A stretch of 64,000 bases of DNA from Felis catus (taxonomy: Eukaryota), in the NCBI RefSeq assembly GCF_018350175.1, contig NC_058377.1, positions 107,322,001 to 107,386,000 of the forward strand, given 5' to 3'. Below are positions 1-64,000 of this stretch, piece after piece; position 1 is the first letter of the stretch; each line of letters begins with the position of its first letter. The notes under the pieces were generated by a model. That model was not told where the DNA came from, made no database searches, and saw only the letters and a program-made list of their open reading frames with translations. The position numbers and the translations under genes are program-made.

Positions 1-378
1 GTAACCAAGAAATGTTTCCGGAGTGCCCGCTGCCGCGTGCCGGGCACAGTCCCAGGCTCCAACAGGGCCTCTGCCTCCTGGGTTCCCAGGAAGGCCGGCG
101 AGGTGCTGGATGGGGGGTGGGGGAGCCCAGTGGGCTGGAGGCACTAAGATCGGGGCACCTGGATCTGGGTTGGGGGGCTTCCCCTGGGAAGTGAGGTCGC
201 GACTGAGTCCAGAGAAATGAGCAGGGTCAGCCAGCAAAGAGCTATTCCGCCGTGACCTCAGTCCTAGACCCCAAGCCAACCCAGCCTGGCCCGCCCTTGC
301 CTTGGGCCGGGGAGGGACCGCGCTTGTGCTCAGCGCCTCCGCGGCTGATGCACATCCCCTTCCCCCGTGCCCCCCCAG

Positions 379-3300
379 AGCGCAAGCAGGACTGGTCAGA
401 CCACGCCATTTGGTGGGAACAGAAAAGACAGTGGCTGCTGCAGACCCACTGGACACTGGACAAGTACGGTATCCTGGCTGATGCCCGCCTCTTCTTCGGA
501 CCCCAGCACCGGCCCATCATCCTGCGGCTGCCCAATCGCCGCGCCGTGCGCCTCCGGGCCAGCTTCTCCCAGCCCCTCTTCCAGGCGGTGGCTGCCATCT
601 GCCGCCTCCTCAGTGAGTCCCCTGCTGCTTCCCCACCTCCCACCCCCATCTTCCACCCTGCAAGGTCCTGCGAGGGGCCAGGTCTCCCTGCTTTACAAGG
701 CCCAGTCACTGTCACCTTGTCCTTACGGTCCTGTTCCCTATCCCGCCTGCAGGGCCGTGACCTGCCCCAAAGTACCCAGGAGTGGAGCGGGAGGTCACGG
801 GGCAGGTCCCGGGCCCCTGCTGAGGTCCCAGCTCCCCTCAGGTATCCGGCATCCTGAGGAACTGTCTCTGCTCCGGGCTCCTGAGAAGAAGGAGAAGAAG
901 AAGAAGGAGAAGGAGCCGGAAGAGGAGTTGTATGACCTGACCAAGGTCGTCCTGGCTGGGGGTGAGCACAGACAGGCGGGGCCGACCGGGGGCTGGGCAC
1001 CGGCGCCGGGGGCCCCTGAGGCCTGTTTGACCCCGACCTGCCCTCCAGGCGTGGCACCTGCGTTGTTCCGGGGGATGCCAGCCCACTTCTCAGACAGTGC
1101 GCAGACCGAGGCCTGCTATCACATGCTGAGCCGGCCGCAGCCACCGCCGGACCCCCTCGTGCTGCAGCGCCTGCCTCGGCCCAGCTCCCTGTTGGACAAG
1201 ACCCAGCTCCACAGCAGGTGCACGGCTGGCCGGGTCTGCGCCCCGGAGCCATGTCCCCTTGTGTCCGGGCTCCCACCTCCAGGTCCATGCCCTCCCCTGT
1301 ATCCTTGCCCCAAATCCATACCTCCTGTCTCCGGGCCTTTCTTATATGCATGCTTGCCCCCAAGCCCCCTGCCCAGCCCCCACCGTGCCCCGGAACCTTT
1401 CCTGTCTCAGCCCTGACCTCTGCCCTGTGCTGTGGGCCAGGTGGCTGGACTCGTCGCGGTGCCTCATGCAGCAGGGTGTCAAGGCGGGGGACATGCTCTG
1501 GCTTCGCTTTAAGTACTACAGCTTTTTCGACCTGGATCCCAAGGTGCGCTGGGTCGGGGCGGGGGGGGGGGGGGGGCTGGGTCGATGAGACATGGGGATT
1601 TAGGGTCGGGGGTCTGGGCTCCGGGAACGCGAGAGACTCCTAGGGCGTCTGCCAATCCACGCTCCTGTTTATTAGCTCCGCCAACAAGGTGCTGAGCCGG
1701 GACCGATGTCGGGCCTGGCTCTCAGGGGGCTGTCAGGCAGGTAATGACCGCAGAGCAGTGTAGACAGCGGCGAGTGCCCCCAGCAGCCTGCTCCGGTGGC
1801 AGATACCTGGCACCTGTACTCAGACAAGGCTTCCTGGCAGCGGTGACGCTGTAGGTTTCGGTGGGCAGGGGCGAGGCTTGGCGGGCAGGGGCTGCGTGTG
1901 TCTCCCCCTCCCTGCCCGCCGTCCCCACCGGCGATCGACGGGCTCCATGCGTCCCTCTCAGAAACTGTCAGGCCCCCACACGTGCTCCCTTACCTGTGAC
2001 CCCTTCTCTTGCCCCCCCGCCCTTTACTGCAGAACTTCTAAATGCTGTTTTCAGTGTCCTTGCTCCCCGGACTCCTGCCTCCTGGTTCCAAGTCTTTCCT
2101 ATGGGTGCTCCTGGACTCCCTCTCTCTCCTCAGTCAAATCTGTCCTAGCGTCTTCTGTCCCCATCCACACAGTGGAAGCACACCTGCTGCTTGTCCGCTG
2201 CTCACTGGGAGCTGGGGCGAGGCGGGCTGGTGGGGGGAGGGGGGTGTCTCCAGATGTCCTGTCCGGGCTCCCCCGGTCTCCTCCTGTCCCCGCGGCCTCT
2301 GGGGGTCAGCAAGCCCAGAAACTCACTCCTCACCCATCCTCCCACCTTTCATGGAGTCGTTAGGAAAGGCCGCACTTACACCATTCTGGATCCTTCCCTT
2401 TCCCTCCCTCCTACCGCATCCATCTTCGCGTCCCCGTTCATCAGTCCCTCGAATGAAAATCCCAAACCACCTGCTTTTCGTCTGTGTCACGTGGGTTGGC
2501 GCACTCCCCACCCTCCACACCGCACCTAGAATGAGCATACCCTAGGGGTCAACTCACAACTATGGCCGCTTACTGCCCCCCCCCCCCCCCCGCTGCCCAG
2601 CCCCCAGGCCATTGCCTGATCTGGTCCCTGCGCACCTATCTGTCCCCCTTCCTCCCCTCTACGCTCAGCCCCTCCGTCTCCTGGGGATTTGTTGTTGTTT
2701 CCTTCTGTTTCTCCTGCCTTTCTTTCCTTGAGCGGTTTCCATGATTCCATTTTATCTCCTTTCTATGAGTTTATTTAGCTATACTGAAAAACTTTTTTTT
2801 TTTTTAAAGTTTACTTATTTATTTTGAGAGACAGATAGAGAGTGAGCAGGAAAGGGCAGGGAGAGAGGAAGAGAGAGAATCCCAAGGAGGCTTCATGCTG
2901 TCAGTGTGGAGCCTGACCCTGGGCTCGAACTCACAAACCGTGGGATCATGACCTGAGCCGAAACCAAGAGTCGGACGCTTAACCGACTGAGCCACGCAGG
3001 CGCCGTCCCACCCCCGCCAAAAATCTTTTGAGTGGTTGCTTTAGGGGTTATAGTACACATACGCTATTACTATCCAATAATATTCTACCACTTCTGCACA
3101 AGAACCTGACAACAGGACGGTTGTATGTCCCCTCCCAGCCTCTATATTCTCGTTATCACATCCTTGGATTCTGCTTGTGTCAAAGCCTGCGAGACATTGC
3201 CATTCTTGTTGCTGTCATTATGACGGCTGTATCGAGCAATAATTCACATACCGTATCCTTGGTCCATTCAGAGTGTATAACCCAATGGTTTCTAGTACAT

Positions 3301-4965
3301 TCACAGAGCTGGGCAGCCATCAGCACATTTTGTAACCTTTTCATCACCTCCTCCAAAATCATCCCCATCAGCAGTCCCTCCCGTTTATTCCTGACCCTCA
3401 AGCCCCAGGCAGCTCCTAGTCTCCCTTCTGTGTCTCTAGATTTGCCCTTTTCAGACGTTTCATATAAAGAAGATCTCACAATGTGTGGCTTTTTGTGACT
3501 GGCTTCTTTCCGTTGGCATCACGTTTTCATGTTTCAGCGTGTTTCGCTGTTTTATTCCTTTTTATTGCAAAATGGTATTTAAAAAAAAAAACAACTGTAA
3601 TGTTTATTTTTGAGAGAGAGAGAGAGAGCGCGCGCACATGAGCAGGGGGAGGCAGAGAGAGAGGGAGACACAGAATCCGAAGCAGGCTCCAGGCTCTGAG
3701 CTGTCAGCACAGAGCCCGACGCGGGGCTCAGACTCACGAGCTGTGAGATCGTGACCTGCGCTGAGGTCAGAGGCTTAAGCGACAGAGCCACCCAGGCGCC
3801 CCGCAAAATGGCATTTCGTTGCGTGGGTATGCCACATTTTATTTCTCCATTCAGCAATCACTAGATGTTTCGTTTCCCCCCGCCCACGTGTTGGCTATTA
3901 ATGAATGATGCTTCCGTGAATATTCACATACAGGTTTTTTTTGAGCGGTCCTGTCTTTTCATTTCTCTTGGGTGTACATCTAGGAGTAGAACGGTTGAGT
4001 GGCCATCACTATTATTTTTTTACTTTAACCAGTCAGTCGTTTTTTGTGAAACCTGGTGTTTTGTGATAGCTGGAGATCCCCAGGCAGGTTGGGAGAAATG
4101 ATGCACAGAGGGGCGCCTGCCTGGCTCAGCTGGTGGGGTGTGTGATTCGTGATCTCGGGGTTGTGAGTTCGCACCCCCCCGTGGGATGTAGAGGTTACTG
4201 AAAAATAAAATATTAGGGGTGCCTGGGTGGCTCAGTTGGTTGGGCATCCAACTCTTGATATCGGCTCTCTCAAAATAAATACACTTTTGAGCATAAATAA
4301 GTAAAGTAAAATCTTAAAAAAAAAACAAAAAAGAATCCCCGAGATCCTAGATACCTGGGGACCCTTTACCCAGTGTCCACAAACAGTATCAAAACGAGGA
4401 TGTTGACATCAGAATAATCAAGATTCAGTTCCATCAGCCAACTGTCCTGTAAAGACATTTTTAAAAATATAACAGTCTTTTATTTCTGCCCACACATTCA
4501 CCGTTTCCTGTCTCTTTATTCCTGTGCATAGATACAGATTTCCAGCTGGTATCATTTTCTGTCCGCCCGAAGGACTTCCTTGAACATTTCTTGTGGTGCT
4601 TGATCTACTGGTGATGATTCTTTTTCAGCTTTTGTATGTCTGAATAACTCGTTATTTTTGCCTTTGATTGGGAGAGCTCGGTGTAGAATCCTTGGTTGAC
4701 AGTTTTGTTACTTAACGGTCCTCTAAAGAAATGTCCCCACACCGTCCTGTGGCTTGCGTGGCTCCCAGCAGGCTCCCCTGTCATTCTTTATTCATGTGTA
4801 TGTAATGTGTCTTTTCTCCTGACTACTTTTATGATTTCTGAATCACTGTCTTAAAACAACGTGGTTATCATGTGCCTTGGTTCCCTTCAGGTTTCTCATG
4901 CGTGGGGTTCAGTGAGCTTCTTGTATCTGTGAGTTGACAGTTTGAGTCAAATTTGAAAAATTATA

Positions 4966-4998
<33 letters not shown>

Positions 4999-5328
4999 GG
5001 GGCAGAGAGAGAGAGGGAGACATAGAATCGGAAGCAGGCTCCAGGCTCCAAGCTGTCAGCACAGAGCCCAACGCGGGGCTTGAACTCACAAACTGCGAGA
5101 TCATGACCTCAGCCGAAGTCGGACGCTCAACCGACTGAGCCACCCAGGCGCCCCAAATTTGAAAATTTTTGCAGAGATTTCTTCCTGCCCCCTCTCTTGA
5201 TGAGATTCTAATTATATAAACTATTGGACTACTTAGGATTGTCCCACAGCCCACTGATGCCCTGTTCGGTTTTTTTAGATGTCTCTTCAAGTCTTATTTT
5301 TTAAAAAAAAATTTAATATTTCTTTATT

Positions 5329-5365
<37 letters not shown>

Positions 5366-7468
5366 CAGAGAAAGAGAGACAGAGCACAAGCAGGGAGGGG
5401 CAGAGAGAGAGGGAGACACAGAATCTGAAGCAGGCTCCAGGCTCCAAGCTGTCAGCACAGAGCCCGATGTGGGGCTCGAACTCACGAATTATGAGATCGT
5501 GACCTGAGCCGAAGTCGGATGCTTAACCGACGGAGCCACCCAGGCGCCCTGCCTGGTCATTTTTCATTTGATGCCAGACAATGCAATCTTTTTATGTTCT
5601 TGGGTGCTAGATTTTTTTTTTTTTTATGTAGTCCTTTAACTATTTTTAAACTTTGTTTAGGGCTGAAGTTAAACTACTTGGAGATAGTTCAATCCTTCCA
5701 AGGCTTGCTTTGAATATTAATTAGACAGGACAAAAGCAGCCGCTCATCTAGGGCTAATTTACCCCATTACTGAGACAATTGCCTTCTGAGAACTCTTCCC
5801 AATGTGCCATGCATCATGAGGTTTCTCTAATCTGGCTTTTGGGGAGCGTGAACTATTTCCCCCCGTAGGTTACTGCTGGCAAATGTTCCACCTGGCTCCT
5901 TTCAAATGTTTCTTTTCCCATCAGCTTTGGGTAATTTCCTTCCACACATACGTCGATCAGTGCTTAGCTAAAGACTCAGGAGGAGCCCTCTGCTGATCTC
6001 CGGAGCTTTCTCTCTGGGCAGCTCTCTCCTCTCCAGTCCTGTGTCCTGTGAAATCTAGCTGCCGTGGACTCACCAAATGCTCAACTCTATTTCTTCAGCT
6101 CGGGAAATAGGCTGGGCTCTCTCTGGGCAGTAAGCAATCTGGGGCAATCTTAGGATTCACTGTGTTTGTTTCCCTTCCGTCGGGACCACTGTTCTGTGTG
6201 GTCTCTTGTCCAGTATCTAAAATCCAGCGACGGGTCTTTGTTGTTCTCTTTGTTTTTATTTTTTTCGAGATTGTATTTGTAAGTAATCTCCACATGCCTC
6301 GCGGGGCTTGAACTCACAACCCCGAGATCAAGAGTCCTATGCTTTGCCAATGAGCCAGCCAGGCGCCCCTGTTCTCGTTTGTTTTTAAAACAAAAGTTTA
6401 AAAACAACATTTTCTTATAGTGCACAATTGTTATATTTTATTTTCTTATTTTTCTATTAATTGTGCACAGTTAGAAGAGAGACCCCCTCCCCACATGGCT
6501 CTCTGGATATTCTCTACGTGGCTGTGGCTTCTCCTTTGGGGTGGATCACGTTAGGTAATCAGTCAGCGTCATTGTTCTCTTGGAACCGTAGAGTGGGATC
6601 CCTGCACAGCTACTGTCCTCGGACTGCCCTTGTCTATTTCCTGGGAATTCCTCTACTGGACTTCTTGCTTCCTGAATCTTCTGTGTTCCTCTGTTGACTC
6701 GTTCCTTCATTTTTTTTTTTAATGTTTTATTTATTTTTGAGAGAGGCAGAGACAGAGACACAGAATCCAAAGCAGGCTCCAGGCTCTGAACTGTCAGCAC
6801 AGAGCCCGACGTGGGGCTCGAACTCACGAACCACGAGATCATGACCTGAGCTGAGGTCGGATGCTTAACCGAGGGAGCCACCCAGGCGCCCCTCACTCAT
6901 CATTCTGAATGAAACATATGTTTCAGCAGCTTCCCCTAACCCGATAAAGGCGTTGAAATCCTGCATGTCTGAAAAGTTCACTACTCTACCCTCACGTGCG
7001 TGATAGTTTGGCCAGGTGTAGAATTCTAGGTTGGAAACATTCTTCTGCCACATCTGAAGCCACCTTCCCCTCGTCCTTCCGGTTCTCGGTGTTACTATTG
7101 CGGAGTCTAGTGCCATTTTTATTTTCAGTCCTTTCGTCCGAGACCTTTTTATTTTTTCTTGGACGGGGAGGGGAGGTACCAGAAGCTTTTAGATCTTCTC
7201 TTTATCTCATGATGCTTTGAAATCTCTTAATACTATGTCCTAGTAAGGATCTGTCTTTGTTGACTGACCTGCACGCTTGCTGAGCCCTTTCAAGTCAGAA
7301 ACCTGAGTCTTTCAGTTCTGGAGAAATACCCTAAATAATCTCAATCATTTCCTCCCCGCCAGTTTTCTGTTCCTTTCTGCTGGAACTCAGTCGATATTAG
7401 ACCCCCTGGATTGATTCTTCAAAGAAAACAGTGTAGACATTTATCGTGTCTTTGTCATTTTTCAAGGT

Positions 7469-7512
<44 letters not shown>

Positions 7513-7560
7513 TATTAAATATTTATTTTTGAGAGAGAAAGAGACAGAGCATGAGCGGGG

Positions 7561-7606
<46 letters not shown>

Positions 7607-10600
7607 TAGAATCTGAAGCAAGCTCCAGGCTCTGAGCTGTCAGCACAGAGCCCGACACGGGGCTCGAACCCACGAACCGTGAGATCCTGACCCAAGCCAA
7701 AGTCAAATGCGTAACGGACCGAGCCACCCAGGTGCCCCTAAGATTTTTTATTTGTAAGTAATCTCTACACCCACTGTGGGGCTCAAACTCACAATCCCGA
7801 GATCAAGAGTCGCACACTCTACCAACTGAGCCAGTCAGGTGCCCCTTGTTCTTTGTCATTTCTAAGTTTGTTGTCTTTTTGCTTTACTTTCTGGACAGTG
7901 CTTTGACTTATCTTTCAAACGATGTGTTGAATTTTTAATTTCTGCAACTACATTTTTACGTTCTAAGAGCTCTTATCTTCTGAGTGTTCCTTTGTAAAGT
8001 TTTTTTTGTTTTTTGTTTTAGTATAACATGCTTTTAGGGCAAGGTACAAATGTATCCAACACATCAAGCAACAGGACTTCACCAGCCCCCAGAAGCCTCC
8101 TTCCTAACACTTCCAGGCAGTATCTCCCATGGTTGGGGCGGCACTAAGATTAATCCTCACACGATAGATGGTTTTGACTGTGTTGAAATCTACATCAATG
8201 AAATCACGCAGTTGTCTGGCTGTTGTCACTCAGCATTATGTTTGTATGATTCACATGCTTGTATGTTACACATAGTTGTAGCCTATTCTCTCTCATTGGT
8301 GTGCGACGTTCCTTTATGTCAATATACCCCAATTCACTGTCCGTTCTACTGCTGATGGGCATTGCACAATCTCCACATTGAGACGATTATGAATAAGGAT
8401 GCTATGAACATTCCTGTAATGTCTTCTGGTGAACATATGCACACATTTCTGCACACACTTCTCAGCAGGTGCATGAGAATGTCCCTTGTTCCACAACTTT
8501 ACTGGCACTTGGTATTTCCTCTTTTTTTGTGGTAACCGTTCTGGTAGGTGTGTAATGGTCCCTCGTATGGTTTTTTTTTTTTTTTTTTTTGCTTATTTGT
8601 TGTTTTTTTAACAGCTTTACTTAGCTGTAACTCACATGCCAACAAAATCACCCAGTGTAAGCATGCCGTTCGATTATCTTTAGCAAATTTACACAGTTGT
8701 GCAGCCATCACCACAATCAAGTTTTGAGGGAGGTATTTCATCACGCCAGAAATTTCTCTAGTACTATTTGTAGTAACTGCCCCTCCCACACCCAACCCCA
8801 GACAACCACTATGTGCTTCCTATGTGACTTTAATTCACATTTCCCTGATGACTAATCAGGTGGAGCCCTTTTTCATATGGCTACTAGCCATTTGGATATC
8901 CTCTTTTGTCAAGTTTCTGTTCAACTTTTTTTTTTTTGACAACTTAAGAAAAATGTTTGTTTATGTTTATTTATTTTTGAGACAGAGAGAGACAGAGCAT
9001 GAATGGGGGAGGGTCAGAGAGAGAGGGAGACAGAGAATCCGAAGCTGGCTCCAGGCTCTGAGCTGTCAGCACAGAGCCTGACGCGGGGCTCGAACTCACG
9101 GACCGTGAGATCATAACCTGAGCCGAGGTCGGATGCTTAACAGACTGAGCCACCCAGGCGCCCCTTTTCTGACAACTTTTAATGTTGAATTGCATATCTT
9201 TCCTATTGCTTTATAGGAGGTCTTTGTATAGTCTGTACATGAGTAATACTTTGTCAGATAAGGGTATTGTGACTGTCTTCCCACCCTGTGCTTTGCCTTT
9301 TCATTCTCTTGATGGTTTATTTTGATAAAAAGACCTTCCTAATTTTAATATAATCTGCCTTCTATTTTCAAATATTTTTTTTCTTTTATGATTGATATCT
9401 TTTGTGTCCTGTTTAAGAAATCTTTTTGTTGGGGGGGGCGGCGCCTGGGTGGCTCAGTCGGTTGAGCGACCGACTTCAGCTCAGGTCATGATCTCACGGT
9501 TTGTGAGATCTCTCTCTCTGCCCCTCCCCTACTCGTGCTCTGTCTCTTTCTGTCTCAGAAATAAATAAACATTAAAAAAAAAAGAATAGGGGCGCCTGGG
9601 TGGCGCAGTCGGTTAAGCGTCCGACTTCAGCTCAGGTCACGATCTCGCGGTCCGTGAGTTCGAGCCCCGCGTCGGGCTCTGTGCTGACAGCTCAGAGCCT
9701 GGAGCCTGCTTCGGATTCTGTGTCTCCCTCTCTCTCTGTCTCTCCCCTATTCATGCTCTGTCTCTCTCTGTCTCAAAAATAAATAAACGTTAAAAAAAAT
9801 TAAAAAAAAAAAGAATATATATTTTTTTAATTCCAAGATCACAAAGATGTAGCCCTACTTTTCTCTAAAAGCTTTATTGTTTTAACTTTAGTATTTAGAT
9901 CTGCAGTCCAGCTGGAGAGACAAGTTGACCAATGGAACCACAGAGAGTCAGAGAGAGACCCATACGTTTATATTCCCCTGACTTAGAACAAAGGTGACCC
10001 CAGGGTCACTGGGAACGGATAAATGAATCAATCAATGATACTGGGTCCATTGGATGCCTATATATGTATTTTTCATGTTTATTTATTTATTTTAAGAGGG
10101 AGAGAGGGAGTGAGCATGAGCAGGGGTGGGGCAGAGAGAGAGAGAAAGAGAATCTCAAGCAGGCTCCACATCCAATGCTGAGCCCAACACAGGTCTCGAT
10201 CTCATGACCACTAGATCATGACCTGAGCTGAAATCAAGAGTCAGAGGCTTAACCGACTGAGTCACCCAGGCGCCCCAGGGTACCCATGTTAAAACAAACA
10301 AACAGACAAATAAATATCCACGTACAAATATCAATTCCAGCTGGACTGCAGTCTTAATTACTACACCTTTATAATTATGCTCCTTTTAAACACAGCATCC
10401 TGTTCTTGTTTTAGGAGCGCAGGATTTTGTCTTTCTAAGGATTTTGACTGGTTGAAGTTTTCTTCTGCTCCCTACTGATTCCATTTCCTCTAAGCTCTTT
10501 CTCTGCTGTTCGTCTTGGTCCCTGTGGTTGACGTCAGCAGCTTCCCTTACACGCGGGTGATCCCTGCCTGCCCTTTCGTGGTGAGAGGCAAGGCTCCGGG

Positions 10601-13600
10601 AAGCCCCTGAAAACCCGGAGCGGGTGAATAGAGGCTGGCACTCTGGGGGCTTCCTGGGGGCGCTGGGGTAAGGATGCCATTTTTTGTAAGGGGTTTCTCT
10701 TTGGCTGGTCAGTTTCTCAGCAGTGAACCCTCGGATCTCCCGACTGGGAACAGAAGGCTCACTGCCAATGTCTTAGGCGACCGTGGGACTTGGGGGAGTC
10801 TCACCTTCCAGAGCGTCAACTTTCTTCCTCTGTTTCTAGCACAGTGCCGTCCCTCGCCCAGCTGTGCCTAGACTGTCTCTGGCTCACCATCGCCAGAGCG
10901 TAAATCTCTCCTCTGCCAGGTGCCTGGCTGTCACTGGGCTGCAGGGAGTGGGGGCACCGGCTCCCTTTAGACCCCTTCTGCCGTCCTCACGGCAGCCCAC
11001 CCTCACCTCTCGGCCGGAGGATCCCGGTGGGGAGCCTGTCAGGGGCCGCCAGGTGCCCTGGATGCCTCTGTCCAGATCTGTGTTCTTTTTGCTGTTTGTT
11101 CTCTGCCTATTTTCAGAACTCATTAGTGCCTCTACCGCAGAACAGGAGAGGGGAGACGGGTAAGCAATCCCGGCTCTCTCTCTCCCCGTAACTCAGTTCC
11201 CGTTCCCGCTTTCCATCTTCCAGAATGTCGTCCGCATGCCTCACCGGCAAGGATTCCCGCTCCCTTCGTCCCTTTGGGTTGACCCTTTTTACGCCTTTGC
11301 TGTCAGTCGTGGCGGGTTGCAGGGGGACCACGGGCTTGGTCTTCTGACCCGTGAGCTTTGCAGTCCCTGTTCCTTCTTTCTGGAAGGTTCTTCCCATCAC
11401 TCTTCCCGTCAGTGGCCCAGGGCCATCCTTCAGGCCGCAGGGCAGTCCGACATCTCCTCAAGGACAGCTCCCCTGAATGCTTCCTCGCGAGGAGCTCCCT
11501 GCATCCCAGTTCCATCCTCTGTCATCGCCATCGTCCCCGTGGTGCCCTTGTCCAAGGGCGTGAGTGAAAGGCCCCATGGAAGCTACTTCCTTGATTGCTT
11601 TTATCGAGGTCTTGAATCCCCTTATTCATTCATTGATTGGTTTACTCGGTCCCCCTTCTGCCCCCACGGGCACGCAACAGACATGCAGTCGACGTTGGTC
11701 CGGGAAGCTTTACAGAGAGATCGGTGCCACTTGCCCGGGCAGGCCATACGGCTGGAGTTGGGGGTCTGCTGCCCGTGTGAGGCCGCTAGGCGAACTTGGC
11801 ACTGTGCAGGGGGGCAGGGCTGGAGGCTGAGGCTCAAGGGGTCCGGGCGCACAGGGTGCCGGGGGCACTTGGCACCTGACCAACCCAGCCTCCCCCACCC
11901 CTGCCGCAGACGGACCCGGTGCGGCTGACCCAGCTGTACGAGCAGGCGCGGTGGGACCTGCTGTTGGAGGAGACCGACTGCACCGAGGAGGAGATGATGG
12001 TGTTTGCAGCCCTGCAGGTGCCCGGCGGGCCAGGGGACCTGGGGGGCCGGGGCGCGGGCCAGACCCAGGGCAGGGAGGGTCTTCCGGGGTGGGGCCCCGT
12101 CTTCGGGACACCCCACTTAGGGCCCTGTGGGCTCCTGGGCTGCCCACCCAGCCCTCCCTGGCCATGTGCCCCACCCAGTACCACATCAACAAGCTGTCCC
12201 AGAGTGGGGAGGCGGGCGAACCCACCGCCGCAGACCCCGGGCTGGACGACCTGGACGCGGCCCTGAACAACCTGGAGGTGAAGCTGGAGGGGTCGGCGCC
12301 CACAGACGTGCTGGTGAGGAGGAGCCCGGGTCGGGCTGGCGTCGGGGTCAGGGTCGCGTGCGGAGACCTGGCCCTCCTCTGACTCCTCTTCCCCCCCCCC
12401 AGGACAACCTCACCACCATCCCAGAGCTCAAGGACCATCTCCGGATCTTCCGGTGAGTTCGGGCCCAGGGTCGGCAGCGCCGCTGGAGGGGGCCCAGTGT
12501 GGAGACAGAGCACACAGCCTGTCACACACCTGCCTCACCCTCAGGCCCCGGAAGCTGACCCTAAAAGGGTACCGCCAGCACTGGGTGGTGTTCAAGGAGA
12601 CCACGCTGTCCTACTACAAGAGCCAGGAGGAGGCCCCGGGGGACCCCATTCAGCAGCTCAACCTCAAGGGTGAGTGAGGGCCGCCGGGCTAGGACGGGGA
12701 CAAGGGCAGGAGCTGGCTGGGGGCCCACCTGGCCCACCTCAGTTTCCCCCTCGGGGTAGAGGGCAGATACCCTCTGTCCTGAGGCACTGTGCTGGGCCAG
12801 CATTCTCCCAGGGACCTCTCAGGCAGGCCCCCCCCCCCAGCCTCCTACGCACCCCTTCGTCTCCCTCTAGGCTGTGAGGTAGTCCCCGACGTCAATGTCT
12901 CGGGCCAGAAGTTCTGCATCAAACTCCTAGTACCCTCCCCCGAGGGCATGAGTGAGATCCACGTGCGATGCCAGGATGTAAGTGAGGGTCTGGCAGGGGT
13001 CAGCCCCGGGCCGAAGCCGGAGTGGGGCTGGGGACAGGGCCGGGGGGGCCGAACCAGAGCCCGGCGAGCCCCTCACCACCCTCCCCTGTCCCTCGCACCC
13101 CAGGAGAAGCAGTACGCCCACTGGATGGCCGGCTGCCGACTGGCCTCTAAGGGTCGCACCATGGCAGACAGCAGCTACGCCAGCGAGGTGCAGGCCATCC
13201 TGGCCTTCCTCAGCCTGCAGCGGACGGGTGGCGGGGGCTCAGGCAACCACCCCCCGGGCCCCGACGCCTCTGCCGAGGGCCTCAACCCCTACGGCCTTGT
13301 TGCCCCACGCTTCCAGCGGAAGTTCAAGGCCAAGCAGGTGCCAAAGGAAGTGGGTGGGGGGAATGACCACGGCTTTTACCTGGCCACCCTTGGCCCCTGG
13401 ATCTCCACGGAGCCTTCCTCTAGAAAGCCACGTGCTCACTCGTTCCGTCTCCTACCCTTGTCCTTGAGACGGAGCATGCTGGTCCCCACCCCCTGGGAGG
13501 GGTCACGCCGGGCCCGGCTGCTGAGTGGTGCGAGGGCGCCCAGTGGAGGCCCCGCGCTGGGCCCCGCCCCTGCTCCAGGCTCAGCATCCGGTCTCCCTGA

Positions 13601-14807
13601 TGGGGACAGGCAGGGGGTCTCAGGGACTTCGGGGCCGCCCCTCACCAATGTGGTCCCGCAGCTCACCCCACGGATCCTGGAAGCCCACCAGAACGTGGCC
13701 CAACTTTCGCTGTCCGAGGCCCAGCTGCGCTTCATCCAGGCCTGGCAGTCCCTGCCTGACTTTGGCATCTCCTATGTCGTGGTCAGGTACGGGCCCCGCC
13801 CCAGCCCCCCTCTGCCCTCCCCTCCTGCCTGGAGAGGGGCACCCCCGAAGCCTCCCTTCCTGCTCTGTGCGGGCGCCCCCTGGGTGCCCTGCCCTCCTGC
13901 GCCCCCGCAGCAGACACCAGAGCAAGAGACCAGGCCAGGGGGGCAGGAGTCCCAGCTCCTGTCCCAGCTCTGCCGCAGCCCGGTCCCTCTCGAGGCCGCG
14001 GTCCGCTGCTATGACACCGAGTGCCCTCTGCCCGTTTTCCCAGCCTGCAGAGACAGCCAGGCAACAGATGACGACGGTACCCACAAAAGTCGTTACCGAA
14101 AGGCCTGGACACTTTGCCTGACGCTGCCTAGAATGCTAGTATAACGATTAGATCAGTTAACCCTCGTCTTCCAGAAGAGGAACTCGAGGCTCAGAGAACC
14201 TAAATGACAGGAGCACAGCGTGCTCCGGAGCACGGCACCGGGCTATCTGGGGTGGGGGGGGGGAGGGGCTCTGGGGCCCGTGCAGGGCAGGGCTCTTGCT
14301 CACACTCTGTCCTCCCGGGGGAACTAGGTTCAAGGGCAGCAGGAAGGATGAGATCCTGGGCATCGCCAACAACAGACTGATCCGCATCGACTTGGCCGTG
14401 GGCGACGTGGTCAAGACCTGGCGCTTCAGCAACATGCGCCAGTGGAACGTCAACTGGGACATCCGGCAGGTGGGCCCGGAGTGGGGACGGGGCGGGGTGG
14501 CCGGGGGGGGGGGGGGGGAAGCAGGGGGCGCGGCCAGGGGTGGGGCCAGACCACAGCGGCCAGGCCAGACCCAGCCAGGGCAGGACAGGGGCTCCCCCAC
14601 CAGCCCCTCTGACCGCTCACTCTGCAGGTCGCCATCGAGTTTGACGAGCACATCAACGTGGCTTTCAGCTGCGTGTCTGCCAGCTGCCGCATTGTGCACG
14701 AGTACATCGGGGGCTACATTTTCCTGTCGACAAGAGAGCGGGCCCGCGGGGAAGAACTGGACGAGGACCTCTTCCTGCAGCTCACAGGAGGCCACGAGGC
14801 CTTCTGA
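379..14807 (+). CDS. FERMT3: Fermitin family homolog 3 (kindlin-3), partial: first coding exon lies upstream of the window
   Basis: GT-AG exons in frame: 379-612, 842-961, 1049-1217, 1441-1543, 11910-12017, 12179-12313, 12403-12452, 12545-12669, 12871-12977, 13104-13337, 13662-13786, 14328-14469, 14628-14807 (TGA). Kindlin peptides: [12 protein letters not shown], Lys-rich F1 loop [16 protein letters not shown] domain [19 protein letters not shown]3 [13 protein letters not shown]-terminus LTGGHEAF. Confidence 0.98.
2793..3004 (-). mobile_element. Can-SINE
   Basis: Poly-T tail, (GA)n and reverse complement of the GGCGCCTG.GTGGCTCAGTCGGTTAAG head. Confidence 0.9.
3578..3802 (-). mobile_element. 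Can-SINE (felid type)
   Basis: Full body; flanked by a gcaaaatggYattt target-site duplication (3567, 3803). Confidence 0.92.
4109..4330 (+). mobile_element. Two adjacent Can-SINEs (short tRNA-like element plus an internally deleted copy)
   Basis: Heads ggggcgcctgcctggctcag (4109) and ggggtgcctgggtggctcag (4216), each followed by A-rich sequence. Confidence 0.85.
4960..5154 (-). mobile_element. Can-SINE with (TA)n tail
   Basis: SINE body; (TA)n at 4962-4998; target-site duplication caaatttgaaaa (4948, 5154). Confidence 0.92.
5295..5549 (-). mobile_element. Can-SINE
   Basis: Full body with a long (GA)n. Confidence 0.92.
6255..6369 (-). mobile_element. Short Can-SINE
   Basis: tRNA-like head ending gagccagccaggcgcccc plus a T-rich tail. 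Confidence 0.85.
6710..6892 (-). mobile_element. Can-SINE
   Basis: Typical body and tail. Confidence 0.9.
7468..7845 (-). mobile_element. Can-SINE with (TTTC)n tail (7468-7738) next to or nested in a short Can-SINE (7741-7845)
   Basis: Two heads; outer direct repeat tctttgtcattt (7449, 7850). Confidence 0.88.
8925..9163 (-). mobile_element. Can-SINE (felid type)
   Basis: Full body; flanked by ttctgWcaacttttt-like repeats. Confidence 0.92.
9437..9813 (+). mobile_element. Internally deleted Can-SINE followed by a full Can-SINE inserted in its A-tail
   Basis: Heads at ~9437 and 9589; aaaaaaaaaagaata repeated on both sides of the second element. Confidence 0.9.
10067..10276 (-). mobile_element. 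Can-SINE
   Basis: Typical body. Confidence 0.9.
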
Positions 14808-15160
14808 GGCCTGTCTTATTGTCCCCACTTTGCTCACTACCTGCTCTGGCCACTCCTAAGCCCACACCCTCTCCAGACAGGCACTGAGCTGGGCACGCTC
14901 CCCTGCTGTCAACTGGCTTCGTGCAGACCGGGGACCTAACTGGACCAGACTCTGCCATCCCCCGGGGGCCAGAGAGGGTGGGCTATGAGCTCGTACGATG
15001 CCCACCCTCTCCTTGTCCGAGTGGCCGAGACCAACACCCCCGACCTAGCTGGAGTCCTGAGCACATCAAGAAGCCCGGCTGTAGCTACAGGATGATTCAT
15101 GGTTTCCAACTGGAATTCCTGTTTTGTCATCTTTCTACATTCCTTTTTTTTTTTTTTTTT

Positions 15161-15175
15161 AATAAATATTTTATT
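15161..15175. terminator. Adjacent convergent polyadenylation signals of FERMT3 (+, AATAAA 15161-15166) and TRPT1 (-, 15170-15175)
   Basis: Sequence aataaa-tat-tttatt directly after a poly-T run; lies at the 3' end of both genes. Confidence 0.85.
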
Positions 15176-17531
15176 GTTGGGTCATCCTTTTTCCTCTGGC
15201 GCTGTGCTTGGGGCCACTCTGACGCTCGGTCTCTTCATCACCAGCCAAGGACAGGGACTTTCCTGAGAGAGACAAGGGTTGGTGAGGGAAAGGGAGACCT
15301 CAGTCAGCCTGGGGCTGGGAGCTGGCAAAGAGGAGAGGGCAGAGGGCACAGGAGGGCGCAGGGTGGTGGTTCTCACGGGTAGGGCGTAACTGCAGGGCCT
15401 CCTTGAAGTACTTGGGAAGCAGGAAGCCATCGGCGTTCCCCGGAGTCAGGATCACCCCGTTGGCAGAGCGGAAGAAGGGGACCCCGTCTGCAGACAAGGC
15501 CGGAGATGTGACTCATGCCTTCTCTGAAGCCCTAGGGCAGTCCCTGCTGTGTCAAGACTCACCTGCCAGGGCCAGGGGCCCATCGATGAACACGGCCACT
15601 TCGCAATTTGGCCGAAGGCCTGTGGAGACAATTGGAGCTGGGACCTGGGGCGCTCGGGGTGGCAGTCTCCAAACTTGGGCAGGCTCAGTGGGAGGTCCCG
15701 GGCTCGGTGCGGGGAAGGGGTTACTGCACCACGCAGAGTATATAGTGGCCTCGGACAAGAGGAGCTATGCCTGGGGGTAGCTTGATCCTTGGGAGAGGGA
15801 CCTGGTAGGAGAAAGTGGGTGGGAGTAGCTGGGGAGGGGCACTGACCACTGATGACACCGGGGTCCCCAGGCAGTCCTGGGGCCAGGTGGATATGTGTCC
15901 TTCCCCGGCAGGACAGGCCCTCGAGCAGGATGGAAGGCCAGTGCCGCCAGAATGTGCCATGGACGAGCGTCAGGGGCAGGGCCTGGGGGGTCTCCAGGGG
16001 CATCAGCTCCAACTCAGGTACCTGGGACGAGTGGGGGAATAGCAGTGAGACCCCCTCACAGGCAGGGGTCCCACCTGGCTCTCCCACGTGTCCCCTTAAG
16101 CCCCTACCTGCAGGGAGTGACCCTGATTGGCCCGGATGAGAGGGCCAGTGCTGGGGTCCCCTGGCTGCAGGGCGAACCGCTGTTTCTGGCTGGTGTCCAC
16201 CACGCGCCGAACATCCTCAGCTGAGAAGCCGCAGAACTGGGGCAGCTGGAGGAGGGCATCCAGGGGCACGAAGCCATCTGCAGACAGGCAGGGTGCTCAG
16301 GCCTGGGTCAAAGTTAAGAGGGGGAACTCCAGGCAACCAGAACAGAGCCTGGGCCTGGGGGGGGGGGGAGGGGAGTCACAGGGGCTCATCTGTGTGACCT
16401 TCTGGCGCAGATAGGGAAACTGAGGCCCGGCAAGCAAGATTTGCCCAAGGTCACACTGTGTCCGCCACGGCTCCCGGGGGAAAAGGAGCCGCCGCGCTCC
16501 AGGCTCGTGGGTCTGCCCTGCAAAGCGGGCCTGAGGAGGGGGCCGGGGCGGAAGCTTCTGAGCAGTCCAAGACAGAGCTGGGAAGAGGAAGACAGACTAG
16601 CAGGCTCACCAACTCCGGTGGTGGCCGAGCAGCCGACCCTGAGGGCCCTGGGCACAGGGAGCGGCCAATGAGAAGCCGAGAAAGAAGGGGGCGGGCGCTT
16701 CCGCTTCAGGTGAACGGGCGGCCCTTTCTGGGCCTCAGTTTCCTCCACTTACATGGGAATGGGATCTGCCTCATGGAGGGTCACAAAGATAAAATGACCC
16801 TTTTTAGCATAGTACCCTTCCCAGAGTGGGTACTCAGTAAACACCAGTTACTTCAATACCCCCCAGTGCCCACTCCTGGGGTAAGTGTTTATTGGGCCAC
16901 TGCACCACAGGTATCACCAGGCATGGCCTGGACAGAGGGTCCTCTCCCAGTTTGCTCCAGACATGATATTGGGCTCTGGGCCTCGGGGTTCCCTGAAAAT
17001 GGAGAGGATGTGCCCTCTGTACCGTCCCCATAGGGCCATGGGGTAGGACAGCCACAGATAGGCTCATACTGCTCCCTCCCTCCAACCACTCCTCACCCCA
17101 GTCTTTAAGACTCTCACTTACCAGCCCTCATGGGAAGCCCCAGCTTCAGGGCCCCGTGACGCAGAGCGTAGGACAAAGCCTTGGACAGTTGCACATCTCG
17201 GTCCTGTAAGAGCCCAGAGGTGGCCCCTGGTCCCTGTAGTGCTCCTGCCCTGCTGCCCACCCTGAAGTCTGAGTGACCCACTGCAGAGGGAGACCAGAGG
17301 GAGAGGAATCCCTGTGCTCTCTGGGAAGAGTATGACCCATCAGCGCCCACTCCCATCCCCCCAGCATATTCCAGGGAGCCAGGGCTGAGTCCTCCTCCTT
17401 TACCCTCCCACCAAGAAAGGGGGTGGGGTGGGGTGGTGAGGGTGGAGGGGGCGCACCTGTTCCCGGGGTCTGTGAGCCCTTCTACCCCTGGGTCCTGCAG
17501 CTTCCTGCCTCCTTCCTCCAGGGGAGTTCAT
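15171..17531 (-). CDS. TRPT1: tRNA 2'-phosphotransferase 1 (Tpt1/KptA family), 253 aa
   Basis: Minus-strand exons 17531-17457, 17203-17122, 16277-16108, 16021-15847, 15619-15563, 15487-15377, 15262-15171 (TAA); 762 nt total. Tpt1 motifs LSKALSYALRH, KQRF, IRANQGHS, LVHGT, RTHIHL, FFRSANGVILTPG. Confidence 0.97.
16411..16714 (+). repeat. Local direct duplicate of 17691-18011 (TRPT1/NUDT22 promoter region) inside a TRPT1 intron
   Basis: 16411-16507 is identical to 17691-17787; the remainder aligns with substitutions and a ~17-nt deletion. Confidence 0.95.
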
Positions 17532-17879
17532 GGCTAAGACCTGCTGGGTACAGTGATAATGTGGGGACTGTTAAGGACCCTTTCGTGTCCCCACCCTGCC
17601 CAGCAAGTCACAAAGCCTCAGGATGTGAGAGCTGGGACAGGGACATTCAGCTCATTAAATTCACTTCCCACCCCCAACTCCTTCCTGCAAATAGGGAAAC
17701 TGAGGCCCGGCAAGCAAGATTTGCCCAAGGTCACACTGTGTCCGCCACGGCTCCCGGGGGAAAAGGAGCCGCCGCGCTCCAGGCTCGCGGGTCTGCCTCG
17801 CAAAGCGGGCCTGAGGAGGAGGCCGGGCGTTCAGGCTAACGGGGCGGAAGCTTCTGAGCAGGCCAAGACAGAGCTGGGA

Positions 17880-18046
17880 GGAGGAAGACAGAGACTAGCA
17901 GGCTCACCAACTCCGGTGGTGGCCGAGCAGCCGACCCCGAGGGCCCCGGGCCAGGGAGCGGCCAATGAGAAGCCGAGGAAGAAGGGGGCGGGCACTTCCG
18001 CTTCAGGCGAAGGGGAGGAGCCTGCGGGCCGCGTCGGCCGGTGAGT
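17880..18046. promoter_or_regulatory. Bidirectional promoter and non-coding first exons of TRPT1 (-) and NUDT22 (+)
   Basis: CCAAT (17962), GC box ggggcggg, ETS cacttccg (~17993); minus-strand donor GTGAGCC at 17907-17901; plus-strand donor GTGAGT at 18041; head-to-head gene arrangement. Confidence 0.8.
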
Positions 18047-18390
18047 GCCGGCTGGACGTTTGAGCTTCCGGACCCCGGAAGGGGTCCCGGCGCATCAGAG
18101 GTTGAAGGCAGGATCCTGGGTTTGGGAGAAATGGGCATAAAGGGGTGGCTGGACCCAGGACCGTGGGGTGCGCGTGAGTCCCAGGGATGTCTGGCTGCAG
18201 GGACCTCCGGGCTCTTAGGATAAGACACTTCACTGCCCAGGGAGTGGTCAAGGGGGTACAGAAGGGCTGGGGGTACACCTCGGGAGGTCTGTGGCAGAGG
18301 GGGCCAGCTGCCGGGGCCAAGGGTCGCTGTGGGGCTCTCAGGGTGACAAGCCCGGCTGTGTCCTCCCCCCAGAGCTGCCCCGTCCAGACT

Positions 18391-20578
18391 ATGGACCCTG
18401 AAGTGTCCCTGCTGCTGCAGTGCCCCCCAGGTGGGCTGCCGGAGGAGCAGGTGCAGGCTGAGCTGAGCCCAGACTATGACCGTCGCCCACTACCAGGAGG
18501 GGACCAGGCCATCGCTGCCATCTGGGAGAGCCGGCTGCAGGCTCAGCCCTGGCTCTTTGACGCCCCCAAGTTCCGCCTGCACTCAGCCATCCTGGCACCC
18601 ACTGGCTCACAGGGGCCACAGCTGCTCCTGCGCCTGGGCCTTACTTCCTACCGAGACTTCCTGGGCACTAACTGGGCCAGCTCAGCTGCCTGGCTGCGAC
18701 AGCAGGGGGCCACTGACTGGGGTGACAAGCAGGCCTACCTGGCAGACCCGCTGGGGGTTGGCGCCACACTGGCCACTGCAGATAACTTCCTTGTCTTCCT
18801 GCGTCGCTCTCGGCAGGTGGCTGAGGCACCTGGACTGGTGGACGTGCCTGGTGGGCACCCTGAGCCTCAGGTGAGATGCCGGCCTGGGTGCAAAGGCACA
18901 AAGACTCAGTTCAGCTTTGTTTTCTTCATCCCTTAAAGGGGGGATTGGCCTAGTGCTTCTCTGAAAGTCTGCTCAGGGCAGCACCTCAGCCTCCCCACTG
19001 ACCCTTATCCCAGGCCTGTGGGAAGCTAGGGAATGATGGGGAGGGGTGGGGGCTGGGGGGCAGAGGACCTAGCTGGATTTCTGGTTTTCCATCTGGAAAA
19101 GGTGGGCCCGGGTCGGGGGGTCACCAAGACTCAACTCTGTGCCTAACCAGGCCCTCAGGGCCAGCAAATATGTGGGGAGGCAGGCTGGGAAGAGATGGGG
19201 ATAGGGGCTGAGCCTGACCTCTCCCAGGCCCTGTGCCCTGGTGACAGCCCCCTGCACAAAGACCTCCCTGGGGAGCTGGTGGTGCACGAACTCTTCTCCA
19301 GTGTTCTCCAGGAGATCTGTGACGAGGTGAGTGAGGAGGGGTGGCCCCGACAGGTGGGCAAGAAGCGAGGGGGTAGAACATACCAGAATTCCACAGGTGT
19401 GGGCTGGCGGGAGGGTCTGCAGGCATCTGGCATTGAGGAAAGAGCTTGGCTTTGCAGCTAGACACAAGTGGAGTGGAATTCTAGCCCCCCGTTTCTGCGT
19501 GCCTCAAGCTCTTCCGCTTTACAAGGAGAACAACGATAAATGTCTTGCCTATTTCCACCCACCACCCCGTTTGTTGATGAGAGGAGTAAATGAGAGTCCC
19601 AGTCACAATGAACTTGCCTTGGGTGACCTTGAGCGGTTGGTTGTTCAATATCTCAGGTTCTGCTTTCCCATCTGTAACATGAACATGCCCGGGCTCTGAC
19701 ATTCTGTGATTCTGGGCACTTGAACTGCAAGCTGTAAAATGCTGTAAACAAGGGTAACGTTCTCCCTTGAGAGGGGCAGGGATGGGGACGCTGGGCACTG
19801 ACTGGTGGACCCCCTGCCCCAGGTGAATGTGCCGCTGCACACCCTGAGCCAGCCACGGCTGTTGGGCATTGCCCGCAATGAGACCAGTGCCGGCCGTGCC
19901 AGTGCCGAGTTCTACGTCCAGTGAGTGAGCTCTGGGGTGCAGGGTCCTGGGTCCTGGGGTAGGTGGGTGGCTGAGGGGAATGGCTGAGGCAGCTGGGGTT
20001 CCACAAGGACCCGCCAGGGACTGGGCACTCCCCACGCCACTCTCATGTCCTTGTGCAGGTGCAGCCTGACTTCTGAGCAGGTGAAGAAGCACTATGTAAG
20101 TGGGGGAGCTGAGGCCCACGAATCTACGGGAATCATCTTTGTGGAAACACAGGTGTGAATGAGCAAGATGTATCTCGCTTGGACAAGCTGCTGGTGTTGG
20201 GGCTTGTGTAGGCCTGGTGATCCATGGCTGTCTCCCCGGGGCTGGGTCAGATGAAGCCGCCACATCTTAGAGCTTTCCTCCAGGGCCACAAGACTTCACT
20301 GGGGATGCCCTCAGCCCAAGAGAGGTCCAGGAACCTCTACAGCCTCCTTAACGTGTCTCCCTAGGGACGGTGAAGTGCAGAGGGTTCTGAGGCTCAGGAA
20401 CACTGGGCACGGCCCCTGCAAGAGACCCGAGGGCTGGACGTAAGGGAGTCTTACTTTCTCCCCACAGAGCGTGCGGAGGTTGCAGGAGACCGAAATGTGG
20501 GCTGAGCTCTGCCCCTCGGCCAAAGGCGCTATTTTCCTCTACAACCAGGTCCAGGAAGTCCCACCTGAGTCGCCCTAG
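18391..20578 (+). CDS. NUDT22: Nudix hydrolase 22 (UDP-glucose pyrophosphatase), 293 aa
   Basis: Exons 18391-18870, 19228-19326, 19823-19920, 20059-20152, 20468-20578 (TAG). [12 protein letters not shown] start, [43 protein letters not shown] at 20607-20612. Confidence 0.96.
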
Positions 20579-20879
20579 TCCCCAGCCCTATCACAACTTG
20601 AAAGACAATAAAGGACTTTATTCTTGGATTCCATCGGCATCTGCTGTTTTCATGAGACAGGGAACGGGCGCTGGGAGAGATCTGGGTGTGGGAGAGAGAC
20701 CGGGCGAGTGTCCTGGGGGGAAAAACAAAAACAAAGAAACCCAGCCTCAGTTTTTGCCGTCTGCAAACTGAGATGAGGGCCGTGCCTCCTTGCCCAGGCT
20801 GTGGTGAGGGTCCGGGTCTCCTATAGCTGCTTTATAAAGGACACCTCGCTGCAGAGCAGAGTAACAGGTATGTTCCCGG

Positions 20880-21200
20880 GACGAAGCCACAAAAGCGGGG
20901 CGGACAGCCTCACTGAGGACGGCAACGCCGGCGTCTTTCCGCAGGTCCGCGGGCCTCGACCTCGTTGGGTGGGCCCGAGGCGCCAAAGGCCAATGGGCGT
21001 GCGGGGGTGGGGCCTTCCGAAGCAGTCCGGGCCTTCCGGCTTGGTGGGCGTGGCCCGGGTGTCTAGGCCAATGAGAACGTGGAGGTGGAGCCTGAATAGG
21101 CGCAGAGACGGCCGTGGCCGCGAAATCCGTGAGCGCGGCGGAGGCGGGGCTTGGCGTGGCCCCTCCTTCACCTCCTCCCGCCAGGGTGGTGGGGAGAGGG
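20880..21200 (+). promoter_or_regulatory. CpG-island promoter of DNAJC4
   Basis: CpG-rich; two CCAAT boxes (~20990, ~21068), GC boxes and cttccg ETS motifs upstream of the DNAJC4 start. Confidence 0.65.
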
Positions 21201-21483
21201 TCTCCGCGTCCGGGACTGGTTGTCCCGGACGCCGAGACCAGTGTGGGGGAGGGCCCAGGACGCGCGGGTCAGAAGCAGGGACAGATTCAGGACACTGGGG
21301 TTTGGTCCTGAGTAAAGGAGGCCCCACTGCCCCTGGGTCTCCCAAGCCTGCTTCAGTTTGCCTTCGCAAGTAAACGGGGCTGGACCCTCCACTTTGGCCC
21401 CGGAGTGCTTGACGTCTGGTCCCATCCTGGTCTCAATGCACTGCTCTTTGTGGCCTCGTTTCACCAGCCGTCTGCCTGTCGCC

Positions 21484-24400
21484 ATGCTGTCCCTGTGCCT
21501 GTGCCGGTTATGGCCCCGCAGCCCTCCCACCCGGCTCTTCTCAGCGGCCACCGGGCAGCGGTGAGTCGGGGGCCGGGGGGCATGGCCCCCGTCACCCAGT
21601 GGGTTGAGGAAGGCCTGCCCAGCTCTAGGCTTGGACCTGGGTACTATGATAGTTGTGATCTCTGTACTTGCTGTCAGGTGCTGTACGGGCTTGTTTCAGG
21701 TAACCCTCACCTTCACTACTGAGGACACAAGATCAAAGATTAAGGGACGATCCCTCAGATCATACAGCGAGTTAAGTGGCAAAAAGTGGAATTTGAGTCC
21801 AAGCCAGGCTCAGTGCTCTTTTCACAACTCTAGTGGTCAAGCATCACTGGGCATAACTCACTTGGGGGCTTGGGGCGGGATGGGGGGTTTACAAAAATAC
21901 AGATTTCTGGGCCCTGTTCTGCAGGAATTAAGTGGGGGCTGAGGGATCTGTTTTTGTTTTGTTTTTTTTAATATATTGTTTTTAACAGTTTATTCCCTTT
22001 TTGAGAGTCAGAGTGCAAGCAGAGCAGGGGCAGAGAGAGAGGGAGACACAGAATCCGAAACAGGCTCCAGGCTCCGAGCTGTCAGCACAGAGCCCGACGC
22101 GGGCTCGAACTCACGGACCATGAGATCGTGACCTGAGCCGAAGTCGGACGCTCAACTGACGAAGCCATCCAGGCGCCCCTGGAATCTGTTTTTTTTAAAC
22201 GGGCTTTCTGGGTGGTCCTGAGCCAAGGGATCTGAGGGCTACACTATGAGATGTTCTGATCTGCACCATGCCTGAAGTGTTCAAAAAGGGAGGGATGATT
22301 TGGAGATAGATCTCCCTTGGCAGCAGCCTCAGCTTTCTCACCTCCTGGTTACTGACTTGAAGAGTGTGGCCCAGAAGGGCTGAGAGGCGGAGGAGAGGCA
22401 TATTCTCTGTGTTTCCATAGCCCCTGCAGTTTTTGGCCTGTCTCCACAGGTCTGGCCCCAGGAACTACTACGAACTGTTAGGGGTGCATCCTAGCGCCAG
22501 CACTGAAGAAGTTAAACGAGCTTTCTTCTCCAAGTCCAAAGAGGTACCAGTGGCCCTAGGTGGGGAGGAGGGGGTGTAAGTCTGAGCCAGATAGGGTACA
22601 CTTCACATTCCCAGGAATGGTGCTGAGTGGCTCACTCTGGATGGTGCCACATTCCCTTGGCATGTATAGAGAGCGAGAGATGCCCCCAGGGCAGAGGTTA
22701 GGCCCATTGGGAGGAAAGGTTGGGGTTGGGGGCCAGGGGTTGTGTGTGATGGGCTGGGCTTGTTTCTTTTGACCTGCCTGCTCTAGAGAAAGCTCGGACC
22801 AGGGCATATTGCTAGAGCCAGGCAGCTGGTGGGGAGGGCTTGAACAAGGGGAGGGGGCAGGAGTCTGTGCTTCCTGACTCTCTGGCCTTCTGGACGGGTG
22901 GGCAGCCCTGAGAGTGAGGGTTACTGTCCAGGCAGGGCCTCTGGGAATGATCTGAGCCTTTGTGGGTGGACATGGTGGGGACGGGTTCTGTGAACGGACG
23001 TGGAAAAAGACCTGAAGGGAGTCCTGCCCCACCCCAGCTGCACCCTGACCGGGACCCCGGGAACCCGGCCCTGCATAGCCGCTTTGTGGAGCTGAGCGAA
23101 GCATACCGAGTGCTCAGCCGGGAGGAGAGCCGCCTCAGCTATGATCGCCAGCTCTGCTCAGCCACTTCTCCAAAGTCTCCAGGAAGAACAGCCCGTCCTG
23201 GGTCTGCTCAAGCACACAGGTACAGTCGTCCTGCCCCTGGCCTCGTCCCTCCCCCCTCCCCGCCCCCCGTCTCCCAGGGAGCCTCATCCCCACCTTGTCC
23301 TTTCTTCTCCCTCCCAACAGCTCCTGGGAATCCCCCAATGCCCAATACTGGGCCCAGTTTCACAGTGTGAGGCCTCAGCGACCAGAGTCAAGGCAGCAGC
23401 AGCACAAACACAACCAGCGGGTGCTGGGGTACTGCCTCCTGATCATGTTGGCGGGCATGGGCCTGCACTATGCTGCTTTCAGGTGCATCCCTGCCTTCTC
23501 CCTGGGGTGATGGGCAGAGGGCGGAGGGCCGGGGAAGCCCAGTGTGGTCAGCCACGCAAGCCCCCCACCCCCGTGGCCTGCACTTCTGTGCCTCTCCAGC
23601 TGAGAATTGCCCGAGACAGGTCTCCGGGGCCTCTCCTTACTTGGCAAAGGCAGCTCTACACTCGCTGAAGGCGAACGTTGTCATTTTCAGAGTTTTGTGA
23701 TTTGAATGTAAATCTTTGATGCCAGCTGCCAGGGTGTGCTGGAGCCAACGAAAATCGTGCACTCAAAGGAAATGCATTGGAACTGGGCCTCACAAGCAAC
23801 TGTCCTCCCTTGTTTGGCAATCGGCTGTCTCCCTGCCACTTTTATGCATGGCACAGACACTGAGGTTCTATGACAAAGATACCTAAAGGCTGGTGCCCAC
23901 TGCCTAGTTCAGTGATGGGAGTTAGGTGTAACGCTCTTTCTAGTCTCCTGTGAGACTAGACCAAACCCTGGTGTTTGGAGCTGCTGTCACCACCTTCGAC
24001 AAGACAGCCAGGGACCTGGGTCATCAGTGGTCCCTGGATAAGCCCCGGCCCTTCGGTGCCCCTCTCCCTGCCTAGCACAGGCAGTTAGGCAGAGGTCCTC
24101 ACAGATGGAAAACTTTGAGACCCTAGAGTGGCGTGGTGGCGGTGGGGGTGGGGTGGATCTCGGGGACAGCAGGGGTTGGGAAACCCAGGGTTAATTGCAA
24201 CCCCCTTGCAGGAAGCTGGAGCAGATCCACCGCAGCTTCATGGATGAAAAGGATCGGATCATCACAGCCATCTACAATGACACACGGGCCCGGGCCAGGT
24301 CCGTCCCTGCTCTGTCCTGCCTTCTCTTTACTGTCCTGACATCACCCTCCAGGATCCTCTGTCCTGACCACCCAGGTGCTCTCTCCCGCAGGGCCAACAG

Positions 24401-24521
24401 AGCCAAGCTCCAGGAGCGAGTGCAGAGGCAGCAGCTGCAGCCCCGACCTGGAGGCCCAGAGATCCCAGAGATCGTGCCTCCGGGCACAGGCCCCGGCCCC
24501 GGCCCCGGAGCGGCCCGCTAG
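21484..24521 (+). CDS. DNAJC4: DnaJ homolog subfamily C member 4
   Basis: Exons 21484-21560, 22450-22543, 23038-23219, 23321-23482, 24212-24298, 24392-24521 (TAG). J-domain NYYELLGV...LHPDRDP...LSEAYRVLS; hydrophobic segment VLGYCLLIMLAGMGLHYAAF. AATAAA at 24590-24595. Confidence 0.95.
21830..22245. mobile_element. MER5A-like hAT DNA-transposon relic interrupted by a Can-SINE (21950-22179, minus)
   Basis: aaaatacagatttctgggccc...gggatctgttttt pattern; SINE flanked by ggRatctgttttt repeats. Confidence 0.7.
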
Positions 24522-24619
24522 GACGGGGCCTGCTCTGTGTTGTTACCTCCTTGCTACCCCGGGGGACTCCCACTCCCCAAAACGCGTGCAATAAAATGAT
24601 TCTCAAAGCTCATGTCCAG

Positions 24620-25660
24620 CTCCTTGCTTCAGGCCCAGCGCCCCCATCCCGGGCCTCGCCGAGGGGAGCGGCGGGGGGGAAGGAGGGGTGGACAGCACCC
24701 CGCCCTCCGGGTCCTGGCGGCTGCGACCCGGGAGCCCGGCCCCCTGGGCGGCGCGTCCCCTTTCCCCTGCTGTGGCGGGAGGGGGTGTGTGGAGGGGGCG
24801 GGCCCCGGCGGCGCCCCCGCCCCCCCCCGCCCCCGCCCCGCCCCCGCCCCGCGGCCCGGTGGGGAGCGCGTGTCTGGGTCACATGAGCCGCCCGCCCGCC
24901 NNNNNNNNNNNNNNNNNNNNNNNNNNNNNNNNNNNNNNNNNNNNNNNNNNNNNNNNNNNNNNNNNNNNNNNNNNNNNNNNNNNNNNNNNNNNNNNNNNNN
25001 NNNNNNNNNNNNNNNNNNNNNNNNNNNNNNNNNNNNNNNNNNNNNNNNNNNNNNNNNNNNNNNNNNNNNNNNNNNNNNNNNNNNNNNNNNNNNNNNNNNN
25101 NNNNNNNNNNNNNNNNNNNNNNNNNNNNNNNNNNNNNNNNNNNNNNNNNNNNNNNNNNNNNNNNNCGCGGGCACCATGAGCCCCCTGCTCCGCCGCCTGC
25201 TGCTCGCCGCGCTCCTGCAGCTGGCCCCCGCCCAGGTACGTGCGTCCCCGACATCCCGCCCGGCCGCCGTGCCCTCTCTCAAGGTTGGCGGAAGTGGGGA
25301 GACGCGGAGCGGCCTCGGCCTCGGGGATCCGCGGGGTCGGGCTGAGGACCGGGGCGTGGCGGGAATCTGGCCAGGGCATCCCCCGGGAGGAGTCCCTGCC
25401 CGCCAGCCCGCCAGCCCGCCAGCCCAGCCCCGGGCCACTCCCCTGCTCCACCCCGTCCCCGGGCTCGACCGGGGGCGGAGCCGCTCGGTCCCCGCAGGAC
25501 TCGGTTGGGCGCCCACTGTGCCCCCTCCTGACCTGAGGCCTCCGAATCCGTCGGGCCCCAGGCTTGGAGATTCGACGTCGCCGCCGCCACCGGCAGAGTG
25601 CGCCTGGCGGGTCGTGGCCAGGGCAGGTCCCAGGTGGCCAGGAGAGGACAGGTAAAGCTA
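24620..25660 (+). promoter_or_regulatory. VEGFB CpG island / GC-box promoter, starting immediately after the DNAJC4 polyA signal
   Basis: Very high GC and CpG content with tandem CCCCGC (Sp1/Egr-type) boxes at 24812-24850; interrupted by gap 24901-25165. Confidence 0.7.
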
Positions 25661-27906
25661 GAGTGACCCCAGGAGCAGAGCAATCGGGGGGAAATGTCCT
25701 AGAGGAGTTGAAGCCTTCAGACTGCAAGGGCAGACCCCTGGGAACAGCGACAGGGCTAGCCCTTCCTAGAGAGCACTTTTGAGTTCAGTTCTCTTCTCTC
25801 CTACAGGGCCCCGTTTCCCAGCCTGATACCCCCGGCCACCAGAAGAAAGGTAATAGTAACAATAACCGCGCTAGCCATCATCAAGAGGGTCTGCTCATCA
25901 TCTTGTGTAATCAGGGCCACGCTCTAAGATGCAAACTTTTTTATTCTGCCCATTTTACAGAAGAGAAAATTGAGGCAGTGGGGTTCCTGGGTTCCTGGGC
26001 AGGGGAAGACAGGTTTTGAGGGCAGAGAGGGAGCTAGTGGAGGGTGGCTGGGACGAAGGAATTAGGGAGAACAGCTGCAGGGTACAGGAGATAGGGGAAC
26101 CCGGGAGCGGCTACAGGAAACCCAGTGGGGGCTTAACACTTACGCTTCTGCCCCCAGTGGTGTCATGGATAGACGTGTATGCCCGTGCCACCTGCCAGCC
26201 ACGGGAGGTGGTGGTGCCCCTGACCGTGGAGCTCATGGGCACCGTGGCCAAGCAGCTGGTGCCCAGCTGTGTGACCGTGCAGCGCTGTGGTGGCTGCTGC
26301 CCTGACGACGGCCTGGAGTGCGTGCCCACAGGGCAGCACCAAGTCCGAATGCAGGTACTGGGGCCGGTGGGGCGTGCCCAGCTGGGGCGGATGCTGGGGC
26401 TCCGGGGGGTGGTGGTGGGAGGAATGGCCGGAGCCTTGGCTGGGCAAGCTGTTCCTCCAGCCCACGGAGCATTGCCTTCCTCTGTACCTCTCATGATCTC
26501 TCACACCGTGTGTCCCCTATCTCTGGAGTACAGATACTCATGATCCGTTACCCGAGCAGTCAGCTGGGCGAGATGTCCCTGGAAGAACACAGCCAGTGTG
26601 AATGCAGGTGCCAGCCGGGCCCCACTTCTGAGCTCCCAGAGACCAGGCTTGGGGGCTGCTGGGCACGGGGGTACACCACAGTGGAGGCCAGGTTTCCAAG
26701 ACTGGAACTGGGTTAGGCCTGGGATCTGGGGTAAGAGCAGGATGCTCGGCTCTTTTGATTCTCTTCCTCTTCCTTGTCTCTGTCTGTCCTCTTACTTTTC
26801 AGACCAAAAAAGAGAGAGAGTGCTGTGAAGCCAGACAGGTGAGTCTCATGGGCTCTTGCCGAGGTGGGGTTGGAGCCCAGACCCCACACCCAGGATGTAA
26901 CGTGTGGATGGGGCAGGGGGTGTATGAGTGTGCCGGGAGGCTGCAGTCCCGCCCCCTCTCTCTCCCCCCACTGTGTCCCCCTCTCCCCTTTTCCTCTGCT
27001 CCCCGAGTCTGTGCGCTCCGATCCAACCCCAGCTCCCGGGAAGACTTTTCCTTCCCGCCCCAGACATGTTGCTTCTCCTCCTAGGGCTTCCACTCCCCAC
27101 CACCGTNNNNNNNNNNNNNNNNNNNNNNNNNNNNNNNNNNNNNNNNNNNNNNNNNNNNNNNNNNNNNNNNNNNNNNNNNNNNNNNNNNNNNNNNNNNNNN
27201 NNNNNNNNNNNNNNNNNNNNNNNNNNNNNNNNNNNNNNNNNNNNNNNNNNNNNNNNNNNNNNNNNNNNNNNNNNNNNNNNNNNNNNNNNNNNNNNNNNNN
27301 NNNNNNNNNNNNNNNNNNNNNNNNNNNNNNNNNNGGTCGTGTTTGTTTGGGGAGGCATCAAGGCCCTTGGAGCAGGTCCAAGGTGAGCCTGCCAGTGGGA
27401 GAAGAGCCAGGGGAGAGGAAACTATTGAGTGTGTTGAACAAATATTGACCGAGGCTCACGTTCTAAATGTGGGAGTCAGACATCAGGATTTGTGACGCCA
27501 GCAGAGGAGGTCAAGGGCTGAGGTAAGGGGCCTTACGGTGCGGTCAGAGATGCCCTGGAGGAGGTCACATCTGCAGTCAAAGTGGGAGAGATCGCTTTCC
27601 AATTTACAAAGCTCTGGGCCTTGCTCAAAGCCCCCGTGGTAGACATGTGTGCCCTCCTTGTGGGCTCTGAGAGGCCAGGGGACAGAGTGGAACCCTTGTC
27701 CACCCTTGTCTGAGACGCTGCTCACCACTCCTCCCTTCCGCAGCTGGGCCACGGGGTGACCTCGTGTGGGCTCGCCAGGAGTGTTAGGAGAGAATGGGGT
27801 TCCCAGAAGGTAACAGGAGGGTGGACCTAGGGAGCAGGGGCTGAGCTGTGCCCACACGAACAGAACCCTTCCTCCCTTCCTCAGGTGCCGGAAGCTGCGA
27901 AGGTGA
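25176..27906 (+). CDS. VEGFB: Vascular endothelial growth factor B (exon 6 largely in an N-gap; end given is the VEGF-B167 stop)
   Basis: Exons 25176-25235 (signal peptide MSPLLRRLLLAALLQLAPAQ), 25807-25849, 26158-26354 (PSCVTVQRCGGCC), 26534-26607, 26803-26838, exon 6A from 27085 into the gap, and 27885-27906 (CRKLRR*). Candidate variant polyA signal GATAAA at 28299-28304. Confidence 0.96.
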
Positions 27907-28507
27907 CACGTTGCCTTTCAGACTCAGCAGGGCCACTTGCCTCACAGGCCACATCCCAGAGGAGGACAACAGGGCAACGTGTTGAGAAGTGCCCAGTCCC
28001 TAGACCTCAGTGTGGGCAGAAAGTGCTCCCGGACCTGGGCCTCTCAGAGGACTTTCCAGCTGTCCCTGGTCTCTCCCAAGGCCGCCCTCCAACAGGGTGG
28101 GCGGCCGGACGAGGAGACGTGTCGGCAGCACCAGGGGTCATGGACGAACTCGGGAGAGAAGGGGTCCCGTCTCGATTTTCAACCACCACGTGCAAGCGTC
28201 TTCACAGCTGGCTCCAGTGTCCCCTCCCCGAGGCGCCAGTCCTCTGCAGATACTGGGGACTTGGGCTGCGGTGTTAAGAACTGGGACCCCCCAACCCTGA
28301 TAAAAGAGATGGAAGGATCTGTCCCTGCCTGTGTCATTGTTTGCCGCTGTCCAGGCTGGGCGATTCAGGCACTCTGCATTGCACTACGTCCTAGACCCCG
28401 AGCCTGTCTTACTCCCTCATTGTGTAGATGGAGGCAATGAGGCCCAAGGTCCCCCATCAGGTAGAGCCAGAACTGTGCACTCTTCGCAATCCTGTTACAT
28501 CCAGGCC

Positions 28508-28541
<34 letters not shown>

Positions 28542-29959
28542 CCGCTCATCACAAAAGCTCCTTTCTGGAAGGAGCCGGTCCGTTATGGCCAGTGACCTTG
28601 AGGTGGGACCCAGATCCGCTGAATGATCTTGGCTGTCGCTGCCCCCTCTTTCTGAGCCTCAGCTTCCACAGGCGCATATGGAGGGAACGGACGATTGCTA
28701 TGGTCCCAGCCCTTGGGCTCCAGGAATGTGTCTTCACTTGATAGAAAAACCCATCTTCTCTGCCAGGCGGCACTCCGTTTTTGTTGCTCTGTATTTAAGC
28801 TATTTCCTTCAGCTTCGCTCTAAAGCCACGCACCTGCCCTGTCCCCACCTCCTTGAAAGGGAACTGCCAAAGGGCTGTGGCTGGTGGGCTTGGTGCGGGA
28901 GACACATTTCCTCAGCCCAACCAAGTTTCCCCCGACCCTCACCAGCCCCTGCTTGGGATTCTCCCGACCTTTGTCTGACCCAGCCTAAGCTCAGTGCCCA
29001 GCCTTCTCCCTGCAGCCTCCAGGGCCCCTGGGGTGGACCACAGGCCATCTTTGGGTACCCATGCTTTGCCTTGCTGGGGCAGGACATTCGGGGACAGAGG
29101 TTCACCCGAGGCAGAATGCAGCTACCCAAACGGAGGCCTTCTCTGAGGTGTTAGATTGGAGGGCATGGTAGTGATCTTGTTGGGCCCTGGGCAGGGGTGG
29201 GGTTAAACCAGAAGAGACCATTCCTGACGGTGATTACCAATTTCCAATCATTCTTCTCAGCTGTGCTGTCGCTGACCATGCCATTGCTCCATTCAAGTGA
29301 GACAGATGAGGGTCAGGGGACACCAGAACTCCCACCCCTCCCCCGGCCCACTTAAGTGCTGGGCACACACAAGGCTTCACACGCACCCCTCGCTTGGTCC
29401 TCCATTCTAAGGTCAGCGCTGCTAATGATCTTTCTCTTTCAATTAAGGAAACAGGCTCAGAAAGGCTGATTGACCTGGAGATTTGACCCCCAAGTCTATC
29501 TCTAACACTCAAGTTTGTTACCTCCCAACTACAAGTTCGTTACTTCCACGGACAGATGTGTCCGGCGCGCTGCTGAGTGCCCGGGCACCTGAAAATACCA
29601 GTGTGGGTGGGGAATGGGCTCAGCCGGACCACTGCCGGCAGGACTCGGGGGTCAACGTGCGGCAGGCAGAGGCAGGCCCGGATGCTGGTGCGGAGAAAAG
29701 GGCGCGCATCGGCTGTGGGCCAGGGCCTGGTGGAGCACGTCACGGCGCACTCCTACAGTGGCCCTGCCACGCGCGTGTTGACAAGCCCACCTTACAGGGC
29801 CTTCCAGATCCTACCAGGCCGAAGCATTCGCTCAAGGTCACACTGCCCACGGACCGCACAGCCCAAACCCAAACTCAAGTCTGAGGCCCAGGCTCTTCCC
29901 ACTGGAGCCCGTGGAGCCTGAAGAGGCCCAGGGTCAAGCGAGAGCGCCGTGGGAGAGCC

Positions 29960-30294
29960 GGGGGGCGAGCTAAAATGGCGTCTCGAGACCCCCTCCGGGA
30001 ACCCGCGTTGGCCTGACCTTAATTTCACCTCGGCCGGAAGTGCCGAAAGCACTTTAGGAAGTCACTTTCACCTAACCTTACCGGCTACAGAGCCACCGGA
30101 AGTAGCGCGTGGTCACGTGTCGGCGCGGGGGCGGAGCAGGGGGAAAGGCCGCTCCGCCCGGCGTGCGGCAGCGGGCTTCGCACAGTCCAATGAGGGCGGG
30201 CGGCGTGGCCCGGCCTGGTGGCGACGATGACGCGCCTGCGCACAGGCGGCAGCACGACTGGGGTTGACTCCGGGGGCGCGGCGAGGAGGTGAGC
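29960..30294 (+). promoter_or_regulatory. FKBP2 promoter and non-coding exon 1
   Basis: YY1 aaaatggcg (~29972), ETS ccggaagt (~30034, ~30096), E-box cacgtg (~30114), CCAAT (30187), donor GAG|GTGAGC at 30289. Confidence 0.75.
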
Positions 30295-30435
30295 GGGGGC
30301 CACAGCCCGGGCTGGGGGGAGCCGGGGTGCACGGGGGCAGGCTGGATCAGGCCGGGCAGGAGCGGGCCGGGGCTGCGAGTGTCAACGAGGGATAGGTCAG
30401 GGGAAATTGGGGGGTGGGGTCGGAGCTGTCTGGGG

Positions 30436-31233
30436 ATGCCGCAGGGGGAGGGTTTTCACGCCGCACGGGGCGGAGCCCCGGGAGTCGGGGCGGGACGTGG
30501 GACGGAGACGGGTGGAACCTCTGAGCTGGTGCCAGTAGAAGGCAGAGCTCCGGGACTGGGGACGGAGCTAGGACAGGTGGGGGGCGGAGCCTGGTCCCTG
30601 GAGGAGGAGCTGGAACAGGCGGAAGGCGGAGCCTCGGGTTTGGAGACCGAAGGGGACGGAGCCCAGGCACTGGGGGCGGGCCTTCAGTCGGTGAGTGGCG
30701 TGGCTACAGTTCAGGAAAGAGGGTCTAGTTCTATCGAGGGCGGGGCTCCAGGGCAAGGGGCGGAACTACGTCCGCTAAAGGGTGGGGTCAAGGAGCAAAG
30801 CGAAGGCGTAGGCCCAGGTAATGGCCCGGGGCGTCCACGCGGGGGCGGTCTCCGCGGGGGCCGGGCCTGGGGACGCGGTAGGCCGAGAACTCCCCCGGGA
30901 GAGGTGGTGTGGGTGGAGCGGGCTCGGCGGCCACCAGACACGGGGCCGGTCTGGGTACCCCGCAGGCCCCCGAGGGCTCAGAGCTGGGGCGGCGCCCCGG
31001 GCGGAGGCACAGGCCCGGCCTGGGGGGTGCCTCCGGAGGATCGGAGTTCCCCGGAGCCACCCAGCGGCGATGTGTGGGTGCCTCGGGGCAGGCCCCCTGC
31101 AGCGGCCTCAGAGGTGTGGGTGTGCTGGGCGGGGGGCAACTGGGTGTGGCGTGAATGGGATCGCTCCGTCGAGGCAACTGCTGGGCAGCCAGATAAGGTC
31201 TGGACTTTGCGTAAAGGGACGGGCGGGAACTGA
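30436..31233 (+). CDS. Putative uncharacterised 265-aa Gly/Pro/Trp-rich repeat protein in FKBP2 intron 1 (candidate upstream ORF)
   Basis: ATG (gggATGc) to TGA, open for 798 nt; 14-aa periodic repeats and recurring VWV motifs with synonymous codon variation (see findings). Confidence 0.55.
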   Translation: MPQGEGFHAARGGAPGVGAGRGTETGGTSELVPVEGRAPGLGTELGQVGGGAWSLEEELEQAEGGASGLETEGDGAQALGAGLQSVSGVATVQERGSSSIEGGAPGQGAELRPLKGGVKEQSEGVGPGNGPGRPRGGGLRGGRAWGRGRPRTPPGEVVWVERARRPPDTGPVWVPRRPPRAQSWGGAPGGGTGPAWGVPPEDRSSPEPPSGDVWVPRGRPPAAASEVWVCWAGGNWVWREWDRSVEATAGQPDKVWTLRKGTGGN

Positions 31234-31538
31234 AGAGTGGAGCTGGGGACCGGGAGGGAAGGAAGGGCTGGGGGTGAGCAAAGGGGCGGGGCCCTGGCTG
31301 CTGTGGCCTCCCCTGACCCCCTCCCCCCGCTGCTGGGGTCCTCGGGCAAGCCCCCTTCTCACTGGACTGGTAAGTGTGGCTGCGGAGCCCGGGGGAGGGG
31401 GTGGTGACCCGGGACAAGGGGATCCCCGTGGGCAGGCAAAGTACGGTGGGGGTGGAATCCTCCTGGTACCTGCCCATATTCCATGCCCTCCCTGCCCTCC
31501 CCCCCGGTCGGTTGGTCGGGGTCTGTCCCCGCAGAGAC

Positions 31539-32843
31539 ATGAGGCTGAGCTGGGTCCTGACAGTATTGTCCATCTGCCTGAGTGCCCTGGCCACTGCTGC
31601 GGGGGCCGAGGGCAAACGGAAGCTGCAGATCGGGGTCAAGAAGCGGGTAGACCACTGTCCCATCAAGTCGCGCAAGGGGGACGTCCTGCACATGCACTAC
31701 ACGGTGGGTGAGGGAGTGGAACATTGGGGTGGGTGGGGCTTCTGGGGACCTGAAAGGACTTGGAAGCCAGATTGCTCAGCCAAGGAGGTGGGTGACCGTG
31801 GGCAAGTCCTGTCTCCCTTTTACACTAGTTTCTATAGCTCTTCCCTGCTGTTGACTGTCTGATCCCCAGCTTGGCACCAGCAAGCAGTGACGATGTGCTG
31901 CGAGCTGCTCAAGGTTCTGTCCCCTCCTAGGATTATGGCTGCCAATGGGGAGCCAGCTTGGGGATAGCTGCTGGGTGGGGAGGTGTGTCAGAGTGGAGCC
32001 TCCTCTTCACTGGCNNNNNNNNNNNNNNNNNNNNNNNNNNNNNNNNNNNNNNNNNNNNNNNNNNNNNNNNNNNNNNNNNNNNNNNNNNNNNNNNNNNNNN
32101 NNNNNNNNNNNNNNNNNNNNNNNNNNNNNNNNNNNNNNNNNNNNNNNNNNNNNNNNNNNNNNGGCTGTGGTTGAGGAGGTTGATTGTGGGAGGCAAGCCC
32201 CAGGGATGGGGTGGGGGGCAGGGGGCCTGGGTGCTTGCCATGCGCTGAACAGGTGTTGTCCTGCAGGATGTGTGAGGGAGAAAAACGGAAGCTGGTGATC
32301 CCATCAGAGTTGGGTAAGAGGCCTTTCCTGAGCCTGGATAGGGGAGTTGGGGGGGGGGGGTCTGGGGAAGGGTGGAGACTGGTTTGCCGCTGCATTGGTC
32401 TCTGTCCCATCCGTTCATTATGTGTCTTCCAAGTCTAGCTGTATCCAGTAGTGAGAACAGGGCAAGACCCTTAGGGCACTTGGTTCTGGCGCCCACCCTC
32501 TGCCCTCTCCTGGGCCTTTTGTAGCCCCTTGCTGTCTCCATTTCTGGCTTTCTTGTTGCGATGGGCAGAGACCTGGCTTCAGCCCGAATGTCTGCAGCCT
32601 CTCTCTCTCTCTCTCTACCCGGTCACAGCTCACTTTTTCTTTCGCATCTTTGACAGGGTATGGAGAGCGGGGAGCTCCCCCAAAGATTCCAGGTAAGATG
32701 CCTTCCTGCCCCCATCTCCTGCCCACCATCTCTTCTTCCTGTGGCCCCGGTTCTCACTCTGTCCTCATTTCTCCCCTGCAGGTGGTGCAACCCTCGTGTT
32801 TGAGGTGGAGCTGCTCAAAATCGAGCGACGTTCAGAACTGTAG
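31539..32843 (+). CDS. FKBP2: FK506-binding protein 2 (FKBP13), ER peptidyl-prolyl isomerase
   Basis: Exons 31539-31703 (signal peptide plus [28 protein letters not shown]), one exon inferred in gap 32015-32162, 32267-32313 ([15 protein letters not shown]), 32657-32692 ([12 protein letters not shown]), 32782-32843 (ends RSEL*, a KDEL-like ER retrieval signal). Confidence 0.95.
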
Positions 32844-33607
32844 CCAAACTGGGGAGGGGCAGTGGAGAGGCCCCCATCAGGGACCAGACTGTTTAAAGAA
32901 AGAAAGAAAGAAAGAAAAAAAAAAATCCCTTAAAGCCCACGAAGTGAGCCTGTGTTTGTTTGTGGGCCCTGAGAGACTTAGAAGCCACATCTTCAACTTC
33001 AGCCTACCCTCTCCCTTGGTACCCCCCACGCCTCTTCTTTACTGGCTGCAGGACCTGGGTGTAGACTCAGTGGCAGGGGGATCGTGAGGGCCAGGCCCTG
33101 GGTGGGACGGTGGTCCTTGCCCAGAGGGAAAAGGAGTGTTCCTAACAGCCAACAGCGACACCGCTCCCCCCACTCCAGCTCCCCAGCCACTTGGAGCTCA
33201 TGGTGTGGGAGCCGGCACTGGGCTATCGTCATGGCTACGTGGCCCTCAGGAAGGCCTGCAGCCACCTGGGGAGAAGCTGCACCGACAGCAGTTGTAGAGG
33301 AGTGTGTCCCCCCTAAAAGAGACCAGCTGAGCCCGTTAGCTGCACCAAAGGCATATCCTAGCTTTATTAAAGGGCCGCGCCGCAGAATCAATATAAAAAC
33401 ACAAAAAGTCCCATCAGTTTAATAACAATAAAAAACCCCAAAATGGAAAACTGAGGGGGCAGGGAAGAGGCCCCTGGGCCAGGGGCACGGGGAGCCCTGC
33501 TCATGGCGCCAGGCCTGGCCGCAGGGCCCCCCGGTATTGCTGTTGCTACGAGGTCGGGGGGCAGCGATTGTCCTGTGGGAGCCACCATTCATGTGGGTCG
33601 AGGACCC

Positions 33608-35571
33608 TTACTTCTTCTGGGGTGTGCTCAGCTTCTGCATGCCCCGGATCTTGTCCAGCAGGCCAGAGATGAAGGCCTGGACAGGAGGGAAGACATCAGG
33701 GAGGCCAGACCCCAAGATGACAGAAGCCCAGGCTCCTCTCACCCCAGCCTCTGGGACGGCCACATACTTACCTCAGTGGGTTTGTAACAGTCAACCAGCA
33801 GCTCCTGGGAGGGCATGGGGGGACAAGTATAGCTGTGAGTTCTAAGGAACAGGGGCCTAGAGCTCACCTGTACCTATTTCCAAGGGACTGGGGCCACCCC
33901 CCGAGGCACAGGCGATACCACAGCTACTCAACGGCTAGACAAGCACCATTAGCCCCATTTGACGGAAGCAGAAGCTGAGGCCCAACATCCCAAGGGCTGG
34001 CTGACGAAAACCAAAGAAGGCCTAAATGTAGAGCCTCGCTTACCCAAGGGGCCACGCGTGCAGGCAGCTCTCTAGTCCCTGATCTCCCTACCTGGCCCTG
34101 ATGCCTCCCGGCCCTTCTCTCACCTTGACCCTGGCAGCCCGGGTATCATCACTTTCCATGTCCAGGAGTTCATCCACATCAATCTCCAACTCTGGTATTT
34201 CCTCTTCCTGGGGTGGGGGTGGGGGAGGAGGGAGAGACAAGGGCCTGAGTTGGGAGAGAGGGTGTGAGAGGGGCTCCGGCTGAGGCCCCTGCCTTACCGC
34301 AGAATGAGCCAGGCTTCTTTGCCCAGCAGACAGCAGCAGCTGTCTGAGGAAGAAAACAGATCAGGCCTGTGCCAAGGCAAAATGCCCGATGGCGGGGGGG
34401 AGCTTCCTGTCCCTGCCAGTTGGGCACCCTGGGTGCCAAACAGGGCCAGACAGCAAAGGCTTGGGGACCCTGGGCTGAGAACCCTGCAGATGTGTTGTCC
34501 CAACTTCCGGGCTCCATCTCAATCAGTGCACAGGTGGGGCCATCTGTCCCAACTCATCACAGCCCCTTCCCCTCCCCCAAACACCTGTCACAGCTTCCCA
34601 GGAGTGGGGAGGAAGTAAAGGGTGAGGGGTCATGGGGAAGGACCCAGGGCTGGTAATGGGGAAACAAAGAGCCCATACTTTGCTGAGGGAGGGGGTGCCT
34701 GCCACCCCTCCCCCCACCCAGGAAGCGTCTATCCAGTCTGGAGCCAGCTGCATTCCGGGGCTGGTCTAGGGTAGGCAGCACAGGGCAAGCCCACTCCTCC
34801 ACCCTGCCCCCCAGGGGCCTGAGTCACCATTTGAGCAAGGAAGGAGTCATGGGGTGGAGAACCAAAACCCAGAGGACAGGCTAGCCTGCCCCTACACCAA
34901 AATGGAGCTGCAGGCTAGCCCATTAGAACAGCCCAGACCCTTTACAACCCCACCAGGCTTGCGCCTTTTAACCAGTTTAGGCTACGAAGCACTAGGTAGA
35001 TCACCTTACCACCGCCAGCCCAGACTAGCCTCTTGCCTCCTGCCCATGGCCCAGGCTATCCCTTGAGGCTTCTTGAGGACCCCAAGCTTGACCAGAGTAG
35101 TGACATGAGGGAGTCATGAGGGAAAAGATAGGAGTGACCTAAGGTCAGACAAGAAAGAGCATACACTGGGGGCGGGGAGTACAGAAAGGGAGGGGAGCGC
35201 GCGGAAGCGGAGCGCCCATTGACTCCGGGGTGACAGGCAGGCGCAAGGCGGGGTTCCCAAGCAGTCCGACTAGGGAACGATTTTAGGGTGTCGGCGCAGA
35301 GTAAGGGACACACCTGGCAGTCGTAGAGGCGAGTGAGCTGCTCCAAGATCCACTCCTCCAGGTTGAGGCGCTTCCGTAGCTCCTTGCGGTCGTACTTGAC
35401 CGTGACCTTCCCTTGGCGCCTCACTGGGCCCTCGTCGTCCGCGCCGCCTGGGCCCTCGCCTGCAGCCCCAGGGGGGCTCTGAAAGTAGACGCGGGGCCCT
35501 GGGCCACCACTGCCCGGCCCAGGGGCCGGGGCTGCCAACGCCGCGCCCCCCGCGGGGCCGCTGTCCGCCAT
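33608..35571 (-). CDS. PPP1R14B: Protein phosphatase 1 regulatory inhibitor subunit 14B (PHI-1), 147 aa
   Basis: Minus exons 35571-35314, 34207-34124, 33804-33772, 33676-33608 (TAA); 444 nt. RQGKVTVKYDRKELRKRL CPI-17 family motif. Minus-strand AATAAA at 33368-33363. Confidence 0.97.
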
Positions 35572-36437
35572 GGCGGCCGCCGGGGCCACGTGCGCGCGTC
35601 GGGCCCCTCCCTGCGCCGCCGCCTCCGGGACGCCCGCCGGCTGGCTCCGGGCCGCTGGCTCGGGTTAACTCGCGGGCTGGGCTCCGCNNNNNNNNNNNNN
35701 NNNNNNNNNNNNNNNNNNNNNNNNNNNNNNNNNNNNNNNNNNNNNNNNNNNNNNNNNNNNNNNNNNNNNNNNNNNNNNNNNNNNNNNNNNNNNNNNNNNN
35801 NNNNNNNNNNNNNNNNNNNNNNNNNNNNNNNNNNNNNNNNNNNNNNNNNNNNNNNNNNNNNNNNNNNNNNNTGTCTCACTCGCTTCCCCGCCCCCCGACC
35901 ACACCCCCTTAAAGGGCCAGTCCCGCTGCAGGCCCCTCACTCCCACCCCGCCCCCGGGCAGGGGCTAGGGGAGGGTCTAGTCGTCAGGGGTTTGGGCCTG
36001 GCTGTCCGCTACTATCCCTTTTAACCTTTCTGCCTCAAACCCAGGCGTTCTAAGTGCCCGGTACCAGGATTTGCGCTCCCGCCGGGACCCTAGTGTTCTG
36101 TCCTCACTGACGCAAAAACAGGGGCCATCTGGGAATGGAGGGGAGTGGGCACAATGCGCAGGGCGGGGGTCTGGAGAGGAGACGTGGGAGCCCCCGACGT
36201 CTAGGTCCTCAGGTCCTTGGCCAGCGGAAGGCAAGCAACCTTCTCCGCGTAGACCGACACGTGGCCCAGGCTCGCAGGAGTGGAGGGGTGGAGAAGGCGG
36301 ACAGGAGCTGCCCAGGTCCCCGGACACCCTCCTCGGCGAGGTCCCGCACCACCCATGGTGGAGGCCCAGATTAGGGGTGAACGGAGCCGGCTCAACTGCC
36401 TGAAGGGCTAGACCCTAGGCTGCCACCGCCCACCGGC

Positions 36438-36477
36438 CAAGATGGCGATGGGGAACGGGATTGTGGGAAATGTAGTT
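36438..36477. promoter_or_regulatory. YY1 motif plus ZNF143/SBS composite motif
   Basis: caagatggcg at 36438-36447; the reverse complement of 36458-36477 reads AACTACATTTCCCACAATCC. Confidence 0.65.
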
Positions 36478-37149
36478 CTCAGGGCCTGGCCGTGCCTGAC
36501 AGCCCCTCCCCCTCAGCGGAGCCAGGGAGGGGAAGCGCAGAACTTGTTTGGGGCGCCCTCGTTCGGCGGCTTCGACAGGGCGCGGCCCTTCGCACCCTGC
36601 AACCTCCATGTGTACAAAGAGGAAACGCAGGAGTAAAGGGCTGGGAAATAGGGGAGCCGGCACTCCCGATAATAAAGCTAAGAATGACGACCCGTAAAAA
36701 GCGTTGCTCACAGTCGGTTCCACACAGTCGGTTCCAGCCAGAGTCGGTTCCGCCTCATTCTCCCTCCCACAGATCCTCCGCCCTGCCGCTCTTCTGTCCT
36801 TCAGATCTCACAGGCGCCTTAGCTGGCCCACCTCTCTCAAACAGATGGTGTATCTCATGCCGGCACCCTTTGAGTTCTGGATCTTTGAATAGTCTTTCTC
36901 TTATGTGATCACCGTCTCCCACTTCTAGGCTGTGTGCTCCATGGGGCCAAGCTCTGTGTGGCCCTTGTTTACTGTTGATGCCCAAAGCACAGGGACCGGC
37001 TGGGCTTCAGAATCACGCAGATGGGGCAAATGACCCGATTCTTGCTGAGCTCTCGGTAACAGAGCCAGACTTGTAACTATTGGCTGAATAAATGACCGAG
37101 TGAAAGAATGAATGGCTTCCTCTGTATCTAGCATTTCCTCAGAAGGTTA

Positions 37150-37345
37150 AGCTTATTTATTTTGAGAGAGAGCGCGTGAGCAGGGGAGGGGCAGAGAGAG
37201 AGAGAGAGGGAGAGAGAGAATCTCAAGCAGGCTCCATGTCATTAGTGTGATCTAACCCTAAGGTTAGGATCAAACCCTAAGACTGTGAGATCACCACCTG
37301 AGCCGGTATCGAGATGCTTAACTGACTGAGCCACGCAGGTGCTCC
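37150..37345 (-). mobile_element. Can-SINE with a rearranged centre
   Basis: Target-site duplication gaaggttaa (37142, 37350); central part replaced (see findings). Confidence 0.85.
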
Positions 37346-37770
37346 GTCGGAAGGTTAACTAAGAAAATATGTGGAAGTTTCAATGACTGTATCACAGAGG
37401 TTGACCAACACAGCTAGAGAGGGAGCTCAGGCCCCCTGTCACAAGGTCTCTACTTATCCCCCTATCCCCAGATACCACTCAACAAGGTTGTATAGCTCCT
37501 CCGAGATGCTTCCACTGATAGCAGGCTCGCCCTTCGCAGTCCCAGACTGAGTCTCAGGATCTGAGGGGCAGTCAGTGTTTCTGTCCCAGCCTCTCACAGG
37601 CACTTTCTCTCTGGATGCCACAGAAGCCCTCTGTAGCAGGCAGGGTTCAGAGAGGCTGAGAGTGGCCCGGGGTCACACAGCCGGTGCTGCAGCCAAACTC
37701 AAATCCAGAACGTTGTTAGGCTTACCGTGTCGTTGAGAAAAAGAGACAATGAACCCAGAGGCTGGGGATG

Positions 37771-37772
<2 letters not shown>

Positions 37773-37813
<41 letters not shown>
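37773..37813. repeat. (TG)n microsatellite, ~20 units
   Basis: Perfect GT run. Confidence 0.95.
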
Positions 37814-37816
<3 letters not shown>

Positions 37817-40699
37817 GGGGAATAGCGAGGTGGGCTTCTCCTGGAGGGCCCTGGGTTTGAGGGCAGGCTCACAGGGCTCATTCCAGGGCAGGTAGAATGG
37901 GCTCACCTCCCTCCCCAGCCCTTGTCCTGGCCTTATCCTCCCTTCATCCAGCCTGGAGAGCTGATGGAGGGCTAATCCTTACCCTTGCAGATTAGGCAGG
38001 ACCCAGCCTTTCCACCAGGAGCCCCATCCCTGGCCCGGCCTCTGGCTCTGAGCCAATTTACCCAAGTCCAAGTTCCCCACCACACCCCACCTCACCCTAC
38101 CAGGGCAGGTCGGCTCTTTCTGAACTAGAGCATTGATTCAGGCCTTAGGGGTGCTCAGAGTTACGAGTGGGGATATGCGTACCATAACTTGCTGTGGCAG
38201 CGGAGCCTACAGTCCATAAAGATCTGGGTACCAGCCCCCGCTCTGCCTCCTAAAGGCTGTGACCCTGAGTGATGACTCTCCTATCCCTCCTCCCCTGAGG
38301 GAGGCCTCCTGTCATGTCCAAATTTCACGGTACCCCTGGGGGTTCTCTGGGCAGGGTGGGGAGGAGCTGACGATGCTCTTCCCAACTCTCCCCCTCTCCA
38401 CTTTCTATGACATCTCCACCATGTTCAGTCCTTCCGCATGGCCACCTATCCTGAGAACGGTCAGTGCAGAGGTGGAAGCTGGGCTGCCCTGCACAGAACC
38501 TGGGAGTGGAAGAAGCGGGTTCAAATCCGAGCTCTGCCCAGCACGCTGAGAGGCCGCGGGCAAGTCACTTACCGGCTCTGAGCCTCTTCAAGGGGGCTGA
38601 TTCTACCAACCTCCGGTGGTTGGGGGCTGAGAGCTCAGCGCTGAAGGCCCACATCTCAGCCCTTGCTCCCCTGTCTGAATCCTCCCGGGACTGGAGTATG
38701 CTGCTCCTCCTTACCCTGCCAGCCTCAGACTGTGGCCTCCCCAGCCCCACCCCACCTGGGGTTCCAGCCCCCCCCCCCCCACCGGCCACCAGAGTGCAGC
38801 TAAGGCTCCTTTCAGTGCCTCCTTGGACCAGAAGCCCTGGAGAGGGTCCCGTGGGCCACAACCGCTCCCTTAATCGAGGGTAGAGGCGGAAAGACTGCCT
38901 TCCTTCCGCCATTACTGCTTGCCGAGAAACCCTATTACCAATCACCAGGACTGGAAGAAAGTGTCCAGGAGGAAGGAGTCCTTTAATGGGGCTGCCCTAG
39001 CCTCGGGAGACATGACGGTGGTGGGGGGAGAGAGGAGAGGCTCAGGCTTGGGAAACAGGCTCCCATCCTGTTTTCCAAGGAGCTGCTGCCCAGCATTTCT
39101 ACGAAGTATCCCTGCCCAAGGCCTAGGACCCACAGCTCAGGCCCCTACGCTCAGGGCCTGCCTCTAGGCCCTGCTAGCCCTGCCATTGGCCGGCAGGCCC
39201 CCTGCCCCAGGGCTGATCTGTGCCCTCTCCTCTTCCTCCCTGATGCCCCCACGGTCTGCTAGCCACTCCTCAGATGTCCAGTGGCCTGTGGCTCGGGGTC
39301 ATTTTGTACCCATTTGCTTATTCATCCTCTGACAACCTCCAGCTTCTGGGCAAGGTGACCGAGGCACAGAAGGGCTGAGTTTTGTTGGTAGACTTGAACC
39401 TAAGCCTGTGGGAGCAAAGGCCACTCCCCACCCTGCAGGGCTCTGCCCAATGAGAGCCAGTGGTCTCCGGATCTCTGAAGGGTATGACCCTGCTGCTCTT
39501 GTGAGAGAGGACAAGAGGCTCACAAGTCCTGTCCTCCGTTCTTGGTCTCCTGAAGGGCAAGGAGTGGAAGCAGGATGAGCCAGCCTTCAAGTCAGAGGGC
39601 TCAAATCCTCCTACAAAGCTGTGTGACCTTGGGCAAGTCTCTTCCCCTCTCTGGGCCTCAAATGGAGATAATAATCACACCCCACAGGGCCTCTACCAAA
39701 GGCAGGGAGATTCGTTAGGTTAGAGTTGGTGGCCAACAAGGTGGGGATTTGGGGAATGGCCAGTGCCAGGCAGGGCTCCCCTTGGAGGCCTGAGAGCCTG
39801 GGGCGAAGGGGCCTGCAGGGCCCGCTCCTCCTTGACTGCCNNNNNNNNNNNNNNNNNNNNNNNNNNNNNNNNNNNNNNNNNNNNNNNNNNNNNNNNNNNN
39901 NNNNNNNNNNNNNNNNNNNNNNNNNNNNNNNNNNNNNNNNNNNNNNNNNNNNNNNNNNNNNNNNNNNNNNNNNNNNNNNNNNNNNNNNNNNNNNAAGCCC
40001 TGCGGGAGGGGCTGCAGCCCCCACCTATCCTGGTGCCCACGCGCCTTCCCCCCTCCCATCTCTGGAGCGCAGATTTCAGGGCACCTGCTGTAGGCCAGGC
40101 ACTGCGGAGCCCCTCCTCAACCCCCCTTGTTCGTGGACACCCACGAGGCTTCTGAACCCTTTGGGCAAGCGACCAGTTGTCTCCTTCACAGTGTTCCGTA
40201 GGAAGCCCAACGGGCTCCAGGTTCCGTCGTGGGGGTCTGCAGAACGAGGGGGCTATTCTAGGGCTCACTCTGGAAGGCTGGGATGCTTAGGTCCTTAAAG
40301 GAGGCGGCAGGCGCCCGGCCTCCCCGGGCTAGGGACGGGGGAGGGGCGCCAGCCGGCAGGAGGCCCATTAGCTGGCTAAGTGCTCCCAGGGAGGGGGAGA
40401 CCGAGCTGCAGCAGGGGTGGGGAGGGGGGGTGAGGCGAAGTGAGGGCAGAGGGGGTGGGGTGGGAGTGGCTTTTCCTGCATTCAGCTAAGTGCTGCTGGA
40501 GTGTGGTGGGGGCAAGGCGCCCCAGGCCCCTGTCTGGCCCTCCAGTAGTACCCTCGTCCCCGCCCCTCCGAAACCTTAGCGGGCTGAACCCTCTCGGTCT
40601 TCAGTACCGCCCTCTACACCCAGTCTCTCTGGCTGTACCGCTAACAATCGCCCTGGCGCCAAGCGCTCTCCTCCAACCCCAAGCAAGTCCAGAAGAGCA

Positions 40700-55535
<14,836 letters not shown>

Positions 55536-57572
55536 ACTGGCTGAGCGAGAGGTGGCCACAGGATGGGTGCTGGGAGGGCAGGAAGCTAAGACACTAAGGC
55601 TCTTTTGTTTTGTTTTTGTTTTTGTTTTTAACTTTTTATCTTTAGAAATTTTATTTTTTTAAACCGGGGCAAGCACCCCACACTAACCCCCTTACTTCAC
55701 CCTCCTGGGGCCCCATTAGTCCCCAGCCCCTCCTTCCTGCCTTCAGTCCTAAGGAAGGTGCTGGGTCACTGTGGGCCGGGAGGTTTTTGCGCTCCCTTGG
55801 TGCCCACACCCCAGAGTGGGGGTTGTCTCCCTCACTTCCCCCGGGAACACTGGCGGAGACTTTGAGCTCTGGGACGTAGGGTCACCTTCTTGCTCTCTTC
55901 TTTGGGAATTTTTTTTTTTTTTTTTACACGAATAAAAGTGGATTTCAGGGACCCTGTGTGCAGTGTGGTCTGGGGTGGGGCAGTTCTGGAGAGGGCCCTG
56001 GGCCCTGTCTGGCTCTACGGGCTTCAGTTTCCTCATCTATAAAAAGGGTTTGTGGGGTTGAGGTCAGGCCCTCGGTGAAGGGTTGCTGGGTTTTATCCTT
56101 GAGACCTCCTTGCTGGGGGCCTGCAGATCTCCCCGATGACCTGACATTAGAGGTCCTGTGGCCTCCCCGCACACTTTCCCGCCTTTATGTCCTCTGTCTC
56201 GGGCCTATCGCTTCTTCCCCGCCCCGCCCCCTCCCCCCCCCACCTCTCATTACTTTTCTCCCTCCTGGGCCCTTCTTGTCCTCCCTTCGCAAAGGCTTAG
56301 GCCTCTGCTTCAGGAAGCCTTCCCTGCCCCCCCTTCCTGTTGCCTGATATGACCCAAGCACCCAGCATCTTCCGACGAGGCGGTTCTGGGCCCCTCGCAG
56401 GCAGTTGACTCTAACTGGGGATGGACCTTGTCAGCTCAGAACCTGCCCGACATCAGGGGACCGGACCTGGGCTCTCGGGTGATACGCTAGGTGGGGAATG
56501 GGTGGACCTAGTAGTGACCCTTCTCCCAAGGGACTCTTGGGAGAAGGGAAGCTGACAGTCACAGATGCATACAGGGACTGGGAGACCCAGCATCCCCCTC
56601 ATCCCTGTGAGGGAGATGTTATGCCTGTTTTACAGATGAGGAAACTGAGGCCCAGAGCAGAAGTCCCGTGTGCCAGGCCACAGCTAAGTCAAGATGTCCT
56701 GACCTGGAGGCAGGGCGGGCCTGGACCTTCTGTGGCAGACTGTCTTCCGGCCAGGTTGGAGGACCTGCTCCATGCTGCTCTCTCCTGCCTCTGGACAGCG
56801 TGGAGTGGCAGAGACCCCGCAGCGAGGGTGCGGCTAGGTTCTGCTGCAGGGTCGGGCTGGCACTTCTTCAAGGCCTCTCCCGGCTTCCTGGCTTCCTGGG
56901 CCGACTGCCTCCCTCCTCCAGAGGAAGGCAGCCTCTTATCTGGGCTTATCTCCTGCCAATTGAGTGTTTTCTTTCTTTGTTTTTGCTGCAGCCTCAGGCA
57001 AACAGGGCGGGGAGGCCAGAGAGAAAAGGCTGCCTGAGCAAGGCCCTTCCCAGGGCTGGGGGCCTCTCCCCTTTGCCCTGCTCCCTCAGGGTTAATACCG
57101 TTATTGTCCAGACCTTCCCGGCTTCTGGGGTCAGGCCTTGTCCTGTCCCCAGATTGGCCTACCGTATTCCATGACCAAGTCGTGTCTTCCCGATTTGGCT
57201 CACCACTACCTTACAGAAGAAACACTCCATGTTAGTCCCCGGATCCTCAAAGGCCAGGCTAAACTCCAAACTCCTGGGTATGACATTCCAGACCCCCAGA
57301 ATCCTGGCCTCTGCTGCTCCCCCATATCCTTTCATGGGTCCACTCTTTTCTCTGCTGGCAATGACCGCTTCCTTCCCCATCTCTCTTTTTAAGTAAGTCC
57401 CGGCTCTAACTCACCCCTGCCCTGGCCCTCACCCCGGTACCAGTCCCTGTTAACAGCACTCAGCTGGCGGTAACTCCACTCTGAGAGGCTGGCTCACCTC
57501 TGCCAGGAAGCTTCTGACGGCGGGGCTGTTGTGGCCTAATTCATCTTTGTATATTCTTTACAAAGCGCTGGC

Positions 57573-57591
57573 TGGTCTATAGGGGGCGCCA
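57573..57591 (+). promoter_or_regulatory. Possible CTCF-like site between the PLCB3 and BAD 3' ends
   Basis: tggtctatagggggcgcca matches the AGGGGGCGC core, with mismatches in the 5' half. Confidence 0.3.
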
Positions 57592-58475
57592 ATAAATCTT
57601 TCTGGAATTGAGCTCGGAGCCCTGCTCCCAGGTCCTGGTGAAGCTTTTCGGTTCCCTAGTGATCAGTCCATTCACAGCTCTGGGACCAGCCTTCTTCCAT
57701 CGTCCCCTCCCCCGCTTTGTGCGTCCGGCCAGTTCCCTGAACAGAGCTGGCCCCAGGCCGACCACACAGTAGCTGTTTGAAAGGACTGACCCAAATAGGA
57801 ACAACTGACCCTCCCCGGGGGACGGCGACACGGTTTGCAGGGTGCGGAATAACGGCGGCCGGCCGGCTGGCCGGCTTGCAGTTCCCAATGACCATATTAG
57901 AGATAAGGGCCTGGAGGTCCCCGAGGCCAGGCAGCCCTGGCTCTGGTCGCAGCATGGACCCCTTCCTGGTCTCGGTTCCAGGATGTCACTCAAAAAGAGC
58001 CTCCTTTTCCCTTATGTGTAAGACGGCGGCATCTTTCGAAACTGTCCGCGCTAGCGTTTCCCCTGCCTGCGAAGCCCCAAGCGACGGAGAGGGGAGACTC
58101 GGCGGCACAAACACGGGCTTTATTAGCACGCTTCGTTGCGAGCGATGGCCCGCACCGATACCGCGGAGGAGAGGGTTCTGGTGAAGTTGGGGTTTCCCGG
58201 ACTTGCAACTTGGCGCTGGCGCGCGCCGGGGGCGGGGTCACGGGGCCATTTCCGGCGGCTAAGGGCGACTAAACTTCAAAACTTCCGACGGAGCCCAAAC
58301 CCTCCATGCTCCTCGCACACACCGGAAGAGAATCAGGTTTGGGTCAGATCGCCTCCTTCGAAAAGGAAAGGACCGATCTTCTTTTTTGCAGAAGTCGTGC
58401 CAAAACGACTTCCGCCCACACCCAAGATGGCCGCCGCCGGCGCCGGGAGCGGGGAGTGTCGGGCTGTGGGACGGG

Positions 58476-59340
58476 TCACTGGGAGGGGGCGGAGCCTCCT
58501 CTCCCCAAGTTCCGATCCCACCAGGACTGGATGAAGCGCGTCCAGCTGGGGCTTTGCCGCATCTGCGTCGCTGTGCCCGCGCTCTTCGGGCGTGGAAGTC
58601 CCTTCGGGGTGGGAGGAGGAAAGGGTTACATGAGTTAGCTTCTCCTGACATCCCGAGTCGGGGCCCTCCACCTCCGGAATCCCACCGCTGAGAAGCGGCG
58701 GACCTACAGACCGTAGATTTCAGCATGCCGTGTACCGAGGGGGCCTCCTGACCACTTTAGGAAGCTCGAAGGATCGCTTGGGCTCTTAGGAATGAGACTG
58801 GTTAGATCCTAGACACTATGCCAGGGGTGCGGGGAGAGGACGCCTAGGACCCTGTAAGCGCCAGAGTCGGAGACTCAGCATCTAGAAGACTGGAGGGCAG
58901 TTCAAAAAAAACTAATTCTTTAGTTGAGGCCTAAGAACCCGGATATCCGAAAGGGGCCGACCGGGAGCACAAATACCAGCATGCCTCGTGCCCCAAGGAT
59001 TTGGGGAACCCAGGAGCTTTAGCTTTCTGAAGCACGACCTGGACTACAGATACCGGCATGCCACGGGACTCAGGAAGGGTCCGACTAGAGCGGGAAGAGG
59101 CGTTCCGGAACTACAGATCCCGACATGCTTTCGGGCCGGCGCTCACCTTGAAGGAGCCCTGGAACTCGTCGCTCATCCTCCGGAGCTCGCGGCCGTAGCG
59201 CAGGGCAGCCCAGAGGTTGGGGGGCGCTGAGCGCGAGCGACCCCGGAAAGGGCTGGGCTCTTCCTCCTCCGTCCCTTCATCCTCCTCGGTCCCGGCGGGG
59301 TACGAGCTGTGGCGACTCCGGGTCTCCACAGCCCCAGCGC
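58476..59340 (-). CDS. BAD: BCL2-associated agonist of cell death, last two coding exons (5' exons beyond the window)
   Basis: Minus exons 59340-59147 ([17 protein letters not shown]3 [12 protein letters not shown]) and 58601-58476 (GLPRPKSAG...QSWWDRNLG...SQ*). Minus-strand AATAAA at 58124-58119. Confidence 0.97.
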
Positions 59341-59889
59341 CTGCACAGGGGGCGGGGGCGATGTGAATCTCAACTCCTCTGCGCCCCCAGCCTTGCCGAA
59401 GCCCCCAGCACTAGCTCCCCGCCCGCGGATGTCACAGTACGCGTCGTCGGAGCCCCCGTTGAGTTCCTTCGTATGTAAATGAAGCGAAGCTCATGGGGCT
59501 TTTGTGAAGATTCAAATTAACTTCTCGTGAATCCCACAAATCTTAATTGAACCCCAATAATGGGCCCAGGCCCTTAGTGTATTAAATGGCCTTCCTCTGT
59601 GTCTAGCACAAAATAAGGAAATCAGTAGTATAGTTTTCAGCGCAAGACCATGGGCCCTCCCAGCCCTTCTGGGGACCAGTCCCCTGGATGAGGAGTCAAG
59701 GCTGAACTCCAGTTCTGCAAGTGATCTGCAGGTGCCCATTTGTCTCACTGTCTTGGCCTAGGGAGACCTTAGGCGCTCCCCCCCCCCCCCCCCCCGGAAC
59801 AAGAACCTGTCAGCAACATATCTGTACCTCCCAAAGCACTTGCTTTGGAGAATGAGTCTGGAAGGGTCTGCTGACTTCTTAAGGTGATG

Positions 59890-60025
59890 ATTATGGAGCG
59901 CTCACTGTGTGCTAGCCTCATTATGCTCCTAGCCATCCTAAGAAGTGAGTACTAACACTGCCTCCATTTTACAGATGAGAAGACGGAGGCTTAGAGAGTT
60001 GAGACTTGCCCAGGGTCACACAATG
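59890..60025 (-). mobile_element. MIR relic (others at ~39600-39700, 42650-42760, 56620-56690, 61600-61720)
   Basis: ccattttacagatgagaagacggaggcttagagag...acttgcccagggtcaca core. Confidence 0.7.
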
Positions 60026-61202
60026 TGAAGCTCTCACGAAGTCCCTAGAGGTTGGCTGGCAACTGGAGTCCGGCGAATTAACCATTGAGCTACACCTCTT
60101 CCCTCGTCAGACCACCCTTCAACTCCCAGAGCTCACGTGCTACCTCTGTGTGGGGACAAACCCATCCGCTACTAGTGGCCGTGTAAAGGTCCCAAAATAG
60201 AGTGCGAAAGTGTAAGCCGAAGGCATTCGCAGCTACCTCCCCGTGTTGAGTTTGTCTGGCCTGTGTTCTGTGTACCGTCCCCCCACTCCTGCCAACCCCA
60301 CCCCCGTATCCAGACCAACAGAGACCTGGAACCACTCCCAGGAGCAAAACCCCAGAGCTACATTAATAGAGTGCCAGACAGCACGGAGCAAACGCAGGGG
60401 GACACGTTTGGCGTCCACAGCAAGGCACATCTGTCAGGGAAGGCATTTTGGAGGAAGTAAAGTTTAGGCCAGGCTTTGAGGCCAGGGGATAACAGTGTCT
60501 CATCCTCTCGCCAAGAACCTAACACAAAGCCCTGTGGGTCACTTTCAGGGGCTGCAGGGCCCCCATGGGGCCCAGCTCCAGATACATGGCTAAGAAAGCG
60601 AGAAGGGAAGAAAATGCCGGATCCGGAACGGCCTAGGCTAAGAGGAGGGATCAGAGCTCCCGGCTGTTCTGAGCTTCACCACGGTCCAGGCCTGGAGGGC
60701 AGGTGGGAGCTCCAAGGTAGACGTGGGGAACAGGAAGCTAAATCGGAAATCGGCATCGGGGATCGAGTCTGGACGAGTCAGGAATAGAAAGACCCCTGAT
60801 GAGAACAGGCCCATCTGAGGGGCACTGTCCGGTTCTGTGGGGAGCAGGCAGAGGCAAGGGTCCGTAGCTAGATGGGCCCCGGCTCCGCCAGATTCCTGCT
60901 TTGTGAGCTTGGGCCCTGTCCTAACCTGTTGGGGCCTCACTGCCCTTCCTCCGTGACATGGGGGCAGTCCCCGTCTCCGAGGACCACCCCGACAACTGAT
61001 GAGACCAGCAGAGCACCATATTCTGCCCCTTTTATGTCCCGAAGCCTCCCAGCTTCCCAGTGAGGCAGACATTAAGTCCTCCCTATATGACAGACGAAGA
61101 AACGGAGTCACCTAGAGGTGAGGAACTGGCTGGAGGTCACACAGCCAGCTTAAGCGCTCAAGGAACACCCGCTGTTCTTTGCTGGCTTTTAAAACACACC
61201 TG

Positions 61203-61423
61203 GGGGGCGCAGTCGGTTAAGCGTCCGACTTCAGCCAGGTCACGATCTTGCGGTCCGGGAGTTCGAGCCCCGCGTCGGGCTCTGGGCTGATGGCTCAGAG
61301 CCTGGAGCCTCTTTCCAATTCTGTGTCTCCCTCTCTCTCTGTCCCTCCCCCGTTCATGCTCTGTCTCTCTGTCCCAAAAATAAATAAACTTTGAAAAAAA
61401 AATAAAAAAAATAAAAAAAAAAA
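61203..61423 (+). mobile_element. Young 5'-truncated felid Can-SINE
   Basis: CpG-rich body, long A-tail, perfect 15-bp target-site duplication taaaacacacctggg (61190-61204, 61424-61438). Confidence 0.93.
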
Positions 61424-61945
61424 TAAAACACACCTGGGACCATCACGTGACAGATACAAGGGCCAAGACTCAGAAAGTGAATGGCTTGCAGGGGGGCACT
61501 TGGTCTGGGCACTGCCCCCTCGCCCAGGAACCAGAACAAGAGAGGTGTTCCCTGTGTGTCAATTCATTACATCCCCAGCACACTCTGGGAGGAAGGTTCC
61601 TCACAGCCCCCATTTTACAGGGGAGAAAACCAAGGCACAGAGAGGGTAGGTAACTGCCCCAATGTCACACAGCTACTAGGTGGCAGAGCTGGGATCCAAA
61701 CCCAACCAGTCTGGCTCCGGGGCGTAAAGCCCCCATGTTTAATGCTCGTGCCCCAGGTTCCCAACAGCGCACCGTGGGCCACCCTGGGGGTCCAGTGTGG
61801 GGAGGACACCTCTGGGCCTTCTGTGAGTGCCAGCTCTACCGGGAGCCCATCCTAGGGGTAGGGTTTTGTTTCGTTTTTTTTACCAGAGCCATGGGTTTAG
61901 TAATGCCAATCCAACCATTGTTAAATGGTGATCATTTGTATAAAC

Positions 61946-61947
<2 letters not shown>

Positions 61948-61989
<42 letters not shown>
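61948..61989. repeat. Poly-T tract (~42 nt)
   Basis: Homopolymer run. Confidence 0.9.
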
Positions 61990-62450
61990 CAACTAAGCTT
62001 TTAAAAGTCTCCTTCTCTCTACTGGGAAAAAAACCCAAAAAACAACAACTGAAGAATTTTCTGTGAATTCCCTGGGGTCACTCTGAACCATCCCACCCTC
62101 AAATCAGTTCTCAGCCACACGCGATCCCTGGGCAGGGCCGAGGTGGCCTCTTCCCACTCTGGGGAAGTGAAGTGGGTGGGAGAGGGCGTGGCTTCTGCCT
62201 GGGGGGTCTGGGGGTGAGCTTGGGTGGCTGCTGGGGCTCTTCCACTCACACCGTTTTCTCAGAGAGCCCGCCTGAGGCGGGGCTGGGGGAGCGGGAGAGG
62301 CCTCTGGCTGCAGGAACCCCAAGCCCCAGCAAAGCTTCAAGTTCTTTACCAGGGGGCTCCAGGGTCAGCGTGTGGGGCTGGACACATCCACGTTCAGGCT
62401 TCTGAGAGCATCCTGACCCACTTAATTAAATTAAAATCGTGGTGTTCCCT

Positions 62451-62650
62451 GGGGCACCTGGGTGGCTCGGTCGGTTAAGGGTCCGGCTCTCGATTTCGGT
62501 TTCGATCATGATCTCACGGTTCATCGGTTCAAGGAGCCTGCTTGGGATTCTCTTTCTTTCTGCCCTTCCCCTGCTCACAGGCACTCTCACACATGCTCTC
62601 TCTCTCTCTCTCTCTGACTCAAAATAAATAAATAAAAACCGAAAAAACAG
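62451..62650 (+). mobile_element. Older Can-SINE, internally deleted
   Basis: ggggcacctgggtggctcggtcggttaag head, (CT)n and AATA tail. Confidence 0.85.
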
Positions 62651-62902
62651 AAACCGTGGTTTCCAGGCAACGTGAGGCAGTGAGGCTTTCCCATTAGGCA
62701 GCGCTGGTTTGGATCCTGCCCCCTACTACGGGCTGGGGCTCACATACTGCTCACCCCGCCAGTGGGTAGCACGCCCGGCACCTGCAGGCCTCAGCCCAGA
62801 CTCCCTGTCCACCCCAAAGTCATTTGGGGTACAAAGATCCCTTACTGGCCTGCAAAGAACACAACCCGTCTTGCTCAGAGCGGATGAGATCAGAAAACAC
62901 TC

Positions 62903-63153
62903 TAAAGGAGGTGCTGGCAAATGTTTTTTTATAAAGGACCCGAAAGTAAGCATTCGGGGCACCGCAGGCCACACAGTCTCTGTTACAGCTTTGGGGTCAT
63001 TGCTCGGAAGAAGCTGTAAACAATATATAATTGGCGATGTTCGTGTATTCTACTAAAATTTCAAAAATAGCAAAGCCATTCTTAGCTCATGGGCTGACCA
63101 AAAAAAAAAAAAAAAAAGGGATTTAGCCTGTGGCTGTGGTTTGCCAACCCCTG
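62903..63153. mobile_element. MER58-like hAT DNA-transposon relic
   Basis: Degenerate inverted ends (...ctggcaaat / gtttgccaacccctg) and internal gcaggccacacagtctctgttacagct. Confidence 0.65.
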
Positions 63154-63725
63154 CTCTAAACTCAACTGTATCTGTCTTCTGCCTGGAGCCTTCAATGGCT
63201 CCCCACTGCCCAGGAGGTATAGTCCAAACTCCTCGGTGTGGCTTTCAAGGCCTATACATACATTCTCGTTCTAACTTCTACTCTTCTTGTCCACATATTG
63301 ACTCAGCAGATCCCCGCTACAACCCGATGAGGGAGGACTAGTTCTCTTCTCATTTTACATATGGGAAAACTGAGGCAGACACACAGTTAACTAGCCTGCT
63401 CAAGCTCAACCTGCTAACAGAAGACGGACTGACGTCTGAACCCTGCGGTCTGACCACTGGGCGTCCTTCCTTCCCTCTCTGCCGTCCACACACCCACAGC
63501 TCGCCACCCACCTGCCTGTCCCAGGCACTGGGCTATGCGCTGAGGCTGTCACAGCCCCAGACGTGGCTGCATCCCTGCCCCGGAGACACTTCCAGTCCAG
63601 TCCCGCAGGGGCCAAGGGTCAGGGAATATGAAGAGTGACAGGACTCTGCCCGTCTGGAGGGTCCAGGGGCTGTGGCTCGGGCAGGCCATTGGCACTTGTG
63701 GATCTTTTATGGGGAAATCACTTGC

Positions 63726-63972
63726 TTTTTATTTTTTATTTTATTTATTTACTTTTGAGAGAGAGAGAAGGAACAAGTGAGCAAGGAGCAGACGGGAGGA
63801 AAGAGCGAGAGAGGAGGACAGAAAGAGAAGAGAAAATCCACGAGGGGCAGAGAGAGAGAGAGAGAGAGAGAGAAGCAGGGCTCACCCAATGCGGGGCTCG
63901 AACTCCCGACCCGAGAGATCATGACCTGAGCTGAAATCAGATGCTTAACCGACTGAGCCACCCAGGTGCCCC
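63726..63972 (-). mobile_element. Can-SINE
   Basis: T-rich tail, GA-rich segment and reverse-complemented head. Confidence 0.88.
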
Positions 63973-64000
63973 ATACTTCATTTTATTTTTTAACGTTTAT

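What the first reader, a model, noticed from the sequence alone, without database searches (positions are those of the whole stretch)
30436..31233. Hidden 265-aa repeat-protein ORF inside FKBP2 intron 1 (14-aa periodicity, VWV motifs)
Seen: the ORF MPQGEGF...KGTGGN* has two repeat modules on a 42-nt register. The N-terminal acidic/Gly units (e.g. EGRAPGLGTELGQV, GGGAWSLEEELEQA, EGGAPGQGAELRPL) recur at 30541, 30583, 30625, 30655, 30697, 30739 and 30781 (spacings 42,42,30,42,42,42), so the only irregularity is an in-frame 12-nt loss. The C-terminal units carry V-W-V(x)R..PP at 30907, 30949, 31072 and 31114, plus WVW at 31141 and VWT at 31198 (spacings include 42, 42 and 84). The motif is spelled GTG TGG GTG in some copies and GTC TGG GTA in another, i.e. 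synonymous variation. An RGG-like basic patch (PRGGGLRGGRAWGRGRP) links the modules. Inference: this looks like selection on a disordered, multivalent protein rather than a chance GC-rich ORF. I recall an uncharacterised protein-coding locus annotated over the 5' end of human FKBP2; this needs checking, and I know of no function for it.
Basis: partly seen in the sequence, partly recalled or inferred. Interest (0 to 1): 0.8.

Follow-up and report, generated by a model that had tools for sequence, protein, structure and literature searches.

The report
Hidden tryptophan-repeat gene inside FKBP2
This is a real gene, found across placental mammals and in a marsupial and already catalogued in humans without a known function, tucked into the front end of FKBP2; its predicted floppy, tryptophan-studded protein likely acts as an adaptor in RNA-protein assemblies, and a bipolar-disorder risk variant is reported to go with more of its RNA in brain.

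Summary
The 265-codon ORF is real and already annotated: human LOC114841035 / ENSG00000286264 (GENCODE v31), rat Fkbp2l1. I found no paper on its function. 69 distinct full-length orthologues, one from a marsupial, keep both ends; none was found outside therian mammals. A codon-position test against a desman gene model gave 37 third-position versus 5 second-position differences, so selection acts on this frame. Constraint lies in the C-terminal half: an RGG box, invariant Ser/Thr sites and six tryptophans on a 14-residue lattice. The protein is predicted disordered; likely a multivalent adaptor in RNA-protein complexes (0.45). New link: three splice donors of FKBP2 lie before, inside (codon 85) and after the ORF. 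Their positions match three human brain splicing QTLs of rs4672, a fine-mapped bipolar-disorder variant. The risk allele lowers the two ORF-destroying junctions and raises the ORF-compatible one and the gene's RNA. Other genes at that locus compete as the cause. Protein-level evidence (ribosome footprints, peptides) was not obtained.

The parts
30436..31233 (+). Single-exon ORF, 265 aa; orthologue of human LOC114841035 / ENSG00000286264 and rat Fkbp2l1
   Evidence: single copy in this genome
30469..30822 (+). N-terminal array of nine units (14,10,14,14,10,14,14,14,14 codons) starting on a Gly-Gly-Ala register; acidic, Gly-rich, weakly conserved; several unit starts are GC-box-like
30688..30696 (+). 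Splice donor inside the ORF, after codon 85; its use removes the conserved C-terminal half
   Evidence: spliced product P0105 and gene models P0034, P0036; same offset (254) as a human brain junction
30390..30401 (+). Splice donor 41 nt before the ORF start; its use skips the whole ORF
   Evidence: human junction donor at offset -42; use in this species inferred
30838..30882 (+). RGG/RG box (RGG-GL-RGG-RAWGRGR, residues 135-149)
   Evidence: two RGG in 67 of 69 orthologues
30880..30897 (+). RPRTPP, with invariant Thr152: predicted proline-directed kinase site
   Evidence: T152 in 69 of 69; RPx[ST]P in 68 of 69; kinase consensus recalled
30868..31206 (+). Tryptophan lattice W145, W159, W173, W214, W228, W256, spaced 14,14,41 or 42,14,28; further W at 184, 196, 231, 236, 238, 241
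   Evidence: spacing kept in 67 of 69 orthologues; 9 of 12 Trp invariant
30949..30993 (+). Most conserved block, VWVPRRPPRAQSWGG (residues 172-186), with invariant Ser183
31111..31155 (+). Possible Trp-rich beta-hairpin, residues 226-240; low confidence
   Evidence: pLDDT about 50; also the only element
31364..31375 (+). Splice donor 136 nt after the ORF stop (end of FKBP2 exon 1b); the only one of the three that leaves the ORF whole
   Evidence: same offset (933) as a human brain junction
31535..31704 (+). FKBP2 first coding exon, shared acceptor at 31535, ATG at 31539

Best explanation
The ORF is a conserved protein-coding gene nested among the alternative first exons of FKBP2, and its product is predicted to be a disordered, multivalent adaptor that likely works in RNA-protein complexes, gripping RNA through its RGG box and a partner protein through a row of tryptophan motifs. 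Shown here: the ORF, its conservation, selection on this frame, the motif layout, the donor positions. Shown in cited data: human cDNA support and use of all three donors in brain. Inferred: (1) the protein is made from transcripts that start upstream of the ATG, pass over the donors at -41 and codon 85, and splice only at the donor after the stop; (2) such an mRNA would carry FKBP2 as a second cistron behind four ATGs, so it likely makes little FKBP2, and with a stop 136 nt before a junction it is predicted to be sensitive to nonsense-mediated decay, which would keep the protein scarce; (3) the acidic Gly-rich N half (median charge -5) is likely a solubilising spacer; (4) the basic C half (median charge +10) likely binds through V-W-V-x-R motifs set 14 residues apart, each docking as a short strand or Trp anchor; (5) phosphorylation at Thr152 and Ser183 and Arg methylation of the RGG box would switch binding off. 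The partner is not identified. My odds: translated protein under selection 0.95; disordered motif-bearing adaptor 0.7; RNA-protein context 0.45.
For: 69 distinct full-length orthologues keep start and end; desman test 37 third- versus 5 second-position differences, p 4e-7, 36 of 36 third-position-only changes synonymous, against 3 versus 4 after the stop; PhyloCSF rank 482, and 794 under the option meant to demote CpG-island false positives; Trp invariant 9 of 12 versus 36 of 93 for G/P/R/A/V, p 0.03; lattice kept in 67 of 69; two RGG in 67 of 69, no hydrophobic segment (max 19-residue hydropathy 0.68), charge split; AlphaFold2 pLDDT 35 and 36; donors match human junctions.
Against: No ribosome-footprint or peptide evidence seen. 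No binding partner shown; RGG boxes are common in GC-rich frames. Low pLDDT with a shallow, mammal-only alignment does not prove disorder. Letter-for-letter conservation of residues 172-186 is more than a generic condensate sequence needs and could serve a non-RNA partner. W228 is Leu in 4 of 69 sequences, human included. The codon test rests on one species pair and on nearest-codon inference. A protein kept on a predicted decay substrate is unexplained unless the mRNA escapes decay. Motif consensuses (DYRK, SH3, RGG box) are recalled and short.
Confidence: 0.45

Rival explanations
1. The last 45 residues fold into a small Trp-rich three-stranded sheet, alone or on a partner, and the protein is a structural or self-assembling binding module unrelated to RNA.
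For: Both models place a hairpin at 226-240, and the C-half model adds a third strand at 255-259; W-x-G-[GS]-x-W-type turn in 68 of 69, like a tryptophan-zipper hairpin (recalled).
Against: pLDDT about 50 at best; no Foldseek match at E 0.001 or better, 9 weak rows; no Pfam or PDB sequence match; the most conserved block (156-186) lies outside the hairpin.
Confidence: 0.2
2. It is a GW182-like tryptophan hook that binds the Trp pockets of Argonaute or CCR4-NOT and tunes microRNA silencing.
For: Argonaute sites of TNRC6 are pairs of Trp ten or more residues apart (PMC9262622, passage), often Gly-flanked (bioRxiv 2025.10.18.683247, passage). W184 and W196 are both WG, invariant and 12 apart.
Against: Five of six lattice Trp follow Val, not Gly, and sit among Arg and Pro; no homology to TNRC6 families; binding untested.
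Confidence: 0.12
3. The peptide matters only on the ribosome: a conserved upstream ORF that stalls at Pro-Pro or Trp codons and so throttles FKBP2 or triggers decay of the mRNA.
For: It lies upstream of FKBP2 on the same transcription unit; five Pro-Pro pairs each precede a Trp by 5-7 residues; the internal-donor form puts the same ATG out of frame over the FKBP2 start.
Against: A 265-codon ORF is far too long for efficient re-initiation (established knowledge); the best-conserved block is 80-110 residues from the stop; invariant kinase-type sites point to a released product; the short exon-1b form can make FKBP2 without it.
Confidence: 0.12
4. No protein: the sequence is conserved as promoter DNA (CpG island, GC boxes) for FKBP2 exon 1b, and the frame is open by chance.
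For: CpG o/e 0.71-0.78; four GC-box consensus matches in the N half; CpG islands give PhyloCSF false positives (PMC6886504, passage); long ORFs are common here.
Against: Codon-position bias inside but not after the ORF; third positions have lost most similarity between repeat units (excess identity 0.08 versus 0.20 and 0.20); similarity to ruminant and rodent sequences drops before Met1 (6-9 of 33 versus 17-27 of 33 after; human 20 versus 28); the best-conserved half has no strict GC-box match.
Confidence: 0.03

Closest known systems
Human LOC114841035 / ENSG00000286264 / AP001453.3 / UniProt A0A494C030; rat Fkbp2l1
   Same: Same gene: 265 aa, same place in FKBP2, 72% identity in the N half and 87% in the C half.
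   Different: Nothing in kind. The sources give no function (Table S6 row blank) and call it placental; a marsupial orthologue is in hand here.
GW182/TNRC6 tryptophan hooks
   Same: Predicted disordered chain with many Trp, no Phe or Tyr in the C half, pairs 10 or more residues apart.
   Different: Lattice Trp are Val-flanked in an Arg/Pro background; no homology; no UBA or RRM; binding untested.
RGG/RG-box disordered RNA-binding proteins (recalled: FUS, SERBP1, FMRP tail)
   Same: Two close RGG plus RG, aromatic residues evenly spaced, charge split between halves.
   Different: One short box, no folded RNA-binding domain, Trp instead of Tyr/Phe, exact sequence conserved.
Bicistronic or nested mammalian genes (recalled: SNURF-SNRPN, MIEF1 microprotein, ASDURF-ASNSD1)
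   Same: A conserved unrelated ORF upstream of a known gene on a shared transcription unit.
   Different: Much longer (265 codons), and three competing donors decide whether it is skipped, cut at codon 85 or kept.

Membership tests
Orthologue of LOC114841035 | Full-length sequence similarity, single copy | tested here: met
   one match in own genome
Orthologue of LOC114841035 | Same position relative to FKBP2 exons and neighbours | tested here: met
   donor offsets 254 and 933 identical to human; FERM-domain exon upstream, FERMT3 is listed at the human locus
Functional protein-coding gene | Excess of synonymous change in this frame | tested here: met
   (one species pair, inferred codons); PhyloCSF
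Functional protein-coding gene | Translation (footprints, peptides) | not testable with these tools
   none seen in the papers read
GW182/TNRC6-type Argonaute hook | Two Trp ten or more residues apart in a disordered chain | tested here: met
GW182/TNRC6-type Argonaute hook | Gly-flanked Trp | tested here: inconclusive
   WG at 145, 184, 196 and often 241; the other eight C-half Trp are not
GW182/TNRC6-type Argonaute hook | Homology to TNRC6 domains | tested here: not met
   0 Pfam families for the window, human and marsupial proteins
GW182/TNRC6-type Argonaute hook | Trp-dependent binding to Argonaute | not testable with these tools
   needs co-precipitation
RGG/RG-box proteins | Two RGG within a few residues (definition recalled) | tested here: met
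   67 of 69
RGG/RG-box proteins | RNA binding and Arg methylation | not testable with these tools
   needs crosslinking and mass spectrometry
WXXGXW repeat, WW domain or other curated Trp repeat | Profile or fold match | tested here: not met
FKBP prolyl isomerases (rat name Fkbp2l1 suggests it) | FKBP_C domain | tested here: not met
   no Pfam hit; PF00254 appears only in gene models fused to FKBP2
PP1 (RVxF) or PAM2 ligands | Recalled consensus present | tested here: not met
   0 of 69 for each
De novo therian gene | No homologue outside the clade | tested here: inconclusive
   none among 1.84 billion representatives or with a marsupial query; unannotated monotreme and reptile DNA not searched

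The most novel reading that the evidence does not exclude
A gene born in the therian ancestor from a 42-nt GC-box minisatellite in the FKBP2 CpG island hardened into a new kind of tryptophan-lattice adaptor. A three-way donor choice switches the locus between FKBP2 and this protein, and the bipolar-disorder risk allele rs4672-A acts by pushing that switch towards the hidden protein rather than through its FKBP2 missense change.
Probability: 0.12. Interest if true: 0.85.

Novelty: already known. Interest (0 to 1): 0.52.

Why it matters
The gene is catalogued, so finding it is not new; what it does is open. It is an orphan with no family, fold or paralogue, yet its core is 75% identical between this species and a marsupial. 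It is one of 23 prioritised bipolar-disorder genes, with a blank function entry. Mapping the published splicing QTLs onto the ORF gives a concrete test: the risk allele should raise the full-length protein. It also warns that FKBP2 knock-outs, knock-downs and variant counts can hit both genes: one hearing-loss study lists identical variant counts for the two.

Tried and rejected
Structure: AlphaFold2 on the whole protein and the C half gave no confident fold; Foldseek nothing at E 0.001; PDB sequences 0; ESM Atlas no usable hit in 2 of 2 searches. A two-copy complex job on residues 140-265 returned no verdict, score 0.00 in both runs; it is not used as evidence. Metagenome scan for related DNA: 154 pattern matches, none a relative. 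No multi-species DNA alignment was in hand, so no true dN/dS; no read-level data were laid for this species, so its transcript structure rests on sequence, stored proteins and human data. One search lists 21 of 24 runs holding half or more of the words of 30240-31400, 4 on record as RNA (2 studies, metatranscriptomes); contigs cannot tell RNA from DNA, so I do not count this as expression. Salmon SMCR8 hit (P0106, E 9e-11) rejected as a Gly/Thr repeat match to the N half only. Dual coding in the +1 frame (30821-31711) rejected: it stays open in 1249-1947 of 5000 synonymous recodings and shows the main frame's codon bias. One ancestral 42-nt array for both halves: weak only, best C-half match at residue 189 reached by 13 of 500 shuffles. 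Idea that the hearing-loss signal lies in the ORF: not supported; the variants are not listed in what I read (5 supplementary files not searched) and the counts fit a shared common variant such as rs4672 (frequency 0.08). Automatic names on orthologues (acetylcholinesterase, elastin, IF-2, collagen, EspB) are low-complexity artefacts. Earlier findings of the scan: 3 look-ups, none bears on this. Identifiers guessed from memory for the mouse gene gave no relevant paper.

Full report
Observation. The ORF runs 30436-31233 and translates as stated. The 13 positions and codon spellings are right. The C half has no significant autocorrelation (z 1.5), but its five VW[VT] motifs fall on a 14-residue lattice more often than random placement gives (766 of 200000 exact). 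ORF length proves nothing here: 55 of 1000 simulations reach it.

Identity. A protein search returned 38 relatives among 8000 scored candidates. The macaque cluster holds human LOC114841035 (NP_001357343.1, A0A494C030); the rat protein is named FKBP prolyl isomerase 2 like 1. Mudge et al. [quoted passage not shown] Its C-half PhyloCSF region ranks 482, and 794 under the option that demotes CpG-island artefacts; it overlaps 5'UTR exon of one FKBP2 transcript and introns of two others. The window's nearest named match is a meerkat model, so the source is probably a cat-like carnivoran (inference). The ORF is single-copy here.

Range. Of 100 proteins in hand, 74 had both conserved ends (69 distinct, the window's included); the 26 dropped were fragments or spliced and fused models. 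Named species cover primates, rodents, a bat, deer, shrews, afrotherians and one marsupial, Dromiciops, which extends the published 'placental'. A profile search of 1.84 billion representatives gave 9 hits: 8 forms of this protein and one spurious salmon repeat. A marsupial C-half query among 3604 candidates found nothing new; a search of longer proteins found one fused model. These are protein collections; unannotated monotreme or reptile DNA was not searched.

Selection. With no orthologous DNA, I used a desman gene model (P0100) that happens to read the C half in the +1 frame, which exposes main-frame codon positions 2 and 3. Over 136 codons there were 37 differences at position 3 and 5 at position 2 (p 4e-7); all 36 position-3-only differences were synonymous. 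In the 46 codons after the stop the count was 3 and 4 (Fisher p 0.016). This is one species pair and nearest-codon inference; whether the desman ORF itself is intact cannot be told from the model. Constraint is uneven: 0 of 104 positions invariant in residues 22-125, 12 of 30 in 126-155, 21 of 31 in 156-186, 14 of 34 in 210-243; marsupial identity is 34% in the N half and 75% in the C half; 22 of 29 gap blocks are in the N half. Nine of 12 C-half Trp are invariant, more than G/P/R/A/V (36 of 93, p 0.03), although TGG has no synonym. Between N-terminal units, third positions keep least similarity (excess 0.08 versus 0.20), so the array decayed as coding sequence, though its unit starts look like GC boxes.

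Anatomy. No Pfam, PDB or Atlas match. AlphaFold2 gives pLDDT 35 and 36, with one weak hairpin at 226-240. There is no signal or membrane segment; the N part is acidic (median -5), the C part basic (median +10). Conserved elements: two RGG (67 of 69), RPRTPP (68 of 69), PRRPPR and RAQSW (69 of 69), and Trp 145-159-173-214-228-256 spaced 14,14,41 or 42,14,28 in 67 of 69, exactly on the lattice in 27. PP1 and PAM2 patterns are absent (0 of 69). Motif meanings are recalled, not tested.

Transcripts. Donors lie 41 nt before the ATG, after codon 85 and 136 nt after the stop, all facing the FKBP2 acceptor at 31535. A contig-derived protein (P0105) joins the N half at the codon-85 donor to FKBP2 exon 2 in another frame. 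Koromina et al. (preprint PMC10889003: passages, Table S5 parts 6-7 and rows of S2-S6; journal version PMC12229890: passages) list AP001453.3 = ENSG00000286264 among 23 prioritised bipolar-disorder genes, function blank. Their three FKBP2 splicing QTLs for rs4672 have donors at offsets -42, 254 and 933 from the human ATG; the window's are -41, 254 and 933. The risk allele lowers the first two (beta -0.40, -0.39), raises the third (+0.33) and raises ENSG00000286264 RNA (+0.42, P 2e-14). Among the 4 genes with an rs4672 expression QTL it has the best HEIDI value (0.53 against 0.014-0.024); FKBP2 has no such row. Against: the third junction is also used by short exon-1b transcripts that lack the ORF; junction ratios are compositional; TRPT1 has a far stronger splicing QTL (P 1e-141, HEIDI 0.53); rs4672 is also an FKBP2 missense change (codon 7); the gene's own sQTL row has HEIDI 0.048; and reads may be hard to assign between overlapping genes. 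Lewis et al. 2023 (PMC10718637; abstract, passages, supplementary rows) give identical variant counts for both genes in two cohorts, which shows that they share variants, not which gene acts.

Mechanism. Most likely the ORF-bearing mRNA is the form that uses only the third donor; it would make little FKBP2 (four ATGs intervene) and is predicted to be a decay substrate. The product is likely a scarce, disordered adaptor: RGG box on RNA, Val-Trp motifs on a partner, tuned by phosphorylation and methylation (0.45). Rivals: small Trp-rich sheet (0.2), Argonaute or CCR4-NOT hook (0.12; criteria from passages of PMC9262622 and bioRxiv 2025.10.18.683247), stalling upstream ORF (0.12), promoter DNA only (0.03).

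Literature. No functional study turned up in searches; hits were gene lists (PMC10988135, passages) or unrelated (PMC9855983, passages; PMC7787264, PMC6283835, PMC8371979, listing only). Most subscription journals are not in the library, and unsearched supplements may hold peptide or footprint evidence.

Verdict. Real, already annotated, function open. Interest 0.52: not a discovery of a gene, but an orphan under strong selection with a testable tie to a disease locus.

Noticed in passing
window 30821-31711 (+) and 30788-31693 (-): Long overlapping ORFs of 296 and 301 aa. The +1 one starts at an ATG in strong context and is also open in a desman model, but it is explained as a by-product of the main frame; no Pfam hit for either.
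   Followed up: yes
window 31234-31369: DNA after the stop is well conserved with the desman (80% identity when read in the +1 frame) with no codon bias; a small human PhyloCSF region falls here. Likely promoter or 5'UTR constraint of FKBP2 exon 1b.
   Followed up: partly
   Followed up: partly
upstream first exon of FKBP2, about 150-210 nt before the ORF start: It holds an ATG that by my hand count is in frame with FKBP2 after splicing; a deer gene model (P0037) instead joins it in frame to Ser210 of the ORF, which would give a microprotein of about 76 aa with the Trp hairpin.
   Followed up: no
window 31233-33366: No AATAAA or ATTAAA between the ORF stop and 33366, so no obvious own poly(A) site; FKBP2's proximal 3'UTR lacks one too, so the point is weak.
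   Followed up: partly
window 28511-28540: Run of 30 C; unexplained, may be an assembly feature.
   Followed up: no
window 12948-14144: Contains a FERM central-domain exon, consistent with FERMT3 and human 11q13 gene order.
   Followed up: partly
human hg19 chr11:64009878: The FKBP2 methylation probe cg11279857 lies one base from rs4672, so that methylation QTL may be the variant removing the CpG itself.
   Followed up: no
P0033, P0035, P0100: Porcupine model stops at residue 149, one contig protein is frameshifted, and the desman model leaves the frame near codon 126-128: splice forms, errors or real losses, not resolved.
   Followed up: no
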